This document shows, piece by piece, positions 1-64,000 of a stretch of DNA of 64,000 bases. The DNA lies in NCBI GenBank assembly GCA_024275485.1, contig JAJRZA010000053.1, positions 24,608 to 88,607 on the forward strand. Direction: 5' to 3'. The stretch comes from Candidatus Krumholzibacteriota bacterium (GTDB lineage Bacteria; Krumholzibacteriota; Krumholzibacteriia; LZORAL124-64-63). The translations under genes were made by a program, and so were the position numbers. The notes beneath the pieces were generated by a model, which ran no database searches, was not told the origin of the DNA, and was given only the letters and a program-made list of their open reading frames with translations. Within the stretch, counting starts at the first letter, position 1. Every line of letters begins with the position of its first letter.

Positions 1-1384
1 GAATAATTCCGGCAATACCCGGCAAGGTGAGAACCAAGCCAAACTGGGCCAACACCGCCATCAGGATGATGATGTTGCTGATAAGGGCCAGCACCACCAC
101 CAGGCCAGTGGAACGGTAATAGACAAGCATGAACAGAATGACGAAGACGGAGCCGTACATGGCGGCAGAAACGCCCTTCTGGATGGAGTCACTACCAAGG
201 CTCGGTCCCACGGTGCGCTCTTCGGCGATATAGACGTCGGCAGGCAAGGCACCAGCGCGCAGAAGCAAGGCCAGATCGCTGGCTTCGGTGTTGGTAAAGC
301 TGCCGGTAATCACACCCTGGCCGCCCGGGATACGCCCCTGAATGGAGGGGGCACTGCTGATGCGGCTGTCCAGGCTGATGGCCAGCTGGCGTCCCACATT
401 GTCACCAGTAACTTTGGCGAAGGTGCGGGCACCACGGCTATCGAGGGTAAAGCTGACCTGGAACAGACCGGGGCGTTCAACATTGTTTCTGGCCTCGGCT
501 CCTTCGAGACGATCGCCGGTCAGGGCCGGCAGCCTGTCCACCAGGAAAATGGCCCGGAAGAAAGTATTGTCGCCCACGTCAATGGCCTTGTCGCCAAGCT
601 GGAATTCGGTGTCGTTCATGACACGGGCGCAACGGGGATCGTCAAGCATTGCTTGCATTCGTCCCACATCTGATTCGTCCAGGAACAGGGTGGCGCCTAC
701 ACCACCAAGACCAGGCTGAGCAATCAGGAGACCGCTGAAAGGATGCTCGGCCCGATAGAGGTCGTCACTGACTTCAGGAGTATCTCCGGGCTCCAGGGTG
801 CCGAAGGGATTGTCTTCGGCAACGGTGCTGTCAGCCATGGCATAATCCTCGCCTGCAGCTTCCTTCGCCTCGGCAGCGGCCACAGCGGCTTCATCCAGGA
901 AGGCACGATCCAGTTTTTCAAGCACACCCTGAATTTCGGTATCGGGTCTAACCATTCGGAATTCCAGACGGGCGGTCTTGCCAAGAAGTTTTTTGGCGCG
1001 TTCGGGATCTTGCAGGCCCGGTAATTTCACCACGATGCGACTGGCACCAAACGTGGTAATTTCCGGCTCCGAGACACCAAACTTGTCGACACGCCTGATC
1101 AGGCTCTCTTTAACCCGTTGCAGGGCATCCTGGGCTTCTGCGGGGGTCATACCGGTTTGGTCAATTTCCAGAACCAGGTACATGCCACCCTTGAGGTCCA
1201 GGCCACGGCGAATGGCCTTGCTGTCGATTTCTTCGATCTCAGCCAGACGTTCAGGGTTGTTTTTGGCTGCGGCGCGCTCTTCCTTGGAAATGGACAGAGC
1301 CTTGAACGTGGGCCACAATCCAATGAGGGAGAGCAACAGGACGACGACACTCAATCCTGCCCTGATCTGCAGGGAACGATTCAT
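1..1384 (-). CDS. secD: Protein translocase subunit SecD (3' end runs off the window)
   Basis: Not in the ORF track; translated by hand from ATG 1384 (RBS-like ccaggag): MNRSLQIRAG...RGLDLKGGMYLVLE...RVDKFGVSEPEI...KLPGLQDPERAK...LLRAGALP...ERTVGPSLGSDSI...LTLPGIAGII, all SecD hallmarks. Confidence 0.97.
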   Translation of the reverse strand, partial: MNRSLQIRAGLSVVVLLLSLIGLWPTFKALSISKEERAAAKNNPERLAEIEEIDSKAIRRGLDLKGGMYLVLEIDQTGMTPAEAQDALQRVKESLIRRVDKFGVSEPEITTFGASRIVVKLPGLQDPERAKKLLGKTARLEFRMVRPDTEIQGVLEKLDRAFLDEAAVAAAEAKEAAGEDYAMADSTVAEDNPFGTLEPGDTPEVSDDLYRAEHPFSGLLIAQPGLGGVGATLFLDESDVGRMQAMLDDPRCARVMNDTEFQLGDKAIDVGDNTFFRAIFLVDRLPALTGDRLEGAEARNNVERPGLFQVSFTLDSRGARTFAKVTGDNVGRQLAISLDSRISSAPSIQGRIPGGQGVITGSFTNTEASDLALLLRAGALPADVYIAEERTVGPSLGSDSIQKGVSAAMYGSVFVILFMLVYYRSTGLVVVLALISNIIILMAVLAQFGLVLTLPGIAGII

Positions 1385-1446
1385 TTTTCTACTCCTGGAA
1401 AGCCTGCTCCGATGCTGCCAGAGGCCGCCATCGGGGTCAATTGAAC

Positions 1447-1500
1447 AAAAAAAAGCACGCCTTGATTCTGGTTGCGGCAGGGGAAACTGCTCCAAGGCGC
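1447..1500 (-). terminator. Intrinsic terminator-like hairpin upstream of secD
   Basis: Minus strand gcgccttg...caaggcgt stem with an internal gcag/ctgc hairpin, followed by an 8-nt T tract. Confidence 0.6.
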
Positions 1501-1653
1501 ATCAATAAAGACTCGCCCTGCCGATTTTCTACTGGCTACGGAGAATCTCCCTATTAATCTGAAAAATTCCCCGGTTTTACCGCAGGCGATAATAACACAT
1601 GGCAGTGCATTTGGCCAGAAATTGCCCGCTTTTGAACTTCCGCAGGAGAATTA

Positions 1654-2754
1654 TCAGTCTCTGAGCTGCAAATCGTACTGACGGTTTCCCAAACCAAGAG
1701 CTTGCGCCCGCTCCATCAAGGGTCCCGGCTCCTGCAGAAAACCACTCCATTGACGCAACCCGTGGATGTCTCCCTCCACCAGAAGATCCCAGGTGGCCTG
1801 ATCCAGGGCAACCGGATCGGACGAAACCAACACTCCTTTGACATCAGGTTTTTGGTGCACACGACCAAACCCACCAGCTGCCTGCCGGGGTACCGGGGTC
1901 AGAAAGTTTGCATACAACAAGCAATCACTTTTGGCGGCACGACTTTGGCTGGCCACCGCGAATCCCGCCTCGGCCACCTGCTTCTGGAAACGGGGAATGC
2001 GGGCGGCATCTTCCGGACTGATGCCCGCCAGATGACAAGCCGTCATGCACTCTCCACACCCGGTGCAGAGTTGATGATCGATGAAGGCCCGTCCTGCTCG
2101 AATGGCGATGGCATCAAAAATACAGGCAGCCAGACAGGAACCGCAACCGGCACACAGGGGCGTGTCCACCGTTGGGCGGATATCCCGGTGCAGCAGTAAT
2201 TTCGATTCCCGATCCAGAACTCCACAACCCAGGGAAAAAAGCGCTCCACTCATGCCCAGATGGGGATGCGGGAGCACGGAATTAAGGAGCATCAGTCCCC
2301 CGGCTGCCGCAGCAACTGTTGACAAGGTGATGGCAGGTAAAGCACATTCATCCGAAAGGGATAAACTTTCTCCGGCCGGGTTATGGGGATCATCGCCCAC
2401 CACAAAAAAATCCAGCAGATCCAATTGACCCGCCCTCTCAAGCATGCCATCGGCAGTGTCCAGCCCGGCAGTTGTTATGGAAAGAGTATCAAACATGGGA
2501 TCTGGGTTATGGCCCCCTTTCTTGAGTCCCGCCCGAACCGCCTGCAGCCATCGAGGCAAAACAGCATTGGTTTGCCCGAGTGCATTCATGGGGATTTTCA
2601 GTGCCCAGGGAGCCCGCAGATCACTGGGTTTTCCCTTCCCCAACTCGGCAACCGCTGTCTCCAGCAATTCCAGAAACCGGACATCAAAACCCTGGCCGGG
2701 GATCAACTCGCCCGCCCGACAAAATATCACCGGACTCGGAATGCTCCCAGTCAT
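1654..2754 (-). CDS. DUF362-family protein with 2x[4Fe-4S] ferredoxin insert (divergent)
   Basis: CAGCGSCLAAC and CTGCGECMTAC motifs plus the SSDPVALDQA C-terminal motif; ATG 2754 overlaps the upstream TGA (ATGA). Confidence 0.8.
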   Translation of the reverse strand: MTGSIPSPVIFCRAGELIPGQGFDVRFLELLETAVAELGKGKPSDLRAPWALKIPMNALGQTNAVLPRWLQAVRAGLKKGGHNPDPMFDTLSITTAGLDTADGMLERAGQLDLLDFFVVGDDPHNPAGESLSLSDECALPAITLSTVAAAAGGLMLLNSVLPHPHLGMSGALFSLGCGVLDRESKLLLHRDIRPTVDTPLCAGCGSCLAACIFDAIAIRAGRAFIDHQLCTGCGECMTACHLAGISPEDAARIPRFQKQVAEAGFAVASQSRAAKSDCLLYANFLTPVPRQAAGGFGRVHQKPDVKGVLVSSDPVALDQATWDLLVEGDIHGLRQWSGFLQEPGPLMERAQALGLGNRQYDLQLRD

Positions 2755-4232
2755 GGTGTCACTCCCGAATAATTCGGACGCATCAGGGCCATCATTTCCG
2801 ATACTGTCACAAAGCATATGCCGTCGGCTTGAAGCTTGGGAATTTCCCTGGCCAGAACATTCAAGGTGGCCACGTGAGGATGCCCAATGCCCAAGGCAAA
2901 CCCCTTGTTGCGCGCCGACCTGATCAGGAGGTTCAAGTTTGCCGTGATGGTTTCTTCATTCTCACTGTCGTAATCCAGGAAAATACGGTTGCGCAGGGTC
3001 GGAACTCCAGCCTCACGAGCCATGCCATTGGCCACGGAATTTGCTGAGGTCAGACTGTCGAGAAAAAAGAGACCTTTCTTGCGCAAAACTTCCATCAGGG
3101 CCCGCATGGTGGCCGGATCACTGGTGGCAGCACTTCCCATGTGATTGTTCAAGCCCCTGATGCCGGGCAAATTTTTTAGTTTGTCATCCAGAAGTTGGCT
3201 GATGGTGGCCTGATCCATACCAATCAAAAGAGGCTCAACTCCTGGATTGATCCCAGGATACCCCTGAGGCTCCATGGGAAGATGAAGAATGACTTCGCGC
3301 CGTTTGCGGGGGACCGCCACCTGCTTTTTACCCAGGCGCAATTCCACAAAACATCCCGCAGCCAACCTCTGAGTCCGGTCGGCTGGTAAGCTTTCCCTTC
3401 CGGAAAGGACCGTTTCACCACCGCAGGGAAAAGCCAATTCAGTGTTTTCCAAGGAAAATTGCCGTGAAAAAGGCAAATTGGGCAATACGGCCATGGTCAG
3501 GGGAATTGGCAGTTTGAGCAGGCCCCGGGTGGCTTGGTTTCGAGTGTGCCCCCAATCATCGATGACCAGGGCCACCACCGGGCCTGTGCATTTTGCACGG
3601 AATTGATCCCAGGCAGAAGGTCCGGCCTGATCTCCCCAAATCAAGGCTGGGTTCATTCCATCCCGATGCAATACCAGGGTATGTGTCGGCTTGCCGCTGA
3701 CTCCGATATCCAACCGCAGCAGATCTTTTTCACTGTTGAGCTGACGTTGGTCCCCCCTGGTTTGTTGGGGGTAAATCTTTTGACCCCAGAGGATACAACC
3801 ACCGATTTTCTTGAGGGAGTGGGCCAAAGCCAACTGGATGCTCTCGTAGGAGATGCCAACAGGAACAGCCACCAGACGACAGCGCACATAAGCCCGGGTG
3901 CCCAACTGCGCAGCCGGCCAATCCAGGTCCGATTCCCCGGAGGCCGCTCCCGGACGAAAATTGGGGAATTGCCCCACCAACACACTTTCGATTCTATTCT
4001 GGACATCGAAAAAGGCCTGGTCCGACCCCATGGTAAGCAAGGTGGCCTGGCCGGTGCCGGAGTTGGCCCATTTGAGAAAACCGATGCCACCGACAAGCAC
4101 CACAATGGCTGCCACCAGAATCCAGGTGAGAGACGTGATGCGAGGACCGCCGCTTTTCTTGTGTCTGCCGCGCTTTGGGTTCCGCTTTGTATTTGTCTTT
4201 TTCTTGCCGCCAAAGCGACCGGGAAGTTTCAA
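2751..4232 (-). CDS. Divergent polysaccharide deacetylase family protein (YibQ/DUF610-like) with N-terminal membrane anchor
   Basis: VALVIDDWG, EVILHLPMEP, GLNNHMGS, FFLDSLTS, RNRIFLD and IGHPH motifs; basic N-terminus followed by one TM helix. TTG start is uncertain. Confidence 0.9.
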   Translation of the reverse strand: MKLPGRFGGKKKTNTKRNPKRGRHKKSGGPRITSLTWILVAAIVVLVGGIGFLKWANSGTGQATLLTMGSDQAFFDVQNRIESVLVGQFPNFRPGAASGESDLDWPAAQLGTRAYVRCRLVAVPVGISYESIQLALAHSLKKIGGCILWGQKIYPQQTRGDQRQLNSEKDLLRLDIGVSGKPTHTLVLHRDGMNPALIWGDQAGPSAWDQFRAKCTGPVVALVIDDWGHTRNQATRGLLKLPIPLTMAVLPNLPFSRQFSLENTELAFPCGGETVLSGRESLPADRTQRLAAGCFVELRLGKKQVAVPRKRREVILHLPMEPQGYPGINPGVEPLLIGMDQATISQLLDDKLKNLPGIRGLNNHMGSAATSDPATMRALMEVLRKKGLFFLDSLTSANSVANGMAREAGVPTLRNRIFLDYDSENEETITANLNLLIRSARNKGFALGIGHPHVATLNVLAREIPKLQADGICFVTVSEMMALMRPNYSGVTP

Positions 4233-4287
4233 ACCAGGGATCTCCAGGAGTCAGGGGCCGGTATTCCATGAAACAGAGGTTCTTGGG

Positions 4288-4319
4288 AAAAAGGGAGCCC
4301 GCCTGCGGACTCCCTTTTT
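4288..4319. terminator. Bidirectional intrinsic terminator
   Basis: aaaaagggag / ctcccttttt inverted repeat with A and T tracts, downstream of the lipoprotein gene. Confidence 0.75.
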
Positions 4320-4362
4320 ATTGTATTGCCTCAGCACCAAGGCCACAAGGATTGAAATGGGA

Positions 4363-4974
4363 TCAATTGGGGTTGGCGAACCCTTTCTGGCCCACCATGG
4401 TCCACAATCCGTTGGAACCCTGGATAACGTAGAAATCCACCCTCTGGGCCACTTCAAAGCGGTGATTATCCGGATTTTCAAAGTGAATCAAAAGATTGTA
4501 ACGAGCCTTGTAGGCATCACGACCACCAAAGTACTCTTCAGATTCCTCAACCGGCTCCCAGGTGCCTTCCTTATCCAGAAGATCAACGCTGATGGAGTCG
4601 ATGGGGGGTTGAGCTATGCCGGATTCATCCACACCACCGAGACCTTCGAACATATTGCGGTGAATCTGGATCTCGACATCCCGGTCAAAAAAGAGCTCGG
4701 TAAGGGGATTGTCACTGCCCTCCCAGAGGTCAAAGGTTTCCTGCAGCAACACCGTGCGGTAGTCTGGATGCAGGATAGCTTCAAATTCTCCCGAGTCCAT
4801 CTCTTGGTAGATGTCCTTAAAGTTTCTCATCAAAATATCGGGAGTCGTGTTGGGTGGACGACCAACATCCCCGCCATCATCGGAGCCCGTATCATCAGGG
4901 GAGAAGATACAGCCCGTAGCGCCCACCAGGAGAGCAAGAGTGGCGAGCAGCATCAGAAGATTTTTCAGTTTCAT
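4363..4974 (-). CDS. Hypothetical lipoprotein (paralog 1)
   Basis: ggagg RBS and ATG 4974; MKLKNLLMLLATLALLVGATG-C lipobox; acidic mature domain. Confidence 0.85.
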   Translation of the reverse strand: MKLKNLLMLLATLALLVGATGCIFSPDDTGSDDGGDVGRPPNTTPDILMRNFKDIYQEMDSGEFEAILHPDYRTVLLQETFDLWEGSDNPLTELFFDRDVEIQIHRNMFEGLGGVDESGIAQPPIDSISVDLLDKEGTWEPVEESEEYFGGRDAYKARYNLLIHFENPDNHRFEVAQRVDFYVIQGSNGLWTMVGQKGFANPN

Positions 4975-5097
4975 TGCATTTTCCTCCAAAAGGACCCGTG
5001 AACCCGGGGTTCGAATCTGGGGCGACAAAAACCCTCAAACCCCGTGACCCCACTTTGGTTCCGCTTTATTCAGGAACTATTTTAACATATTCTGCTA

Positions 5098-5712
5098 TTA
5101 ATTGCTACCAAATGTTCCTCTCAACACCCCCATTGTGGGAAGAATTTGTCCAGAATCAGGGTCGCTTTCTCCTACCTGATCCTCCCAGCGAAAAACATAC
5201 CAAAAGTTGCCTTGCAAGCGAAAGGTTATTATGGCAGAGGCGCGATAGCGGGTTTCGGAGCCATCGGCATCATTGGTCACCTTGATATAATATATGACCC
5301 CTTCCCAGCGAACTTCGTCGCCCACTGGCTCAGGCATATTAAAATCATCATTTCTCATTTTTGCAAGGTTTGATACACCAGAACTGTAAAAGTTAGTGAT
5401 AAAAGTGAGTTCTTTGGCCAAATCCCAGCCCACAAACGCTCCGGGAAACTGGTTTTCCGCCTCTGCATCGGCAATATAGGTGAACTCGGAATGGAGGTTT
5501 TCCTCCCAACCAAAACTGTCGTTGTTGTCAAGGGAGAGCTGGAGGTTTTCCCAAACGTTGCGCGGTTCGGTGCGTGGCAGATAACTGATGGATGTTCCAC
5601 TGCTGGGAGGATCCGGATCCCTGGGTGTGAAGATGCATCCACCGAACAACGCCGACAGCAACAAAACCGAGCCCAAAAGTGCCAACCGTTGAAAAATATT
5701 AACGGCTTTCAT
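5098..5712 (-). CDS. Hypothetical lipoprotein (paralog 2)
   Basis: MKAVNIFQRLALLGSVLLLSALFGG-C lipobox; mature start CIFTP resembles CIFSP of the neighbour; ATG lies 1 nt after the upstream stop. Confidence 0.85.
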   Translation of the reverse strand: MKAVNIFQRLALLGSVLLLSALFGGCIFTPRDPDPPSSGTSISYLPRTEPRNVWENLQLSLDNNDSFGWEENLHSEFTYIADAEAENQFPGAFVGWDLAKELTFITNFYSSGVSNLAKMRNDDFNMPEPVGDEVRWEGVIYYIKVTNDADGSETRYRASAIITFRLQGNFWYVFRWEDQVGESDPDSGQILPTMGVLRGTFGSN

Positions 5713-5713
5713 G

Positions 5714-7774
5714 TTAGAACTCCCATTTCAGCCAGAGATCGCTCTCCCAGTAATCGGAGCTGGCCTCCGAAATGCTGGGACCAAAAGCGTTGTATTTCTT
5801 GATCATGGCGGACAACTCCAGGGGATTCTTACTCCCCCATTTACGGCTAACACGGGTACCGATCCAAATTTTTCCTTCCAGGCGCCCGGTCACCCGGTCG
5901 GTAGTGCTGATGGTAATTTTTTCGTCCTTGGTGTTGTAGGTGGCCCCTTCAAGGATGACTCCATTGGCCACATCGAATTTGAAAGACAGGTCGATTTTTC
6001 CAATGGTTTGTCGCTGGTTCGTAAAATATTCGTTGCTGCCCGAGCTGCCTTCATTGGTTTTTTCTGCGCTGAAACGCTTGTTGAAATCGTACTTGACCGT
6101 AATATTAAGACGTTTGGTGGGCTTGAGTTTCACTACCGTGGAAAGATTGCCACGTTTGTTGTAGTTGTCCACACGAGATGAGCCTTCCAGGTGCGAAAAA
6201 GTATAGTCGGTATATTGGATGTAGACACGATAGTTCTGACTGAAGGTCAACCAAGAGGAGATGGGCCAGCTGTAGCTGGGAGAAATTTCAAAACTATCCT
6301 TGACATTGTTGTTGGAGGAACGAGTGGAATGCAGGGCAATATCATTGTTTTGCCTGTAGAAAAACACCATGGTGGTTCGGAAACGCTCCACCCAGTTGCG
6401 TTCCAGCCTGGCTGAAAAATCGTAGCGCAAGCGATCCTTGTCGGTGTTCACGTAACTATTCTCGGCCGTGTCCTGCGTCAATCCGGTGACCCAATTGACC
6501 CGCATTTGGGTATCAGCGAAAAGTATCCGTTCCCAAAGGATTTTCAGGGTTCGATCTTTTTTGTACTGCTTGCCGCGAAACACATCAGAGCCCTTGGTCA
6601 GCTGATCATCCCACTTCCAGAGATAGGAATATTCGAAAGAGAGGGAATCCCGACCCACCATGAAGCTCAGGGCAAATTCGGCCTCCTGCTGGAGCCTCTC
6701 CTTGAAACCAACCCGGCTTATGGAAAAATCGGATTCGTCCGAGGTTTGAGACAGGGTGGTGGCCATGGTCAGGCCCAGAAAACGGGTTTCATTGACCAAA
6801 CTCAAGGTCAGGGCATCCTTGATCTCCATCTCGTCAACAACCTTGTCATCTTCAGCCAGACCCACCGTATCGATCAAACCGTTGGTATCGCGTTTGTAGT
6901 CCAGATACTTGCGATCATAGTTGCCTCGGGTCAGGGAGACACGGCCGCTGGAAAAATTTCGATCGTAGTATACACCAATACCCAAGGTGTCTGTGGTGGA
7001 TGACGAAGGAGCCGTATCTTCCCCCAGGGACCGGTCACCTCCAGTAGCCCGACCGAAGAGACGGCCAGCCACCGTCACCCCCTCGAACACATCGGTACCC
7101 ACCTGCATCCCGCCGTCCAGGTAAGATTCGGCCACGTCGTTGCGCCGGTTTTGGTTGATGGATTTCTGATCATTCATCCCTGCCGAAGATTTTAATGTCA
7201 GCCTCATCCCACCGATTCGCAATTGGGGTTTGCTAAACAAAAGACCGGCGCTCTTGTAGTCGCGTTTGGAAACGTTTTCAAACCCACCGGCATTGATGGT
7301 GTTATCTTCATTCCAATCCCAGCTACCTTTCAAAGTGGCCATAAAAGGCAAGGTGCGACCTGTGTTGTAGCTGGAGTTGGCGCTGCGTTTTTCATTGGTT
7401 TTGATTTGCTGGCGAAATTCGGACCAGGAATAACTGACCTTGTTGGTCATGGTTGCGCCTTGGGCCATGGTGATGATGTTGGTGAAATCGCCGTAATACA
7501 TGTAGCTGGTAACGTTGGTTTTGATACCTGCCTTCGGAGTATTTTTTAATCCCACCAAAAATGACGTATCCTGTTCCCGCCCCTGGTTGAGGTCCTGGTA
7601 AACTCCTTCTTGGCCCTCTGCCGCTTCGGCCACGCCGGCAAGCCCCCCCGAAGCCGGGGAATCGGTAGTCAGGGTATCTCCCTCAGCACCGGACATGGAA
7701 TCGGCAGCTGCCTCGCCATGGGCCCAAACCAACGTTGCCGGTACACACAGAACCACTATCAGGAGCAACAACAC
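5714..7774 (-). CDS. Large predicted outer-membrane beta-barrel protein of unknown family
   Basis: Signal peptide ending LVWA, many alternating amphipathic strands, C-terminal WLKWEF (BAM-type terminal Phe). Start is GTG 7774 or possibly CTG 7813. Confidence 0.75.
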   Translation of the reverse strand: MLLLLIVVLCVPATLVWAHGEAAADSMSGAEGDTLTTDSPASGGLAGVAEAAEGQEGVYQDLNQGREQDTSFLVGLKNTPKAGIKTNVTSYMYYGDFTNIITMAQGATMTNKVSYSWSEFRQQIKTNEKRSANSSYNTGRTLPFMATLKGSWDWNEDNTINAGGFENVSKRDYKSAGLLFSKPQLRIGGMRLTLKSSAGMNDQKSINQNRRNDVAESYLDGGMQVGTDVFEGVTVAGRLFGRATGGDRSLGEDTAPSSSTTDTLGIGVYYDRNFSSGRVSLTRGNYDRKYLDYKRDTNGLIDTVGLAEDDKVVDEMEIKDALTLSLVNETRFLGLTMATTLSQTSDESDFSISRVGFKERLQQEAEFALSFMVGRDSLSFEYSYLWKWDDQLTKGSDVFRGKQYKKDRTLKILWERILFADTQMRVNWVTGLTQDTAENSYVNTDKDRLRYDFSARLERNWVERFRTTMVFFYRQNNDIALHSTRSSNNNVKDSFEISPSYSWPISSWLTFSQNYRVYIQYTDYTFSHLEGSSRVDNYNKRGNLSTVVKLKPTKRLNITVKYDFNKRFSAEKTNEGSSGSNEYFTNQRQTIGKIDLSFKFDVANGVILEGATYNTKDEKITISTTDRVTGRLEGKIWIGTRVSRKWGSKNPLELSAMIKKYNAFGPSISEASSDYWESDLWLKWEF

Positions 7775-7809
7775 CTGGGCCGCAAATCCGGTTTGCCAAG
7801 CGGATCGGT

Positions 7810-8646
7810 TCAGGGCATATCCTTTCGGGGCAACAGCCGGGCCAGGCGGCGCCAGGAAGGAGCTTCCAGTTGCTCGGGACGCAAGTCCATGTCCACTCCG
7901 GCATCCTCTGCCAGGGTTTGAATTGTTTCAGGTGTCAATTTGAAATGACTGCGCAGTTGCGTCCTCAATTTTTTGCGCCTTTGTTGGAACAGGGCTTTAA
8001 CCACAGCGAGAAATTGGCGGAATTCTTCGTCCGGCCAGGAGCCGCTGGGCACCAACTGCACCACAGCCGATTCTACATCCGGCCGGGGCCAGAAAACCGA
8101 TGAAGGAACAGTTCTGCTGATACGAATATCAAAGATGGAGCCCAACACCACGGCCAAAATTCCAAAATCACGGCCACCGCAAGTGGCGACCAGTCGCTCT
8201 GCCACTTCCTTTTGGACCATGAACACCGCCCCGCTGATCACCTCTCGATGATCGGCCAGGGCAAACAGAACCTTACTTGTAAGGACGTAGGGCAGATTGC
8301 CGGCCACCACGGGTTTCAATCCGGCAAGCACCAGGGTACCAGCCCAGTCCAGCTTGGAAAGATCGGCTTCAACCAGTTCAAAATTTGGCAAAGCACCGTG
8401 TTCGGCGGTGAGCAGGGCGCAAAGATGGCGATCAACCTCCACACCGACGACTCTTCGGGCCGATGCCAACAGGTGAATGGTCAGCGCACCCGCGCCGGCA
8501 CCCAGTTCCAGGACTTCATCACCCAGATCCAGGATGTCCTGGGCAATGGCCCGGGCCAAATTGGTATCGATCAGGAAATTTTGCCCCCTGCGTTTGACAG
8601 GTCGAATTCCATAGTCGCGCAAAAGTGACTGTTGGCTACGAGACAA
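7810..8646 (-). CDS. rsmA: 16S rRNA m6,2A1518/1519 dimethyltransferase RsmA/KsgA
   Basis: KRRGQNFLID, VLELGAGAGALT, VAGNLPY, MVQKEVAERL, FWPRPDVESAV and QRRKKL motifs; TTG 8646 follows a GGAGG RBS. Confidence 0.96.
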   Translation of the reverse strand: MSRSQQSLLRDYGIRPVKRRGQNFLIDTNLARAIAQDILDLGDEVLELGAGAGALTIHLLASARRVVGVEVDRHLCALLTAEHGALPNFELVEADLSKLDWAGTLVLAGLKPVVAGNLPYVLTSKVLFALADHREVISGAVFMVQKEVAERLVATCGGRDFGILAVVLGSIFDIRISRTVPSSVFWPRPDVESAVVQLVPSGSWPDEEFRQFLAVVKALFQQRRKKLRTQLRSHFKLTPETIQTLAEDAGVDMDLRPEQLEAPSWRRLARLLPRKDMP

Positions 8647-9439
8647 GAGGTCCTCCAGCAAAGAGTCGTCGAAAGTTCTTTGTGGTTTGAATATCGACTT
8701 CATTTTCCGTCATGCCCAAAACCGAGGCCACCTTGGCCCTGGTGTGCACCAGGTAGGACGATTCATTACGTTGCCCGCGATGAGGAACCGGCGGCAACCA
8801 GGGGGCATCGGTCTCCAGGAGAATCATTTCGATTCCAGCCAGTGCCACCAGGAAATCCAGTCGACTGTTTTTATAAGTGATGGGACCACCAATGCCGAGA
8901 TAAAATCCGCGCTCACGGGCCCATTCCACCGAGTCTTCATTTCCGGAAAAGGAATGCAGGATTCCACCGCAGGTGGGTACCCCGAACTCGTCGATCATGG
9001 CCAAAGTCTCCGTCCAGGCGTCTCTTATGTGAAACACCACAGGCAACTGAAGATCCTCCGCCATTGCCAATTGCAATTTCAATGCCGCTCTTTGGGCGGG
9101 GCGGGGGCTCAAGTCACGGTAGAAATCCAGCCCTATTTCGCCAATGGCCACCACCCGGGGATGCTTCGCCAAGTCCCTTAAACGGGCCAGAATGTCTTCT
9201 ATTTCGGGCACCGGCCTACCATCCGCATCTGCCAGCAGGGTGGCATCGTGGGGATGAATGCCGACGGTGGCCAAAATATCAGCATGGGATTCGGCCAGGG
9301 AAATGCTTTCTGTACTGCTGGCAAGGTCGTAGCCCACGTTGAGGAAGGCGGTGACACCGGCTGAGCGGGCACGTTGCAGGACCTCGGCTTGGGCACCAGC
9401 GAATTCCTCGCGGTTCAAGTGGACGTGACTGTCGATCAT
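8636..9439 (-). CDS. tatD: TatD-family metal-dependent DNase/hydrolase
   Basis: MIDSHVHL, TVGIHPH, AIGEIGLDFY, HSFSG and LETDAPWL motifs; ATG 9439 overlaps the upstream TGA. Confidence 0.95.
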   Translation of the reverse strand: MIDSHVHLNREEFAGAQAEVLQRARSAGVTAFLNVGYDLASSTESISLAESHADILATVGIHPHDATLLADADGRPVPEIEDILARLRDLAKHPRVVAIGEIGLDFYRDLSPRPAQRAALKLQLAMAEDLQLPVVFHIRDAWTETLAMIDEFGVPTCGGILHSFSGNEDSVEWARERGFYLGIGGPITYKNSRLDFLVALAGIEMILLETDAPWLPPVPHRGQRNESSYLVHTRAKVASVLGMTENEVDIQTTKNFRRLFAGGPLVS

Positions 9440-10413
9440 TTGCAACCACCGCCGTTTTTCCCGCAACCGCCTCCCGAACAACCTGAGGGAGGTTTGGGCT
9501 CGGGCAAATCCCGCTGTCCCTCCCAGGTCAATTCCCCAACTGAATATTCGGTCATGCGGTCCAATCCCACGACCGAGACGGAGACTATCTCCCTGATCAG
9601 ATCCAGTTTGCGCACGGTTCCGCGGCCATCCGGAGTGTTCAGGCGAGTGCCCACCCTCGGCATGCGCCGACGAATATCCAGGTAACTCTCCTGCTCGTAG
9701 GTCAGGCAGCAGCGCAGTCGGCCGCAGGGTCCACTCAACTTGCCGGGATTTAGGGGGAGCTGTTGCACTTTGGCCATTTTCAGGGTCACCGGAACAAATT
9801 CGTGCAAGAAACTGGAACAACAGAATTCTCGTCCGCAAACGCCGAGACCGCCCTTGAGTCGGGCTTCATCACGAACCCCGATTTGGCGCAGCTCTATGCG
9901 GGTGCGAAAAACGGAAGCCAGATCCCGCACCAATTCACGGAAATCCACCCGCTTTTCCGCGGTGAAAAAGAAGGTGATTTTTTTGTGGTCGAACTGTCGC
10001 TCCACCGAGACAAGGTTCATCTTCAGCCTGCGGGCAATAATTTTCTCCCGACAGATGTCCCAGAACTCCCACTCGTCGCCACGGTTGTTGTGCAGGCGGG
10101 CCAGATCGGATTTGGTCGCCAGGGACATGACACCCTGCCGATTCGCCGCTGCCCACCAATCCAGGTTACCGGGGCCGACGTAGTTGATGCGCCCCATGTC
10201 GTAGCCACGATCAGCCTCCACCAGGCAATAATGCCCAACCTTCAGGTCCACCAGTTTGCGGTTGTGGTAATAACCTTTGCGATGGCCCTTGAACTGGACC
10301 AGCACCAGGTCTTCGCCGGACAAATCCTGGTTTCTGGTTGAATCCTGCCCGGGACCGCGGTGACCGGGTTTGCCCCGGTTCCTGCCATCAGACGGATTGG
10401 TCTCGTGCAGCAT
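9436..10413 (-). CDS. ricT: PSP1-domain protein (RicT/YaaT-like)
   Basis: FFFTAEKRVDFRELVRDLA, RIELRQIGVRDEA, GVCGREFCC and KLSGPCGRLRCCLTYE motifs. Confidence 0.92.
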   Translation of the reverse strand: MLHETNPSDGRNRGKPGHRGPGQDSTRNQDLSGEDLVLVQFKGHRKGYYHNRKLVDLKVGHYCLVEADRGYDMGRINYVGPGNLDWWAAANRQGVMSLATKSDLARLHNNRGDEWEFWDICREKIIARRLKMNLVSVERQFDHKKITFFFTAEKRVDFRELVRDLASVFRTRIELRQIGVRDEARLKGGLGVCGREFCCSSFLHEFVPVTLKMAKVQQLPLNPGKLSGPCGRLRCCLTYEQESYLDIRRRMPRVGTRLNTPDGRGTVRKLDLIREIVSVSVVGLDRMTEYSVGELTWEGQRDLPEPKPPSGCSGGGCGKNGGGCK

Positions 10414-11620
10414 GATCTATCAATCCTTCAAACAACACCGCCATGGAAAGGCCGATGTTGATGTTGCGGTCAATTTCGCGTCGTGTGTTTTCGATCAGGG
10501 CCATGTCTTCCAAAAGGGTATCGGTCAGACGGTGACTCGCCACCCTGGACACCACGGATTCACTGATGGGCAGACGGGGTTTCCACTCATCCGCCAGTTC
10601 TCGACAGGCCACGGCATCACTGTAATGCAGAACCAACAATTCGCACAAGCGAATGGCTCGCCCCCGGCTATCGGCCAGGGAGTTTTTTTCCTTGTCATTG
10701 CGCCCCTTCTTGGGCGGCTTGATGTCCAGGGTATGACTGTACACCCCACGATGGATTTCGTCAGCACTGATGGCGGTCATTCCGCGCTCTTGCATATCGA
10801 TCCAGTCGAAGAGGCGACTAGACCACTGCACCAGACCCAGCACTGTCGGCTCCAGCATGGCCAGGGCCTGTCTGGCATTCCCTTCGGCCATGCGGCTGAC
10901 CTGGGCGGCCCGCGCCTGGTCGGCACCACCATCTTCAATCAAAATGCGGGTCAGTTGCTCGTCGGTCCAGGGTTTGAAGATAATTTTCTGGCAACGCGAA
11001 AGAATGGTGGGCAACATGCCGTCGGTGCTGGTGGTCATCAGAAAAATTACCGTATTTTCGGAAGGTTCTTCAAGGGTTTTGAGGAAGGCGTTGGCCGCCG
11101 AGGGGTTGAACCGATGACTGTCCGCAACGATGGCAACCTTGTAACGTCCCTGGAAAGAGCGCTTGCGCAGGAAGTGGATCAGGGAACGAATGGTCAGTTG
11201 GGCTGGTTTTTCGGGATCCCCGATGCGCACAAAACTGGTGGCGGCAAACCCCGGCATGAAGAAAGGATTCTCGACCTTGTTTTTATAAAGACGACACACC
11301 TGGGCCTCGTCCACCGACGCGGGCGAAGGACAAATCCAGCGCACATCCGGATGTTGGAAACTGAGAGTTTTGACGCAACTCTCGCACCGGCGTTCAGCAG
11401 AACAGGAATCGGATCCGGCGCAATTGATCAGGCGAGAAAATTCCAGGGCGGTGTTTTCCTTGCCGCAGCCCTCGGGACCAACCAACAGGAAGGGTTGCCC
11501 CAGCTTGCCGGCCGCGGCAACAGCCTGCAGTTTTTCCAAAACGGCCTTCCGGCCCAGAAACGCTTTTCTGCCCAAAACCCAAACTCCCGGTGTGCGGTAC
11601 GCCGGAACCAAGGCCGGCAA
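10388..11620 (-). CDS. holB: DNA polymerase III subunit delta'
   Basis: LLVGPEGCGK, Cys4 Zn module, HPDV, SAANAFLKTLEEP and LPTILSRC motifs; the true start may be TTG 11575. Confidence 0.9.
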   Translation of the reverse strand: MPALVPAYRTPGVWVLGRKAFLGRKAVLEKLQAVAAAGKLGQPFLLVGPEGCGKENTALEFSRLINCAGSDSCSAERRCESCVKTLSFQHPDVRWICPSPASVDEAQVCRLYKNKVENPFFMPGFAATSFVRIGDPEKPAQLTIRSLIHFLRKRSFQGRYKVAIVADSHRFNPSAANAFLKTLEEPSENTVIFLMTTSTDGMLPTILSRCQKIIFKPWTDEQLTRILIEDGGADQARAAQVSRMAEGNARQALAMLEPTVLGLVQWSSRLFDWIDMQERGMTAISADEIHRGVYSHTLDIKPPKKGRNDKEKNSLADSRGRAIRLCELLVLHYSDAVACRELADEWKPRLPISESVVSRVASHRLTDTLLEDMALIENTRREIDRNINIGLSMAVLFEGLIDHAARDQSV

Positions 11621-11623
11621 GAA

Positions 11624-12829
11624 TCATCGGGACCGCAACCAATCCATGGGGTCAAGGGGTGTCTTGCCGTGACGAATCTCGAAATACAGCTGGGAGGGTT
11701 CTCCCGATTCGGGTCGTCCTACCTCGGCAATGACCTGGCCACGAGCGATTTCCTCGCTTGCGGCCACGAAGACACGGTCCAGATGCGCGTACAGGGTATA
11801 ATACCCTGCGCCGTGGTCAAGGATAACGCATTGGCCGAATCCGGGCAAACGATCAGAATACTCCACCCGGCCAACGGCCACCGCGGCCACGGGCGCCCCT
11901 TGGCGGGCCGCAATATTTACACCGTTGTTCAAGGTCACAGTTTGGAATCGAGGATGTACCGAACGGCCAAATCCGCGCAGTAACTCCCCTCGGGCGGGCC
12001 ATTCCAGTTGCCCCGCCAAATCCGTCAACTGGTTGGCATAAGGAACATTTTCAGCCCGGCGACGAGAGCGCAATTCCTCCAAATCACTCAGAACATAAGC
12101 CAAACGCTGTTCGTTCAAGCTCAATTCCACCAAACGGTCCTTGATTTCCCGCCGCTCATGTGCCAAATCCCGCAGGGAAGCCATTTGTTCGGCCAGGAGA
12201 TTCTCCATGTGGCCACTTTGGACCCCCACTTCTTCACGAGACAAGTAAATCTCCGCCAGGGATACTTCCATTTGCTTTTGTCGACTGGAAATAAGACTTG
12301 CTTCGGTGCGGGTTTCATCCATCAGGCCGGCGCCCAGCTTGACCATCAGATCCTCCCACTTCATGCGGATGACCATGCGGGAAAAGCTGCCACTGCTGAG
12401 AATGGATTCGAGTTTTCCCTGACGACCCCGGATATACATGGACCGCAGATGAGAGCTCAGTGCTTGCCGGGAAGCTTCGTAATACGTTTTGCTATGGGCC
12501 AATTCCCTTTCCAGGACCTTGTTTTGCTGAACCAGCAACCGTTCTCGTTGATCCATTTCAGCCAGCAACTGATGGGTCAATTCGATTTCACGGGTCACTT
12601 CATCATGACTGCGGAGGATTATTTTCTCCCGATGGTCGAGATCTTTTTCCTCATTGCGGAAAGCCTGGATTTCCACTTGCAGATTAGCCAGTTCTACGTT
12701 GCTCTTGTCGATTTTCTCCTGCAGGACGTCCACCGCTGCCAGTTGACCCGCAGGGGTATCATCCAGCCCAGCAAAAGCAACCGCTGACATCAGAGCGCCG
12801 AACACAATGACCATGCCAAGGTGTCTCAT
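11624..12829 (-). CDS. envC: Murein hydrolase activator EnvC (coiled coil plus M23-like domain)
   Basis: Signal peptide, long coiled coil, C-terminal M23-like domain (LEWPARG, NNGVNI, YTLYAHL, LYFEIRHG); directly follows ftsX. Confidence 0.9.
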   Translation of the reverse strand: MRHLGMVIVFGALMSAVAFAGLDDTPAGQLAAVDVLQEKIDKSNVELANLQVEIQAFRNEEKDLDHREKIILRSHDEVTREIELTHQLLAEMDQRERLLVQQNKVLERELAHSKTYYEASRQALSSHLRSMYIRGRQGKLESILSSGSFSRMVIRMKWEDLMVKLGAGLMDETRTEASLISSRQKQMEVSLAEIYLSREEVGVQSGHMENLLAEQMASLRDLAHERREIKDRLVELSLNEQRLAYVLSDLEELRSRRRAENVPYANQLTDLAGQLEWPARGELLRGFGRSVHPRFQTVTLNNGVNIAARQGAPVAAVAVGRVEYSDRLPGFGQCVILDHGAGYYTLYAHLDRVFVAASEEIARGQVIAEVGRPESGEPSQLYFEIRHGKTPLDPMDWLRSR

Positions 12830-13713
12830 AAGAACTCACTCCCGAGCATGAGGTATTTTCGCATGGCCGCCCAGCTGCCAATGAACCCCAACAAGACACA
12901 AAAAAGAACAAATCCGATAATCTGGACCGGGTTGAAAAACACCACACCCGTCAGATGATTCGAAAGTACCTTTCCAATTCCCGCTACAAGCCCCATGGCC
13001 AAAACACCGGCCAGAAGTCCCTGCAGAATGCCTTCCAAAAGAAAAGGCGTGCGGATGAAAACATTGGTCGCCCCCACAAGTTTCTGGATGTGGATGATGC
13101 GCTCGCTGGAAGCCACCGTCAGCTTCACCGTATTGCTGATGACAAATACTACCGCCAGGAAGACCAATAGACCAACCACGAGACTGGCCATCTGAAAACG
13201 AAAGGCCCAGGCCTCAAGGCTGTTGATCCACTCCTGGTTGAAGACAATTTCTCCCACCTGGGACCAAGCCGCGATCTCATCCCGGATGCCTCGAACGGAC
13301 TCCAGATTACGGGCCTCATCCCGCAAAACCATGTGGTAGGATGCGGGCAGGGGGTTTTCCGGGAGCAAATCCAGGATTTCCGCTTCGGCCCCCAGATCCT
13401 GCCGAAACTGGCTCAGAGCGGTCTCCGGGGATATGAAATCCACCTGTTTCACACCGGGAATAATGACCAATCGCGGTTGCAATTCGGCCACATCTTCAGC
13501 GGTGGCACCTTCTTTTAGGAAAACGCGGATGTCGATGCTTTCACGGGCGGAGGCCAACAGATATCCCAGATTCAGGGTTGCCAAAGTCAGTACAGCCAGC
13601 ACCAACAGCGACGCTCCCATGATCAGGATGGTGACACCGGTGGTCAATTTCCGCCGGTGAAACCCGGCAAAGGACTCCCTTGCAAGGTAGGCAATCTGGT
13701 TTGATTTAAGCAT
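12826..13713 (-). CDS. ftsX: Cell division permease FtsX
   Basis: ENPLPASY, VISNTVKLTV, KLVGATNVFIRTPFLLEG motifs; four TM segments; ATG 13713 overlaps the ftsE end. Confidence 0.94.
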   Translation of the reverse strand: MLKSNQIAYLARESFAGFHRRKLTTGVTILIMGASLLVLAVLTLATLNLGYLLASARESIDIRVFLKEGATAEDVAELQPRLVIIPGVKQVDFISPETALSQFRQDLGAEAEILDLLPENPLPASYHMVLRDEARNLESVRGIRDEIAAWSQVGEIVFNQEWINSLEAWAFRFQMASLVVGLLVFLAVVFVISNTVKLTVASSERIIHIQKLVGATNVFIRTPFLLEGILQGLLAGVLAMGLVAGIGKVLSNHLTGVVFFNPVQIIGFVLFCVLLGFIGSWAAMRKYLMLGSEFL

Positions 13714-14587
13714 GCATGGACTCGCTTTCGGGTCTGCGGACAGGCGCCTCCGGTCGGTACATTCGGTCGGCGAGCGAGGCCTTGCGGTTGGTATCGCCAG
13801 TGCGTTTGATGTCGGATTTGATCTCACCGTTATCCACCACGATCACCCGTTGGCCAAAGGTTTTGACGATTTGGTGATCGTGGGTGCTGAACACCACGCA
13901 GGTTCCGCCGTCGTTGATGCGGAATAGAAGATTGATGATATCCTGGGCCGTGACCGGGTCGAGATTGCCGGTGGGTTCGTCTGCCAAAAGGATTTTGGGA
14001 CTGTTGACCATGGCCCGGGCGATGGCCACCCGCTGCTGCTCACCTCCGCTGAGTTGACGGGGATAACGATGCCGTTTTTCCCACAACCCCACTTGGGTAA
14101 GTACGCGCATGATGTTCTTTTTCATCTGGGCTTTCCCAATGCCCACAACAAGTTGCGGGAATTCGACATTGGACTCCACCGTCCGGTCTTCCAACAGACG
14201 GAAGTCCTGAAAAACAAAACCGATCTCCCTGCGCAACTGGGGAATTTTTCGGCGATTCATCTTGCTGGCCATCATGCCGCGCACAATGACTTCTCCCTGG
14301 GTGGGACGCGCATCCATGGCAATGAGACGCAGAATGCTGCTTTTTCCAGCACCGCTTGGTCCGGTGAGGCACAGGAATTCCCCGTTTTCCACCGTGAAGT
14401 TTACATCGCGCAAGGCCATTTGGTCTTTGTACTCGAGATGGGCATGGTATAATCCCACCACCACGCGGGCATCAAGAGGGCCATTTTCTTTGGGCTGGGT
14501 GGTAGTCAAGATCCTGCTCACTTTCCAATGATTGCCGGCCGTGTCCAACAGGCCCGGTCCCGTAAACTGCAAATTTGTTGGGGACAA
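13706..14587 (-). CDS. ftsE: Cell division ATP-binding protein FtsE
   Basis: [33 protein letters not shown] and [11 protein letters not shown] motifs; upstream of ftsX. The real start is probably downstream of 14587. Confidence 0.93.
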
Positions 14588-14622
14588 AATGAGGGGTTAA
14601 TTCTGGAAGTCCCGACCTTTGG

Positions 14623-14652
14623 TTGCACAAACCATACCGCTGTGGCCATAAT
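14623..14652 (+). promoter_or_regulatory. Putative sigma70-type promoter for the glycosyltransferase gene
   Basis: TTGCAC-N18-CATAAT in the divergent intergenic region; gggag RBS before TTG 14694. Confidence 0.4.
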
Positions 14653-14693
14653 ATCCGGATCTTCCCCGCAGTCCTGAACCTGGGAGCCTAAAT

Positions 14694-16186
14694 TTGTCTC
14701 AGCCCAAACTCAGCTTGTGCATGATCATCCGCGATGAGCAGGAGATGCTGCCTGGTTTCCTGGACAGCGTGGCCAACCTTTGGGACGAGTTGATTGTGGT
14801 GGACACCGGCAGCACCGACGATTCGGTTCGTCTGGTGGAAGCCGCCGGAGCCAGGTTGATTCATTTTTCCTGGATTGACGACTTCTCCGCCGCCCGCAAC
14901 GCCTCTCTCGAGTCGGCCACTGGCCGGTGGATCCTCTTCCTGGACGCAGATGAGCGGCCCGCCGCCGGGCTGGTTCAGGAAATCCGGTCTCTGGTGGAGG
15001 ACCCTCTTGCAGGGCCGCCACGGTGATCATGCGCAACCAGTGGCCGGACGGTGGCCGCCGCGACGCTCCACTGCTGCGATTATTCCGCAACCACCCGTCC
15101 ATCCGCTTCGAGCACCGCATCCATGAAGACATCAGCATCGGGGTCAGGGATTTTCTGCAGACAAACAACCTGCGTATGCGTCACCTGAACGGAGTGGTTC
15201 AGCACTTGGGATATGTGCGGGAAGTAGCCCGGGGCCGGGACAAGAAGAGGCGTGATCTGGAGTTGCTGAATCGTTCGCTGGAAAGCGACCCCAACGATTT
15301 CTACTGCTGGTTCAAAATCCTGGAAATCGCCCGGTTTTGGCATGACCGGCCATTGTGGGAAAACAAAGCCGGCGAGGTGGCAGGGTTGTTGAGCAAAGCC
15401 ACCCGGTCAATCAGATCCGACCTCCTGAAACGTCCCTTCAGTGGCGAATTTGCTGCCCTGGTGGCCCAGGGTTTGAATGCCAGCGATGAAGATCGTCTCC
15501 ACTGGTTGGACCAATCATCCGACTTTGCCGCTCCCACTTCGGCCTGGCATTTGCGTCGGGGTTTGCTCCTGGAAAATCTGGACCGCCTTGCTGATGCGGA
15601 CAAGGCATTTCAGGCCTGTTTGACCCCGGAGGCCATTCCTTCAATTCAGGCTATCGCCATCCGGGCTCACCTGGGTCTGTGTCGTTTGGCCATGGCCAAA
15701 GCCGCACCCCGGGAAGCGGTCGATCACCTTCGCAAGGCCTGCCACCTGGGCCCCTGCGATGCGGAAGCCCTGTTGGCAGCCGTCACCATCCTGCCTCTGG
15801 TTGACCCTGAAAACCAACCCGAAAAATTTATCGGTGAGCATATGCGGGGACATCCGGAAGCTGCCCTGGAACTGGGACGGTCCCTGATGGGCACCGGGCA
15901 GGTGGAATCCGCAGGGAAAATCCTGTCCCCCCTGGCCGGGCACCAGGCCGATGCCGCTCTGGGTTATCTTGTTTGCTGTCTGGTACAGAATCTGGACCTG
16001 GACCTGCAGGTTGATGTACGGCAGGAAACAGCAGATCGGGTGTTCAGGGGCTGGATTCGGCAGCTTTGGCAAAGTCGAAACACCGTGGCCATGGAAGCCT
16101 TTGCCGATGGTTGTGGCTCGATCATGGGAATATTCCCCTGGTTGCCGGATTTTCTTCAGGAGGAAACCCGACGCCTGCAACCATAG
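14694..16186 (+). pseudogene. GT2 glycosyltransferase with TPR-like C-terminus, apparently frameshifted (ORFs 14694-15026 and 15023-16186)
   Basis: LSLCMIIRDE, VDTGSTD, DFSAARN and LFLDADE in ORF1; RLFRN...FEHRIHE and HLGY in ORF2. One extra G in GGG 15012-15014 joins the two as ...DPLAGAATVIMRN. Confidence 0.85.
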
Positions 16187-16191
16187 GCGAT

Positions 16192-16221
16192 AAAAAGCCG
16201 GACCGCCAAGGGACAGTCCGG
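16192..16221 (-). terminator. Intrinsic terminator after surA
   Basis: ccggac/gtccgg stem followed by a T tract on the minus strand. Confidence 0.6.
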
Positions 16222-16244
16222 GGCATTCGGCCTGAAATTGTCCC

Positions 16245-17579
16245 TCAGATTTTCTCATCAATAAAGAAGCGTTTTTTCAACCCTTCCACATATTCCGCCA
16301 AAGCAACTTCAATTTTTTCGCTCTCAACAGCCTGCCGCAGATTGTCCTTCAGCTCTTCGAAGGTGTACTTGTGGCCTTCGGTCTTTCCCAGTACCTGGAA
16401 GATATACCAACCGGCCGGGGTCAACAGCGGTTCGGTTACCACACCAACTTCAGCATCCTGCAAGGCCTCCTGGAACTGGGTGGAAAGATCCTTGAGACTG
16501 AATGTACCGAGCAGACCACCTTTGCCAGCAGATACTGGATCGGCGCTGACCTCGGCCGCCACCCGGGCGAAATTCTCACCCGAGATTATGCGCTGGCGGG
16601 CAGCCTTGATCTGATCTTCAGCCAGCTTCATATCCGCTTCGGTAATTTCGATGGGAAAAAAGATCTGACTGAGAGCACGCTTGCCATTGGGTTGAACGGA
16701 GTTGACCAGTAAAAGGTGAACCCCCCGGGAGCTGATCACAGGATCACTCACCTGGCCCACCAGCAGGGAAAAGACAGCTCGGTCCAGGCTGGAGTCGAAA
16801 AGATCGCCCGGCCCCACCACTCCCACTGCCCCACCTCGACTGGCGTTGGGGCCGGCGCTGTACTTTCGAGCCAAATGTTCAAAACTCACCCCGGCAGCCA
16901 GTTCCGCTTGCACCTTTTCCACATTCACCTGAATTTCCTGGCGCACCGTCAGGCTGGGCTGCACCGGGACCAGAATATTGGCGATGGTCAGACTATCGGG
17001 TTCCACAGGCATTTCCGCCAGATGATCCAGGTAGTAGTCCCTAACTTCATTGTCCAACACCTCGACCTTGGGCCGGATAAATTTTCCCACCACCAGGCGC
17101 AAGTACTGCTGGTCACGCATTTGGCTGCTCATGCGTGTCTTGTAGTCACCCAGAGTCATGCCATTGCGTTTCAATTCGGTCTGCAAGGCGTCAAGGGAAC
17201 CAAAGTGTTCGATAAACTGGTCGATTTTCTGCTGGACGCTGGCTTCGATGGCTTCTTCATCCACCGACATGTCCTCCTGTTTGGCTGCCGCGATAATCAG
17301 CTTGCTCTCCATGAGGCGCTCGAGCATTTCCCGACGCACCTCGGTGGGGGTTTCGCTGATGGTCTGACCGGCATATTCTTTTTCCAGTTGGTAGAGTTCG
17401 ACTTCCCTGTCCACATCACTCTGCAGAATGGCCTCTTCATCGACGATGGCCACGATTCGATCCACAAGGACCGTCTCCTGGGCTACGGCTGCCGGTATGA
17501 ATGCCGTCAGCCACAGGAAACAGAATCCCCAAAAACCTGGGCCCCAAACCCGTCGATTGTTTACTCGCAAGATCATCAA
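16245..17579 (-). CDS. surA: SurA-like periplasmic chaperone/PPIase
   Basis: Signal peptide, VDRIVAIVDEEAILQSDV N-terminal domain, two parvulin domains (FEHLARKYS...GG; FARVAAEVSADP...GGLLG). Confidence 0.88.
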   Translation of the reverse strand: MMILRVNNRRVWGPGFWGFCFLWLTAFIPAAVAQETVLVDRIVAIVDEEAILQSDVDREVELYQLEKEYAGQTISETPTEVRREMLERLMESKLIIAAAKQEDMSVDEEAIEASVQQKIDQFIEHFGSLDALQTELKRNGMTLGDYKTRMSSQMRDQQYLRLVVGKFIRPKVEVLDNEVRDYYLDHLAEMPVEPDSLTIANILVPVQPSLTVRQEIQVNVEKVQAELAAGVSFEHLARKYSAGPNASRGGAVGVVGPGDLFDSSLDRAVFSLLVGQVSDPVISSRGVHLLLVNSVQPNGKRALSQIFFPIEITEADMKLAEDQIKAARQRIISGENFARVAAEVSADPVSAGKGGLLGTFSLKDLSTQFQEALQDAEVGVVTEPLLTPAGWYIFQVLGKTEGHKYTFEELKDNLRQAVESEKIEVALAEYVEGLKKRFFIDEKI

Positions 17580-17590
17580 TCCTCCAGGAA

Positions 17591-19450
17591 TCAGTTACGG
17601 GGAACCAGGTTATCGGGGACCTTGACCTCGGTGAGTTCTTTCCAGGACTTCAATTCGGCCAGCTTTTCAGTGAAAATCTCCACCCCGATTTCGTCTTTCC
17701 ATTCCTCCAGAATCTTTACAAAAGCGGCCTCCTGACGTTTGCTCCGCATTCGTCCACCGATAGCCTCGGAAACCTCATACAATTCGTAGGCTTTCGAGGG
17801 CTTGATGAAGTCCAGCTGGACCACGGCAAAATTGCCCTCGTTCACGGTGAATGGTTGGCTGACTCCCCCCACTTCGAGAGCAAAGAACTTTGCGGCCAGA
17901 GGTGATGGGCTATTGATACCCAAATAATCGGTTTTACCGCCACGTTGCTTGTTATTCGGGTCAGTGCCAAAATCCACCAGGATCTTGCGCCAGGAAACGC
18001 CATCGATGATGGCCTTGTAGGCTTCATCGGCCTTCTCCCGGTTCAAGCAAATAACCAGATGGCCAGCGCGGGTCTCGGGAGAGATATATTCATCCTGGTG
18101 CTCGGCCCAGAACTCCGCCAACTGCTCGGGAGTGATCTTTTCATCATATGCAACAGCTTCCTTGTACAGACGCGTCACCATGATCTCTTCGATCTTCTTA
18201 TCCACGATGGCAACCACATCCGCTCGTTCGAAATAGCCACGCTTTTCAGCTTCAATGTTCATCATTCCGCGCTCAATTTCATCTTCAATCTTCCGCCGCA
18301 GGCCACCAAGCATTTCTTCTTTTTTGGGACGTTGGAAAACACCCATTTTGTCGAAATGGATTTTATAGTCAGCCACCGTCGATTCGACGGGTTGCCCATC
18401 TTTCCCCTTGTATGAATAGAAAATCAGTCCCAGGTCTTCGGTCCTGACCTCCAGATCCTTCAATTGGTCGCGTTTGTATGGCTCATTGGTTTACGGATCC
18501 ATCAGCCCGCCTTCGGGCATCCCCTGGTACACGGCCCACAGAGCATCCTGATTGATTTTAAACTCGTATTTGGCTCTGATCTCTTTTTTGAATTTCTGGC
18601 GCGTTTCACCAATTTTTCGGTTGCGGGCGATATCCAGGATATGGGCCTTGGCCACTTCCAAATCAGGTTTTTCGTCATGCCTGATTTCAATCACACGCAC
18701 AACCCAATAACCATAGGAGGAAAGAATTGGCAGGGAAACACCTCCCAGATCGGTGGCGAAGATTTTTTCCTCAAAATCCAAGGAGTATTGCCCAAAAGGC
18801 ACCAAGAGTTCGTATTTGTTGGACACCGAACGAGTGCCATCATGGTACTTGTTGACCACATCCTCCCAGTCAGCACCGGACAAGGCGTATTGCCGAGCTT
18901 TCAGGGCATCCGCTTCCAGATTACAGATCACGTAATTGCAATTATATACAGTGCCCATCTTGGAATAAAAATCCTGAAGTTCCTCTTCAGAGATGGTGGA
19001 TGTTACCTCCAGCACCACGTCGTTCCACAAAGCCAGACCGGCCTGGTACTGGATCATATTCAGGCGGGCGGAAATCACGGTGGGATCCAGATTGTAACCC
19101 AGCTTGATGGCTTTTTGATTCATGAGTTCTTTGTTGACCAGGACATCCATAAAGGCACGCTTGCCTTCCAGGGTGCCCATGTCCATGACAACGCCATCTT
19201 TCCGGGGAAGTTCATCGACGGTCAAATTGGACAAGCGGTCTTCGTAATATTTGGCTGTGATCTCACCATCGCCCACTTTGGCCAGCACCGCGGAGTGGTC
19301 CTCGTATTTGGAAAAGTCATTGTCGGCCTTGTCGCCGCCACAGCCAGTGGCCAGAAGAGACACCAAAATGGCGCCCACCAGAATCAGGGTTGTGGAAATT
19401 GTTGGACGGTTCCTGAGGGAGGTCCGATTGGTAGCGAGGCTCGAAAACAT
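17591..19450 (-). pseudogene. Tandem-repeat PrsA/SurA-like PPIase lipoprotein interrupted by an in-frame TAA at 18491-18493 (ORFs 18491-19450 and 17591-18463)
   Basis: aaggag RBS and ATG 19450, LLATG-C lipobox, two chaperone/parvulin-like repeats. Both ORFs share one frame: ...GLMDP*TNEPYKRDQLKDLEV... Confidence 0.8.
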
Positions 19451-19506
19451 GATCACTCCTTGTTTTTGGTCCAAATTTGGATTTATCCGGATATTCCGGA
19501 TTCGGT

Positions 19507-22500
19507 TCAGGTTCTGGCCCGAAGTTCCGCCAGACGTTCAAGCATAACCGAAGCTAAGACCAGGAAGTCATCCCTGGCCCCAGGTACTTTCATGATGAAC
19601 TGGTCGACAGCCTTGAATTGCAGCCCTTTCGGTCCATTGGCCATCAAGCCCTGAATAATAACCGGTTCGGGCTCCTGTCCGCCAGCGAAAAAGAAATCCA
19701 GCCCCTGTCGAGTTCCGATGATCTCCACGATTCCCAGGCTCCCAGCCATGATTCTCAGGCGTTGCAGGGCCACCAGGTTGTCCACAGGTTTGGGCAATGG
19801 CCCATAGCGATCCTTGAACTCATCCCTCAGTCGCAAACAGGCCTCGGGGTTGCGGATCCGGGCCAGCCGGCGGTACAAATCCATTTTTTGCTGGGGATCG
19901 CCCACGTAATCGTCGGGCAAATAGGCCGACAGTCTCAGTTCGATCTTCACATCCAGCGGTGCTACACCGCCGCCGCCCTGAAGTTCCGCCACGGTTTCTT
20001 CCAAAAGCCGGCAATACAGATCAAAGCCGATGGCCTCCATATGCCCATGTTGCTGCTCTCCCAGAAGGTTCCCGGCCCCACGGATTTCCAGATCGCGCAT
20101 GGCTATGTGGTAGCCCGAACCCAGGGCCTGGAATTCCTCCAGGGCGGCCAGACGTCGGCGGGCTTCCGAGGTCAGACGCTCGCCGGGCGGGGTCATCAGA
20201 TAGGCGAATGCACGCTGATTGCTGCGTCCCACCCGGCCTCGCAATTGATAAAGCTGAGCCAAACCGAAACGATCGGCCCGATCAATGATGATCGTATTGA
20301 CCCGCGGCATATCCAGACCCGATTCGATGATGGTTGTGGTCACCAGCACATCGTATTGTTGGTCCAGAAATTCACTCATGATCTGTTCCAGACGCTCTTC
20401 GTGCATCTGACCGTGGGCCCAGGCCACCCGCACGTTGGGTAGGAGCTTCTTGATGAGCTGAGCCGTTCCTTCGATGGTCTGCACCCGATTATGGACATAA
20501 AAGACCTGTCCGCCCCGGTGCAGTTCGCGCAGAATGGCCTCCACCAGGGTTTGCTTGCTGAAGGCACACAACTCGGTATGAATGGGCAGGCGGTCCAGTG
20601 GCGGAGTGTTGATCAGGCTCATGTCGCGAGCTCCCATCAAGGACAGATACAACGTGCGCGGAATGGGCGTGGCGCTGAGGGTCATCACATCCACCACACG
20701 CTTCAACTCCTTGATGCGTTCCTTGTGACGCACTCCAAAACGCTGTTCCTCATCAATGACCAACAATCCCAGGTTCTTGGCTTTAACGTCCCTTGAGAGT
20801 AGGCGATGGGTTCCGATCAGCACATCCACTTTGTCCTCGGAAAAGGCCTTCAGGATCTGCTTCTGTTCCTGCGGTGTTTTGAATCGGCTTATGGTTTCCA
20901 CCCGCACCGGAAAATCCCGAAACCGCTCACCGAAAGTTTCACCGTGCTGGTGGGCCAAAAGAGTGGTCGGACAGAGGATAACCACTTGTTTGCCGGCGGC
21001 GGCCGATTTGAAGGCCGCGCGGATGGCCACTTCCGTTTTGCCGAATCCCACATCTCCACATACCAGGCGATCCATGGGTTTGGGGTTTTCCATGTCGCGC
21101 TTGATATCGGCGATGGCCGTCAACTGGTCCGGGGTTTCATCGTAAAGGAAAGAATCCTCCAAGGCCTTTTGCAGATGATTGTCCGCAGGAAAGGCAAAAC
21201 CCGGCCGGGCTTCGCGCAAGGCGTACAAATCAATCAGCTCAGCAGCCATGGCCTTGATGGCCTTGGCCGCCTTGCCCTTGACCTTGAGCCAACTACCTGA
21301 ACCCAACCTGGCCAACGGAGGGTTGGCACCCTGATCGCTGCTGTAGCGTTCCACCTGGTCGATGTTCTCCACCGGCACGTACACCTTGGCACCCTGGGCG
21401 TACTCCACCAGCAGACACTCGCGGCTCAATCCTTCCACCGTGATCACACGCAGACCCTTGTAATGTCCGACACCGTATTCCAAGTGCACCACAAACTCGC
21501 CCGGTTGCAGGGAGGCTCTCTCCTTGACCAGGCCACTGCTCCGTTTGCGCACCCTGCCGGGTCGCCGGTAGCGTTCAAAAAACTCATGGTCAGTGTGCAC
21601 CGTCAGGTTGGCCGCAGACCATTGGAACCCGGCGGACAATGGAGCCACCTGGGGAATGGTCAGGCAGACATCACCCTCGGATTCTTCGAGCAGTTCCTGC
21701 AAACGGTTACTTTGACCCTGATTGTCACAAAGAAACAGCACTGTCTGGCCATCCCGCTCCCGTTTGCAGAGGTCTTCCTTCAACTGGCGGACGTCGCCCC
21801 CGCGCAAAAGTTGACTGCTGGTCTCCAGGTTCAATCTGCCCGTTGGTTGCCAATCCAACCACCTGGCATCATCGTCGCCCTTGATCCAGGAGGCGGACAG
21901 AAACACGTGGCCCATGCGGCCCAGGCGCAGTTTGGTGGACGGAACAACCAATTCGTCGATTTCAGGCAGAATCGGTTCCCGTTCCAGACGGCCCTCTCGC
22001 AATCGTGGCAATTCACTGTCCAGGAGTTCGCTTTGGGTTTTCAGGCGGGCGGGGTCGATCCAGAATATGGTGGCTCCATCCGGCAGGTAGTCGCTCACCG
22101 TGGCGCTGGCACCGAACCAGGGCAGAAAGCTGTCCAGACCATCATCCAAGAGACGATCCTCAAGACGAGCTTCAAGATCGTAGAGAAAATCGTCATTCCC
22201 AGCGGGTCCACCGGCCTGCAGGGCTTCTTCAACCCTGGCCAGGCAGGCAAGCACCGCATCATCATCCAACAGCAAATGACTCACCGGCAGGATGACCGTT
22301 TCTTCACCCCGCACGGTGGTGCGCTGGGAGTCCACCTCAAACCAGCGCACGGAAATGATTTCGTCGTCAAAAAACTCGATGCGCAGGGGTTCGTCGCCGG
22401 GCATGAATATGTCGAAGACACCTCCGCGCCGGGCAAAATCGCCCACCTTGGCCACCATCCCAGCAGGACGATATCCCCGTTGGGACAGAAGTTCGCCCAA

Positions 22501-23022
22501 TTCATCAAGATCGATGCGATCGCCAACCTTGAGAGTCAGGACGGCCCGATCCAGGGTGCCGGGGGCCATCACTTTTTGTCGGGCGCCGTAAACTGAAGTT
22601 ACAGCCAGGGGTGGTTGATCGGCGCGAAGCCGATGCAGTCCTTCCAGAAAGTCTCCCACCAGGCCCGGTTCAGGAGAATTTCGGTCGAAGGCCAGAACTT
22701 CCTGCTGAGGCAAAAGCACCACCTGACCAGAACCCAGCCACACCTCCAGATCCATGGACAACTGCTCTGCCGACTCACGATCCGGCGTCACCAACAAGGC
22801 GCTGCGTCCTTGCCGGCGATGCCAGGCCGCCAAGAGAGCCGCCGCAGCACCACCATTCAGACCGGACAATAAAAAAGGACCATCCCCTTGGGCAGGATGG
22901 TCCAACAGAGCAAGCTCCACCGCAGCCACAACCTCGAAGAGGCCCTCGCCGGATTGGTTGTTTTCAAATGCATCGCGCAGCAAACCGTTTTGGTTGCCGG
23001 GCTCGTCAGTGATCTGACTCAT
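19507..23022 (-). CDS. mfd: Transcription-repair coupling factor Mfd
   Basis: [68 protein letters not shown] and [12 protein letters not shown] motifs; 1171 aa. Confidence 0.99.
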
Positions 23023-23050
23023 ATTCTTTCAGGCTTTAAATAGACAATTT

Positions 23051-23086
23051 GAGGAGGATAAGTTTTTCAACCGCAAAATCCTCCTC
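23051..23086. repeat. Perfect 9-bp inverted repeat (possible terminator or operator) upstream of mfd
   Basis: gaggaggat-N18-atcctcctc. Confidence 0.55.
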
Positions 23087-23250
23087 TTTTGATTGAATAA
23101 TGACCATATTCTAACTCATTGTGGCATAAAATCAATGTTAGTCCTCGTCTACAAAAATACCGTGGAAACCGTCATCTCGGTTTCACCCGGATGAATTGGC
23201 AGCCAGATATCAGGACCTTAACCCTGCCATGAACTTGATGAGTTTCGCTT

Positions 23251-23652
23251 CTACCAAACCGGTCCGAGGCTCTCGCGATCACGATCGTAAAAAGAGCAGT
23301 TGCCCTTCTCAACATGACCCCGGAAACATTCTTCGTACGTGTTTTGGTAGTGTTCTTCCAGTGCGCGGCAAAGCGCAGGTCTTGGCAGCCAGTGGCCTTC
23401 TTCGTCGATCAAGACCGATTTGTTCAAAAGCAGCTGGTCCCCTCGGTAGACCCCATAAAGCAAGACTTGAATGGGACTGATGTTCCTTCCTGACAGACAT
23501 TCGAGCAAGCCGCAGAGAGTATCGGAAAAGAAATGGTCATAGACGGGCTCGGCACCTTCACCCCCCAGAATGTCAACCCATCCTTCGTAGGTGAACGGCA
23601 GGTTTCGGTCACGCATCGACTGTGGACAGACGCCTTTTATTCCGGCTTTCAT
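23251..23652 (-). CDS. Hypothetical Cys/His-containing protein
   Basis: aaggag RBS 7 nt before ATG 23652; globular-looking composition with spaced Cys and His residues. Confidence 0.7.
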   Translation of the reverse strand: MKAGIKGVCPQSMRDRNLPFTYEGWVDILGGEGAEPVYDHFFSDTLCGLLECLSGRNISPIQVLLYGVYRGDQLLLNKSVLIDEEGHWLPRPALCRALEEHYQNTYEECFRGHVEKGNCSFYDRDRESLGPVW

Positions 23653-23742
23653 GCCAGTGCTCCTTTGATACTCCCCCAAGGTCCTTCTGCCTACTCCCCA
23701 CACCAGTTGCAGTCGGACTCAAGGTCAAACAGCGGGGCGAAA

Positions 23743-23768
23743 CGGGGCCGGCGGTTCCACCGGCCCCG
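23743..23768 (-). terminator. GC-rich hairpin, probable terminator of the protease gene
   Basis: cggggccgg-N8-ccggccccg, about 12 nt after the protease stop; only a short T run follows on the minus strand. Confidence 0.6.
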
Positions 23769-23780
23769 CCCAACTCTCCT

Positions 23781-26153
23781 CTAGTTGGTGGCCTTTTTCA
23801 TTTTCTTGCCATAAGTCTTGATCCTGGACTTGATGTCCGTCAGTACGGGTTCCACCACGTTCCGTTTGGCCATGGTATTCAACAGGGTTTCCTGAACCTT
23901 GACCGCCTTACCCGCATCCCCCTGGCTGTTCACCAGGTCGGTGTACTGGTCGGTCATGGTCTTGAATTTGATATGACCGAAAGTATCGATGGCTTGGTCG
24001 GCTTTGTTGTCCAGGGCCGTTGTCAAAGTCTTCAAACCCTTGTCGACCTTGGCTTCGGTTATCTTGATTACGCCACCGAGACTTGTGGCCTTGGCGAGGA
24101 TATCATTCATCCCACCATCCAGATTCAGCATCTTGTAGTTGCGGGTCATCGTATTACCCAACACCAAATTTGCGTGCAGGGATACCCGTTGTCCCTTCAA
24201 CTGTTTCGTGATCGTCTTCAAGGTATTGATGCCGCTCTCAAGAACGCGGCTACCTCCGAAGGTCAGAATCCGGCCTACATCTTCGCTAAAGAAGTCCTGG
24301 GCCAAGACCTGTTCATCGAAACTGTTGGCAGGCCTGACAGTCATGAGCATCGGCTGTGAGACAATATCCTTTTCTTCGTGGTGAAGACAAATCTGGACGA
24401 CGTATCGTCCTGCCTCATCAATGTTCCAGCCACCGGAGCCCACCGATACCAACATGGAGCTGTAAAGCGATTGGCCGGGCTCGAGCGCCACGAGTTTCGG
24501 CTCGAGGCAGTATTGGGCAAAAGGAGTCATCTGCTTGGCTTCGTCGTTCTCACGCTTGGTGACAACCGTGAGATGATCGCTGCGTTCAAGGATGTTCTGG
24601 TCAACAAGCTGCGTCCGGTCCGAGGTGTTGGTCAGTTTGAGCTCAATGTTGACAGGTTCAAGGAACTCGTAGACAGGTGTGTCCCGGTTGACCCGTGTCT
24701 CCAGACGGAGAGTCGGAGTCTCCTCGACATTTGCGCCTTCGAAGCCATGATTGTCAAACCAGTTTGCTCCACCCATCTTGACGAAACGCTCCGGAGCATG
24801 ACGCAAAAAGAGAAGTTCGTTGTTGCTGAAACGGAACTGGAAGTCGGAGAAGAAGGCAGTCTGACCTCCGCTAACATTGTAGGGATAGTTCATGAAGCTG
24901 CGCGCCTCCGGCTCATTGGATAATGGAATCCAGGGCGTTCCCCAGGAAGTGGGATGCTGTTTCTGCCAGGAATGCGCCAGATTGAAACCGTGTCCCATCT
25001 CGTGGACCGCCGTCCAAAAGCGCATTCGATTGACCCAAGCCGCCGGGTGGGTATCGCCCGGCGGTGCGTTGGAGATGAATGAATCGTAGAAGAGTGACGT
25101 TCCCTGCCGATGGTTTGGACCGATGTCGTCGAACATGATCCCACCCAGGCCCGACCCCATTTCGTGTTGATTGGCAAACAGAACCCACATGGCCCATTGC
25201 GACGTATTCTGGAATCGCGACCAATAGGTCTGCATCGCATCGTGCATTTCCGAATCGCTCCAGTTTGGATTGGTGTTCTGACCTGCAATAGCCAATGGCA
25301 CCTGCGAAGGGTTTGGCGAAAGCGATACGTCGAATCCAGCCCGCTGGTAGACCTTGCCGATGGAAAGGTCCCGGGACGGGATATTGGCCGGACGGTTGGG
25401 GTGGGAATGAGTCTGGTGGCTAGTCACCGGGGTGATGCCGACCACGTGGTCATACTCGAATTCCACCTTGTGGAAATACCGAGATACAAAATTGAAGTGG
25501 CGAACCCTGGTAGGTTGCCCTGAGCCCCGGAATTCCACCCGCACCTTCTTCTGGCTGGGTAACCAGCTCCTGGTCACCTTCACAACGATGGTGTTCTGGG
25601 GCAACATTCGGGTGTTGCCATCCTTGTGCCAGATCTGTCCTATCCAGACGTTGCGTGAGGTCCGGTGCAGGTTTGCGATCCAGTGGAGGCGGTTGCGGAA
25701 GCCACGCCTGATGGTGCCGCTGGCCACATTCTGGGGATACCGGTCATCCACATCCAACCTGAGTTCCTCATTTTCCAACCAAGGCAACCTGAAAATCTGA
25801 TCATCGGCCATCTGAGTTGTATTGGCGTATTCCATCTCCATCCCGGTTTCATCCTCGATACCATCGTTGATATCCAGGTCCGTATCCAGGTCCGTATCAT
25901 CCAATTCCTGGTTCAGTTGCATACCAGGGATTGCCGTTGTGTATGGCTGTCTGGGGATGGGAGTTGGCAGGGGGAATGGGCGAGGTATGGGGAATGGTAT
26001 TCTCGTGATGATTCGCCGTACCCCTTTGTACAGTCCACTGACGGTGATCCGCGGCCGCATGGGAAGATATGGCACCATTTCTTCCATGTCGATCCTGTGG
26101 TCAACCTCTGACGACTGGGTGGTTTGATCTTGTTTTGTCTCAGTTTTCTTCAT
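23781..26153 (-). CDS. Metzincin-like zinc metalloprotease, 790 aa, no signal peptide
   Basis: VHEMGHGFNLAH (HExxHxxGxxH with G replaced by N) followed by a Met-turn-like SFMNYP; ggagg RBS. Confidence 0.8.
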   Translation of the reverse strand: MKKTETKQDQTTQSSEVDHRIDMEEMVPYLPMRPRITVSGLYKGVRRIITRIPFPIPRPFPLPTPIPRQPYTTAIPGMQLNQELDDTDLDTDLDINDGIEDETGMEMEYANTTQMADDQIFRLPWLENEELRLDVDDRYPQNVASGTIRRGFRNRLHWIANLHRTSRNVWIGQIWHKDGNTRMLPQNTIVVKVTRSWLPSQKKVRVEFRGSGQPTRVRHFNFVSRYFHKVEFEYDHVVGITPVTSHQTHSHPNRPANIPSRDLSIGKVYQRAGFDVSLSPNPSQVPLAIAGQNTNPNWSDSEMHDAMQTYWSRFQNTSQWAMWVLFANQHEMGSGLGGIMFDDIGPNHRQGTSLFYDSFISNAPPGDTHPAAWVNRMRFWTAVHEMGHGFNLAHSWQKQHPTSWGTPWIPLSNEPEARSFMNYPYNVSGGQTAFFSDFQFRFSNNELLFLRHAPERFVKMGGANWFDNHGFEGANVEETPTLRLETRVNRDTPVYEFLEPVNIELKLTNTSDRTQLVDQNILERSDHLTVVTKRENDEAKQMTPFAQYCLEPKLVALEPGQSLYSSMLVSVGSGGWNIDEAGRYVVQICLHHEEKDIVSQPMLMTVRPANSFDEQVLAQDFFSEDVGRILTFGGSRVLESGINTLKTITKQLKGQRVSLHANLVLGNTMTRNYKMLNLDGGMNDILAKATSLGGVIKITEAKVDKGLKTLTTALDNKADQAIDTFGHIKFKTMTDQYTDLVNSQGDAGKAVKVQETLLNTMAKRNVVEPVLTDIKSRIKTYGKKMKKATN
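25871..25898. repeat. 12-bp tandem repeat (about 2.3 copies) encoding DTDL-DTDL
   Basis: tatccaggtccg x2 plus tatc, inside the protease N-terminal region. Confidence 0.7.
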
Positions 26154-26256
26154 CTTTATTCCTCCAATTTCACGGACAAAAAAGTTTGACGTTATTCACT
26201 CTCCTTGTTTTAAATCCACATCCACTGCTGCCACGGGTGCTGTTTATATTTCCTGC

Positions 26257-26568
26257 CTACATGTAATGGAACGGATGATTTTGTTCCAAGTGGGTGATGC
26301 TGCCATCATCGTTTCGCACGACTCCCACATAGGTTTGCACGTCCACTTGCAGGATAATGTTTTGTGATTGATGTCTATCCGGTTGTTCGATGGTGATTTT
26401 CACCGTTCCGGTCGGAACAGTGGTTGAGAAAGATTCAGCCAAACCAATTTGATACCTGGTTTTAACTCCCTTTTTACGCCAGGCTTCTTTCCCGTCAATC
26501 AGGATGACGATGGTATCATCGTCAAACCCTTCCTGCAAATCCAGTTGCAGATTGACTGTTTCTGCCAT
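26257..26568 (-). CDS. Small hypothetical protein (103 aa, predicted beta-rich) upstream of the protease
   Basis: aggag RBS and ATG; alternating beta-strand pattern; co-oriented with the protease. Confidence 0.75.
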   Translation of the reverse strand: MAETVNLQLDLQEGFDDDTIVILIDGKEAWRKKGVKTRYQIGLAESFSTTVPTGTVKITIEQPDRHQSQNIILQVDVQTYVGVVRNDDGSITHLEQNHPFHYM

Positions 26569-26871
26569 GGCGGCTCCTATTTCTTGTTCAATGATCTCAA
26601 CAAGGGATCTCTCTTGGCCGCGTTCCCCCAGATTCCAACTAAAGCAAGGTATGGGATTTTTTTTTACAAATTACAATTCACCCCCATTTATTTCCAAATC
26701 CCTTTGGAAGACGATTGGGTTAAACCAAGGTGGAAAGCAAAGGAGTAGGACCTGTATTTTGACCACGACGCCACAGGTGCAAGGAAGGTATGATCTCCAT
26801 TCGCGACGTGAATAATATATCTAAACGACAAACAGCCGTTGGCGCCACCCATCGAATTATTGACCGTGGAA

Positions 26872-28161
26872 TTATTTTGATGAAAACCCATTGGACCCTT
26901 CTTCATTTATGCCGGTCCAGGATTCTGAACTGCCCAACTCATTGGTTCCACCGGCTGCCTCGGCTGCAATCTTGCCAACGTCCTCGGTGATTTCTTCCTT
27001 TTCTCCACCATCATTCCCGCTGCTGATCAGGGCCCTAACCCATTTCACTTCAGGAGCCCCGGGACTATCCGGTCTCGATTGCAGATCCAAACCCGCCTTT
27101 TGGCGGTGGAACCGAAACCCTGATCCACCCACATCGATGAAGATGAGATCGCCTGGGTTGATCTTACCCTGAACAACGAAATGGGACAGTGGAGTTACTA
27201 CCAGATGGTCGAGAGCGCGATTCAAGGGTCGAGCTCCCAGGGACGGATCAGCCTTGTGCTCGATGATCCGGATTTTTGCTGCCGGCGTCAGATGGATCAA
27301 GAAGGGCTTGTTTGCGGACAAGGTACGGCGCTGAAACCGGGAAACCTGCAAATCCAGAATCTGCAACAGATGTTCATCCTGCAGGGGAGCGAAAGTGATG
27401 GCCTGGTCGAATCGATTCAAGAATTCAATGGGAAAAGTTTTGCGGGCGGCTCGCCAAGCGGCTGCATCCATATCCTTGACGGTGATCTGGTCATGGGAAG
27501 TAAATCCGATTCCCTCGTGGCCCAGGCGCGCGCTCATGGCCTCACTGCCCACATTGGTGGTCAGAATGATGATGGAGTTCCGAAAACTGCTCTCTTCGTT
27601 GTTGGCCAGAACCAGTTGACCATCCTCCAGAATACCCAGCAACAAATCCCACATCTTGGGATGGGCTTTTTCAATCTCATCGAAAAGAACGAGAGACAAG
27701 GGTTTGTTTTTGGATCCACCAAGAAGATTGTGCAACAGGGAATCTTCCTGAGAAACCAGGCCTATTCCATCGTCCAGGGCTTTCAAGCAGTGGCGGTCGA
27801 GGTTTTCCTGGCACACCAGGGGCTTGACTTCTGCCCCCACGTAACCTGGAGGCGAGCCCATGAGTTTGGACAAATTGAAATGGGCGGAGAATTCCTGGCA
27901 GTTGATTCTGGTGAAAGCTCGTTGATGCCCAAAAAGAATCCGGGCGAGTGCCCGGACGGTTTCTGTTTTACCCACACCCGTGGGTCCCATGAAGAGCATC
28001 GTCAGCAAGGGGCGTTCGCAGTCTTGAATTCCTGCCAGAAGCCGACTCAGACTGTCGATCAGTTTGTCAATGGCTCCCGGTTGCCCGACTACTTGTTGTC
28101 TTAAATCCAGTGAGAACCGCCGCAACTGACCCTCGTGGGGATCATGCCGCAATTCGTCCAA
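26872..28161 (-). CDS. Stand-alone ClpA/B/C D2-type AAA+ ATPase
   Basis: VVGQ, LFMGPTGVGKT, GSPPGYVG, VLFDEIEKAH, TTNVG, IGF, EFLNRFD and LGARPL motifs; no N-domain or D1. Confidence 0.9.
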   Translation of the reverse strand: MDELRHDPHEGQLRRFSLDLRQQVVGQPGAIDKLIDSLSRLLAGIQDCERPLLTMLFMGPTGVGKTETVRALARILFGHQRAFTRINCQEFSAHFNLSKLMGSPPGYVGAEVKPLVCQENLDRHCLKALDDGIGLVSQEDSLLHNLLGGSKNKPLSLVLFDEIEKAHPKMWDLLLGILEDGQLVLANNEESSFRNSIIILTTNVGSEAMSARLGHEGIGFTSHDQITVKDMDAAAWRAARKTFPIEFLNRFDQAITFAPLQDEHLLQILDLQVSRFQRRTLSANKPFLIHLTPAAKIRIIEHKADPSLGARPLNRALDHLVVTPLSHFVVQGKINPGDLIFIDVGGSGFRFHRQKAGLDLQSRPDSPGAPEVKWVRALISSGNDGGEKEEITEDVGKIAAEAAGGTNELGSSESWTGINEEGSNGFSSK

Positions 28162-28515
28162 AATAACCCGTCCTTGATTTGTTCCTCCGTGAACGGGCAG
28201 AAGCTTAATGAATCAACTTAGGAAGGTTTTATTTTTCGGCAAGGCCCAAATTTTTCTGAATTTTCCGTATCAGAGAAATAGTTGAATCCCGGAAAAATTT
28301 TCGACACGGGAAGGTGTGCCAGTGCGACCACAGCTCCGAGGGCCTCGGAACAGTATCGCGGGCCCGCCGTGAGATTGCCCTGAGCCGAGGCCAGGGAGGC
28401 GATACTACCATCCAATCCCTTTGACAACAGAATATTAATGGCGTTGGCGCCTGTTGTGCCAACCGTCAAACCATCCGCATCCAGTTCAAGGGTTTTTGGT
28501 ACGAAGTCATCGGGA

Positions 28516-29139
28516 TCATTTGGCGTACTTCACACTGCAACCATACGGTTTGGTTTCAGGAATCCGGACTTTCTCACCCTGCATAAGGTCGTTCAAGGCA
28601 TGAAGCACATGATTGGTTTCGCCCAGCTCAGTCGGCGAACGGTTGTCATCGATGGCTCCATTGTAGGCCACTTTGCCGTCTCGCGTAATGATGAACATAT
28701 GAGGCGTGGTTTTTGCTCCGTACAAACGACCCACCTTACCGGCAGGATCCAGCAGCACCGGAAAAGGGATTTGGTATTCCTTGACGGCCTTCTGGTTGCG
28801 CTCCAGACCATAACCCTGCTTGCCTTCGGCGCTGGAATTGACCGCCAGCCAGACCACATCGTGATCCTTCACCTTGGCAAAGGCCTCGTTCATGGTCCTG
28901 TGGTTTTTATGGTGTTTGACGATGAAGGGGCAGTCGGGGTTGAACCACTCCAGCACAACGGTTTTTCCTTCGGCCAGGTAGTCGGTCAGGCTGTGGTCGT
29001 TGCCCTCGGTGTCCTGCAGAGTAAACGCCGGGGCCTCTTCGCCGGGCAGGGCCCCGGCCATGGCCAGTGGTGCCGACAACATGAGAATCAGGGCACAGGC
29101 TACGGAATGCTGGAACAGCCTGGTCGTAAAGTTGGTCAT
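28516..29139 (-). CDS. Exported thioredoxin-fold redoxin (AhpC/TSA-like)
   Basis: Signal peptide, APAFTLQD, VVLEWFNPDCPF, YGAKTTPHMF, YNGAIDD and PYGCSVKY motifs. Confidence 0.9.
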   Translation of the reverse strand: MTNFTTRLFQHSVACALILMLSAPLAMAGALPGEEAPAFTLQDTEGNDHSLTDYLAEGKTVVLEWFNPDCPFIVKHHKNHRTMNEAFAKVKDHDVVWLAVNSSAEGKQGYGLERNQKAVKEYQIPFPVLLDPAGKVGRLYGAKTTPHMFIITRDGKVAYNGAIDDNRSPTELGETNHVLHALNDLMQGEKVRIPETKPYGCSVKYAK

Positions 29140-29141
29140 GA

Positions 29142-29984
29142 TCAGCCTCCGGATTGGGTTTCATTCAAAAAGTCTATGGTCCAGTTCCTGATGGAACCGT
29201 CTTTCATCTCTTGATTCAGAATGCCTTTCAAGGAGCTGTTTGATCCCGGGTTACGCAGCCGCAATATCAACGAATCGCCCTCGGCAGCACCGTCCTGAAT
29301 CAGGTGGGCCGGTTCAAGGCAGTCGTTGAAGGGAAAGAACTCCAGCGCCTGGGCGCCTTCCACCTGCAGGATAATGGAATCCTCCTGCCAATTCGCGGTC
29401 ACCGCTCCACGGGGTGCAGGCACCGGCATAGCGGCCAGGGCTGCTTCGATTTTTCCGGCTTGGCTCGACTTGATCATCGAATTTCCCACTGCAAACTCAA
29501 GGGTCATTGTGGCCTTACCCGGCACACATTCTTCCCGACAGGCCAACCATTCGATACGCGCCGGGACTGACAATTTGGTGCCTATCTGTGCTCCTGTTGG
29601 CACCTCAATCATTTGCACCAACATCAGCTTTTCATGATACACATGATCCAGGATTTCGCCTGCCGAAAGATGGCGCTCAGGGGCCGGCCATAACAGGGGA
29701 CCTGCTTTCCAATCCGGAGGCAGATCCAATTGGACCCTGGGCGGAAAACCCGAATCGTTGAGTCCGTCCCAATAGAGATACCACTGGTGAGCAGGGTTCA
29801 GCTGCCACATGATGGGGAAGCTCTGACCGGGTGCGGCCTTGACAACTGAACTGGACAAGGTGGCCGAGACCTTCGACATAGCGTTCTCGATTTCCGACCC
29901 AGGTGGACTCTTGTCTGCACAACCGACCATCACGGCAAGCGAAAAACTCCACAGAACGAACATCTTCTTCACGGGTAACCTCAT
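29142..29984 (-). CDS. DsbD/ScsB N-terminal (alpha) domain protein, probable lipoprotein
   Basis: VMVG-C lipobox, WYLYWDGLNDSG, WPAP and WLACREECVPG (Cys pair); no TM or thioredoxin domain. Confidence 0.8.
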   Translation of the reverse strand: MRLPVKKMFVLWSFSLAVMVGCADKSPPGSEIENAMSKVSATLSSSVVKAAPGQSFPIMWQLNPAHQWYLYWDGLNDSGFPPRVQLDLPPDWKAGPLLWPAPERHLSAGEILDHVYHEKLMLVQMIEVPTGAQIGTKLSVPARIEWLACREECVPGKATMTLEFAVGNSMIKSSQAGKIEAALAAMPVPAPRGAVTANWQEDSIILQVEGAQALEFFPFNDCLEPAHLIQDGAAEGDSLILRLRNPGSNSSLKGILNQEMKDGSIRNWTIDFLNETQSGG

Positions 29985-30031
29985 GCATGAAAACAAAAAA
30001 TCAGACCCGAAATTATTGAATTGGCCGGGCC

Positions 30032-31351
30032 TTAGGCTTCTTCCGGAACCAGGCCAACCAACCAGCCGGATCCAGCGAGATACTGGTACAGGTAGTGCAG
30101 GGGTTGCTCGAACTTGATGCTATCAAGGGTGACCATCCCCTCGACCGGAACGGTGACACCAGCCAGGGTTGCAAAACTTTCGGGCAACGCCGCCTGGTAG
30201 GCCTCGACAGGCATGGGATAGACGTAGATTTTCACCTGACTGGCCAGGAATTTTCCCAGGGCTTCCAGCAAGCCGCCCATGAGATTCTCGTATTGGGCGT
30301 GGTGCATGATCTGCACCCAGGTGGAGACCCCAAACACAAACCGTATGGGCGCGGCAGTATACCGCCGCAGGTACTCGGTCACGTGGTAGGCCTCGGGCAA
30401 ACGGCTCAGCAGGATGGGCTGGCCAAGCCCGGTGAGTTCACGCAGGCGGCGTAGGGTCTCCGCTTCATCCGGGGCCTCCAGACCAGCCACTGGATTCACC
30501 GAAAGTTCGGGCAGCAAGATGGGATCCCGCTCGCTCTTCTCCTCCTGTTGCAGGTGACGCAACGATTCTTCCAACATCTGCCTATGGTAGTCGAAGGTGT
30601 GCATGAACATGCCCCGTTCAACCACCAGTGGTCGCTTGCGAATGATGTCGGAGGGCTGGACCAGGTGTCCTTCAGTACTCAGGACCACGGCCTGGGCCAG
30701 GCCTGCCCGCACGAGTTTGGTGCCCAGGACGTAGGGGTCGTTATCACCGTGCTGCGGGCCCCGGGCCTCGATCACGTCGATCTCAATCCGATCCAAATCC
30801 AGCTCATTGACCAGCGTGTCGAAAAATCCGTCCACGTCCCTGGGCCCTAGAAGCGTCGCCCAGATCAGGTTCACGCCCAGGATTCCCAAGGCATCCTGTT
30901 GCAGACTGTTTAATGGATCTCTCAAGTTGACATGCAATAGCAACTCGTTGGGTTCGCTCCGTGGTTCAATCTGGTAGCGAAATCCCAGCCAGCCGTGACA
31001 ATCGTTGGTGCCATGGTAATTTCGGGCCGAGACGGAGTTGGCGAACACGAAAAAATTACTTCGATCTCCTCGTTTCTCGTCCAGGCGATTGATGAGCAGG
31101 TCGTATTCGTGATCCAGCATGGCCAGGATGCGCTCGCGGGAGACATAGCGGCTACCTTCGCCGTAGATCTCGTCGCTGAACTTCATGTCGTAGGCGGACA
31201 TGGTTTTGGCCACGGTACCGGCTGCTCCGCCCACGTGCAGGAACCAGCGCGCCACCTCCTGGCCGGCGCCGATCTCAGCGAAGGTACCGTAGGACCTGGG
31301 ATCAAGGTTCACTTGGAGGGCGCGATTGTATGTGTCGATTTTTTCTGGCAA
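30032..31351 (-). CDS. Conserved protein of the family often labelled nicotinate-nucleotide adenylyltransferase (CinA-like N-half plus nucleotidyltransferase-like C-half)
   Basis: YGTFAEIGAGQEVARWF, GGAAGTVAKTMSAYDM, RYVSRER, LQQDALGILGVNL and LVVERG motifs; TTG 31351 follows cggaga. Confidence 0.7.
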   Translation of the reverse strand: MPEKIDTYNRALQVNLDPRSYGTFAEIGAGQEVARWFLHVGGAAGTVAKTMSAYDMKFSDEIYGEGSRYVSRERILAMLDHEYDLLINRLDEKRGDRSNFFVFANSVSARNYHGTNDCHGWLGFRYQIEPRSEPNELLLHVNLRDPLNSLQQDALGILGVNLIWATLLGPRDVDGFFDTLVNELDLDRIEIDVIEARGPQHGDNDPYVLGTKLVRAGLAQAVVLSTEGHLVQPSDIIRKRPLVVERGMFMHTFDYHRQMLEESLRHLQQEEKSERDPILLPELSVNPVAGLEAPDEAETLRRLRELTGLGQPILLSRLPEAYHVTEYLRRYTAAPIRFVFGVSTWVQIMHHAQYENLMGGLLEALGKFLASQVKIYVYPMPVEAYQAALPESFATLAGVTVPVEGMVTLDSIKFEQPLHYLYQYLAGSGWLVGLVPEEA

Positions 31352-31501
31352 TGTCCATCTCCGGGATCCGAAAAACTGACCGTCAATCTCATGGTTGATC
31401 TCACCACAACATAATGCCGCCACGGTTCGGGCAGCAACTCCAGACTGTCCTGACGGATTTCCCAGGATAGAAAGCGCGGATGTTTTTCATCTTTCAGGCC
31501 T

Positions 31502-32734
31502 TTAAAAAGTGGCCCTTTTTTCATTGAAGGGCGTGATCATGCGCAATCGTTCAATGATCGGCGGCAGCACAGCCGCCACATAATCCATCTCTTCCAGGTT
31601 GTTGTACCTCGAAAGAGAAAAACGTATGGATCCGTGAGCCTGGGTAAAGGGAATACCCATGGCTCGCAGCACGTGCGAGGGCTCCAGGCTGCCACTGGTG
31701 CAGGCGGAACCGCTGCTTGCAGCCACCCCCACTCGATCCAGCAACAGCAGAATGCCTTCGCCTTCTATATAGTTGAAACTGATGTTGGTGGTGTTGGGCA
31801 AACGGTTGTCCGGCACTCCATTCAACTTGCTGTCGGGGATGGCTTCGAGCAAAAGTTTTTCCAGATGATCACGCATCCCGCGCACTACGGTGTTTTCGTG
31901 CTGGATCCCACCCTGGGCCAACTCGCAGGCCATGCCAAAACCAGCCACCGATGCCACATTTTCGGTACCGGCCCGCCGCCCACGTTCCTGGTGTCCACCC
32001 ACAATGAGCGGGCGAATTTTGGTCCCCTTGCGCACAAACAACGCTCCCACCCCTTTTGGCGCGTGCAACTTGTGTCCGGAAACAGACAACAGGTCGATGC
32101 AGCTCTTCTGCATATCCAAAGGCATTTTCCCGGCAGCCTGCACCGCGTCCACGTGGAACACCGTGCCGTTCTCCTTGACGATCTGCCCCATGGCTTCGGT
32201 GTCGAAAATAACCCCGGTTTCATTGTTGGCCATCATGATGGAAACCACAGCGGTGTCTTTGCGCAGGCTATCGCGCAGTTCATCCAGATTGAGCTGGCCC
32301 AAATCGTCAACCGCCAGGTAGGTCACCTCATAACCATGGCGTTGCTCCAGGTCCCGGCACAAGCCCAACACCGCTGGATGTTCCACCGTGGTGGTCACCA
32401 GGTGCTTCTTTTCCGGGTAGGCCCGCAAGGTTCCCACAATGGCCAGGTTGTCGCTTTCGCTGCCGCCGGCGGTCAAAACAATTTCATTGCTCAGCGAAGC
32501 TCCCACCAAAGCCATGATGCGATCCCGGGCTGCGCTGATGGCGTCGCCGGCCCGGGCTCCAAAAGAGTGCATGCTCGATGGGTTGCCGTAGTGTTCGGTT
32601 AGCAGCGGCAGCATCATCTCGATAACTTCAGGGGCCACCGCAGTGGTAGCGTTGTTATCCAGATAGATGGAATTTTCGGGCAGCGGGGGCATCCCCTCCA
32701 TCAGGTTCATTCGGTCGCCTGAAGTGCTCATCAC
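31502..32734 (-). CDS. nifS: Cysteine desulfurase NifS/IscS
   Basis: IYLDNNATT, YGNPSS, GGSESDN, FHVDAVQ, SGHKLHAPKG (PLP Lys) and SSGSACTSGSLEPSHVL motifs. The exact start is uncertain. Confidence 0.97.
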   Translation of the reverse strand: MMSTSGDRMNLMEGMPPLPENSIYLDNNATTAVAPEVIEMMLPLLTEHYGNPSSMHSFGARAGDAISAARDRIMALVGASLSNEIVLTAGGSESDNLAIVGTLRAYPEKKHLVTTTVEHPAVLGLCRDLEQRHGYEVTYLAVDDLGQLNLDELRDSLRKDTAVVSIMMANNETGVIFDTEAMGQIVKENGTVFHVDAVQAAGKMPLDMQKSCIDLLSVSGHKLHAPKGVGALFVRKGTKIRPLIVGGHQERGRRAGTENVASVAGFGMACELAQGGIQHENTVVRGMRDHLEKLLLEAIPDSKLNGVPDNRLPNTTNISFNYIEGEGILLLLDRVGVAASSGSACTSGSLEPSHVLRAMGIPFTQAHGSIRFSLSRYNNLEEMDYVAAVLPPIIERLRMITPFNEKRATF

Positions 32735-33660
32735 TGTGTCACCTCGATCACTTGAAGGTCTTCGCTGATAAACTCGTGCAACTGGGCTTCGACCACGTTT
32801 TTGATGGTCACATCACTGGAGCGGCAAGCGGCGCAGGAGCCGGTCAAACGCACATAGACCCGGTTGTCGTTGAACCGGACAAATTCAATGTCACCACCAT
32901 CACGATGCAGATTCGGGGCAATATCCTGATCCATCAGTTCCTGGATTCGAGCCACCATGGCAGCGTCTTCGGGCTCATGCTCTACCGGCTTGGGACCGGC
33001 AGTTTCCTGAGGCATGGAGCCAAGGGTTTGCAAGCCGCCGGCGCCTTCAACAGCCACCGTGCCAGTGTCCTGGCCATTTTCAATTTTGTCCCAGCAATCG
33101 CGCAACAGGTCACCCAGGTCGTGATGGCATTCCTTGCACCCGCCACCGGCCTTGGTATGGTTTGTCACATCCTCAATGGTTTCGAGGCGATGGTTGAAGA
33201 TGGCGTCCTTCACCGTATCCTTGGTCACGCTGAAGCAGTGGCAGATGATGGTGCTTTGTTTGATGAGATCGCAGGGCACTACGCGTCCGAGTTTCTTGTA
33301 GTAGTCGATCATGGCTGCTTCGAGAGCTTCGCGGCCCATCACCGAGCAGTGCATTTTTTCCCTGGGCAGACCATCAAGCGCTTCGGCAATATGCTCATTG
33401 GTGATTTCGGAAGCCTCTTTCAGGGTCATGCCGATCAGCATTTCCGTCAACACACTGCTCGAGGCAATGGCGCTGCCGCATCCGAAAGTCTGGAATTTGG
33501 CTTCGACAATGCGTTCGTTTTCATCGAGCCTGAAGGTCAAGCGAAGAGCATCCCCACAGGCCATGGAACCCACTTCCCCCACACCATCGGGATTCTCCAC
33601 CGCACCCACGTTGCGGGGATTCATGAAATGGTCGAACACTTTATCGGAGTAATCCCACAT
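32731..33660 (-). CDS. nifU: Fe-S scaffold NifU (IscU, BFD-like and NifU-C domains)
   Basis: MWDYSDKV, GSMACGD, FQTFGCGSAIAS, KMHCS, ICHCF...AGGGCKEC, DGGDIE and GSCAAC motifs. Confidence 0.96.
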   Translation of the reverse strand: MWDYSDKVFDHFMNPRNVGAVENPDGVGEVGSMACGDALRLTFRLDENERIVEAKFQTFGCGSAIASSSVLTEMLIGMTLKEASEITNEHIAEALDGLPREKMHCSVMGREALEAAMIDYYKKLGRVVPCDLIKQSTIICHCFSVTKDTVKDAIFNHRLETIEDVTNHTKAGGGCKECHHDLGDLLRDCWDKIENGQDTGTVAVEGAGGLQTLGSMPQETAGPKPVEHEPEDAAMVARIQELMDQDIAPNLHRDGGDIEFVRFNDNRVYVRLTGSCAACRSSDVTIKNVVEAQLHEFISEDLQVIEVTQ

Positions 33661-33687
33661 GGGGCACTCTCCCTGTTGGAAAATGAC

Positions 33688-33705
33688 CACCGCATTGATG
33701 CGGTG
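33688..33705. promoter_or_regulatory. Perfect 8-2-8 palindrome upstream of nifU (candidate operator or leader hairpin)
   Basis: caccgcat-tg-atgcggtg, 28 nt upstream of the ATG. Confidence 0.4.
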
Positions 33706-33787
33706 AACCCGCTAGATGGAGGTATTTGGTCCTATTTATATAAACCAATGAAGCTCATTTAAAATATAATATCAAGGAATCCCGAAT

Positions 33788-35914
33788 TCAATCCCGGCGG
33801 GTTACGCCCCTGCCCACATAAAGTTCGATCAGGAGCAACAAAAAGGCCAACCCGAAGAACCAGGGGGCCAAATCCCGACCATTGAGGGTGTCCACCAGGT
33901 CCACACCCTGACCGGATGCCAACTGACCTCGAACCTCGAGACCATACAAGTCCAATTGACGAGCCCAGTCAGCGGGCTCCCAGAGGTCGATCATCGACTC
34001 TTCGGCGGGAACTTGAGCCGCCACAATCCCAAGAGTATCGCTCCCGGATAAAAAGGTCACAAACCCTGCCCTGTCCAGCACATCGCCCACCAACCTTGGG
34101 GTATCACCCTGCCAAACCAGGTCAGCATTCTGCCCCTGCTGGCCAGCCGGGTTCAATATCAAAAGCTGGGCGGTATTTTCCAGGGTCAGGTCGGAAATCC
34201 AGGGCACCGGAATGATGGAGGCACGCCGTCCCACGTTGGTATTGACGGCGGCAGAGCGCAATCCGCCGGTGGCCAGCCAGGAAACCAGCCTTTGAAAAAA
34301 GGGCAAGGCCATGGGGCTGGCGGCTATCTTCCCGGAAAAGGGCAGCAAATTGAAAGGCATCAGCACAAATCGTCCCGCACCCAATTCACCTGTCAACAGC
34401 ATGGGTGATTCATCAGCCATTTCCAGAACCACTCCGGCTTCTCCAGCCGGCACTTTCAACCAGCGATTCCAGGTGATGTCTTCAAAGGTGGTGATGGCTT
34501 CCGGGCCCAACCCTGCAAAAATGGGATGACCGGGTTCAAGCACTTTGACTCGTTGATGCTGCCCCGGTTGCAGGGAAACAGGTTCAACACCCGGGACCAT
34601 CCCCAGCAGTGGCAACATCGAAGAGTCGAGGTATCCGACGAGGGTGGGTTCGCCCACCAGGAAGGCAGCCACGCCACCGGTTTCCAGCCAAAGGCGCAAG
34701 GCCTCGCTGGCCCGACGGCCCAGGGGTTCCGGGTCAACAAAAATTGCCACCGCAGCGGCGGACAAGTCGCCGCTGGTCAAATCACCGCTGGAAATATCCT
34801 TCACCCGAAAAATCCCATCCTGGCTGCCGGGGGCCAGCGCTTCGCCCAGATAACGCCAACCACCTCGTCCTGCAAGGGGGTCCACGGCCCGATCGGGTCC
34901 GTGGACCAACAGGACGGTCAGGACCGTAGGCACGGTCAATACAAAAGGACGCTCGTCATCGGACCCGAAAGCATCGCTGGGCTTGCGAATGAACCCGGTG
35001 TGCAACCCGGGGCCGGGAACCGAGAGTGAAAATTCCAGGGGAACCGGAGTAGTGGAGGGTTCAGCGAGAACCGCCTCCGCCACCTGGAAACCATCCAATT
35101 CCAGAGAAAACACTTGATCTGGAAGATGGCTGGTGACCATGGCGCGAAGATCTGCACTTTCTCCACGTTGCAGGGCCCGTTGGGGCAGTACAATCTTCTG
35201 AATGCCTCCGCCAGCGGTGGCCTCACCCACATGGTGGGTGATGATGCGGGCGGTTCCGGCAGCCAAAAGACGGTCTGCAACGACCTGCAAATCATTGGGC
35301 AGGGGATTCTGCTGAAAATCGCTGATGAGCACCACATCAACCGGCTGGCTGGGAGCCCGGGCCACCAGGGTTGCCGTTTCACGGATGACGGCGCTCAGAT
35401 CAAAAGCCCCATCACTGGGCCTGATGGCAGTGAGCCCGACCACTACTCCGGTGCCGGCGGGCAACCAGTCGCCAAAAAGTGAACCTGTCCGGCTGCCGGC
35501 GACGATGACCTGCACGGAGGCATCCACCGGCAGGGTCTGCATCATGCCGGAACAATCAGCGATGGCCCTATCCAGCCTGGAGCCTTCATCCTGCTGGGTG
35601 TTCATGCTGGCGCTGTTGTCGATAATGAAAATGAGGCTGCGTGATCCCGAGGAGCCAGTGGCCAAACCACCCCACCGAGGACCGGAAATAGCCATCACCA
35701 GGGCCAAAATAGCCAAGACCCTCAACAGCAAAAGCAGCCAGCGGCGAATACCCAGACTACGGGCCTGCCGAGCCTGCACTTCGTCCAGGAATCGCAAATC
35801 ACTGAATTTTTGTTTCTGGACCTTCTTCCGGCTGAGAAAATGAATGATCACCGGCAGGGCAGCCGCCAATCCGCCAAAAAGCAACGCTGGATTGAAAAAA
35901 CTGATTGGCATCAA
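33788..35914 (-). CDS. BatA-domain / vWA membrane protein
   Basis: FFNPALLFGGLAAALPVIIHFL and WLLLLLRVLAIL (BatA); IIDNSASM (MIDAS-like); C-terminal TM helix. Confidence 0.9.
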   Translation of the reverse strand: MMPISFFNPALLFGGLAAALPVIIHFLSRKKVQKQKFSDLRFLDEVQARQARSLGIRRWLLLLLRVLAILALVMAISGPRWGGLATGSSGSRSLIFIIDNSASMNTQQDEGSRLDRAIADCSGMMQTLPVDASVQVIVAGSRTGSLFGDWLPAGTGVVVGLTAIRPSDGAFDLSAVIRETATLVARAPSQPVDVVLISDFQQNPLPNDLQVVADRLLAAGTARIITHHVGEATAGGGIQKIVLPQRALQRGESADLRAMVTSHLPDQVFSLELDGFQVAEAVLAEPSTTPVPLEFSLSVPGPGLHTGFIRKPSDAFGSDDERPFVLTVPTVLTVLLVHGPDRAVDPLAGRGGWRYLGEALAPGSQDGIFRVKDISSGDLTSGDLSAAAVAIFVDPEPLGRRASEALRLWLETGGVAAFLVGEPTLVGYLDSSMLPLLGMVPGVEPVSLQPGQHQRVKVLEPGHPIFAGLGPEAITTFEDITWNRWLKVPAGEAGVVLEMADESPMLLTGELGAGRFVLMPFNLLPFSGKIAASPMALPFFQRLVSWLATGGLRSAAVNTNVGRRASIIPVPWISDLTLENTAQLLILNPAGQQGQNADLVWQGDTPRLVGDVLDRAGFVTFLSGSDTLGIVAAQVPAEESMIDLWEPADWARQLDLYGLEVRGQLASGQGVDLVDTLNGRDLAPWFFGLAFLLLLIELYVGRGVTRRD

Positions 35915-36807
35915 TACATCCGCCGTCTTTTTTGCAGGTACAGGCCGAGGCCCTTGTCAAAGGGCGTATCGGTGGTGATTTGCACCAGATCAATTTTTTG
36001 TCGTCGGCATTCCCTGCGCAGATTCTTCCGCCAGGCCAGGAATCTCTCCTGGTAACCGGCCCGCATATGAACCGGCTCGATGCGAACTTTCTGCCCCGGC
36101 TGTTCCAGGGATTCAAACTCCACTTCGCCACTGAAATCCAGGTCGATTTCCCTCGGATCCAGGATTTGGAACACCAGGACCTCGTGCCCCTGGTGACGAA
36201 AATGCTTCAAGCCGTCGAGAATTTTGTCGGCATCATCCATGAGATCGCTGAAGAGGATGACCAGGCCCCGACGATGCACTCGCTCGGCAATCCGGTGCAG
36301 CACATGACCCAGCCTTGTGCCTTGACCTTCGGGCAACTTGTCCAGCACCTTCAACACCTGGAAAAGCTGCTTGCGCATGCTGCGGGTGGGAACCATGTGC
36401 AGAGGTTCTTCATCAAAAGTGACCAGCCCCACCGCATCGTTCTGCCTCAGCAACAAATAGGTCAGGGCGGCGGCCATGTAAGCGGCATAGGTTTTTTTGG
36501 TGAGCCGGGACGAGTCGGCCGAATAATCCATGCTGGCAGAACAATCCATCAGGATGGTGGCACGTAAATTGGTCTCTTCGGTGAAAACCTTCAGGTAGTG
36601 CCGATCGCTTTTGGCATAAACCCGCCAGTCGATGTTGGCCACCGATTCGCCGGGAATGTATTGGCGGTATTCGGCGAACTCGGCGCTGAAACCGTGATAG
36701 GGACTTTTGTGCAAGCCAGTCAGGAAGCCTTCCACCACCAGGCGGGCAACAATGTCCATGCGTCCCAATTGGCTGATGAGATCCGGTGTGAGCAGGGTCT
36801 GGCTCAC
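35911..36807 (-). CDS. DUF58 (vWA-like) protein
   Basis: GLHKSPYHGFSAEFAEYRQY, IDWRVYAKSD, EETNLRATILMDCSASM and ILFSDL motifs. Confidence 0.93.
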   Translation of the reverse strand: MSQTLLTPDLISQLGRMDIVARLVVEGFLTGLHKSPYHGFSAEFAEYRQYIPGESVANIDWRVYAKSDRHYLKVFTEETNLRATILMDCSASMDYSADSSRLTKKTYAAYMAAALTYLLLRQNDAVGLVTFDEEPLHMVPTRSMRKQLFQVLKVLDKLPEGQGTRLGHVLHRIAERVHRRGLVILFSDLMDDADKILDGLKHFRHQGHEVLVFQILDPREIDLDFSGEVEFESLEQPGQKVRIEPVHMRAGYQERFLAWRKNLRRECRRQKIDLVQITTDTPFDKGLGLYLQKRRRMY

Positions 36808-37787
36808 GAAGTAACCTCATCCAGAATCAGGGAGATGATCTTGTCCTTGCTGATGCTTTCAGCTTCGGCGTGGAAGTTGGCCACAATCCGGTGCCGCAAT
36901 ACAGGCAGGGCCAGACGACGGATGTCCTCCAGATCCGGAGTGGGTCGGTTGTCGATTAGGGCACGGGTTTTGGCGCCCCGGATCAGGTATTGAGCGGCTC
37001 GTGGCCCGCCACCCCAGGCCAGAAACTCCTTGGCCGCCTGGGCCTCTTCACCAGTGCCAACACGAGTGGCGCGGACCAGCTTGACGGCAAATTCCGTCAC
37101 ATTGGCCGCCACCGGAACCTGTTTTATGAGGTCCTGGTTGGCCAACACACCGGCTGCGTCGATAACCTTGTCCAGGTTGATCTCGTCGGCACCAGTGGTG
37201 CTTTCGACGATGGCGATTTCATCACTGAAACTGGGATAATCGATCATCACATTGAACATGAACCGATCCAGTTGGGCCTCGGGCAAAGGATAGGTTCCTT
37301 CCTGCTCAATGGGATTCTGGGTGGCCAGCACAAAGAACGGTGCTTCCAGAGTGAAGGTCTGCCCCCCCGCGGTAACCTCCCTCTCCTGCATGGCCTGCAA
37401 AAGAGCCGCCTGGGTTTTGGGCGGTGTACGGTTGATTTCATCGGCCAGAATCACGTTGGCGAATATGGGTCCCTTGATGAATTTGAATTCACGACGTCCG
37501 GTGCCGTGATCCTCTTCCAGAATCTCCGAGCCGACGATATCGCTGGGCATGAGATCAGGCGTAAACTGAATGCGGTTGAATTTGAGATCCATCACCCTGG
37601 AGAGGCTGCTGATGAGCAGGGTTTTGGCCAGCCCCGGAACTCCTTCGAGCAAAACATGGCCACCGGAAAAAATGGCGATCATCATTTCTTCGATGACGTT
37701 TTCCTGGCCGACGATGACCTTGGCCAGTTCCTGGCGCATGGCGTGGTAGTTTTCCCGCAATTCATCGATTCTGGAGGTGTCGCTCAC
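36804..37787 (-). CDS. moxR: MoxR-family AAA+ ATPase
   Basis: HVLLEGVPGLAKT, RIQFTPDLMPSD, LADEINRTPPKTQAALL and ATQNPIEQEGTYPLPEAQLDRF motifs; GTG 37787 chosen (ATG 37811 possible). Confidence 0.96.
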   Translation of the reverse strand: MSDTSRIDELRENYHAMRQELAKVIVGQENVIEEMMIAIFSGGHVLLEGVPGLAKTLLISSLSRVMDLKFNRIQFTPDLMPSDIVGSEILEEDHGTGRREFKFIKGPIFANVILADEINRTPPKTQAALLQAMQEREVTAGGQTFTLEAPFFVLATQNPIEQEGTYPLPEAQLDRFMFNVMIDYPSFSDEIAIVESTTGADEINLDKVIDAAGVLANQDLIKQVPVAANVTEFAVKLVRATRVGTGEEAQAAKEFLAWGGGPRAAQYLIRGAKTRALIDNRPTPDLEDIRRLALPVLRHRIVANFHAEAESISKDKIISLILDEVTS

Positions 37788-37901
37788 GGTTGGACCTTTC
37801 AGAAAGGGCATGGAGTTGGAATTATTGCTTTAGAATAGGCTTGTGAACCCTTATCGTCCAGTGTGTTGTGCTGCTGAACCAGGTTTTCCCTAAGGAAAGA
37901 A

Positions 37902-39188
37902 ATGCAAAAAAAACTGTACCGAACCGTTGAGAACCTCTTGGCGAGGGTGGACCATTCAGGGGGCAGCGAGCAGGCCCTCATCGATATCCTGCATCTGCTG
38001 GTGGAAAGTGACGACACCGCCAGCCGGGGGGTGGTCAGCGGCCGCCTGTATATCGAGCGGGAGAACGACTACAAACTCATCAAGAGCATCGGAGGACACG
38101 GCCCGGACATCGCCGGCAAGACCGTCAGCAAAAACTACCAGATTGTTCGCGATATCCTTGAGCACCGTTTGTGGGTCATCTCTCCTGACAGCCCCGGGTT
38201 TGATCCCGAGTTGGAAGCCCAGTTCTCCGATGTGGACTCCGCAGCCATCCTTATCGGCCGCGACCCATCCTACATCCTGAGCCTGGGCATCCGCCACCAT
38301 GGCAGCGAAGACGACCTGAGGGTCCTATTGGAAACCCTGCGTGCTTCGGTGGGCATCAAGTTGCGCGAGCAGGCCCTGACCAGCCAGATGAAGCAGGCCT
38401 TCATCATTCAACAATCCCTGCTGCCGGCGAGAATGCCGGACTTCGAGGGTTACGACATTTCCGCCGTCAGTATTCCGGCTGAAGAAGTGGGTGGCGATGT
38501 CTACGATATTCAGGAAGTGGAAAGTGGTGTTCTGGGCCTGATGATGGCCGATGCCAGCGGCCATGGATTACCGGCCGCCCTGCAGGCCCGCGACGTGGTC
38601 ATCGGCCTGCGCATGGGCCAGGCCGAAGGGGAAAAAATTACCGGCACCGTGGCCCGCCTGAACAGGGTGATCCACAGCAGCGGATTGACCAGCCGATTCA
38701 TCTCCCTGTTTTATGCCGAGTTGGAATCCGCGGGAAACCTGACCTATGTGAATGGAGGACATTGCCCACCGTTGCTGATCACTCCCGGAAAGAAAGTCTA
38801 TGAGTTGAAAATATCCGGCCCAGTGCTAGGTCCACTGCCCGACGCATCCTACGGCCGGGGTTACCTGACCATTAAGCCTTCGGAGGTTCTGGTTGTTTTT
38901 TCCGACGGCGTAACCGAGCGCCACGAGCCCGATGATGCCCTAAACGACCCCGACAGCGAGGTCATTCCCGTGGAATTCGGCCGTGAAGGGCTCATTGAAG
39001 TCATCACCGAAAACCTTGAAAAAAATGCGGATGGAATTGTCCAGGCTATCCTTTCGGCAGTGAAAAAATTCGGAATCAACCGGCCCTTTGAGGATGATGT
39101 CAGTCTGATGGTGATCAAGCGACTCCCGGCGGAGAATTATCCACCAGCGGAATCGCTGACCTTGTTGTCCACCGAAACCAGACGATAG
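37902..39188 (+). CDS. PP2C/SpoIIE-family phosphatase with N-terminal GAF-like domain
   Basis: EVGGDVYD, MADASGHGLPAAL, YVNGGHCPP, FSDGVTE and DDVSLMVIKR motifs. Confidence 0.93.
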   Translation: MQKKLYRTVENLLARVDHSGGSEQALIDILHLLVESDDTASRGVVSGRLYIERENDYKLIKSIGGHGPDIAGKTVSKNYQIVRDILEHRLWVISPDSPGFDPELEAQFSDVDSAAILIGRDPSYILSLGIRHHGSEDDLRVLLETLRASVGIKLREQALTSQMKQAFIIQQSLLPARMPDFEGYDISAVSIPAEEVGGDVYDIQEVESGVLGLMMADASGHGLPAALQARDVVIGLRMGQAEGEKITGTVARLNRVIHSSGLTSRFISLFYAELESAGNLTYVNGGHCPPLLITPGKKVYELKISGPVLGPLPDASYGRGYLTIKPSEVLVVFSDGVTERHEPDDALNDPDSEVIPVEFGREGLIEVITENLEKNADGIVQAILSAVKKFGINRPFEDDVSLMVIKRLPAENYPPAESLTLLSTETRR

Positions 39189-40846
39189 AGCGCCACCGTC
39201 CAGGGTTGCGGTTCCCGCAGCCCAACCCCTTCAATAATGCAGCTATCGATCAACTCAAACCGCACCCCATGTAAGGTCTTGCCTTCCCAGCGGGGCATCC
39301 CCTCACTACGATCCACAAAGTAGTCCGGTCGCCGACCGCTGCCGAGTTCACGGGTTTCCAGCCAGGCACCACTTGCCACCATCTCCTGAAAACCGATGCG
39401 CCTGCCCAGCTCCAGGATTTCTGGACTCACCAAGCCCATCAGGTCCAGGACTCGCCGTTCGCTGGCGTATCCCACGGCCCCGATATCCAGCGCGGCAATG
39501 ACGGCATCCTCGGCAGTGTTTTCACTCAACCACTCGCCCAAGCCCCAATAACATTCCCGCACTCCCCTGGGAAATTTCTCGGCATGGGGAACAACCATGG
39601 TTGAAAAAATCCACACATTGCCCAACAGGGTCAGCACCACGCCGCCAATAAGAACCCCACTGCCCATCCTGCGACCCCGCGGGCCAACCCGTTGCCCATT
39701 CATCAGCCACTCGGCAATCAGGGCCATGGCCAACAGCAAAACCGGCGCCAGGGGACTCACGTAGCGGGAGATAACCCAAACCTGTTTAACCGCATAGCCC
39801 CCGAGAAGAACCACGAACCAGGTTCCGGCAATACCCAACAGGGCCACCGGGCCCCAAACCGACCAGGGCCCGTGCCCGGCGGCCAGCTGCCTCTGTTCGT
39901 CGTAACTGTTACCCTCTTGTTCAACCTCTTCCCAGATCGTATCCAGATTCCGGCTGTTGCGAACCAGTACCAATACAATCAACAGGAGTATCACCATCCA
40001 CAATATTCCCTGGGTTGCGGCCAGTTGCTTCAGGGCCATCAGAAAGTATTGCAGGATTTCCATAAATGAAGCTGGATCAACTGATGATTTCGCCGCCGCG
40101 GTGCCGGGAGTTATTCGCCCAAAAGCATGCCAGGCGTAAGCCAACCAGGGCACAACCACCAGAGCCCAGCCAGCCATGGCCGCCAGCAGAGGTCCATGGG
40201 GTCGAGCCGTGTGGCGACCGCTGATTCCACCGACGCTGCCAGCCCTGAAATATTCAAACCAGAGTAGCCAGGGAAGTGCCAGCGGGGCCAATATCATAAA
40301 TTCAGGTCGTACCAAACCGGCCGAACCTGCCACCACACCCCAACTCAGATATCGACGCCAGAGAGCTTCGCGCGTCACCCCCCAACCAAGGTCCCTTCCG
40401 GTAACCAGAGGCCATAACAACAGGAGTAAAAAGGCCGTGGCCAAGGGTGTTTCCATGCCGGAAAAGGTCCAGCGAAGAAACCAGACATCGGCCGTGGCCA
40501 ACAACAGAAGCGTACCTTTCCAGAAGGCTGAAAAAGTCATTCGTTCCAGAATGTTGTCCAAAACAATGATCATGAGCAGGCCGCAGAAGCACCCCAGGAG
40601 CCAGGCGGCGACAAAAGGCGGCAGGCCAATTTTAAGGAGAAAAGCCAGACCGAAAATCCAGAGTGGGCTGGTAGCGCCATAGCTGCCTTGTCCCGGATTG
40701 AAGGAAAATTCCCCCCGCTCGATCAGGTTGTGGGCATAGCGTAGGTGGATGTAGGTATCATCGGTAATGTATCCCCGCAAAGCCCAGCCGGCGCTGGCCA
40801 GGACAACCATTGCCAGCAAAAGTCGGATAGTGCGGGATCTATTCAT
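39137..40846 (-). CDS. Multi-pass membrane protein, GT-C-fold glycosyltransferase-like
   Basis: TDDTYIHLRYAHNL, FNPG, GATSPLW, SGMETPL, LVRPE, RYVSP, DIGAVGY and DLMGLVSP motifs; many TM segments. Confidence 0.75.
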   Translation of the reverse strand: MNRSRTIRLLLAMVVLASAGWALRGYITDDTYIHLRYAHNLIERGEFSFNPGQGSYGATSPLWIFGLAFLLKIGLPPFVAAWLLGCFCGLLMIIVLDNILERMTFSAFWKGTLLLLATADVWFLRWTFSGMETPLATAFLLLLLWPLVTGRDLGWGVTREALWRRYLSWGVVAGSAGLVRPEFMILAPLALPWLLWFEYFRAGSVGGISGRHTARPHGPLLAAMAGWALVVVPWLAYAWHAFGRITPGTAAAKSSVDPASFMEILQYFLMALKQLAATQGILWMVILLLIVLVLVRNSRNLDTIWEEVEQEGNSYDEQRQLAAGHGPWSVWGPVALLGIAGTWFVVLLGGYAVKQVWVISRYVSPLAPVLLLAMALIAEWLMNGQRVGPRGRRMGSGVLIGGVVLTLLGNVWIFSTMVVPHAEKFPRGVRECYWGLGEWLSENTAEDAVIAALDIGAVGYASERRVLDLMGLVSPEILELGRRIGFQEMVASGAWLETRELGSGRRPDYFVDRSEGMPRWEGKTLHGVRFELIDSCIIEGVGLREPQPWTVALYRLVSVDNKVSDSAGG

Positions 40847-40861
40847 GGAAAGTCATTCCAA

Positions 40862-42025
40862 CTACTTCAGGAACATGGGTAAAGATTGAACCCGTCGGAT
40901 CACTGGACGATAGGCATCCTTGTCGTAAAAACGATCCACGTCAACTCGTTTGACCCCTTCGATCACGGAGTTCAGCCCAACAGTAGTGTACTTGCCGTCC
41001 TGCAGGGCGGTCATCAATCCGCTGGCACCGTCAAAGAGCATGTCCATGGCCAGGTTGGCGAAGTTCATGGCCACCATGCGGTCAAGGGCATCGGGCGCTC
41101 CGCAGCGCATCATGTAACCCAACTGCTGAAAAGTCACATCGTGCCCCGTGAGTTCCTTGACCTTGTTGGCTACCCAGTTGCCCACTCCACCCAATTTTTG
41201 GTGCCCATAGGCATCTTTTTCACCGGACTGGGAAATGTCACCGCCAATGGGGATGGCGCCTTCGCTGATGGTCATCATGGCATAGTTGCTGGGGTTGAGT
41301 TCCTTGTCCTGAACTATCATCTCAGCCAGTTTTTCCACATCGAAAGGCACTTCCGAGATGAGGGCCCGATCCACATTGGCCAAATAGCTGGCCACCAGGC
41401 TGGTTTCTCCACTGTTGCGGCCAAAGAGTTCCACCAGGCCAATGCGCTCATGACTGCCGATGGGTGTGCGCAAATCGTTCAACGCCTGCACGCTGCGGGT
41501 GATGGCTGTGCCAAACCCAATGCAGTAGTCAGTGCCGTATACGTCGTTGTCCATGGTTTTGGGGATGGCGATCTGGGGATATCCGGCCAGGTTCAAACGG
41601 GCGGCATAACTGAGAGTGTCGTCGCCGCCGATGGGAATCAGGGCATCAATTTCCAGGCTTTCAAGATTGGCCACCACCGTATCAGTGATGTCCACCGGAT
41701 ATTTCCGACAATCATTTTTGAGGTGCTCGGGCATATCTTTTTCGCGAACTTTGCCTGGATTGGTACGGCTGGTATGCAAAAAGGTGCCGCCGGTGCGATC
41801 GATGGTGCGCACGTCATCGTATTCAAGAGGCATGACCCATTCGGAGTTACCGTCCAGGCCCAGGTCGGGCTGGAAATTGGCCAAACCACCCCACCCCCGC
41901 CGAAAACCGTATACTTCAAGGCCTTCATTTTTGGCCCGGTGCACAACCTGTTTCATGGCCGAGTTGAGTCCCGGAACATCACCGCCACCGGTCAGGATGG
42001 CAATTCTCCGCATGCGCCTCTTCAT
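40862..42025 (-). CDS. pfkA: 6-phosphofructokinase with PPi-dependent signature
   Basis: [40 protein letters not shown] and LGYMMR motifs. Confidence 0.93.
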
Positions 42026-42098
42026 TGTCCCTTCTCCTTAATAACTGGACAACCTTGTCCAAAAATGAAGTAATCCCTGGAAGCCCCACAGCAAGAGC

Positions 42099-43133
42099 CT
42101 AATCGCCTTCAGGGAATTCGCAATGGCAACCGTCAGCCAGAAAGGTGCCTTCACAGCTCATTTGCGCCAGAGCGCGCACGTCGTTTTCACTGAAACCGAA
42201 GGCATCAATGGCCATACCGTATTCTTTGGTGAGACTTGTATTGGAAACAGTCGGGTTGTCGGTGCAGAGAGCCACCTTCACCCCGGCATCCAAAAAGCGT
42301 GGCAGCGGGTGGTTTTCCAGTTTGTCGATGGCGCCTGTGTGCAGGTTCGAAGAAAGACAAACTTCCAAGTAGACACCGTCGGCAGCCAGACGCTTGATCA
42401 ATTCCTTATCCTGTCCCGCGCTAGTGCCGTGACCAATGCGATGAGGGCCGAGATAGTCCAGGGCTTCCCAGATTCTTTCCGGGCCTTCGCTCTCACCGGC
42501 ATGGGCCGTTGTCATCAGGCCCATTTTGGTAGCCAGACTGTAGGCATCCTTAAAGAGAACCGGCGGAAAAGGTGCCTCATGCCCGGCAATATCAAACCCT
42601 ACCACCCCTACACCATTGTGGAACTCCTCTTTTTCACCCACCACCTCACGCAAAAGAATGCGGGCCATGTTTCCCCCGTGGTTGCGCATGGCGATCACGA
42701 TGATACCCACTTTGAAATCAGGATGATCTTTGCCGAAAGTGGAAAAGCCCTTGCGGGTGGCGGCCAGAACTTGACGGTTGGTCAACCCCGCACGCCTGTG
42801 AATCAAGGGGTTGAGACGCAGTTCCAGCAGCCTAATGCCATCGTTGTAGGCATCTTCAGCAAGTTCGTAGGAGATGCGCCGGATATTGTCGTAAAATTGG
42901 GTGTATTGCAGGGGCAAATGGAATTTGTCGAGATAATCCAGCAGGGTATTGTCCAGGTTGTCGTCCCATTGCAGATAGTGACAAAATTGCTGGAAATCCA
43001 AGCCGGGCACAGCGCTGTAGTAGGTCTCGGAAAGTTCCCAAAGGGTTTCGGGTCGGATGGAACCGTCGAAATGACGGTGAATATCGGTCAGGGGCAGGCT
43101 TTTCAGCAATTCTTTCTTTTGATTCGCATTCAT
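42099..43133 (-). CDS. add: Adenosine deaminase
   Basis: DIHRHFDGS, GFDIAG, TAHAGE, RIGHG, EVCLSSN and CTDNP motifs. Confidence 0.92.
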   Translation of the reverse strand: MNANQKKELLKSLPLTDIHRHFDGSIRPETLWELSETYYSAVPGLDFQQFCHYLQWDDNLDNTLLDYLDKFHLPLQYTQFYDNIRRISYELAEDAYNDGIRLLELRLNPLIHRRAGLTNRQVLAATRKGFSTFGKDHPDFKVGIIVIAMRNHGGNMARILLREVVGEKEEFHNGVGVVGFDIAGHEAPFPPVLFKDAYSLATKMGLMTTAHAGESEGPERIWEALDYLGPHRIGHGTSAGQDKELIKRLAADGVYLEVCLSSNLHTGAIDKLENHPLPRFLDAGVKVALCTDNPTVSNTSLTKEYGMAIDAFGFSENDVRALAQMSCEGTFLADGCHCEFPEGD

Positions 43134-43311
43134 GAAGGCACCTCTTTTATTCTCTCTAAAATTTGGCCTAGGATAGCCATGGATTGGCTGAATGTCCAGA
43201 ATTCAGGAATTCCATTTTAGTATTGTAGGAGATAGACGAAAACTATTGAGTCATTTACCATGATCGTCAAACCCGGCGACCAGCGCCGACAACCATTGAA
43301 GGAGTGCGGGG

Positions 43312-44298
43312 ATGTTCAATCGCGAGATCTTGAATATCGACTTTGAGAATGAGGCCAGGGAAATCTGCAGCAAGTGGCGAGAGATTGTAGTCAAACGCCT
43401 GATGCGACGGGGTGCGGTGGTAGCCATCAGCGGCGGCATCGACAGCAGCTGTTGCGCAGGGTTGGCAGTGCGCGCCTTTGGTCAAAAAAAAGTATTCGGA
43501 CTGCTGTTGCCCGAACGGGACAGTTCCTCTGCCAGCGTCGATCTTGGTCGCCAGCTGGCCGAGCACCTGGATATTGATTTCACCATAGAAAACATCCAAC
43601 CCACCCTTGCGGCCATTGGCTGTTATGAAAGATACGATGCTGCGGTAAAGTCGGTTTTTCCTCACTTCGCAGAAGGCTGGAAAAGCAAAATCGTCCTGCC
43701 CGACGACCTTCTCAACAGCGATCGCATGAATTTCTACCGTCTAGTTGTCCAGGATCCCAGCGGTGAAATGATGACCCAACGGCTCCCTGTGCAGGCGTAT
43801 CTGGAGATTGTTGCAGCCACCAACTTCAAGCAGCGAATCCGCAAAACCCTGGAATATTTCCACGCCGATCGTTTGAACTACGCCGTCACCGGCACACCCA
43901 ACCGATTGGAATACGACCAGGGATTCTTTGTGAAAAACGGTGATGGTGCAGCCGATGTGAAACCCATCGCCCACCTCTACAAGACCCAGGTCTACAACAT
44001 GGCCAAATACATGGGGTTGCCGGAGGACATTTGCAGCTCAACCCCCACCACGGACACCTACAGCCTGCAGCAAGGTCAGGATGAATTCTATTTCGTCCTT
44101 CCCTATCCCGAAATGGATCTTCTGCTCTGGGCCAAAAATCACCAGGTGAGCGCCGACAACACCGCCCAGGTCATGGGCCTTGAAACCGCCCAAGTGGAAC
44201 GGGTATTCAAGGATATCGACCGCAAACGGGCCACCACCCTGCCCCTTCACCTGGCCGGATTACTTGTAAAGGAAGTACCGGAAATCATCAAATTGTAG
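43312..44298 (+). CDS. nadE: NH3-dependent NAD+ synthetase
   Basis: ISGGIDSS, NFKQRIRK, GTPNRLEYDQGFFVKNGDG, KPIAHLYKTQVY and PTTDTY motifs. Confidence 0.92.
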   Translation: MFNREILNIDFENEAREICSKWREIVVKRLMRRGAVVAISGGIDSSCCAGLAVRAFGQKKVFGLLLPERDSSSASVDLGRQLAEHLDIDFTIENIQPTLAAIGCYERYDAAVKSVFPHFAEGWKSKIVLPDDLLNSDRMNFYRLVVQDPSGEMMTQRLPVQAYLEIVAATNFKQRIRKTLEYFHADRLNYAVTGTPNRLEYDQGFFVKNGDGAADVKPIAHLYKTQVYNMAKYMGLPEDICSSTPTTDTYSLQQGQDEFYFVLPYPEMDLLLWAKNHQVSADNTAQVMGLETAQVERVFKDIDRKRATTLPLHLAGLLVKEVPEIIKL

Positions 44299-44407
44299 TT
44301 AAGTAATTTGCCAGATTGGAGTATTAGTGTAAGTTTAGGGAAATGATAACCTATTCCATTCAGGTGGGAGTTTTCATCTGGTGGATCAACCTGGGGGTAC
44401 TATCAGA

Positions 44408-44857
44408 ATGAAAGTCAATACCAAGGTCCGCTACGGGCTGCGAGCGATCCTGCAAATTGCCGAAGGTTATGGCAAGGATCCTGTGCCAATCAGTGCCATC
44501 AGTGAAAGTCAGGAGATAAGCAGCAAATACCTGGAACAGGTTGTCGGGACCCTGCGCAAATCGGGTCTGATCACCAGTCGCAAGGGTGTTCACGGTGGTT
44601 ATCATCTGGCCCGCTCCCCGGAAGAGATCGACCTCTGGGAAATCATCACCGCCCTGGATAACCATACAACCCTTGTGGATTGCGTCAATGACGTCGGCAT
44701 CTGTGATCGTTCCAGCGATTGCCTGACCAGGTCAATCTGGACTTTGCTGAGCCTTCGCATGCAGGAATTCTGGACCAGCTTCAAACTCTCCGATCTGCTA
44801 AATACCATGCATGCCCCCGGCGATGTAGTTCTTCAGGAACTTGGTGATTTGAGCTGA
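44408..44857 (+). CDS. Rrf2-family transcriptional regulator with three Cys (IscR/NsrR-like Fe-S type)
   Basis: KVRYGLRA, YLEQV, SRKGVHGGYHLAR and DCVNDVGICDRSSDC motifs. Confidence 0.93.
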   Translation: MKVNTKVRYGLRAILQIAEGYGKDPVPISAISESQEISSKYLEQVVGTLRKSGLITSRKGVHGGYHLARSPEEIDLWEIITALDNHTTLVDCVNDVGICDRSSDCLTRSIWTLLSLRMQEFWTSFKLSDLLNTMHAPGDVVLQELGDLS

Positions 44858-44901
44858 TCCGGCTCACCTGGACCGGTATCAAAGAGGACGAGATAAATTT
44901 T

Positions 44902-44930
44902 GCGCCCTCCCTACCCGGTGGGCGCTTTTT
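44902..44930 (+). terminator. Intrinsic terminator after the Rrf2 gene
   Basis: gcgccc-N12-gggcgc followed by ttttt. Confidence 0.7.
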
Positions 44931-45059
44931 CGGGGCCAATTTCATCCACTCTATTTCCCCAATTCCTTTGAAAGACCGTTGACTATCATCAACAATGGAA
45001 CAACCTTTGCATTCTGAGGAGCAATTGAGGTTCAACTTACCAAAATGGGGATTCAAGCC

Positions 45060-46052
45060 ATGAAATTCGTTGAGATTCTGCAGGCCAAGGCCGCTGAAAT
45101 GGAAAAAACCATCGTCCTGCCCGAAGCTGATGATGAGCGCATGCTGCAGGCCGCAGGTCGGATTACCGAAACCGGTCTCGCTTCGATTATCCTGCTGGGC
45201 AATGCCGAGGCGATTAGTGCAAAGCTGAATGAACTGGACATCACCCCTCAGAACCTGACCATCATCGACCCCGAATTGTCCACCTACCGACTGGATTTCA
45301 CTCGGTATTACCATGAAGTCCGCAAACACAAGGGCCTCAGTGAGGACGAAGCTGCGGTCATTATGAAGGACCCCCTCTTTTTTGGCGCCATGCTGGTTAA
45401 AAAAGGCATGGCAGATGGAATGGTGGCCGGCGCGGTGAACTCCACAGGCAATGTCCTGCGAGCCGGGTTCCAGATCATTGGCATGGCCGAAGGAACCAAC
45501 ATCGTCTCGAGCTGCTTTGTGATGGTCAAACCCGAATGGGATTTCGGTGAAAACGGCATGATCGTCTTTGGCGACTGCGCTGTGAACCCCCAGCCCGACG
45601 CCGACCAGCTGGCCGACATCGCCATCGACACCGCCGACACCGCCCGGGCTTTGTGTGGTTTCGAACCCAAGGTGGCAATGCTCAGTTACAGCACCGGAAC
45701 CAGCGGCGCTGGCCCTGATGTGGACAAGGTCGTTGAAGCGACCAGCCTGGTTAAGGAAAAAGCCCCCAACCTGATTGTGGATGGCCCTTTGCAACTGGAT
45801 GCCGCCATCGTACCCTCGGTGGGCCAGTCCAAGGCTCCGGACAGCCCGGTTGCCGGACAAGCCAATGTGGTAATTTTCCCTGATCTTGACGCCGGTAACA
45901 TCGGCTATAAACTGGTCCAAAGATTGGCGGGCGCCGAAGCCGTAGGTCCCATCCTGCAGGGCATGGCCAAAGGCGTGAACGATCTTTCCCGTGGCTGCAG
46001 TGCCGACGACATCGTCAACGTGGTGGCCATCACCGCTCTTCAGTGCAAATAA
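45060..46052 (+). CDS. pta: Phosphate acetyltransferase
   Basis: IVLPEADDER, ADGMVAGA, FGDCAVNP, KVAMLSYST, DGPLQLDAA, FPDLDAGNIGYK and VNDLSRG motifs. Confidence 0.97.
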   Translation: MKFVEILQAKAAEMEKTIVLPEADDERMLQAAGRITETGLASIILLGNAEAISAKLNELDITPQNLTIIDPELSTYRLDFTRYYHEVRKHKGLSEDEAAVIMKDPLFFGAMLVKKGMADGMVAGAVNSTGNVLRAGFQIIGMAEGTNIVSSCFVMVKPEWDFGENGMIVFGDCAVNPQPDADQLADIAIDTADTARALCGFEPKVAMLSYSTGTSGAGPDVDKVVEATSLVKEKAPNLIVDGPLQLDAAIVPSVGQSKAPDSPVAGQANVVIFPDLDAGNIGYKLVQRLAGAEAVGPILQGMAKGVNDLSRGCSADDIVNVVAITALQCK

Positions 46053-46071
46053 ACAGGAGCGACCGGGAACA

Positions 46072-47274
46072 ATGAAAAATGTCCTGGTAATCAATTGCGG
46101 CAGCAGTTCCCTCAAGTACCAGTTGCTGGACATGGTGGACGAAACCGTCCTGGCCAAGGGTTTGGTTGAACGCATTGGCCTGCAGGAAGGGATCCACACC
46201 CTGATCTGTCCCGGCAGTGACGACTTCGAGGAAATCCTCCCCATTGATGATCATGCCAAAGCAATTGAACTGGTCATTAATGCCCTGGTCAATCCCGGCC
46301 ACGGCGTGATCGAATCCATGGACGCGGTGCACGCCGTGGGACATCGTGTTGTCCATGCCGGTGAAAAGTTCAGTGGTTCGGCGCCTATTACCGACGAGGT
46401 CATTGCCGCTTTGCAGGAATGCGTAGCACTGGCCCCCTTGCACAACCCGGCCAACATCACCGGCATCCAAGCTTGCCAAAGAGTGATGCCCAAGGTGCCC
46501 ATGGTGGCCGTTTTCGACACCGCCTTCCACCAAAGCATGCCCGACCGTGCCTACATCTACCCCATCCCGTACTACCTGTATGAAGAGCACAAAATTCGTC
46601 GCTACGGTTTCCACGGCACCAGTCACCGCTATATCACCTTGCGGGCGGCTGAAATCATGGAATGCACACCTGCGGACCTGAACCTGATCACCTGTCACCT
46701 TGGCAACGGTGCTTCTATGTCGGCCATTTGCGGGGGCCAATCCATCGACACCAGTATGGGTCTGACACCCCTGGAGGGTTTGATGATGGGCACTCGCAGC
46801 GGCGACATCGACCCGGCCATGGTTGGTTTTCTGAGTCGTAAGCTCAACAAGGACCTGTCCGAGATCGAAGAGATGCTCAACAAGGAAAGCGGTATGCTCG
46901 GCATCAGCGGTATCAGCAGTGACCTGCGAGATGTAGAACGCGAATACGCCAACGGCAACGACCGCGCCCGCCTCGCCCTCGAAGTCTACGGCTACCACAT
47001 CCGCAAATACATCGGTGCCTACGCCGTAGCCCTCGGCCGCCTCGACGCCATAGTCTTCACCGCCGGCGTCGGTGAACACGCCTCCCTGGTCCGGGAATGG
47101 GCCTGTCAGGGCCTGGAAGCCATCGGCGCCATCCTGGACCCCTTCAAGAACGCCACCCGCCACGACGAAGCCATCATCTCCAAAATGAGCAGCCGCGTCA
47201 AAATTATGATTATTCCCACTAACGAAGAACTTATGATCGCCAGGGATACTGCAGCGCTGGTATTGGATCACTGA
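46072..47274 (+). CDS. ackA: Acetate kinase
   Basis: LVINCGSSSLKY, VGHRVVH, LAPLHNP, VFDTAFH, RYGFHGTSH, HLGNGAS, TRSGDIDP, FTAGVGE and PTNEE motifs. Confidence 0.98.
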   Translation: MKNVLVINCGSSSLKYQLLDMVDETVLAKGLVERIGLQEGIHTLICPGSDDFEEILPIDDHAKAIELVINALVNPGHGVIESMDAVHAVGHRVVHAGEKFSGSAPITDEVIAALQECVALAPLHNPANITGIQACQRVMPKVPMVAVFDTAFHQSMPDRAYIYPIPYYLYEEHKIRRYGFHGTSHRYITLRAAEIMECTPADLNLITCHLGNGASMSAICGGQSIDTSMGLTPLEGLMMGTRSGDIDPAMVGFLSRKLNKDLSEIEEMLNKESGMLGISGISSDLRDVEREYANGNDRARLALEVYGYHIRKYIGAYAVALGRLDAIVFTAGVGEHASLVREWACQGLEAIGAILDPFKNATRHDEAIISKMSSRVKIMIIPTNEELMIARDTAALVLDH

Positions 47275-47520
47275 TAAGGTTTTCCTGCCGGTTGTGCGTA
47301 AGTGGGCGGGGGGATATTGGCATTTTTATGAAAACAGAAAATGATCGAAAAGTGGTGTCCTTGTATTAGCTTATTCAAAGGACATGAAGCAGGCGTTGTC
47401 GGTTTATTGCTGATTTCCCGGTGAATCCCGTGATATCCCAATAACCAACAAGTTAACACCCACCCTTTTGTGCAATTCTTCCTGTCCGATATTAACTATG
47501 CTTCAATACCGAAACCACCA

Positions 47521-48453
47521 CTAATTTGCCGCCATTTGAGACTTTCGAGTGAAGTGGAAGGAGCCTCGCATTACCACTGCGCCTGAAGCAGTAAGAGTTA
47601 CGCCGGTTATCGTGTCGTGGGTCTTGTTGACTGATAGTTGGGCTGTGGTAGGACGGCCCAGGCTGTGGCCTTGTTCGGTCAGGATTTTTGTGATGGGAGT
47701 TGAGGGCATTAGTTGGCGGTCAGCTATGTAGCTGGCGGCGGCGGCCAAGCTGGTTCCGCTGGCGATATCTTCGTTATGGCCCATTTTCGGGTGGAAAAAA
47801 CGGCAGTGGAAGTCCAAATCGTTGTCGATGGTTTCAGGGCAGATCAGGGTCAGGCCGCCAACACCGCGGCGGTCGGTGAGGCTGGCGATTGCGGCTGTGT
47901 CCAGAAAAGGGCCACGGATGGTTTGGCGGTTCGATACCGGAACAATGATCTGGTCGAAACCGCAGGAAATTCTCTGGGGACCATGGTCGCCCAATCGCAA
48001 ATAATCAGGATCCACTTTCAGGGCTGCGGCAACCTCTTGGGCGGGCACCGGTTCGCCGAAGCGCGGGGCGGGCAACTCCACGGAAATAAGCGTTTCGCCC
48101 TTGGAATTCAGCCTGAGAGTAACAGGCAGGATGCCTGACCCGGTCTCCAAGCGAATATTTGTTCCACCGGGAGTCGGTTTGAAAAAACCTCTATCGGCCA
48201 TGGAGGCAAAGGCGGCGATCACCACATGACCGCTCAGGTTGGCTTCCAAACGGCTGGTAAAAAAGCGTAGCCGCACGTCGGCCCCAGGCATGGCCGGCGG
48301 CAGGACAAAGCCGGCCTCCATGGAGAGTTCGTCGGTAATCTGCAACATTTCCGCTTCAGTGAGGCTCGATGCGTTGGGAATGATCGCAGCCGGATTCCCG
48401 GTGAATGGGCGATCAGCAAAGGCATCGACGATATGAAAGGGAATAATAGCCAT
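47521..48453 (-). CDS. PhzF-family isomerase/epimerase
   Basis: VDAFADRPFTGNPAA, RFFTSRLEANLSGH, RFFHP and EDIASGT motifs; aaagagg RBS before ATG 48453. Confidence 0.88.
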   Translation of the reverse strand: MAIIPFHIVDAFADRPFTGNPAAIIPNASSLTEAEMLQITDELSMEAGFVLPPAMPGADVRLRFFTSRLEANLSGHVVIAAFASMADRGFFKPTPGGTNIRLETGSGILPVTLRLNSKGETLISVELPAPRFGEPVPAQEVAAALKVDPDYLRLGDHGPQRISCGFDQIIVPVSNRQTIRGPFLDTAAIASLTDRRGVGGLTLICPETIDNDLDFHCRFFHPKMGHNEDIASGTSLAAAASYIADRQLMPSTPITKILTEQGHSLGRPTTAQLSVNKTHDTITGVTLTASGAVVMRGSFHFTRKSQMAAN

Positions 48454-48943
48454 GACGACCTCTTTCGACGGGGCAATGCTCGCGCATCGCCGGCCGGGCC
48501 GGTTACAATAGGGGTGGCGGTAGGGTAGCTCCATCTTCCACTTGTCGCCAATCACCGTACGGAAACCGGAAAGTGACACAGGGCGATGACCCTTGAGGCT
48601 ACTGATGTTGGATTCTTGGGTGTGGAAACGATCCTCAACAGATCAAAGTTATCCTAGCAGAAAAAGTGACTGGGCACAAGAGTCTCAAACTGGACACCAA
48701 GTTGGGATGAGTTGTGGCCCCGAAAATGTTTCTCCCTACCCGAGGACAGGCGAACAGAAGTGATGACACGTATTCCGGTGTTGGGCGAGGCCGGAATAAT
48801 CAAATCAGCAATGGCCCAGCCTGAGTGGATAGTCCGAGACGTTATGAAATAGTCTTGCTAGAATCATGGATATCCCTTGCCCCAAGCGCCAAGGATGGCT
48901 TTTTTTATTTGAATCACCGTATTGAGTTTTTTGAAAGGCAACC

Positions 48944-51037
48944 ATGTATTCCCATACCTTCACTCCTGGCCATTTTTCAGCACCGCTTCTATCAATCCTC
49001 GTGGTCTTGGCAATGACAACCAACCCGGCTTCACCTGCCACAACAACCACGGTTATGGATAATTACAACCAGGCGTGCCTCTCCAGTCTGGCCGGCCAAA
49101 CAGACGTGGCCTTGAAATATTTCAAGAATGCCCTGACTGCCGGATTCGACGATTTCCGCTTCGCCATGGCCGACAGCGAATTGACCAATCTGATTAACAC
49201 TCCGGCTTTTGCCAGCCTCTACACCACTCATCAAAGCCAACAAACACTTTTGAGCAGTGAGCGCGGCCTCAATCTTTCAAGTAACATCTGGAGCGATTGG
49301 CAGGAACTATTTTCCAAAACAAATTCTACCAAGAGTAAAGCCTCCTTCCGCATCCAATGGCAGCCCCAAGCCCTGATCCTGGAAATCCTCCTTTCAGGAG
49401 AGATGGCTGCATTGTTTGCCAAGCCCATTCAACCACCCTGGTATGGCGGGCCGGGCGTGATGTTGTCCTTGGCGATACCAGACGGCACCTCCCCTTTTGA
49501 AAGTGCCAACACCTTTCAATTCGGTTTCGGCAAGAGCAAAACCTCGGGTACCGGAGCCATCTATCTGGGTAGACAGTTGGGATGGCAGCCAGTTGGCGAA
49601 TTGACTCCCGCAATCAGCCTGCGTGACCAAGGGCAAACTGCGGTCATCAGCGCCTCGATCAGCTGGCAAAGCATTCTTCCTTTCCACCCTCTTGTAGATT
49701 CACCTCTGGGTTTGAACCTGTCCATTCGTGGGGAAAAGACAGAGGACCTTTTCACCCTTTTCCCTGATCCAGCAGCTTTCTTACCCGCCGCAAAAGTACA
49801 TCGATATGTTCCCCTGAATTTTGACGCCGCCAGTGAATCCAGGGAATCTTTTGCCGGGCGACTTAACCAAAGCCTGCTAGTTGACCAACCCTTGATTTGT
49901 GATCTGAAAATTGTTTCCGCCCAATCCGGTACCGGTCGGCTGAAAATTGATTTTCTGGACCAACAGGGAAACTCGGTCTTACCAGAGGGAGCAGCACGGT
50001 CGAATTTTCCCTGCCAACCGGGAGTCAATTCCGTTTCCCGGACAGCTGATTTTCGAGCCTTGGCCATGGGCCCCTACCTGGTAAAAGTGGAGCTGGAATT
50101 GCCTTCAGGTGAAGGTCTGGTCTGGAGTTCTCAGGTTTTAAACCTGGGTCCAAACTGGCGAGAAGCCCTGCAGGAGCAAGTCGAGAAACTAACGCCCCAG
50201 GATCAACCCACAACCCAATATTATCTGGACACCATTGTTGAGGCTGTGGAGAATCTGGCTCCTCGGCGCCATCCGGGACAGGTGGCTACAACACTACAAA
50301 TGCTGAATTCCCTCCTCAAAGCCGGCATCGAAGAAGGCAGCATTCTGCCTGAATCCGGATTGATGCAACTGGTTTGGCAAGACCCCCGGGGGCGGAAACA
50401 TCTGTGCAGTGTCTATTTGCCCAGAGGCTTCAGTAAGGCCAAAAACAGGGAAGCTATAGTTTTGCTAACCGATGCTTACGGAGCCGAAAGCCGGTTGGTT
50501 GGCCGAATTGCCCGGCTGTATGAACACCAGGATGGTCCGGTGGTGAACCTGGAGCCATCGAGGCAAAATTTCCCTGTTTATTTGATCCCCCATTGGAAAC
50601 CAGGCCTATCACAGACCCTTGCCGAGAAAAATTCAGAATTGGTTGCTTTTAATCAATGGGCTGAGGAATATTTCCAATTCAGTGCAATGGCGTTGGCGGG
50701 TGTCGATGGCGCCGCTGGCCTAGCACTCCATTTCAGCAACCAGGCCCCAACCGCCATTTCCCGCTTGTTGATTTTTGCCGGTGCCAACCTGAATCCCTGG
50801 CCTGAAGCCGATCACCAAGAACTCGTCGATATATTCTCAGGGCAAATCCACCACCAATTTCACACCACCTGGATCGATTTCACCCAGGAAACACGCACTT
50901 CCGGTCAGGGCCAAATGCTCCTGTCGATTTTAAAGGAATCAAAGTACATTATGGCGGTTAAGGAAGTGCGCGGCGGCCTCAGCATGACCCAGGTGACTGA
51001 TCGTCTTGTTCTCTGGGTGGAGGAAAATCCCAAATAG
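48944..51037 (+). CDS. Exported multidomain protein: TPR-like N-terminus, beta domains, degenerate alpha/beta-hydrolase C-terminus
   Basis: Hydrophobic N-terminus; YNQAC..SL.GQ.D.AL..F..A...GFDD TPR-like repeat; SVYLPRGF and ALAGVDGAAG segments. Confidence 0.65.
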   Translation: MYSHTFTPGHFSAPLLSILVVLAMTTNPASPATTTTVMDNYNQACLSSLAGQTDVALKYFKNALTAGFDDFRFAMADSELTNLINTPAFASLYTTHQSQQTLLSSERGLNLSSNIWSDWQELFSKTNSTKSKASFRIQWQPQALILEILLSGEMAALFAKPIQPPWYGGPGVMLSLAIPDGTSPFESANTFQFGFGKSKTSGTGAIYLGRQLGWQPVGELTPAISLRDQGQTAVISASISWQSILPFHPLVDSPLGLNLSIRGEKTEDLFTLFPDPAAFLPAAKVHRYVPLNFDAASESRESFAGRLNQSLLVDQPLICDLKIVSAQSGTGRLKIDFLDQQGNSVLPEGAARSNFPCQPGVNSVSRTADFRALAMGPYLVKVELELPSGEGLVWSSQVLNLGPNWREALQEQVEKLTPQDQPTTQYYLDTIVEAVENLAPRRHPGQVATTLQMLNSLLKAGIEEGSILPESGLMQLVWQDPRGRKHLCSVYLPRGFSKAKNREAIVLLTDAYGAESRLVGRIARLYEHQDGPVVNLEPSRQNFPVYLIPHWKPGLSQTLAEKNSELVAFNQWAEEYFQFSAMALAGVDGAAGLALHFSNQAPTAISRLLIFAGANLNPWPEADHQELVDIFSGQIHHQFHTTWIDFTQETRTSGQGQMLLSILKESKYIMAVKEVRGGLSMTQVTDRLVLWVEENPK

Positions 51038-51127
51038 CTGAATATTTACCGCTTGTTTTATGATTCCCGTTCGTTGGGCAGTTGCCCACTGTCACCGGCC
51101 CCAGTTTCTTATTTTGGAGGACCTGCT

Positions 51128-52378
51128 TTGCTTTCCATCCGCACTCTTGTGTCCCTTATTGCCATTCTGATTGTCCTTTCACTTTCCTCCAGCTTTCTTG
51201 GCAACCCTGCCCTGGCTGCTCCTGTTGTTGATAACCCGGCGACTCCCAGGGGTGGTTCTTCCATATTGCAGATGGAAGAGATGTGGCGCATTGGCGGCGA
51301 GGATGATGAAGACAACATCCTTGGAGTTGTGGGACAGGTTTTAGCCGACGATCAGAACAATGTCTACCTGCTGGATCTTCAGCTTGTCGAGGTGATGGTC
51401 TATAGTCCCGAAGGCGAATATTTGCGATCGGTCGGCAGCCGGGGTGAAGGCCCTGGTGAGATTAACCGGGCGGCGGACCTTGTTTTCATGCCCAACGGCA
51501 ACATCGGCCTGGTGCAATCCTTTCCTGGACGAATCGTCATGGTTGACCGTTCCGGCCAACCAGCCGGTGAATTTCGTCCCGGCGGCGATGATCCGTCTGC
51601 CGGTGGCTTTTTTGCCCTGCGAGGAGCCGCTTCCCGTGGCGGACGCATGGTTTTCAGTGGCGCCCGAATAACCAGGGGTGAGAAATCCCGCACCGCAGTC
51701 AACTTTGTGGCTTCCTACGGTGAAGACGGTCAACGACTCAATCTCTACTACGATACAACAATGGTCCGGGAGTTCCGGGGACAGGAATTTTCCGAAACCA
51801 AGGAATTTTTTCCCCATGAAGGCGGCTGGGCCCTCGGGCCCGATGGCCGAGTGTATGTGAGCCAAGAGAGAAACAGCTATCAGATAGAGTCTTACAACCC
51901 GGACGGCACCCTTGCCTACACAATCAAACGCCCCTATGAGAGCTGGAAGCGCACCGCTGAAGAGAAAAAAGTCGCAGAAGATGCAATAATGCCCTACCGA
52001 AGACGCAACCGTAGCCGCCTGAATATCGTAGTGGCATCGACCGAAAAAGACATCGCCCGCATGCGGGTGGCCGATGATGGTCGTCTTTGGGTCCTTTCAA
52101 GCCGTGGTCTGCGGGAACAGCCCGCGGGAATTCACTCCACCTGGGATGTTTTTGACAAAGCCGGCCAATTCGAAAAAACCGTGGCCATAGCCTGCGAAGG
52201 CATGGGTGTTCGGGACAGATTGTTTTTTGCCAGTGACAATATCGTAGTGGTGGTCAAACAATATGCCGACGCGGTCAAATCCTACTGGGGCCAGGGTGGT
52301 GATGAGGAAGTGGATGAGACCGAAGAGTTGGAAGGCCTGCCACTGGAAGTGATTTGTTACCGAATAGTTTCGGATTAA
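51128..52378 (+). CDS. Exported 6-bladed beta-propeller (NHL/TolB-like) protein 1
   Basis: GGAGG RBS before TTG 51128, signal peptide, WRIGGEDD, GSRGEGPGE, WDVFDKAGQF and LEVICY motifs. Confidence 0.8.
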   Translation: MLSIRTLVSLIAILIVLSLSSSFLGNPALAAPVVDNPATPRGGSSILQMEEMWRIGGEDDEDNILGVVGQVLADDQNNVYLLDLQLVEVMVYSPEGEYLRSVGSRGEGPGEINRAADLVFMPNGNIGLVQSFPGRIVMVDRSGQPAGEFRPGGDDPSAGGFFALRGAASRGGRMVFSGARITRGEKSRTAVNFVASYGEDGQRLNLYYDTTMVREFRGQEFSETKEFFPHEGGWALGPDGRVYVSQERNSYQIESYNPDGTLAYTIKRPYESWKRTAEEKKVAEDAIMPYRRRNRSRLNIVVASTEKDIARMRVADDGRLWVLSSRGLREQPAGIHSTWDVFDKAGQFEKTVAIACEGMGVRDRLFFASDNIVVVVKQYADAVKSYWGQGGDEEVDETEELEGLPLEVICYRIVSD

Positions 52379-52391
52379 CCAGGAGGAAATC

Positions 52392-53606
52392 ATGTTGTCT
52401 CGCCCATTCGCCACTATTTCTTGTTTGTCATTCATGCTGATGGTGGCAGGAGTTGTTGCCGGCCAGACAATCGTGGACAACCCGGCCCACCCTGCCGGGG
52501 GTGTTGAAACCATATCCCTGACCGAGCAGTGGCGCCTAGGGGGCGAAGATGAAGATTTTTTCTTCGGCACCGTATCGCGCATCCACCAGGATCAAGCGGG
52601 CAAGATCTACATACTGGATGGGCAACTTTGCCAGGTTCATGTTTTGTCCGGCGTTGGTGAAATCCTGGCTTCCCTGGGCAACGAAGGCGACGGCCCCGGC
52701 GAAATGCGCGGTCCCGGCGATTTCTACGTTTCGGCTGACGGAACGGTCAACATCCTGCAGAGTTTCCCTGGCAAAATCGTGAAAATCGCAGCGGACGGAA
52801 ATCCTGCCGGTACCACCCATTTCACTGTTGGCGGTGCCAAAACCCAGTTTGGCGTGCTTATTCGTGGGTTGGAAACTGATAAGGGCTTGTACCTCGGTGG
52901 AATCCAAATGGAGTTTGGCGGCGCAGGCCCAAGCAAGCAAAATTACTTCCTGTCGTATTGCGACAAGGACGGAGGCCAGATCGATCGTCTGGCCAAGAAG
53001 CTCCATGTTATCGATTACGGTGATTTCAGGATGGAAGAGAAAGACATGGATTTTATCTGGGGCCGCATGGCTGTCGGGCCCCATGGCCAGCTGTATCTGG
53101 CCGAATCTCGCAACCAGTATTCGATCTCCGTCATGGATCCCGATGGAACCGTTACCCGCATCATCAACCGATCCTACAAGGCCCCTCCTCGCACGGAGCG
53201 GCAAAAGGAAATTGCCCGACAGATCATTGATGCCATTGCCGGATATCACCCGGTTCCTCTCAAGAGCAAGGCCATCGAAAAAACCGAGCCGGCCATTGGT
53301 GGCTTGACCGTCATGAACGATGGTCGGCTTTGGGTTCACGCTAATTTCAGCGATGAAGCCCTTCCCCCGGGAACCTGGAATATCTTCGACGTTTTCAGCC
53401 CTGAAGGCAAACTGGAACGGCAAGTGGCCCTGAAGGGCTCCTTCAACCGCAACCGGGATGCCGCCTACCTGCTGCCCGATGGTCGTCTGATTGTGGTGAC
53501 CGGTGCCCTGGACGCCTTCCTGAACCAGATGGGCGCCGGTGGCCAAGGAGAGGCCGCCAATGAAACCGCCCTCCTGGAAGTCATTTGTTTTGAACTGGAC
53601 AATTAA
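52392..53606 (+). CDS. Exported 6-bladed beta-propeller protein 2 (paralog)
   Basis: aggagg RBS, signal peptide, WRLGGEDE, GNEGDGPGE, FDVFSPEG and LEVICF motifs. Confidence 0.8.
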   Translation: MLSRPFATISCLSFMLMVAGVVAGQTIVDNPAHPAGGVETISLTEQWRLGGEDEDFFFGTVSRIHQDQAGKIYILDGQLCQVHVLSGVGEILASLGNEGDGPGEMRGPGDFYVSADGTVNILQSFPGKIVKIAADGNPAGTTHFTVGGAKTQFGVLIRGLETDKGLYLGGIQMEFGGAGPSKQNYFLSYCDKDGGQIDRLAKKLHVIDYGDFRMEEKDMDFIWGRMAVGPHGQLYLAESRNQYSISVMDPDGTVTRIINRSYKAPPRTERQKEIARQIIDAIAGYHPVPLKSKAIEKTEPAIGGLTVMNDGRLWVHANFSDEALPPGTWNIFDVFSPEGKLERQVALKGSFNRNRDAAYLLPDGRLIVVTGALDAFLNQMGAGGQGEAANETALLEVICFELDN

Positions 53607-53633
53607 ATTTGATCACCTTTTGAAAGGCTTGAA

Positions 53634-54947
53634 ATGAAGACGCTGCTTAATTTGGTCCTGATTCTCACTCTAGTCGTCCTGTCCGGTTGCTTTGGCCAGG
53701 GTGGCGACGAAACCGCCGCCGATTCCACCGCCAATGTCAATGCTGAAAAAACAGACGGCCAAGGCCAAAAAGAAAAGCCCAAAAAGCCTAAAAAAGAAAA
53801 AGCCATCAAGGTCAACGTTGGTACCGTTAGCAAAGGTGACCTGGTCCTGCCCGTCTTTGCCGACGGCGCCATCCGCACCCCCAAATCCCTGCTTATCAAG
53901 ACCAAGATCGGCGGCGAATTGCTGTCCGTGCTCGTGCGCGACGGCGACCACGTGCGCAAAGGCCAGGTGCTGGCCCGCATCGACCCCCGGGAATACGAAA
54001 TCGCCATGGAAGAAAGTCGTTACCGGCACTTGCAGGCCCTCAGCCAGATGGCGGCCGAAGCCGATACCTTCAGCATCAATTATGCCGCCATGGAAGAATT
54101 CACCAGCGGGCGTGACAAGTTGGAAAGCCTCTATAAACGCGGCGGTTTGACGCGTGAAGAATACCAGAGCCGGTTGCTCGAACTTGAAATGGATAGTCTG
54201 AACAAAGGTGCTTTTCGCGAGGCCGTTTTCCAACAACGCACCGGCCTGGCCGAGGCACGCATGGCCGAAGAACGGGCCCGCCTGAATCTGGAATACACAG
54301 ACATCCGAGCGCCCTTCTCAGGGATTATCCAGGGACTGACCATGGTCGCTGGCGAAATCGTCAGCACCGGAACCAGTGTCTGCACCATCTTCAACAACGA
54401 CAAACTTGAAGCCGTCATCAATGTTCTGGAAGCGGACCTGGGCAACCTGAGCCAGGGCCGCCCGGTGCTGTTGAGCGTGCCAGCCACCGGGAAAACCCTT
54501 GAAGCTAAGATTGATGTCATCAGCCCCACGCTGGATGTGGCCACCCGCACCTGCGAAGTGATCGTTCGATTTGACAACCCCGATGGAAAATACCGCCCCG
54601 GCATGTTCGTTCGCTCCCGCATCGCCGGTTGGGTGTACCCCGACAAACTGATGGTACCCAAAGCAGCCTTGCTGACACGCGACAACCGCACCCTGGTTTT
54701 CAAGAAGGACGGCGACCGGGCCAAGTGGTTGTATGTGGATACCGGCTTGCAGAACGATGATTGGGTGGAAATTATAGCCGTGCACAGCGGCGGCAGCCTG
54801 GCTGCAGGCGATGAAGTCATCGTCAGCGATCACCTCACCCTGGCCCACGAAGCCAAGATCAAGGTGCGCAAACGCATTCCTGCGGTCAGCCGCTGGGATT
54901 TTGCAGACCTGGCCACCGGTGATTCTGGTGAAGGTGCCGCACAATGA
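53634..54947 (+). CDS. RND efflux periplasmic adaptor (MFP), lipoprotein
   Basis: VLSG-C lipobox, VRDGDHVRKGQVLARID, IRAPFSG, RPGMFVR and GLQND motifs. Confidence 0.93.
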   Translation: MKTLLNLVLILTLVVLSGCFGQGGDETAADSTANVNAEKTDGQGQKEKPKKPKKEKAIKVNVGTVSKGDLVLPVFADGAIRTPKSLLIKTKIGGELLSVLVRDGDHVRKGQVLARIDPREYEIAMEESRYRHLQALSQMAAEADTFSINYAAMEEFTSGRDKLESLYKRGGLTREEYQSRLLELEMDSLNKGAFREAVFQQRTGLAEARMAEERARLNLEYTDIRAPFSGIIQGLTMVAGEIVSTGTSVCTIFNNDKLEAVINVLEADLGNLSQGRPVLLSVPATGKTLEAKIDVISPTLDVATRTCEVIVRFDNPDGKYRPGMFVRSRIAGWVYPDKLMVPKAALLTRDNRTLVFKKDGDRAKWLYVDTGLQNDDWVEIIAVHSGGSLAAGDEVIVSDHLTLAHEAKIKVRKRIPAVSRWDFADLATGDSGEGAAQ

Positions 54948-57900
54948 TCATCAAAGCCGCTGTTCGGCGCCCTGTCGCTATTTTGATGGTTTTCATGGGT
55001 CTGGTACTCATTGGTTATCGGGCCCGGCAACTGTTATCCATCGATCTTTTGCCCTCCATCAACTATCCCAACCTGACGGTGATAACCAACTACTCGGATA
55101 CTCCCGCCGACGATTTGACCCGTTTGGTGACTCGACCTCTGGAAGAGGTGATCACCGGTTTAGCCGGAGTCCGGCGTGTCGTCTCCAAAACCCGCGAGGG
55201 TGTTTCCACCATCACCGTGCAGTACGAATGGGGCACGGAGATGGACTTTGCGAACCTGCATCTGCGTGAGGCCATTGATGGCCGGGCCTACAGGGATGAT
55301 TTTCCTGAGGAGGCCGACCGTCCGCTGATATTGCGTTGGGACCCGAGCGCCCGCCCCATCGTCATCATGGTCCTGCATGGGGAAAGTCCCATGCCCCAGA
55401 TGACGGAGTTTGCCCGTGAAGTGGTCAAACCCGCTCTTGAACAAATCGACGGTATCAGTCAGGCTGAAGTTATTGGTGGGGCCGATCGGGAAATCCTGGT
55501 GCGTCCTGATTTAAACAAGCTGCGTTTGTACGGCCTGACCATGGCTGATCTGGGCACTGCCCTGCGGGTGGCCAACATCAGTTTTCCAGGTGGGCGCATT
55601 CGCAAAGGGCCCCTGCATTTGCCACTGCGTATTCTTGGCGAGTTTGAAAATCTGGATGAAATCCGGCAAACCGAAATTCCCGCTGCGGGCCCCGGCATCG
55701 TCATAGGTGATCTGGCCGAGGTTCTGGATACATCCAAGGAGCCCGACGGCTTCACCCTGAACGCCGACGAAGAGGTGGTCTCCCTGCACCTTTACAAGGA
55801 AGTCGGCGAGAATACCATCAGCACCACCGAAGAAGTGGATCATATTCTGGACATTCTCGGTGGCCAGTACCCGGACCTGGATTACACCTTTATCTACCGG
55901 GACGCCGATTTTGTTGAAGAGAGTTTCAAGGGTTTGAACCAGTCGCTGATGTTTGGTGCCGGACTGGCCTTCATCGTCCTGTTTTTCTTCCTTATGGACT
56001 GGCGCAGCCCCCTGGTGGTGGGACTGGCCATTCCCGTTTCCATCATGACCACTTTTGCCTTCCTGCACTTTGCCCATGTGGGCCTGAACCTGATGTCCCT
56101 CGGCGGACTGAGTCTGGCCGCAGGTATGCTGGTAGACAACTCCATCGTCGTGCTGGAAAACATCAACCGGCACTTGAAGCTGAAGTGGCGCCGTGGCGAA
56201 ACGGTTGCCGATGTTTGTGCCCGGGCCGCCGCTGAAGTGGCCTCCCCCGTGATCGCAGCCACCCTGACCACGGTGGCTGTTTTCTTTCCTGTTATTTATG
56301 TCCCCGGTATTGCGGGTGAATTTTTCCGGGACCAGGCCCTTACCGTGACCATCAGTTTGATTGTATCAATTTTTGCAGCCCTGCTACTGCAACCAATGCT
56401 GTCGGCCCACATTTTGCGGATTCCCGGAGATCGTCCTTCCCTGATTTTTCGTCCTGGCGAGTCTCTTTTCCAGGGCATCCAAAGTCGTTATCACCACTTG
56501 TTGGAACGGGTCATGGACCACAAGGCCATTTTTCTGGTTCTGGTGATGATCGGCATCGCTGTGGCCGGCTATTTCGGTTCCACCATGCGCCTTGGTTTTA
56601 TGCCCGACCGCACCCGTGGCGATTTCACCCTGGCGTTGGAACTTCCGGCTGGGACACCTCTGGAGTTGACCCGCCGTACCGCAAGCGATCTGGCCGCCTT
56701 TCTCGCCCCCATGGATGAAGTGCTGACCGTCTACACCCAAGTGGGCGTCACCGAGCGCACCCTGGCCAGTTTGAAGGAATACAGCGCCGCCAACACCGCC
56801 CGCATCCGGGTCATGCTGCACCCCAGCCGTCATGGCCGTCAGGATCTGGCAAAGATCAAGGAACGGTTGAAACCGCTGTTGGAAAGCAAGGAAGGCACCA
56901 TCTTCACCTATCATGAAGAAGGTGTGGGACTGCGTGAAATCCTGGCCAGCGGGGAATCGGCTTTTACCCTGGGGGTCACCGCCGAAAAGAGCGCCGAAGC
57001 CTTGCGCACCGCTGAGCTTTTGCTGCCCCGTCTGCGTGAAATTGACGGCCTGCAGGGTGTGGAAATGGACCGGGTCATGGGCAATCCAACCATTGAGGTG
57101 AGCATCGACCGCGAAAAGGCGCTGCGCTTCGGTCTGTAACCGGAGAACCTGGCCCAGGAGCTGAAGAACCGCATCCAAGGCACGGTGGCCACCACATACA
57201 ACGAGGTGGAACAGCGCATCGATATTGCCGTGCGTCTGCCACGGGAGATACGTTACGACCTGGCTGCCGTTTTGGCATCACCCATTGCCGTGGGCGACAA
57301 GACGGTACCCCTCGGTTCTTTCGTCACCCAAACCACCGGCACCCCGGTGCGCGAAATCGTGCGCCGCGATCAACGTCGACAAATCACCTTGACCAGTGAT
57401 GTCACCGACCGCGCGGTGGCCGACATCTGGGTCGACGTGAATGAATTGCTGGCCCAGGTCGATCTGCCCGACGGGGTGGTGTTCCAAACCGGTGGCGAGC
57501 AGGAAGAAATCAGCAACAGCTTCCGCGATCTGGGCTGGGCGTTGCTGCTGTCGGCCTTGCTGGTCTATATGATCCTGGCCGCCCAGTTCGAAAGTTTCCT
57601 CGACCCCTTGATCATCTCCGCCGTGCTGCCGGTGGGGGTGGCAGGTGCTCTACTGACCCTGTTTCTGACCGGCCAGACCATGAACATCATTTCGCTCATC
57701 GGCATGATAGCCCTGCTGGGTATCGCGGTGAACGACGCCATCGTCAAGGTGGCCACCATTCGCCGTCTGCGCGAGAGCGGGCTGCCGGGTCGTAAGGCCA
57801 TTCTCGAAGCCAGCACCCTGCGCTTCCGTCCCATCATCATGACCACGGTAACAACCGTGATGGCCATGATGCCCATGGGCCTGGGGTTGGGAACCGGCGA

Positions 57901-58024
57901 ACAGATGCAGCGCCCCCTGGCCATCACCATCATTGGTGGGTTGAGCATTGCCACGCTGCTGACCTTGTTCCTTACGCCGGTGGTGTACGAGATGATGCAC
58001 AGCCGCACCGACCGGGAGTATTGA
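54944..58024 (+). pseudogene. AcrB/AcrD/AcrF-family RND permease 1 interrupted by an in-frame TAA at 57137-57139 (ORFs 54944-57139 and 57185-58024)
   Basis: RRPVA, DLLPSINYP, GMLVDNSIVVLENI, AAQFESFLDP and RFRPIIMT motifs; both ORFs in one frame: ...FGL*PENLAQEL...; joined length about 1026 aa. Confidence 0.88.
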
Positions 58025-58028
58025 ACCG

Positions 58029-61000
58029 ATGATTCGTTTTGCCGTCGATCACCCCGTAGCCACCTGGATGCTGTTTGCAGCCATGGTGGTGACGGGTTTG
58101 TATGCTCTACCCAGGTTGAATATTGAGGCCATGCCGGAAACGGATTTACCCGAGTTGTCCATTGATACGGCTTGGAACGGGGCCAGCCCCAGTGCCATTC
58201 TCAGGTCAGTGACCCTGCCGGTGGAAGAAGCCGTGGCCGGTTGTCATGGTGTTGAAGATCTGGACAGTATTTCCAGGCACGGCCGCAGTGTGGTGACGGT
58301 AAAATTCAAGCGGGATACCAACATGGAATTTGCCCGTCTCGAGTTGTCCGAGCGATTGGGCGCGGTGCGCCGAACGTTGCCCGCCATGGCCAGCCAACCG
58401 TTCATACGCCCCTTTGTCCCTGAAGAACTGCAGAGTGAAGATTTCTTCACGCTCAACCTGATTTCCCCCCTTTCCATGAACCAATTGCGCGATCGGGCCG
58501 AGACCTGGTTGTTGCCGCGCTTTTTATCCATCAGCGGAGTGGCCGACGCGGAGCTGCGTGGTGGCGCCCGGCCCCTGGTCAGGATATTACTGGACCTGGA
58601 ACTGGTTGAACGTTACGGGCTGACCGCCGACGGCATCAACAGCCGCATCAACTCCCTGGACGCCATCGTCCCGGCCGGTACCATTCGCAAGGCAGGTCAG
58701 GAATTCACCGTCAGTGTGCGTGACAGTGCCTCGGTACTCCAATTGTCCCAAACCGTGCTGCGGACCATCGGCGGCCAGGCCATCACCCTCGGTCATGTGG
58801 CCACGGTCAAGCCCGACTTTGAGGATATTGGCTATTTCACACGCATCAACGGCGACAACGTGATCACCCTGGTCATCACCAAACGAAGTGGACAGAACAG
58901 CATCAGCGTCAGCAAACAGCTACGCGCCGAGCTGCCGAAAATTGAAGAGTCCGCACCCTTCCCCATCTCCTTTGAGATCGATCAGGATGAAGGGGCCGAC
59001 CTTGAAGACAAACTTTCGGACCTGGTCTGGCGCTCGGGCATCATCCTGCTGTTGCTCTTTGTATTGCTGGCCATCGCCCTGAAGAGGGTGAGGCTTACCG
59101 GCATCGTCGTCTTGTCCATCGTCCTGGCGATTCTTATTTGCCTGAGCATGTTCTATCTGTTCGGCATCTCGGTGAACTTCATCACAATCAGTGGGCTGAC
59201 GGTTTGTTTCGGGATGCTCCTTGACAACAGCATTTTGGTTCTGGACGCGATCCACCGCCGCCTGACGGGCAAGAAATCCGGCGAGGCCCGCGAGGCCCTG
59301 ATCAGCGGAACCCACGAAGTGGCATTCCCCATTATGGCCACCACTTTGACCACCGTGGTGGCTTTCCTGTCGTTCATATTCATGACCGATCGGTTGAGCC
59401 TGTTCTACTTGCCCCTGGCCATCAGTGTCGGGATTGCCATGTTGGCCTCCATTTTTGTGGCTTTCGGATGGATTCCCGTGGCTTTGCGCGGCCCTGCGGA
59501 ACATGACATGCGTCACAGCAAAGCAGCCGATGACGAACATTCCCTCGGCGGCTTGTCGTTGCTCTGGCGCTGGGCTTTGGGATTGCTGATTCTGGCCCTG
59601 GTTGGACTGGCAGGTGTCTGGATTTGGAAGGATTTCATGACGGTGAAGGATTCGCTGCCCTGGATAGGTGCTTCCATGGCTCTGCTGATGGCAGTGGGCG
59701 TTTTTGTCAGTTTTGTCGACGGCCTGACCCGATTCCATACCCGCTTCTGGTTTTTCCCCATTCTGCTGACCATCGCCATTTTTGCCGGCACCTGGTATGT
59801 GTTCGACGAGAAGGTGCGCACCGGTGGTTTCTGGCGCCCACAAGATGCCGAAAAGGTCACCGTCTACCTCAGGCGTGCCGTTGGAACAGATGTCAAGCTG
59901 TCCAGCGCAACCATGAAGCTCTTCGAAGACGAGGTCCTTCCCTTGCCTGAAGGCGTGCATATGCGCACCACTTCCTTCGACAACCAGGCTTATATGGAAA
60001 TGGAATTCGACGAGGAGCTTCTGGGCTCCGCCTACCCCGAAATGTTCCGCAACAAGTTCATCATTTTGGCCGAAGAACTTGGCGGCATGTTCATCTACAT
60101 TGGGGGATTCGGCGACCCGTACATGAAAGGCGGCATGGGTGGCAACCGCAGCAACTCCACCGTGCGCATCACCGGGTACAACAGCAAGGAGCTGAAGACC
60201 ATCAGTGACGGGGTTCTGGCTCGGCTGGAACGCAACCGACGGGTGCGCAACGCACTGCTCAGCGACGGCGGGCGCTTCTCACGAGCGGGCACCGACGAAA
60301 CCGTCATCCTTTTGAATCGCAAAGTTCTTGCCGAACATCGTTTGAGCATGAGCGAAATGATGGGACACATCCGCCGTCTCCTGGGAGTGGACAACCCCTG
60401 GCATATGATTCTAGATGGCGAAGACCAGCGCCTGATGATGACCTATAATGACGCCGAAGAAATTGAATACGACCAGATCATGGGGCGCATCCTGACCACG
60501 AGTCGGGGTCAAAAGGTGCAGCTGGGCCGCCTGATCACCATCGAAAGTCGGCCCGAGATCAGCTCCATCACCCGGCACGACCAGCGTTACAGCCAGCTGA
60601 TCAACTGGGAATACATCGGCACCGACAGCATGAAGCGAAAATTCCTGGCCAACATCGTCAAGGGCATTGAACTGCCCTACGGCTACACGGCCGAAGACAT
60701 GAGCGGACAACAGGTCACCGAAGAAGAAGAAGATCAGCTGCGCGAAACCCTCTACTGGACAATCATCTTCATCTTCATGGCCATGGCGGCCATGTTCGAA
60801 AGTTTCTTCCTGCCCATGCTCGTTTTGCTGACCCTGCCCATGGCCATGGCCGGGGTCGGAGGCATTTACTGGGCCACCGCCGTGGAGTTCGATTCGTCAG
60901 CCAAGATTGGTCTGATTCTGATGTTCGGCATCGTGGTCAACAACGCCATCCTGCTGATCAACCGGTTCCGCTTGCAGGTGCGCGAAATTGTGGCTGAGAA

Positions 61001-61409
61001 AGGTTTGCTGGGAACCCTCGTACCCGCCAAAGGTCGCCTCGGCGGGTTTGATTTGTGGCGTGTGGATACCAAGCAGCGGCAAGGCATATTGTCCCGGGCC
61101 ATCCGCGAAGGAGTGCGTATCCAGATGCGCTCCATTTTGCTGACCAGCGGCACCACCATTGCCGGAATGTTGCCCCTGATCTACAAGAGCGAAACCTCCG
61201 AGGGCAACGACATCTGGCACAATCTGGCCCTCAGCTCCATTGGCGGGTTGACCAGCAGCACGGTGCTTATTCTCAGTGCGATCCCGGCTTTGTATTGGAT
61301 TTTTACCCGGTTCGGCTGGACGTTGGCTCGATTTGGACATCTGGTTGGACGATGGTGGAATCGTTTGCGGGGACGGGAAGTGCCGGTGCCGATGGAAACC
61401 GGTAGTTAG
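58029..61409 (+). CDS. AcrB/AcrD/AcrF-family RND permease 2
   Basis: DHPVA, EAMPETDLP, GMLLDNSILVLDAI, MAAMFES, GIVVNNAILL and MRSILLTS motifs; 1126 aa. Confidence 0.92.
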   Translation: MIRFAVDHPVATWMLFAAMVVTGLYALPRLNIEAMPETDLPELSIDTAWNGASPSAILRSVTLPVEEAVAGCHGVEDLDSISRHGRSVVTVKFKRDTNMEFARLELSERLGAVRRTLPAMASQPFIRPFVPEELQSEDFFTLNLISPLSMNQLRDRAETWLLPRFLSISGVADAELRGGARPLVRILLDLELVERYGLTADGINSRINSLDAIVPAGTIRKAGQEFTVSVRDSASVLQLSQTVLRTIGGQAITLGHVATVKPDFEDIGYFTRINGDNVITLVITKRSGQNSISVSKQLRAELPKIEESAPFPISFEIDQDEGADLEDKLSDLVWRSGIILLLLFVLLAIALKRVRLTGIVVLSIVLAILICLSMFYLFGISVNFITISGLTVCFGMLLDNSILVLDAIHRRLTGKKSGEAREALISGTHEVAFPIMATTLTTVVAFLSFIFMTDRLSLFYLPLAISVGIAMLASIFVAFGWIPVALRGPAEHDMRHSKAADDEHSLGGLSLLWRWALGLLILALVGLAGVWIWKDFMTVKDSLPWIGASMALLMAVGVFVSFVDGLTRFHTRFWFFPILLTIAIFAGTWYVFDEKVRTGGFWRPQDAEKVTVYLRRAVGTDVKLSSATMKLFEDEVLPLPEGVHMRTTSFDNQAYMEMEFDEELLGSAYPEMFRNKFIILAEELGGMFIYIGGFGDPYMKGGMGGNRSNSTVRITGYNSKELKTISDGVLARLERNRRVRNALLSDGGRFSRAGTDETVILLNRKVLAEHRLSMSEMMGHIRRLLGVDNPWHMILDGEDQRLMMTYNDAEEIEYDQIMGRILTTSRGQKVQLGRLITIESRPEISSITRHDQRYSQLINWEYIGTDSMKRKFLANIVKGIELPYGYTAEDMSGQQVTEEEEDQLRETLYWTIIFIFMAMAAMFESFFLPMLVLLTLPMAMAGVGGIYWATAVEFDSSAKIGLILMFGIVVNNAILLINRFRLQVREIVAEKGLLGTLVPAKGRLGGFDLWRVDTKQRQGILSRAIREGVRIQMRSILLTSGTTIAGMLPLIYKSETSEGNDIWHNLALSSIGGLTSSTVLILSAIPALYWIFTRFGWTLARFGHLVGRWWNRLRGREVPVPMETGS

Positions 61410-61417
61410 GCCTGCAA

Positions 61418-62587
61418 GTGAGTGAACCCGACAAGTTTATTGAGGAACTGACAGACTTTCGCCACAGGTTGCACCGTCAGCCCGAGCTTTCGGGTCAGGA
61501 AGTGAAGACCGCCGCCATAATGAAGCAGTTCCTGGCTGAACGCGGTCCCCGGGAAATGATAGAAGGTTTGGGTGGCCATGGACTGGCTGCCGTTTTTTCA
61601 GCCCCTGACAACCGGCCCGGCCCCGTGGTCATGTTGCGGGCAGAACTTGACGCCCTCCCCCTTGATGAGTCGCCTGATTCCCCGTGGCCCAGTGAACACC
61701 TCGGCTGCGCCCACAAATGCGGGCACGATGGCCACATGGCCATACTCGCCGGTGTGGCTTGTCGCCTGCAAAAATCTCCTCCATCTTGCGGGTCGATTAT
61801 TTTGTTGTTCCAACCCGCGGAAGAAACCGGTGCCGGAGCGGCGGCCCTGTTGGCCGACCCCAATTTCAGGGCTTTGAAACCCGACTGGATTTTTGCCCTG
61901 CACAACCTGCCCGGCCATCCTGCATGGAACATTCTCACCCGCCCCGGCGCTTTTGCCGCCGCCAGTGTTGGTGTGAAGATCCACCTGCGGGGTTCCACCT
62001 GCCATGCCGCTTATCCCGAGCAGGGAAACAGCCCGGATCTGGCCATGGCCGAATTGGTGATGGGCCTGGTCAACCTTAGCGATGATGCGGACGAAGCCCT
62101 GGCCCTTGTCACCGTTGTTCATGCCCGATTGGGTGATGGCCGTTTTGGCGAAGCGGGCTTCGGCATCAGCCCTGGTGAAGCTGAAATCATGTCCACCATC
62201 CGCGCGGATCAGGATGAGGTTTTGCAGCACCTCAAAGCAAAAACGGCGGATTTGGCACGGGAAATCTCCATGAATCATGGATTAAAGTGTGAAGTGGAAT
62301 ACTGTGAAGAATTCCCGGTGACCATGAACGATGCAGAAGCAGTGGAAATCATTCGTCAAGCGGCGCAGGAGTTGAACCTGGAGGTTGAATCCCCTGGAGA
62401 GAGTCCGTTTCACTGGTCCGAAGATTTTGGTTTCCTTACTGCCTGGACCAGTGGCGCCATGTTTGGCTTGGGGGCGGGCACCAGGTACCCCGCATTGCAC
62501 GGGCCCGATTTTGATTTCAACGACGACCTGATTTTTCCCGGAATACAAATTTTGGAACGGATTTGTCGGCGAAGCCTCTCCCGGTAA
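61418..62587 (+). CDS. M20D-family amidohydrolase
   Basis: RHRLHRQPELS, RAELDALP, HKCGHDGH, FQPAEETG, HNLPG, SEDF and LHGP motifs. Confidence 0.93.
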   Translation: MSEPDKFIEELTDFRHRLHRQPELSGQEVKTAAIMKQFLAERGPREMIEGLGGHGLAAVFSAPDNRPGPVVMLRAELDALPLDESPDSPWPSEHLGCAHKCGHDGHMAILAGVACRLQKSPPSCGSIILLFQPAEETGAGAAALLADPNFRALKPDWIFALHNLPGHPAWNILTRPGAFAAASVGVKIHLRGSTCHAAYPEQGNSPDLAMAELVMGLVNLSDDADEALALVTVVHARLGDGRFGEAGFGISPGEAEIMSTIRADQDEVLQHLKAKTADLAREISMNHGLKCEVEYCEEFPVTMNDAEAVEIIRQAAQELNLEVESPGESPFHWSEDFGFLTAWTSGAMFGLGAGTRYPALHGPDFDFNDDLIFPGIQILERICRRSLSR

Positions 62588-62792
62588 ATACCATATTCCT
62601 ACGGATTTTGTAGGTTAATGTCGCCAGGCAGTCCCACTTTTTTGACCTATTCTCTTCACTTTGACCCATTGCCAATTAAAAAATTGTGATGCCACCAGAC
62701 GCAGGTTATGTTCTAATTTCATGCGGTTGTCACCAAAATGTCAGCCCTCCACCGTATCCTTCTGTGAACCTTTCAGCGGGAGAGAAGAATCC

Positions 62793-63500
62793 ATGAATTC
62801 TTTCGGATCGATTGCCTGGTCGTCGGTCGGCAAGAAGGTGATAACCGGTCTGACGGGGCTGGCCCTTTTCGGGTTCGTCGTCGTTCACCTGATCGGAAAT
62901 CTCACCCTCTTTATCGGCCCTGGCGCCTTCAACGCTTATGCACATTTCCTGGAGACGGCAGTTCACGGCGGGCTGATTTACGCCTTTGAAGCCGTGCTGA
63001 TTCCCATTTTCCTCTTTCACATCATTTCGGCCTTCACCGTGGCCTGGACCGATCGTCGGGCCGCCCGGAAAACCGGATACAAGACCATGAAGAGCGCTGG
63101 TGGAAAGAGTCGCAAAACCCTCTCCTCGATCACCATGATCTACACTGGTGCCTTGATTCTCGTCTTCGTGATTGCCCACATTTTCCTGTTCAAATTTTCT
63201 GATCACGAAGTTGACGCCGATGGAGTCAAGAATCTCTATAAAACCGTGGTAACCGCCTTCCAACAGGTCGGCTTTACGGCATTTACGGTATTGGCCATGA
63301 TCATGCTTGGTTTTCACCTGCGGCACGGTTTCTGGAGCGCGTTCCAGTCCATTGGTTGGGCCAACGACAAGTACCTGCCCATCCTTGAAAAACTGGCCCT
63401 GGTCTTTGCCATCTTGCTGGGCATTGGCTTTGTCCTCATTCCCGTCTATCTCTACCTCAATGGCGATCCCAGCGCGGTTGCCGGTCCGGGAGGTCACTAA
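62793..63500 (+). CDS. sdhC: Succinate dehydrogenase/fumarate reductase cytochrome b subunit
   Basis: [31 protein letters not shown] and [14 protein letters not shown] motifs; upstream of sdhA. Confidence 0.93.
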
Positions 63501-63502
63501 TT

Positions 63503-64000
63503 ATGGCTGACCACAATATTCTCGACGCCAAGATCCCCAGCGGCCCCCTGGCCGAAAAGTGGGACCAGCACATGATGGACAGCCCCCTGGTGGCCCCGGG
63601 CGGAAACCGTCGCAAGCACAACATCATCGTTGTCGGCACCGGCCTGGCCGGTGGTGGAGCCGCCGCCACTTTGGGTGAGCACGGCTACAACGTGATGAAC
63701 TTTTGCATCCAGGACAGCCCCCGCCGGGCCCACAGCGTGGCCGCCCAGGGTGGTATCAACGCCTCCAAGAACTACCAGAACGACAGCGACAGCGTGTACC
63801 GACTGTTCTATGACACCATCAAGGGTGGCGATTACCGGTCGCGCGAAGCCAACACCTATCGTTTGGCCCAGTTGTCCATGGCCATCATCGACCAGAGCGT
63901 GGCCATGGGCGTGCCTTTTGCCCGTGAATACGGCGGCACCCTGTCCAACCGTTCTTTTGGCGGTGTGCAGGTCAGTCGTACCTTCTACGCTCGCGGCATT
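63503..64000 (+). CDS. sdhA: Succinate dehydrogenase/fumarate reductase flavoprotein subunit (runs off the window)
   Basis: Translated by hand: [50 protein letters not shown] and [16 protein letters not shown]. Confidence 0.97.

Follow-up and report, generated by a model that had tools for sequence, protein, structure and literature searches.

A predicted 28-strand outer-membrane barrel and two NTF2-fold lipoproteins encoded together in at least three uncultured bacterial phyla

We describe a trio of adjacent genes, for a predicted outer-membrane beta-barrel and two lipoproteins, that occurs as a single-copy core feature in at least three uncultured bacterial phyla. The barrel-lipoprotein family is new to the literature and matches no described family, and the trio probably forms a new outer-membrane complex. 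As modelled, the barrel is single, very large and plugless, and is without a domain of its own to close a lumen that on geometric grounds we estimate at about 4 nm.

Gene layout and operon

The genes are from Candidatus Krumholzibacteriota bacterium (assembly GCA_024275485.1, contig JAJRZA010000053.1) and lie in the 64,000-nt window, by which we mean the whole stretch of DNA that was analysed. All genes discussed here are on the minus strand. The barrel gene (5714..7774) has a GTG start, and its translation has the features that the initial annotation had described, namely a length of 686 aa, a signal peptide, an acidic N-terminus and a terminal Phe. The signal peptide comprises residues 1-18 (7721..7774), with cleavage between MLLLLIVVLCVPATLVWA and HGE. 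It is followed by an acidic linker, residues 19-72 (7559..7720), and then by the barrel domain, residues 73-686, which with the stop codon occupies 5714..7558 and has the C-terminal end DYWESDLWLKWEF, finishing in ...WLKWEF. Lipoprotein 1 (5098..5712, 204 aa, lipobox Cys26) starts 1 nt past the barrel stop codon, and next comes lipoprotein 2 (4363..4974, 203 aa, lipobox Cys22). The start of lipoprotein 2 is the ATG at 4974, which is preceded by a GGAGGA ribosome-binding site, and a TTG at 5028 was rejected.

The upstream neighbour of the barrel gene is rsmA/ksgA (7810..8703; Pfam RrnaAD, E=6.7e-43), with 35 nt between its stop codon and the barrel GTG, and the genes upstream of the trio on the same strand are in the order ftsE-ftsX-M23/envC-holB-PSP1-tatD-ksgA. 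The trio had been placed at the end of this core operon, but it is not terminal, as a gene for a YibQ/SddA-like divergent polysaccharide deacetylase (2751..4232; Pfam Polysacc_deac_2, E=1.3e-66), a DUF362 gene and secD come next on the same strand. There are no cytochrome genes in the operon. A surA-like gene as well as ksgA is near the trio here, and in relatives pdxJ is nearby.

The barrel protein

The barrel was modelled with AlphaFold2 (AF2) using a 59-sequence alignment (mean pLDDT 83.7, pTM 0.68). Residues 73-684 form 28 long strands in the model, not the 24-26 of the earlier manual count, and all connections between strands are of 18 residues or fewer. The strands have alternating hydrophobic and polar residues, with the polar side facing the lumen and the hydrophobic side the lipid. 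Residues 1-72 are disordered, with pLDDT below 50 for residues 9-67, and the linker is poorly conserved, the consensus of alignment A1 being mostly 'x' there. At the other end there are an invariant F686 and two conserved Trp residues, W684 and W676. Like outer-membrane beta-barrels in general, the protein has a signal peptide, an even number of amphipathic strands, short turns on the periplasmic side and a C-terminal aromatic beta-signal. Strand length falls to 11-14 residues at the seam (b27, b28 and b1-b4), and all other strands have 16-23. A proline is present in strand 1 of 53 of the 59 close and 45 of the 56 distant homologs; the Zixibacteria consensus shows no clear sign of it.

None of the three proteins has a sequence match in Pfam, NCBIfam or PDB sequences, and for the barrel there are zero matches to Pfam and NCBIfam at E<=1. 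Foldseek with the barrel model returned large barrels only, the best being MtrB (PDB 6r2q chain B; E=1.5e-11, TMq only 0.45, 9% sequence identity). The suggestion of a large barrel that falls outside the known outer-membrane protein families, and that has no plug, POTRA or jellyroll, is thus upheld by the family searches and by the 28 strands and disordered N-terminus of the model.

Several specific identities were considered and rejected. In the case of the TonB-dependent transporters and SusC there is no PF07715 or PF00593 match, and the protein has 28 strands, not 22, with no globular N-domain, plug or TonB box; the TM-score is 0.33 at most. SusC with SusD does offer a parallel, in that the lumen of the barrel is covered by a lipoprotein encoded with it, and such systems are common in FCB-group bacteria. 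For Omp85, BamA and TamA (POTRA, 16-strand PF01103) there is no Pfam match, and the 10 Omp85 matches in the genome are all away from the barrel gene. MtrB of MtrCAB, the best structural match, is a 26-strand sheath with short loops that nothing but the partner passing through it closes; its lipoprotein partner, MtrC, is a parallel to the lipoproteins here. However a porin-cytochrome system of MtrB/PioB type was rejected, as the TM-score is low and the two lipoproteins have no CXXCH. One UniRef homolog of the barrel (P0339) is labelled as TIGR03016, PEP-CTERM-associated outer membrane protein, but in NCBIfam hmmscan neither it nor seven other family members matched that model at E<=10, and the barrel in the window did not do so at E<=1.

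The two lipoproteins

Lipoprotein 1 has the lipobox LFGG-C, the N-terminal motif C-I-F-T-P-R-D-P-D-P-P and a conserved C-terminal tail, MGVLRGTFGSN, and lipoprotein 2 has the lipobox GATG-C and the motif C-I-F-S-P-D-D. Each has one Cys only, that of the lipid anchor, and neither has heme motifs. The AF2 model of lipoprotein 1 (pLDDT 91.5) is an NTF2-like alpha+beta cone, and Foldseek gave 220 PDB matches at E<=1e-3, of which the 50 best are nearly all NTF2-like, with TMt up to 0.74 (to 3rob and 3hx8). By sequence there is no NTF2-family match above threshold for the lipoproteins in Pfam, NCBIfam or PDB sequences; two homologs have sub-threshold DUF4440 matches. The initial annotation treated the two lipoproteins as paralogs. 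BLASTP between them is marginal (E=0.044) and profile comparison by hhalign gives a probability of 98.2% (E=3.9e-14, 161 columns), which also ties lipoprotein 2 to the fold: the two are distant paralogs, both with the NTF2 fold. That fold is shared with the NTF2-like superfamily (SnoaL, DUF4440, ketosteroid isomerase, CaMKII hub, MlaC N-domain), from which the present proteins differ in having a lipid anchor, a linker motif of their own at the N-terminus and a C-terminal helix. Identity with LptE (PF04390) was rejected, as there is no Pfam match and the model is NTF2-like.

The homolog search with lipoprotein 1 gave 118 proteins, including the query's own cluster, and lipoprotein 1 is better conserved than the barrel. 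Among about 151 candidate lipoproteins of the genome only these two have C-[ILF]-F-x-P after the lipid-anchor Cys, and the Zixibacteria orthologs have a related motif, PF[SA]xRD, after the Cys. The NTF2 lipoprotein fold is not exclusive to the barrel, since the genome has three stand-alone paralogs elsewhere, with acidic CSDD or CTED N-termini and without C-I-F-x-P. Two of these, C19 and C52, end in ...LLSMYR and ...VLSLYR respectively, resembling the ...EFKNAYR of Zixibacteria lipoprotein-1 orthologs.

Distribution, synteny and covariation

Of 128 Krumholzibacteriota genomes, 125 have the barrel gene in a single copy, and 62 of the 63 genera are covered. The order ksgA-barrel-lipoprotein-lipoprotein is kept down to about 15% barrel identity and is also found in genomes labelled Zixibacteria and Eisenbacteria, so that synteny of the lipoproteins with the barrel holds across three candidate phyla, and in all of these lineages the setting is an ftsEX-envC...secDF envelope operon. 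In every locus that extends upstream ksgA precedes the barrel gene, with one gene between in Eisenbacteria-type loci and directly in the others. In most Krumholzibacteriota loci lipoprotein 1 starts 0-1 nt past the barrel stop codon, and in others it overlaps that codon; lipoprotein 2 keeps its place in nearly all loci. Between 2 and 4 lipoprotein paralogs adjoin the barrel gene. A yibQ/sddA-like gene follows the trio in nearly all Krumholzibacteriota loci that extend downstream; in Eisenbacteria-type loci secDF follows directly and no gene there has a Polysacc_deac_2 match, and other lineages have an NTP-sugar transferase or epimerase gene in the operon.

For rate covariation we used distances from which the divergence shared with ksgA and tatD had been removed. 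The corrected distances of the barrel correlate with those of lipoprotein 1 (r=0.64) and lipoprotein 2 (r=0.58), and with those of the neighbouring yibQ at only r=0.20. Such covariation may also reflect a common location in the envelope and not physical contact.

The proposed complex and alternatives

We suggest that the three genes may specify one dedicated outer-membrane complex, in which lipoprotein 1, and probably also lipoprotein 2, would be obligate partners produced in step with the barrel. There is about an even chance that the barrel and lipoproteins form a stable complex with the lipoprotein domains closing the lumen, an architecture like that of LptDE or MtrAB. The NTF2-like domains, of about 150 residues each and possibly as a heterodimer, may occupy and seal the lumen, much as LptE does in LptD and MtrA in MtrB, and the linker C-[ILF]-F-x-P-R-[DE] after the lipid anchor, together with the C-terminal helix that is conserved in lipoprotein 1, would anchor the domains to the barrel. 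It counts against a lumen plug that some lineages have three or four paralogs, more than the barrel could hold. The complex would belong to the core, housekeeping-type functions of the cell envelope in Krumholzibacteriota, Zixibacteria and Eisenbacteria.

LptD has 26 strands and a thin beta1/beta26 seam with prolines that is the lateral gate. In the most speculative part of our proposal, the cone-shaped NTF2 pocket would take a hydrophobic envelope component and the barrel would move it into or across the outer membrane, with the exit at the thin seam between strand 28 and strand 1, with its conserved proline. An NTF2-like domain is present in MlaC, a periplasmic phospholipid carrier (PMC12153054). 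We think it rather unlikely that the full proposal is right, that is, that the trio is an unrecognised core machine for outer-membrane biogenesis or transport in the three phyla, gated by an NTF2-lipoprotein heterodimer and moving a hydrophobic envelope component, whether lipid, glycolipid or lipoprotein, through a lateral seam into or across the outer membrane, parallel in principle to LptDE and independently evolved.

The likeness to LptD-LptE extends to a very large barrel with a dedicated small lipoprotein, which in LptD fills the lumen, to the setting of core envelope biogenesis, and to the presence nearby of surA-like, ksgA and, in relatives, pdxJ genes, as ksgA of E. coli is in the lptD-surA-pdxA-ksgA cluster. 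However, for practical purposes a divergent LptD/LptE lipopolysaccharide translocon is refuted. The barrel is not LptD, as the genome has a canonical LptD of 1318 aa elsewhere (LptD_N + OstA_2 + LptD_2, E=7.4e-49; G000:C13), to which hhalign with the barrel profile gives a probability of 0.5%; there are zero Pfam matches at E<=1 to PF04453 or to PF19838 + PF03968, the Foldseek TM-score to LptD is 0.38 at most, and there is no OstA/LptD_N beta-jellyroll, with strand 1 starting at residue 73. In addition there are here 28 strands and two paralogous lipoproteins of NTF2 and not LptE fold. A surface-lipoprotein translocon, Slam-like in function, is a doubtful alternative but one to be kept in mind: its cargo would be the adjacent NTF2 lipoproteins and perhaps the stand-alone paralogs, with one lipoprotein perhaps as resting plug. 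The modelled 28-strand lumen would fit a folded domain of about 18 kDa, Slam genes likewise adjoin those of their substrates, and the variable number of adjacent paralogs and the C-terminal tails of C19 and C52 are in keeping with this. Against it, the C-I-F-x-P motif is confined to the two linked lipoproteins, the higher conservation of lipoprotein 1 would be unusual in surface-exposed cargo, and the barrel has no periplasmic receptor domain. The DUF560 barrel of Slam itself has 14 strands and carries TPR repeats in the periplasm, and neither feature is seen here.

That the barrel acts alone, as a large general pore or structural protein with the lipoproteins merely co-transcribed, would be consistent with its polar lumen and its lack of a function-specific domain. 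We regard this as very unlikely, as an open 28-strand pore would destroy the permeability barrier, and translational coupling, cross-phylum synteny, the private N-terminal motif and rate covariation favour physical partnership. The deacetylase gene after the trio in Krumholzibacteriota, and the sugar transferase or epimerase genes of other lineages, bring to mind a pore for denuded or deacetylated peptidoglycan strands or exopolysaccharide, working with the YibQ/SddA-like enzyme as PgaA does with PgaB; SddA, the E. coli YibQ homolog, has denuded glycan strands as its substrate and a link to envC. This is highly improbable. The glycan pores known to us have 16-18 strands and a linear polymer needs no 4-nm lumen, the Eisenbacteria-type loci go from the trio to secDF with no such deacetylase, and the covariation with yibQ is low. 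Furthermore the operon mixes unrelated housekeeping genes, and adjacency is thus weak evidence for a glycan pore.

Significance

To our knowledge there are few kinds of large outer-membrane machine, namely BAM/TAM, LptDE, TonB-dependent and SusCD transporters, ushers, MtrAB and SprA, and each of these defined a new piece of envelope biology. The present barrel, which is in nearly every genome of one phylum, is predicted to be wider than LptD and plugless, and is paired with NTF2-fold lipoproteins. Its operon (ftsEX-envC ... ksgA ... sddA/secDF), common to three candidate phyla, combines genes for division and the envelope with other housekeeping genes. Although the organisms are uncultured, the question is testable, since proteins of this small size lend themselves to heterologous co-expression and cryo-EM. 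If the trio is indeed a core machine, its 28-strand barrel would be second in width only to SprA among single-chain barrels. Should the lipoproteins prove to plug and gate it, the plug-and-barrel design would have been invented independently here, and the system could show how uncultured lineages of the FCB group build or maintain their outer membrane.

The barrel gene and its two lipoprotein genes

The three ORFs that we discuss here are consecutive on the minus strand of the window, with that for the barrel (5714..7774, 686 aa) followed by those for lipoprotein 1 (5098..5712, 204 aa) and lipoprotein 2 (4363..4974, 203 aa), and the ATG of lipoprotein 1 is one nucleotide past the barrel stop codon. 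The barrel protein starts with a signal peptide, MLLLLIVVLCVPATLVWA, followed by HGE and an acidic low-complexity stretch, and it ends in ...WLKWEF. Both lipoproteins have a classical lipobox, LFGG-C in lipoprotein 1 and GATG-C in lipoprotein 2. These observations agree with the initial annotation, which had recorded the barrel protein with its signal peptide and C-terminal Phe, the two lipoproteins and the 1-nt gap. The likely start of lipoprotein 2, judging from the GGAGGA before it, is the ATG at 4974, and a longer ORF that opens with TTG at 5028 is a less probable alternative. In the 123-nt spacer between the lipoprotein genes (4975-5097, minus strand) a G-rich segment, GGGGTCACGGGGTTTGAGGGTTTTTGTCGCCCC, comes immediately before the lipoprotein 2 ribosome-binding site. 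Consensus scans gave no promoter or terminator in this spacer, and nothing above chance for either within the trio of genes as a whole.

The GC content of the region falls to 0.49, where the sequence on either side has 0.55-0.58. We attribute this to the Asn/Lys/Tyr/Ser/Thr-rich composition of a barrel protein and not to recent transfer, because the trio genes keep their position across whole phyla.

A 28-strand barrel without a plug

An AlphaFold2 model of the barrel was made with an alignment of 59 sequences, drawn from the 74 proteins found by search with the barrel, and has a mean pLDDT of 83.7 and a pTM of 0.68. Residues 1-72 are disordered in the model and also unconserved in the alignment, and 28 long strands span residues 73-684. 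The periplasmic turns, after even-numbered strands, are mostly of 2-5 residues with a maximum of 8, and the extracellular loops, after odd-numbered strands, are of 2-18 residues, which as modelled is the canonical outer-membrane topology, with loops all too short to turn back into the lumen and close it. The model has no plug, POTRA or jellyroll domain. The initial annotation had proposed a large plugless barrel of 24-26 strands, a strand number that the model corrects to 28.

The strands alternate hydrophobic (Leu, Val, Phe, Ile, Tyr, Trp) and polar (Ser, Thr, Lys, Arg, Asp, Asn, Glu) residues, and the inferred lumen face carries 46 Lys/Arg and 35 Asp/Glu. By standard barrel geometry, 28 strands would give an estimated C-alpha diameter of about 5 nm, around a lumen about 4 nm wide. 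The shortest strands are those of the seam (b27, b28 and b1-b4), at 11-14 residues compared with 16-23 elsewhere, and strand 1 has a proline, P80 in the window protein, that is shared by 53 of 59 close homologs and 45 of 56 distant ones. Two smaller barrels in place of one would be an unlikely reading of the model, as Foldseek gives only barrels of 22-36 strands, aligned over the full length.

Relation to known families

None of the three proteins has a match in Pfam or NCBIfam at E<=1, and distant family members likewise have none, on which ground the TonB-dependent, Omp85, Slam and T9SS families are rejected. The initial annotation had likewise recognised no TonB plug, POTRA or LptD jellyroll. 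The Omp85 family has ten matches in the genome of the window, all away from the trio. One barrel homolog carries the UniRef label 'TIGR03016 PEP-CTERM OMP', which we set aside as NCBIfam did not reproduce it.

The barrel profile found nothing at E<=10 among all PDB sequences. Foldseek against PDB gave other large barrels only, the best being MtrB of the MtrCAB complex (6r2q_B, E=1.5e-11, TMq 0.45), followed by TonB-dependent transporters, LptD and SprA (TMq <=0.33, TMt <=0.38). The fold class of the barrel is therefore clear, yet none of the solved structures is near to it. Only 189 relatives, nearly all of 600-730 aa when complete, came from a profile search of 1.84 billion representative proteins. 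In the literature no paper pairs '28-stranded' with 'outer membrane', nor is there one on an NTF2-lipoprotein/barrel module; Pfam, NCBIfam, PDB and the searchable literature all lack the module.

We also considered replacement of LptD by the barrel. The LptD barrel model PF04453 has no match anywhere in the genome of the window, and a search with LptD_N matched a long open frame on another of its contigs, C13, which is a canonical LptD, a 1318-aa ORF with LptD_N, OstA_2 and LptD_2 (E=7.4e-49). With a canonical LptD present and no profile similarity between it and the barrel (hhalign probability 0.5%), replacement is rejected. About 0.9 kb downstream of this LptD gene (locus L034, G000:C13:27000-38000, where G000 is the genome of the window) is an ORF, 217-1335 on the minus strand, for a multiheme cytochrome with Cytochrome_C554 and a weak MtrC/MtrF domain II/IV match.

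The lipoproteins

The AlphaFold2 model of lipoprotein 1 is an alpha+beta cone (pLDDT 91.5) for which Foldseek finds NTF2-like proteins (3rob, 3hx8, ketosteroid isomerases and CaMKII hub domains) with TMt up to 0.74. The model does not resemble LptE, and the profile gave only chance matches to PDB sequences. A search with lipoprotein 1 found 118 proteins, its own cluster included. These are more conserved than the barrel; on one 2.85-Mb contig that has both, for instance, the identities are 56% for the lipoprotein and 44% for the barrel.

The two lipoproteins match only marginally by BLASTP (E=0.044), and it is profile-profile comparison (probability 98.2%, E=3.9e-14, 161 columns) that identifies them as paralogs, as had been suggested in the initial annotation. 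In both, the lipid-anchor Cys opens a C-I-F-x-P motif. The linker C-[ILF]-F-x-P-R-[DE]-x-[DE] hardly varies in lipoprotein 1, with R31 invariant, and conservation extends to the C-terminal tail ...MGVLRGTFGS. Of some 151 candidate lipoproteins called in the genome, C-[ILF]-F-x-P is confined to the two linked lipoproteins, and we reject the possibility that it is a genome-wide lipoprotein sorting signal.

There are also stand-alone paralogs on other contigs of the genome. Three are lipoproteins related to lipoprotein 2 and have acidic N-termini, those at C19:123177-123860 (minus strand) and C52:7563-8246 (plus strand) with the N-terminus CSDDP and a ...L-S-[ML]-Y-R tail, and that at C87:7373-8005 (plus strand) with the N-terminus CTED. 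A paralog of lipoprotein 1 at C69:1671-2234 (minus strand) is secreted, without a lipobox. No second barrel of the family is found beside any of these four, and the barrel is single-copy in this genome.

Distribution and gene context

Among genomes of the phylum with a completeness of at least 90%, a broad barrel profile found the barrel in 125 of 128, and in 62 of 63 genera. It is single-copy per genome, the few double matches being split genes. Database labels for 40 barrel loci are Candidatus Krumholzibacteriia or Krumholzibacteriota, apart from generic or placeholder labels. Wherever the locus reaches far enough, and with few exceptions, the order is tatD-ksgA-barrel-lipoprotein1-lipoprotein2-yibQ, then DUF362 or pdxJ, so that synteny of the lipoproteins holds across relatives. 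Some families differ in having additional genes between tatD and ksgA, or three to four lipoprotein paralogs, and three or four apparent swaps of order are due to over-extended ORF calls. The common order is kept at barrel identities as low as about 15-17% to the window protein.

The weakest matches to the barrel profile have the same gene context and are in other lineages. In one different phylum, for which NCBI labels close homologs as candidate division Zixibacteria, the barrel is in 18 of 61 sampled genomes, a native profile finding the same 18 as the Krumholzibacteriota profile, and the profiles from the two phyla align with a probability of 96.9%. Eight loci outside Krumholzibacteriota were examined, seven from this phylum and one of Eisenbacteria type. 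In all eight ksgA is upstream of the barrel, and in the Eisenbacteria-type locus the two are separated by an NTP-transferase gene. In seven the barrel is followed by lipoprotein paralogs (two each in six); the eighth, L085, stops at the barrel. The motif after the Cys in loci of the second phylum is PF[SA]xRD. Two further barrel homologs are labelled Candidatus Eisenbacteria, in the context ftsX-M23-holB-PSP1-tatD-ksgA-NTP_transferase-barrel-three small ORFs-secDF.

In the window the trio is preceded on the same strand by a surA-like gene (16245-17579), ftsE, ftsX, an M23/EnvC-like peptidase gene, holB, PSP1, tatD and ksgA, and is followed by genes for a YibQ-like deacetylase and a DUF362/4Fe-4S protein, and by secD. 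A recent study of E. coli YibQ (bioRxiv 10.1101/2025.02.18.638797) characterised it as SddA, which is co-expressed with envC and deacetylates denuded glycan strands of peptidoglycan. The operon thus has genes of cell division and of the envelope alongside unrelated housekeeping genes, and is conserved across phyla. Given this mixture, only the linkage of barrel and lipoproteins is strong evidence of shared function.

Several other features of the operon can be recorded. The SurA-like chaperone has SurA_N and two rotamase domains, and lies upstream of ftsEX and is then followed by two further ORFs (16245-19474, minus strand). In the 400-aa tatD ORF (8636-9838, minus strand) the TatD domain does not begin until residue 135, and the 5' part of the ORF runs over the end of PSP1; translation probably starts further downstream. 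In loci L080 and L082, of other lineages, TatD occurs as a fusion with a Radical_SAM domain (456-469 aa). The YibQ/SddA-like deacetylase (2751-4232, minus strand) has a basic membrane-anchored N-terminal segment and a Polysacc_deac_2 match split in two stretches, and at 493 aa must have an insertion or extension, as its relatives are of about 390-405 aa. In Eisenbacteria-type loci the gene between ksgA and the barrel is for an NTP-sugar transferase and overlaps the barrel start (L081 6222-6989, L090 6225-7004), and some Krumholzibacteriota families have a NAD-dependent epimerase/dehydratase gene between tatD and ksgA (L076 5932-6843, L078 4487-5398). Sugar-nucleotide enzymes therefore recur in this operon.

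A proposed partnership of barrel and lipoproteins

Rates of evolution were compared by pairwise protein distances for 37 non-redundant loci with all six genes, with the ksgA and tatD component of divergence taken out by a cubic fit. The corrected distances are correlated for barrel and lipoprotein 1 (r=0.64), barrel and lipoprotein 2 (r=0.58) and the two lipoproteins (r=0.37), all with Mantel p 0.0005, and for barrel and yibQ r is 0.20 (p 0.017). With a simpler, linear control the values were 0.58, 0.21 and 0.03 for the barrel with lipoprotein 1, lipoprotein 2 and yibQ respectively, so that the signal for lipoprotein 1 is robust and that for lipoprotein 2 varies with the method. This covariation is suggestive of physical partnership but not decisive, as the rates of proteins in the same part of the cell may also be coupled.

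The barrels are a new, ancient and phylum-universal 28-strand family without a plug, to which two dedicated NTF2-fold lipoprotein paralogs are tightly coupled by gene arrangement, evolutionary rate and a private linker motif. We infer that barrel and lipoproteins belong to a single complex, whose lipoprotein domains would shut the lumen, because an open 4-nm pore would defeat the permeability barrier and the barrel has no closure of its own. The same argument counts against a rival reading, that of a stand-alone pore. Another less likely reading has the barrel as a glycan pore acting with the deacetylase, for which one can point to the adjacent yibQ gene; the low correlation of barrel and yibQ speaks against it. 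A Slam-like exporter of the NTF2 lipoproteins is a further reading, in which the gene linkage would be that of exporter and cargo, and the sequences have no match to the Slam family.

A complex with the lumen closed by lipoproteins would share its design principle with LptD-LptE and MtrB-MtrA. It is more speculative that the NTF2 cone may hold a hydrophobic cargo, and that the thin seam, with its strand-1 proline, may be a lateral exit. The initial proposal of a new outer-membrane translocon gated by its lipoproteins is thus supported in part, and we class the module as a large barrel with a predicted lipoprotein partner.

Follow-up and report, generated by a model that had tools for sequence, protein, structure and literature searches.

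A widely scattered gene pair encoding a predicted signal-less metzincin-type protease and a small partner protein

Described metzincin pairs and the locus

Metzincins are textbook extracellular enzymes. The classic cognate inhibitor of a bacterial metzincin is AprI (Inh, SmaPI), an operon-encoded, all-β partner of AprA with about 100 residues; N-terminal residues of the periplasmic AprI block the cleft, and AprA carries RTX repeats and leaves the cell by type I secretion. In Pseudomonas aeruginosa (PA2783/PA2782), the BamI gene is located upstream of the metzincin gene Mep72 and is co-transcribed with it, and BamI, which is partly natively unfolded, forms a complex with Mep72 and rescues its toxicity in E. 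coli (PMC4334185). Mep72 itself is a substrate of the Xcp type II secretion system, with a signal sequence of 20 residues and with carbohydrate-binding domains (PMC4334185).

The window analysed here, a whole stretch of 64,000 nucleotides from a Candidatus Krumholzibacteriota bacterium, carries a pair that is a variant of this known type, a metzincin with a cognate partner. Both genes lie on the minus strand, with the 103-aa partner ORF at 26257..26568 and the ORF of the 790-aa, signal-less metzincin-like protease at 23781..26153, and ribosome-binding sites (GGAG and GGAGG) are present 5' of the two. These ORFs, the HEMGHGFNLAH and FMNY motifs and the PFHYM end of the partner had been reported in an earlier note on this DNA, and all were reproduced by direct translation. 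The pair resembles AprA/AprI in joining a metzincin to a small all-β partner of about 100 residues, but the partner here lacks a signal peptide, and it is the C-terminus that is conserved in it. It resembles Mep72/BamI in that the metzincin gene directly follows the small partner gene, the majority order here, and is set apart by description in that both proteins lack an export signal, the partner is predicted to fold well, as a β-sandwich, and what is conserved is a tail at its C-terminus. An adjacent, co-oriented small gene is thus shared with the exported metzincin–inhibitor pairs (same strand in 75 of 87 loci, gaps of 30–320 nt), whereas the export signal or secretion system of those pairs was not found. 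The 50 Foldseek matches listed for the partner included no serralysin inhibitor (AprI/Inh) structure and hence no AprI-type β-barrel inhibitor fold, and no similarity of the partner fold to known metzincin inhibitors was found. We propose AprI and BamI as the closest functional analogies of a pair that would here be entirely intracellular and tail-mediated.

A 303-nt leader or spacer (26569..26871, minus strand) precedes the partner gene. GC count gave 44.9% against 55.1% for the window, and alignment showed that a block of about 110 nt is kept in the closest relative (L001), though the gene upstream differs there. The leader is probably the pair's own promoter or 5' UTR. The AT-rich promoter region of about 300 nt that had been claimed here was borne out in length and, moderately, in composition, but a consensus promoter scan called no sigma-70 consensus in it. 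Rfam had no match in the leader, and nothing was found when the locus was scanned against Rfam and for repeats. On the other side, the hairpin claimed after the protease gene is present as a G+C-rich, terminator-like element in sequence and fold (23744..23767, minus strand), with a 10-bp G+C stem located 14 nt 3' of the protease stop; a 76-nt segment spanning it has a folding energy of −37.4 kcal/mol (z = −3.0 versus shuffles). Its U-tract is weak and it was therefore not called by a consensus terminator scan.

The window flanks contain mfd, SurA/PPIase paralogs, an AhpC/TSA redoxin, DsbD_N, NifS/NifU and BatA, in agreement with the description of the unit as inserted among core genes. The same description had called the unit self-contained, and here the pair itself stood, but in the window's subclade it is recurrently linked to a co-oriented upstream gene. 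This gene (26872..28161, minus strand), identified from Pfam, PADLOC and its motifs, encodes a ClpB-D2-like AAA+ protein of 429 aa. It matches Pfam AAA_2 (1e-34) and ClpB_D2-small (3e-14) and the PADLOC profiles PDC-M37B (2e-27) and DolB (1e-18), and its Walker A/B motifs, GYVG pore loop and sensor 2 are intact, as in a single-ring, ClpB-D2-like ATPase. The AAA+ gene has the same position and orientation as in the window at L093/L009, L095 and L096, is fragmentary at L006/L014, is on the opposite strand at L016, adjoins a dead paralog at L098 and is absent from the other loci, about 80. It is a candidate for a subclade-specific accessory gene of the pair.

The protease family and its pairing with the partner

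The zinc-binding motif HEMGHGFNLAH (24972..25004, minus strand; H384, E385, H388 and H394, from the translation) has the canonical metzincin spacing, and its four residues are invariant in alignment A2. The motif was intact at every locus checked once regex variants had been resolved, and the canonical metzincin Gly of HExxHxxGxx(H/D) is replaced by an Asn that is invariant in the protease family. The candidate Met-turn in the translation is SFMNYP (24882..24899, minus strand), for which ALMYP and SxMSY are the metzincin Met-turns to compare. Its M421, located 27 residues past the third His, H394, is likewise invariant in A2, and a strict regex for SFMNYP matched nearly all loci, the few misses being minor variants or broken ORFs. 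Judged by sequence, M421 in SFMNYP is the predicted Met-turn that marks the metzincin clan, and the protease is a signal-less metzincin-type zinc endopeptidase with a complete predicted catalytic site (HExxHxxNxxH plus Met-turn). That it carries no Sec/Tat signal had been proposed before and was confirmed: the maximum Kyte-Doolittle(19) value reaches 0.93 in the protease and 0.57 in the partner, and the respective family maxima are 1.45 and 1.61, the latter coming from a single partner homolog and lying roughly at the customary TM cut-off. Apart from this borderline homolog, no signal peptide or TM segment was found in the two proteins of the window or in the protease family.

The domain layout was taken from an AlphaFold2 single-chain model. 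The N-terminus (1–125) is modelled as disordered, and the translation contains there a VSGLY motif (26028..26042, minus strand), from which a variable Pro-rich/acidic linker runs to about residue 125; the motif is present as SG[LTMRV]Y in most loci, including partner-less ones. A β-domain (127–250) follows, then the catalytic region at about 255–475, which is poorly modelled (pLDDT <50 over 334–354 and 410–470), an Ig-like β-sandwich (480–610) and a helical tail (612–789), the last two with pLDDT of about 90. The helical C-terminal domain is thus predicted to be well folded, and its end is rich in Lys. Owing to the poor model of the catalytic core, Foldseek matches were restricted to GH3/antibody-type, Ig-like β-sandwiches.

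The family comprises at least 1726 homologs and 1984 clusters at 50% identity. It was found in 282 stretches from 185,579 species genomes, patchily over many phyla and with about 50% identity across phyla. The window protease scored below the Pfam gathering thresholds (18.8 versus 22.4 bits and 17.1 versus 22 bits). All 30 members compared matched Reprolysin_4 (best E 9e-5), and 17, 11 and 8 of them matched Reprolysin_3, Reprolysin_5 and Matrixin, all below threshold; a remote relative (P0463) alone passed Reprolysin_4 (24.9 versus 22). No assignment was obtained from NCBIfam, PADLOC or PDB, the gathering score of Pfam was not reached in the core family, and a PDB sequence search returned only a 19-residue MMP-12 zinc-motif match for the protease profile (E~0.6) and nothing for the partner profile. 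The protease thus resembles M12B/M10 enzymes in its HExxHxxxxxH motif, its downstream invariant Met and weak profile matches over about 100–120 residues, and differs from them in the invariant Asn for Gly, the novel accessory domains and the predicted cytoplasmic location. Placement in a characterised family would have spoken against novelty, and no curated family claimed the protease. We found no description of the protease or partner family in the literature.

Carriers of the family include environmentally important groups, namely Nitrospira, anammox Brocadia, filamentous cyanobacteria and Oxalobacteraceae, and the cultured carriers Duganella sp. Root1480D1, Pseudoduganella namucuonensis, Pseudomonas benzenivorans DSM 8628 and Longitalea make experiments feasible. 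Some relatives are fused to an M28 aminopeptidase domain and carry SGRY, without signals. One catalytically dead paralog was also found; it reads HGLGDTMGLDH in place of the zinc motif, keeps SGLY, has no partner and is located next to an AAA+ copy (L098).

The partner adjoins the protease in 76 of 87 loci, which span more than 15 phyla; its gene is upstream of the protease gene in 64 of the 76, downstream in 11 and convergent in one. Pairing is kept in Rhizobium at 27% protease identity (partner E=6e-19), and a mirror-tree comparison of protease and partner gave r=0.847, a value that none of 2000 permutations reached. The genome-wide co-occurrence that had been suggested as a check was therefore observed, with variable order, and together with the absence from curated families it supports the earlier view that the protease is metzincin-like and uncharacterised and has a cognate partner. 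The pair is real, widely scattered and previously undescribed. In the remaining 11 loci the protease is catalytically intact and no partner was detectable, although 3 of them have a contig end too near for a judgement; a Bacillus cereus-group megaplasmid copy that was examined likewise has a protease without a partner. Neighbours other than the partner differ between loci, and the search for a third conserved gene near the pair returned only antisense shadow ORFs and Nitrospira-specific synteny, which extends across about 11 Nitrospira species.

The partner's C-terminal tail and control of the protease

The partner family comprises at least 459 proteins of about 98–103 aa, with no assignment in Pfam, NCBIfam, PADLOC or PDB. 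In its AlphaFold2 model (pLDDT 88.7) the partner is all-β with eight strands, and is predicted to be an eight-stranded Ig-like β-sandwich; a TRxQxGLA loop is conserved. The best matches among PDB structures were generic β-sandwiches (E ≥ 2.7e-3), and neither Pfam nor the AlphaFold2 fold gave a DNA-binding domain or HTH. Two other assignments were considered and rejected: hhalign found nothing to make the partner a paralog of a protease β-domain, and a weak match to PADLOC PDC-M02A, in 1 of 109 members, was noise.

A conserved feature in fixed register is the tail, which reads PFHYM-COOH in the window's translation (26260..26274, minus strand; 26257–26274 with the stop) and has the family consensus EPF[G/R]Y[LVAM]-COOH. 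Counted from the C-terminus, F is at −4 in 68 of 75 partners and Y at −2 in 70, and the last residue is L, V, A or M in all 75; the tail is unstructured in the AlphaFold2 model. Position −3 covaries with protease residue Y356 (codon 25086..25088, minus strand, from the translation), which sits in LFYDSF directly after the invariant GGIMFDDIGPNHRQGT of the catalytic domain. Tyr at 356 occurs in 14 loci of four clades, all with a non-Gly residue at −3 (14/14), and none of the 51 partners with Gly at −3 is paired with it, as raw counts that ignore kinship. This one covarying column points to a putative partner-binding site on the protease. A contact between the partner's C-terminus and the enzyme, as considered in the earlier note, is made more plausible by the near-invariant tail and its covariation, as far as sequence patterns can indicate a contact. 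Against a gating role, the conserved tail would suit a docking motif of an adaptor, or a degron, just as well.

The partner probably controls the protease. As our leading explanation, which we hold tentatively and at somewhat less than an even chance, we suggest a latent cytoplasmic metzincin gated by the partner's C-terminal tail. The two proteins would form a stoichiometric cytoplasmic pair in which the partner is a dedicated Ig-fold regulatory subunit that docks on the catalytic domain through its flexible tail (…E-P-F-x-Y-Φ-COOH), with the TRxQxGLA loop probably as a second contact. Bound partner would keep the protease latent or gate access to the cleft, and its displacement or removal would allow proteolysis; in the window's subclade, the ClpB-D2-like AAA+ protein would be a candidate for partner removal or substrate feeding. 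Physical binding, the contact between tail and catalytic domain, an inhibitory effect and any AAA+ role are what we infer here. Near-constant adjacency, co-divergence, the predicted complete catalytic site, the missing export signals, the fixed tail register, the −3/Y356 covariation, a dead paralog that has no partner and the BamI precedent argue for this explanation. The intact proteases without a partner, by which the protease alone need not be harmful, and a partner fold unlike known metzincin inhibitors argue against it. The pair would mean that a large, strongly conserved metzincin family acts inside the cell with a partner protein. If the …F-x-Y-Φ-COOH tail does gate the active site, it would be a new mode of metzincin latency control, in a compact and tractable pair of protease and regulator.

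An alternative that we consider unlikely, though the best of those weighed, is that the partner is not an inhibitor but a substrate-recruiting adaptor, an activator or an assembly factor with ClpS-/SspB-like logic, its tail docking on the protease or on an AAA+ unfoldase and the protease alone being inactive or unspecific. Near-constant adjacency, co-divergence and a conserved terminal motif in fixed register would be equally at home here, the AAA+ linkage in one subclade would fit, and intact proteases without a partner are easier to square with a partner that is not protective. However, the AAA+ gene is missing from most loci, and the tail covaries with the protease catalytic domain and not with anything in the AAA+ protein. 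The dead paralog without a partner suggests that the partner is tied to catalysis, with which activation would still be compatible.

Other roles and the AAA+ neighbour

Defence appears rather improbable as the role of the pair, either in an anti-phage (abortive-infection) or in a toxin-antitoxin-like form, with the protease as toxic effector, the partner as neutraliser and infection or stress as trigger. The patchy multi-phylum spread at about 50% identity suggests horizontal transfer, the cassette is compact and self-contained, the neighbouring AAA+ protein resembles the PADLOC candidates PDC-M37B and DolB, and some loci are near barnase/barstar, Csm6-like, RES-like or Cas genes. Against this, PADLOC-DB v2.0.0 gave no match to the protease at E ≤ 0.1 and only scattered single matches (E > 1e-3) among 109 partner members. 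Among 120 neighbours at 18 loci, no family occurred more than twice, most were housekeeping genes and defence matches were singletons (raw counts). The pair had no match in 50,697 phage genomes, one fragment among 2.9 million viral contigs (IMG/VR) and few plasmid copies, and the conserved Nitrospira synteny also speaks against a defence role. About 10% of loci have an intact protease without a partner, and a 790-aa 'toxin' with an Ig-like partner that has no HTH or other DNA-binding domain does not match a type II toxin-antitoxin system. The earlier suggestion of a toxin-antitoxin-like or anti-phage role was accordingly not upheld by profile, neighbourhood or phage searches, and the genomic context is more in keeping with a resident physiological role, for instance in regulated protein turnover or a stress response.

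That the AAA+ protein, the Ig-like partner and the metzincin form an ATP-dependent cytoplasmic proteolytic machine in the window's subclade is very unlikely in our estimate. The same low estimate holds for its details, in which a single-ring unfoldase would extract the tail-anchored partner and so fire the protease, or thread substrates, and the penultimate-Tyr tail would be a docking or gating element. The likeness to FtsH, ClpXP/ClpAP, HslUV and the proteasome is a Clp-type GYVG ring gene beside a peptidase in this subclade; the partner's tail recalls the HbYX/GQYL docking tails of proteasome activators, which we take as a lead only. An AAA+-dependent protease would be expected to have a dedicated unfoldase encoded with or fused to the peptidase throughout, but the AAA+ gene here is lacking at most loci and is of no specialised subtype, the HbYX-like tail is on the small partner and not on the ATPase, and the pair gives no indication of a self-compartmentalised peptidase chamber. 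We rejected a dedicated subfamily of pair-linked AAA+ proteins, since linked and unlinked copies share the same motifs and acidic C-terminal GGxxEEITE tail; a pair is missing beside the closest of the AAA+ homologs examined (84% identical) and beside a 52% homolog. If such a machine did exist, its architecture would belong to none of the Clp, Lon, FtsH, HslUV or proteasome families, and the dead paralog beside a second AAA+ copy would be a regulatory or decoy subunit.

Signal-independent export of the protease (type I secretion or vesicles), with the partner as an intracellular immunity protein that protects the producer before export, as has been proposed for AprI with AprA and BamI with Mep72, would suit the typically extracellular metzincins, the precedent of operon-encoded small inhibitors (PMC4334185) and the missing N-terminal signal, but is also very unlikely, as a survey of loci showed no recurrent ABC/MFP/OMF or other secretion genes around the pair (so that non-classical secretion, proposed earlier, found no backing), the C-terminus is a well-folded, Lys-rich helical domain, Pfam shows no RTX or Ca-binding repeats and the M28 fusions also lack signals. 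Linkage to a cytoplasmic AAA+ unfoldase and the dead paralog point instead to an intracellular function. T1SS substrates do lack N-terminal signals, and a missing signal is compatible with that route. The AAA+ link, the dead paralog and the M28 fusions may be signs of a route of regulated proteolysis inside the cell that has gone unrecognised.

Two minor observations concern the locus itself. The AAA+ gene directly upstream of the pair had been overlooked in the earlier note. In a search of sequencing runs, words of the locus occurred in no RNA run, and one marine-sediment DNA run contained 7% of them.

Layout of the two-gene unit

On the minus strand of the window, ORF calling placed a 103-aa partner ORF at 26257-26568 and a 790-aa protease ORF at 23781-26153, the latter starting 103 nt past the former, with ribosome-binding sites (GGAG and GGAGG) ahead of the two start codons. 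Direct translation located HEMGHGFNLAH at 24972-25004, SFMNYP at 24882-24899, VSGLY near the protease N-terminus at 26028-26042 and the partner end, PFHYM-stop, at 26257-26274 (all minus strand), which bore out the two-ORF module described in the earlier note. The hairpin it had reported after the protease was also present (10 bp, G+C, 23744-23767, 14 nt past the stop codon), as was the AT-rich region of about 300 nt upstream of the small ORF (303 nt, GC 44.9% versus 55.1% for the window), and the flanks were housekeeping genes, in agreement with the proposed insertion among core genes: mfd, three SurA/PPIase paralogs, an AhpC/TSA redoxin, DsbD_N, NifS/NifU and BatA. The 76-nt segment containing the hairpin folded at −37.4 kcal/mol (z = −3.0); a consensus terminator scan did not call it, because its U-tail is weak.

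A leader block of about 110 nt upstream of the partner ORF was common to the window (~26670-26740, minus strand) and its closest relative, locus L001 (~7430-7540), and had no Rfam match. Because this block is kept despite differing upstream genes, a TetR gene in L001 and an AAA+ gene in the window, the pair is probably served by a promoter or 5' UTR of its own, and the block is a candidate for such an element or for an operator. The interval between the hairpin and mfd contains a putative 150-aa ORF (23251-23703, minus strand), which had no Pfam, NCBIfam or PADLOC match; none of the other loci inspected had a counterpart 3' of the pair. The SurA-like/PPIase-domain genes (444, 290 and 327 aa) are consecutive at 16245-19474 (minus strand), directly downstream of mfd.

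The protease family

Homologs of the protease number at least 1726, are very uniform in length and share about 50% identity across Chloroflexota, Cyanobacteria, Planctomycetota, Nitrospirota, Acidobacteriota, Actinomycetota, Bacteroidota, Pseudomonadota and others; every one is annotated as hypothetical and lacks a Pfam domain. An exhaustive profile search yielded 1984 clusters of 50% identity, of which 619 had E ≤ 1e-30. When 185,579 species genomes were scanned with a pattern, 282 stretches were found to encode a relative, which indicated that the family is rare, yet very widely scattered. For the window protein, Pfam matches were limited to sub-threshold Reprolysin_3/4, and comparison with NCBIfam, PADLOC and PDB sequences gave only a 19-residue zinc-motif match to MMP-12, so that its description as uncharacterised held. 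Among 30 aligned members, Reprolysin_4 matched all 30, Reprolysin_3 17, Reprolysin_5 11 and Matrixin 8; the remote member P0463 exceeded the Reprolysin_4 threshold. Residues H384, E385, H388, H394 and M421 and the GGIMFDDIGPNHRQGT block were invariant in the alignment, an invariant Asn occupied the metzincin Gly position in the zinc motif, and the motif was unbroken in every locus examined. From these sequence features, we read the protease as representing a new family within the metzincin clan, one that is competent for catalysis. The lack of a signal noted earlier was confirmed, since no signal-peptide-like or transmembrane hydrophobic stretch was found in the window protease or across 30 homologs.

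AlphaFold2 modelled a β-domain (127-250), an Ig-like sandwich (480-610) and a helical domain (612-789) well and the catalytic core poorly, for which reason Foldseek returned only generic β-sandwich matches. Most family members, partner-less ones included, carry an N-terminal SG[L/R]Y motif, and a variable linker, Pro-rich and acidic, lies between it and the folded body; the motif probably acts intramolecularly. Longer members, about 1150 aa (P0478, P0481, P0493, P0496 and P0501), have an N-terminal M28 aminopeptidase domain (Peptidase_M28, E 1e-38 to 1e-43) joined to the metzincin-like core; they retain HETGHAFNLAHSFQK, carry SGRY and have no signal peptides. The joining of exo- and endopeptidase domains in one chain is an argument for genuine intracellular peptide-bond hydrolysis. 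A distant archaeal homolog (24% identity) on a Halocatena salina plasmid (L089:4770-7355) seemingly has its catalytic part (539 aa) and its Ig-like/helical parts on separate consecutive ORFs, and no partner homolog was detected there.

Pairing with the partner and its possible role

The genome-wide co-occurrence that the earlier note had proposed to check was found in a sample of 87 loci, drawn from metagenomes and from reference genomes. The partner adjoined the protease in 76 of them. The two genes shared a strand in 75, with the partner upstream in 64 (gaps of 30-320 nt) or downstream in 11 (38-243 nt), and were convergent in 1; adjacency that stays constant while gene order varies is a classic indication that two genes are functionally coupled. 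The other 11 loci had no adjacent partner, although in 3 of these the contig end was too near to judge. Pairing was kept, with the partner downstream (E = 6e-19), in a Rhizobium megaplasmid homolog whose protease is only 27% identical. Pairwise distances of the two proteins were correlated (r = 0.847, reached by 0 of 2000 permutations), and the partner evolved faster (mean p-distance 0.65 versus 0.47). Clustering of all ORFs within 6 kb of the pair revealed no further family with broad conservation. In two Chromatiales MAG loci with a partner-less protease, a conserved 250-aa ORF (…FRYPPLKHGSRFG…) lies upstream (L060:157-924 and L063:382-1158, plus strand) and by eye recalls RES-domain toxins.

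The partner family comprises at least 459 unannotated proteins of 98-103 residues. The model is an eight-stranded β-sandwich (pLDDT 88.7) with a floppy C-terminal tail; structural searches gave weak generic matches, with no serralysin-inhibitor entry among the 50 matches listed, and no PDB sequence matched. Comparison with the protease domains found no relationship to any of them. The window partner has no signal-peptide-like or transmembrane stretch, and one of 109 homologs just reached the usual Kyte-Doolittle cut-off (1.61). The family ends in the consensus …[S/Q]-x-E-P-F-[G/R]-Y-[L/V/A/M]-COOH, with F at −4 in 68 and Y at −2 in 70 of 75 partners and a small hydrophobic last residue in all 75. 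That the motif stays in register with the C-terminal carboxylate points to a tail that docks or is directed at the active site; it may resemble carboxypeptidase-inhibitor tails or proteasomal HbYX/GQYL motifs. Position −3 (Gly versus Arg/Lys/His and others) covaried with a single column of the catalytic domain, Y356 of the window protein, which lies in LFYDSF directly past the invariant GPNHRQGT: all 14 loci with Tyr there, from four separate clades of the NJ tree, had a non-Gly −3, and none of 51 Gly(−3) partners paired with Tyr. This covariation (p ≈ 0.01, roughly, by counting lineages without phylogenetic correction) is suggestive.

We tentatively propose, at somewhat less than even confidence, that the Ig-fold partner would hold a cytoplasmic metzincin latent through its C-terminal tail and that its release would permit proteolysis. 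Confidence is held down because partner-less intact proteases exist, and the main rival is that the partner acts as an adaptor or activator, a role in which a docking tail would also serve. A metzincin with a cognate small partner is an already known kind of system. The nearest functional precedents, Mep72/BamI and AprA/AprI, are comparable operon-encoded inhibitors of exported metzincins. By comparison, the pair here appears intracellular, with a different predicted partner fold and a C-terminal tail that would be used. The BamI gene lies upstream of mep72 and is co-transcribed with it, and BamI forms a complex with Mep72 and rescues its toxicity in E. coli (PMC4334185). No description was found, in the libraries and literature searched, of this protease family or its location in the cytoplasm, of its zinc motif with Asn in place of Gly, of the Ig-like partner and its tail, of the link to an AAA+ gene, or of the pseudo-enzyme paralog and the fusions to M28.

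AAA+ neighbour and wider genomic context

Just upstream of the pair and co-oriented with it is a single-ring ClpB-D2-like AAA+ gene (429 aa, 26872-28161, minus strand), with intact Walker A/B, GYVG pore loop and sensor 2, an acidic, disordered C-terminal extension, and matches to the PADLOC candidates PDC-M37B (2e-27) and DolB (1e-18). Within the window's protease subclade, L093/L009, L095 and L096 have it placed and oriented as it is here (52-53% identity). In a Krumholzibacteriia MAG, two short overlapping fragments directly upstream of an intact pair (L006:7085-7627 = L014:8794-9336; about 55 aa each, 47-49% identity) look like a decayed AAA+ gene, and in L016 the AAA+ gene is beside the pair on the opposite strand. 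In L098, an AAA+ gene 78% identical to the window's (L098:7001-8311) is followed 35 nt on by a 725-aa family member (L098:8346-10523, plus strand; E = 2e-155) without a small partner; its zinc site, HGLGDTMGLDH, is degenerate and has lost the catalytic Glu, SGLY and SFMNDP are kept, and by sequence the protein looks like a pseudo-protease. This paralog and the closest intact pair (P0002) come from one metagenome. Most pair loci lack the AAA+ gene. The family of about 410-aa stand-alone rings annotated ClpA/B/C is very large (>7900 matches), no pair lies near the closer relatives that were examined (identity 84% and 52%), and pair-linked copies form no distinct subtype, all of which argue against a dedicated role. 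The AAA+ protein is thus a candidate subclade-specific accessory, possibly aiding partner release in that one subclade, and a new proteolytic machine of AAA+ and metzincin is improbable.

The toxin-antitoxin-like, anti-phage and non-classical secretion roles raised in the earlier note are argued against by the genomic context. Neither protein of the pair matched PADLOC. Among 120 crudely called neighbouring proteins from 18 diverse loci (raw counts), no Pfam family occurred more than twice, most were housekeeping (ThiC, DXS, CysRS, TIM, NadA, GroEL), and defence matches were single proteins (one Cas1, one gRAMP, one Cas8g). No secretion genes recurred near the pair in the loci surveyed, and synteny was kept across about 11 Nitrospira species. 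There was no match in 50,697 phage genomes, one 43-residue fragment among 2.9 million viral contigs, and only nine matching plasmid records, mostly megaplasmids or chromids; the Bacillus cereus plasmid copy examined was without the partner. Redox-related neighbours were seen, which may be coincidence: AhpC/TSA (window and L093), thioredoxin-like (L090) and Dyp peroxidase (L087). The 27% identical protease homolog on Rhizobium leguminosarum pRL9b4 (L088:2671-5400) follows a gene for a 909-aa 'ferritin-like domain-containing protein'.

Follow-up and report, generated by a model that had tools for sequence, protein, structure and literature searches.

The region that we studied lies in a 64,000-nucleotide window (the whole stretch of DNA analyzed) from a Krumholzibacteriota metagenome-assembled genome. 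Seven genes, all on the forward strand, were confirmed there (Table 1). From the 5' end, they encode a 697-aa protein, two beta-propellers (propellers 1 and 2), an MFP, two RND permeases (RND1 and RND2), and an M20 amidohydrolase. The coordinates bear out the original prediction of a single co-oriented run with spacings from a 4-nt overlap to about 90 nt: there are 90 nt ahead of propeller 1, given a start at TTG 51128, and the spacings from propeller 1 onward are 13, 27, -4, 4, and 8 nt. A gene for a small Cys-rich peptide was sought in these gaps without success; except for the 90-nt gap ahead of propeller 1, none of the internal gaps exceeds 27 nt. In the 365-nt spacer upstream of the run, we found short ORFs only, none of them with features that mark a gene. 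Promoter and terminator scans gave counts at the level of shuffled sequences, and an Rfam search of the window gave no match.

Table 1. Features of the gene run at positions 48944-62587 of the window
Feature	Position	Strand	Basis
697-aa exported TPR/beta-sandwich/putative pseudo-hydrolase protein	48944..51037	+	NCBIfam TPR_END_plus, AF2, Foldseek
Propeller 1, Sec-exported, predicted six-bladed NHL-like	51128..52378 (ORF open from 51053)	+	Pfam DUF5128, 24 bits
Propeller 2, Sec-exported, predicted six-bladed NHL-like	52392..53606	+	AF2, Foldseek, synteny
MFP (periplasmic adaptor) lipoprotein	53634..54947	+	HlyD_D23, HlyD_3, Biotin_lipoyl_2; TIGR01730
RND permease 1 (RND1), 1026 codons	54944..58024	+	ACR_tran, hydropathy
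In-frame TAA inside RND1	57137..57139	+	Sequence; related loci
RND permease 2 (RND2), 1126 aa	58029..61409	+	ACR_tran in three stretches, hydropathy
M20/M25/M40 amidohydrolase	61418..62587	+	Peptidase_M20, M20_dimer; TIGR01891

The two propellers are 34% identical (E 7.6e-57), and both carry Sec signal peptides. The reading frame of propeller 1 is open from TTG 51053; TTG 51128 is preceded by GGAGGA and is the likely start. DUF5128 (PF17170) matched both proteins weakly and over residues 54-166 or so only (24-27 bits; cut-off, 22.9). The AF2 model of propeller 2 (pLDDT 89.4) matched the NHL domains of Brat, TRIM71, and TRIM2 in Foldseek (TM on target about 0.7), with Drp35 lactonase, DFPase, and virginiamycin B lyase at lower ranks. 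We assigned the blades from the secondary-structure map of this model, not from its coordinates. The map comprises five complete blades and a sixth made up of residues 357-360, 365-369, 396-402, and 43-50, so that the protein is predicted to have the six four-stranded blades of NHL/DUF5128 propellers, with N- and C-terminal strands closing the ring. The sequence identity, the signal peptides, and the strand map thus agree with the original description of two paralogous, exported, six-bladed propellers.

Both propellers contain the motifs [VI]VDNPA, WR[IL]GGED, and, after an acidic linker, LEVIC[YF], as had been described. In the model of propeller 2, the LEVIC tail is predicted to be a beta-strand of the last blade: WR[IL]GGED would be strand D of blade 6 and LEVIC[YF] strand C of the same blade, and both motifs may be conserved because together they close the ring. 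The genome encodes six propeller paralogues, of which four are remote from all RND genes. The tail is present in all six and also in distant solo homologues, and WR[IL]GGED is likewise shared by every member of the family. As the tail is present in propellers remote from any pump, it is not a pump-specific signal, and the suggestion that it serves in recognition or assembly gives way to that of a closing strand shared by the homologues. Comparison of the surroundings of four solo paralogues of this genome and of two distant ones revealed no shared partner.

The 697-aa protein matched no Pfam family, and Pfam and PDB sequence searches detected its TPR part alone; NCBIfam TPR_END_plus covers residues 41-92. 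The protein carries a Sec signal peptide, and its AF2 model (pLDDT 86.9) consists of a TPR region (37-106), two beta-sandwich domains (109-400), a helical linker, and a C-terminal alpha/beta-hydrolase domain. The best Foldseek matches were S9 prolyl oligopeptidases. The Ser-Asp-His triad and the G-x-S-x-G elbow of such hydrolases are both missing: the nucleophile elbow reads G-V-D588-G-A, the central residue is D, N, or Q across 13 orthologues, and no conserved His was found among these. The earlier label of "pseudo-esterase" is therefore supported to the extent of a hydrolase fold without a triad, and the protein is best regarded as a putative pseudo-hydrolase, that is, a catalytically dead protein with this fold. 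In about 30 related loci, its gene precedes those of the propellers.

The MFP begins with LVVLSGC, in which LSGC is a lipobox, and scored 179.5 bits against TIGR01730 (RND_mfp; cut-off, 94.9), as expected of an RND adaptor lipoprotein. About 105 residues separate its lipoyl half-motifs; we read this insert as a long alpha-hairpin. Long helical inserts of MFPs contact the tips of outer-membrane factors (OMFs).

Both permeases belong to the RND superfamily as defined by ACR_tran (PF00873; gathering cut-off, 28 bits). RND1 has a 12-TM AcrB-like architecture by hydropathy and matched the profile at positions 1-730 (465 bits) and 736-1020 (226 bits), on either side of the in-frame TAA; its coverage of the AcrB profile is thus complete and extends to the docking region. 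Its orthologues are 66-97% identical. RND2 matched in three stretches, with 455 bits. At the expected site of TM7, it contains three hydrophobic segments (515-591), which at least 16 of 26 orthologues also show when the threshold is left unchanged. An insert of about 45 aa separates TM10 of this permease from TM11. Neither permease reached the MdtB or MdtC equivalog (NF007798 and NF007905; cut-offs, 1584 and 1774 bits), and neither clearly sides with one of them: the first 731 residues of RND1 scored 225 and 226 bits, respectively, with about 130 bits added by the C-terminal part, and RND2 scored 237 and 223 bits. Scores were also below the cut-offs of HAE1 (TIGR00915), HME (TIGR00914), and RND_permease_2 (NF033617), which are 940, 701, and 1250 bits; the summed halves of RND1 gave about 354, 406, and 568 bits and RND2 gave 224, 221, and 390 bits. 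The two genes always stand in tandem behind one MFP gene in 30 or more loci. By analogy with MdtB2C, their products would most likely combine into a single heteromeric unit in the inner membrane, and the single MFP lipoprotein would serve both.

The codon at the site of the TAA in RND1 is GAG, GAA, or GAC in the relatives, and Glu or Asp is encoded in 32 of 32 related loci. We found no in-frame stop in the RND genes of 12 relatives, nor a stop in RND1 of same-genus relatives; the TAA is peculiar to this genome. Reading of the TAA as a sense codon was considered and rejected, since ARAGORN found no tRNA with the anticodon UUA and the relatives have no in-frame stops. From these comparisons, the TAA would be a nonsense allele of very recent origin or else an error of assembly or sequencing.

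No OMF gene was found on the 141-kb contig, or inside the operon in any of 37 related loci. In this respect the original prediction of a system "lacking a TolC" holds; however, the lack is not a distinguishing feature. Nine OMF (OEP-family) genes occur elsewhere in the genome, eight of them next to operons with a single RND gene and the ninth next to a gene for an ABC ATPase, and none of the three operons of the genome with an MFP and two RND genes includes one; thus, the absence means little. In E. coli, mdtABC likewise relies on tolC encoded elsewhere. The length of the putative hairpin and the OMF genes elsewhere suggest that the MFP docks to an OMF encoded outside the operon.

The M20 amidohydrolase matched Peptidase_M20 and M20_dimer, scored 204.4 bits against TIGR01891 (cut-off, 153.75), and has no signal peptide. 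Its gene follows RND2 in only about nine loci; the other genes 3' of RND2 are variable and often on the opposite strand. Judging from gene order, the amidohydrolase is an optional neighbor and not a core part of the system.

The association of the propellers with the pump was examined in other genomes. At 37 loci, one or more propeller genes are followed directly by MFP-RND1-RND2 as far as the contig runs, and MFP-RND1-RND2 came next at 35 of the 39 informative loci whose propeller gene has an identity of 38% or more to propeller 2. Propeller 2 is the copy adjoining the MFP gene in nearly all related operon loci, and propeller 1 orthologues hold the same position in the relatives. When the search started from RND2, a propeller gene was found 4.4-7 kb upstream, with contig and strand in common, in at least 49 genomes. 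Among 201 genomes of the phylum, 128 of which have an RND2 orthologue, 127 contain both pump and propellers, 65 neither, 1 the pump only, and 8 propellers only (Fisher p 1.6e-42, a statistic that ignores shared ancestry). Both are also jointly absent in two genus-level cases within the window's own family. The gene order is kept despite divergence of the propellers to 38-50% identity and of the pump to 60-80%. Each operon contains one to three propellers, and the 697-aa protein is present in most genomes. The system occurs in Krumholzibacteriia and in a few MAGs labeled Fermentibacteria, Eisenbacteria, Gemmatimonadales, and "Fibrobacteraceae". Counterexamples exist: in four loci (L014, L017, L037, and L043), a gene resembling propeller 2 (40-46% identity) stands without a pump in its vicinity, one 90%-complete genome (G188) has eight propellers and no RND2 orthologue, and many solo paralogues of the family lie in unrelated contexts. 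The arrangement is nevertheless far beyond chance, and the expected co-occurrence of the propellers with this RND pair was upheld. A literature search found no description of a partnership between propellers and a two-permease RND pump.

We consider it rather probable that the locus encodes a clade-specific tripartite-type RND exporter of Krumholzibacteriia that has accessory proteins of its own in the periplasm. These would be the propellers and the 697-aa protein, which are co-inherited with the pump and probably co-transcribed with it. They would bind either its substrate or its periplasmic domains, with a role in delivery like that of CusF or in stabilization like that of TtfA and MSMEG_5308, the partners of MmpL3. 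The propellers had been proposed to be "accessory subunits or cargo". As the propeller-RND unit is conserved in synteny and phyletic profile and no paper describing it was found, the first part is a reasonable reading; the second part fails because each propeller carries a signal peptide of its own.

The propeller family reaches nine or more copies per genome, most of them encoded outside the operon. It is conceivable, though we hold this only tentatively, that the whole family consists of interchangeable periplasmic substrate receptors that feed one heteromeric RND exporter; the invariant closure blade (WRxGGED and PLEVICY) would dock to the pump and the other blades would vary. This would explain why pump-less genomes are also without every propeller-family member, and the system would then be a "binding-protein-dependent" RND efflux system.

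Some six-bladed propellers are enzymes (lyases and lactonases). The operon might accordingly serve a pathway in which the propellers are periplasmic enzymes, the RND pair exports a product or a toxic intermediate, and the amidohydrolase and the hydrolase-fold protein take part in the same chemistry. The enzymes among the lower-ranked Foldseek matches and the co-oriented M20 gene, here 8 nt past RND2 and present in some relatives, are consistent with this. However, the alignment of the propeller family has no conserved His or metal-site pattern, its invariant residues being mostly Gly and Pro and the Asp of the NHL repeat motifs; in addition, the hydrolase-fold protein is without a triad and M20 is missing from most loci. 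We regard such a pathway as unlikely.

Slightly less likely still is that the propellers and the pump have separate envelope functions and only share a promoter in this lineage. The varied contexts of the solo paralogues and the four propeller-2-like genes away from any pump would fit mere co-regulation, but neither the gene order kept through such divergence nor the near-perfect presence/absence profile, with joint absence inside one family, would be expected from it.

RND proteins of the MmpL3 and HpnN types transport lipids or envelope building blocks from the inner membrane to the periplasm. A comparable transporter, passing such a block to acceptors in the periplasm, namely the propellers and the pseudo-hydrolase, and not through a TolC channel, would agree with the lack of an OMF gene at all 37 loci, with the atypical topology of RND2, with a ligand pocket that the pseudo-hydrolase could retain, and with the precedent of the MmpL3-TtfA-propeller complex. 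Against it, the insert of the MFP is long and helical, like those that contact OMF tips, RND1 fits the full AcrB profile with its docking region, and the other two two-RND operons of the genome also lack an OMF gene and have no propellers. We therefore think it improbable. That the propellers are cargo recognized through the LEVIC tail is very improbable: co-location and a conserved tail are all that favor it, both propellers have Sec signal peptides of their own, the tail is predicted to form a strand of a blade and also occurs in remote paralogues and distant homologues, and RND pumps are not known to transport folded proteins of 40 kDa.

The usual description of an RND pump is that of a machine in three parts, supplemented at most by a small accessory peptide or a metal chaperone. 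The pump described here is inherited across a bacterial class, whose source organisms are uncultured, together with one to three 40-kDa propellers and a putatively dead hydrolase-fold protein. If these proteins are accessories of an RND exporter, they would represent a new kind of accessory layer for RND transport and the first functional anchor for the uncharacterized DUF5128/NHL propeller family. Two Bacteroides proteins, BF0058 (4raa) and BVU_1028 (3s9j), have the same fold as the propellers (Foldseek probability 1.0; TM on target 0.55-0.72); the link to their family through PF17170 is a weak and partial match. We know of no assigned function for either of them and of no described link to an RND pump.

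As in MdtABC of E. coli and MuxABC-OpmB of P. aeruginosa, the operon has a single MFP gene and, behind it, two RND permease genes in tandem; as in mdtABC, there is no OMF gene in the operon, and MdtB is the closest solved relative of both RND1 and RND2. To our knowledge, the Mdt and Mux operons contain no propeller or pseudo-hydrolase genes. The two permease genes of MdtABC give an MdtB2C1 heterotrimer, and MdtB and MdtC have about 50% similarity (PMC7015380), whereas the identity between RND1 and RND2 is only about 28%. Unlike MdtB and MdtC, the permeases here score below the equivalog cut-offs, and RND2 contains additional hydrophobic segments.

MmpL3 is a transporter of the HAE2 type and is not known to work with an MFP. 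This mycobacterial RND-superfamily protein was found by pull-down to associate stably with TtfA and the beta-propeller MSMEG_5308 (PMC6593404). Our system resembles it in combining an RND transporter with a putative accessory propeller and a second candidate accessory protein. MSMEG_5308 is seven-bladed, in contrast to the propellers studied here, which are predicted to be six-bladed and NHL-like and are encoded in the pump operon. Finally, the CusCFBA operon of an HME-type RND pump encodes CusF, a 10-kDa metal-binding periplasmic chaperone with an OB fold. The likeness lies in an exported protein that is encoded with the pump and, in our case putatively, hands over the substrate in the periplasm; unlike CusF, the accessories here are 40-kDa propellers without a metal-site signature, and their pump falls outside the curated subfamilies.

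We found that the beta-propeller genes and the RND permease pair form a conserved unit in related genomes. Seven closely packed genes, the run first described, lie on the + strand at 48944-62587, with intergenic gaps of -4 to 27 nt and a 90-nt gap before propeller 1 if this gene starts at TTG 51128, just 3' of GGAGGA. Pfam and NCBIfam profiles identified a membrane fusion protein (MFP), a lipoprotein with an LSGC lipobox (RND_mfp, 179 bits; cut-off, 95), two ACR_tran permeases, and one M20 amidohydrolase, which is a facultative neighbour of the operon. The two 400-aa proteins, 34% identical to each other, gave weak matches to the DUF5128 'six-bladed propeller', and the 697-aa first product gave no match beyond an N-terminal TPR element. 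The propellers and the 697-aa protein carry signal peptides. The flanks are housekeeping genes (acetate kinase, a divergent PhzF-like gene, and sdhC/sdhA). The PhzF-like isomerase gene lies upstream of the operon; a PhzF-like gene on the opposite strand also lies upstream in the related locus L088 (propeller 2 42% identical), with one amidohydrolase gene between. On this 550-kb contig, the 697-aa protein, MFP, and RND genes were called as many short fragments, which look like frameshift errors of that assembly.

Positions of the operon genes and other features (window positions unless a contig of this MAG's genome, G000, or locus L088 is named)
Feature	Position	Strand	Remark
697-aa protein	48944-51037	+	
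Propeller 1	51128-52378	+	
Propeller 2	52392-53606	+	
MFP	53634-54947	+	
RND1	54944-58024	+	
RND2	58029-61409	+	
RND2 extra hydrophobic region	59571-59801	+	residues 515-591
M20 amidohydrolase	61418-62587	+	
PhzF-like isomerase	47521-48579	-	
In-frame TAA	57137-57139	+	RND1
In-frame TAA	~18470	-	
In-frame TAA	C17:18100		second permease
In-frame TAA	C38:13691		
In-frame TAA	C103:5860		
Frameshift	C28:13129-16357		span is the first permease of an MFP+2xRND operon, split near 14600-14980
MFP+2xRND operon	C17:11854-19170		
MFP+2xRND operon	C28:11867-19474		
697-aa paralogue	C71:16682-18355		
RND fragment	C71:32065-33105		
tRNA-Sec	C51:92765-92862		anticodon UCA
PhzF-like gene	L088:1740-2672		
Fragmented operon	L088:4593-19037		

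In a survey seeded with the propeller (one genome per species, operon genes placed by tblastn), 37 loci had one to three propellers immediately upstream of MFP, RND1, and RND2, within the limits of the contig, and about 30 loci had the 697-aa protein in front. The pump was present in 35 of 39 informative loci with at least 38% identity to propeller 2; more distant family members were mostly solo. Conversely, when RND2 orthologues were sought in 201 Krumholzibacteriota genomes, 128 had one and 135 had the propeller family: both occurred in 127, the pump only in 1 (a 77%-complete MAG), propellers only in 8, and neither in 65 (Fisher p 1.6e-42, ignoring kinship among genomes). Within the family to which the window belongs, both are missing from one genus and from part of a second. 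At least 49 genomes carry a propeller gene on the contig and strand of RND2, 4.4-7 kb upstream of it. The counter-examples are four propeller-2-like genes without a nearby pump (L014, L017, L037, and L043) and one 90%-complete genome (G188) with eight propellers and no RND2 match.

The AF2 model of propeller 2 (23-sequence alignment; pLDDT 89.4) matched best the NHL domains of Brat, TRIM71, and TRIM2 in the PDB (TM on target ~0.7), followed by two uncharacterised Bacteroides propellers. It shows five full four-stranded blades and a sixth with just two contiguous strands, 357-360 and 365-369, beyond which lie a helix and a disordered acidic linker. C-terminal residues 396-402 (LLEVICFE) and N-terminal residues 43-50 (LTEQWRLG) probably supply the missing strands, as secondary structure and repeat register suggest; in register, WRLGGEDEDFFFG falls on the element 'strand D, then G-x-E-G-D-G-P-G-E-F' found at the end of each of the other blades. 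From this strand map and register, the two conserved motifs first noticed would be the two halves of a closure ('velcro') blade. The C-terminal motif had been proposed as a recognition or assembly signal. All six propeller paralogues of the genome, however, terminate in an acidic linker and [PAL][LM][EA]V[IV]x[YFLC], four of them tens of kb from any RND gene or on different contigs, and the tail also persists in distant homologues (27-30% identity), two of which (P0077 and P0078) have no RND gene in the neighbourhood. This distribution marks the tail as a structural element of the whole family, not a signal particular to the pump.

The 697-aa protein (AF2 model, 13 orthologues; pLDDT 86.9) begins with a signal peptide and a TPR, continues with a pair of beta-sandwich domains and ends, after a helical linker, in an alpha/beta-hydrolase domain; S9 prolyl oligopeptidases ranked top in Foldseek. 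Its nucleophile elbow is G-V-D588-G-A, the orthologues having D (9), N (2), or Q (2) at this residue and no conserved His, so the label 'pseudo-esterase' is fair. On another contig (C71), a paralogue (26% identity) lies ~14 kb from an RND fragment.

RND1 and RND2 are only ~28% identical. MdtB is the closest solved structure for both, and both score far under the MdtB, MdtC, HAE1, HME, and RND_permease_2 cut-offs. By hydropathy, RND1 has the standard 12 segments. RND2 has three at the place of the single expected TM7, and its TM10 and TM11 are separated by an insert. Three segments at the TM7 place also appear, at the same threshold, in at least 16 of 26 RND2 orthologues, which suggests a possible 14-TM topology. 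TM10 contains V-N-D in RND1 orthologues and mostly V-N-N in the genome's other RNDs, a difference that might relate to the AcrB proton relay, a link to which we give little weight.

Absence of a TolC-like outer-membrane factor (OMF) is typical of two-RND operons in this genome, not of the propeller system as had been supposed, since an OMF gene is missing from all three MFP+2xRND operons (C36, which holds the window, C17, and C28). Of nine OEP-family genes, eight adjoin the single-RND operons, all eight of which have their own, and one adjoins an ABC ATPase gene. The lipoyl half-motifs of the MFP are separated by ~105 residues, the size of a hairpin that touches an OMF. The pump may recruit an OMF from elsewhere in the genome.

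RND1 is interrupted by an in-frame TAA at a site encoding Glu or Asp in 32 of 32 related loci; about 170 RND matches in 12 relatives, including RND1 orthologues of five same-genus genomes, contained no in-frame stop. We take it for either an error in assembly or sequencing or a nonsense allele of recent origin. At least five otherwise intact genes of the MAG carry an in-frame TAA (three RND permeases including RND1, an ABC ATPase, and a PrsA-like foldase), and a fourth RND gene is frameshifted. In homologues, two to four of these five TAA positions encode Glu. No in-frame TGA was seen, and no tRNA with a UUA anticodon was found in the genome. Either systematic error or real nonsense mutations would account for the five TAAs. 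Disruption affects exactly one permease gene in each of the three two-RND operons. The genome encodes tRNA-Sec, so the organism probably makes selenoproteins.

What stands of the original prediction is the conserved propeller/RND-pair unit, without the tail signal or TolC absence as its mark. We reject the reading of the propellers as pump cargo because of their Sec signal peptides; we infer that they and the pseudo-hydrolase are periplasmic accessories of the pump. Our literature search turned up no paper on DUF5128 and none that pairs NHL propellers with RND pumps. RND1 and RND2 may form one heteromeric unit, like that of MdtB2C (PMC7015380). The nearest precedent for the propeller accessories is the propeller MSMEG_5308 of the MmpL3 complex (PMC6593404), and CusF is a precedent in logic for a periplasmic accessory role.
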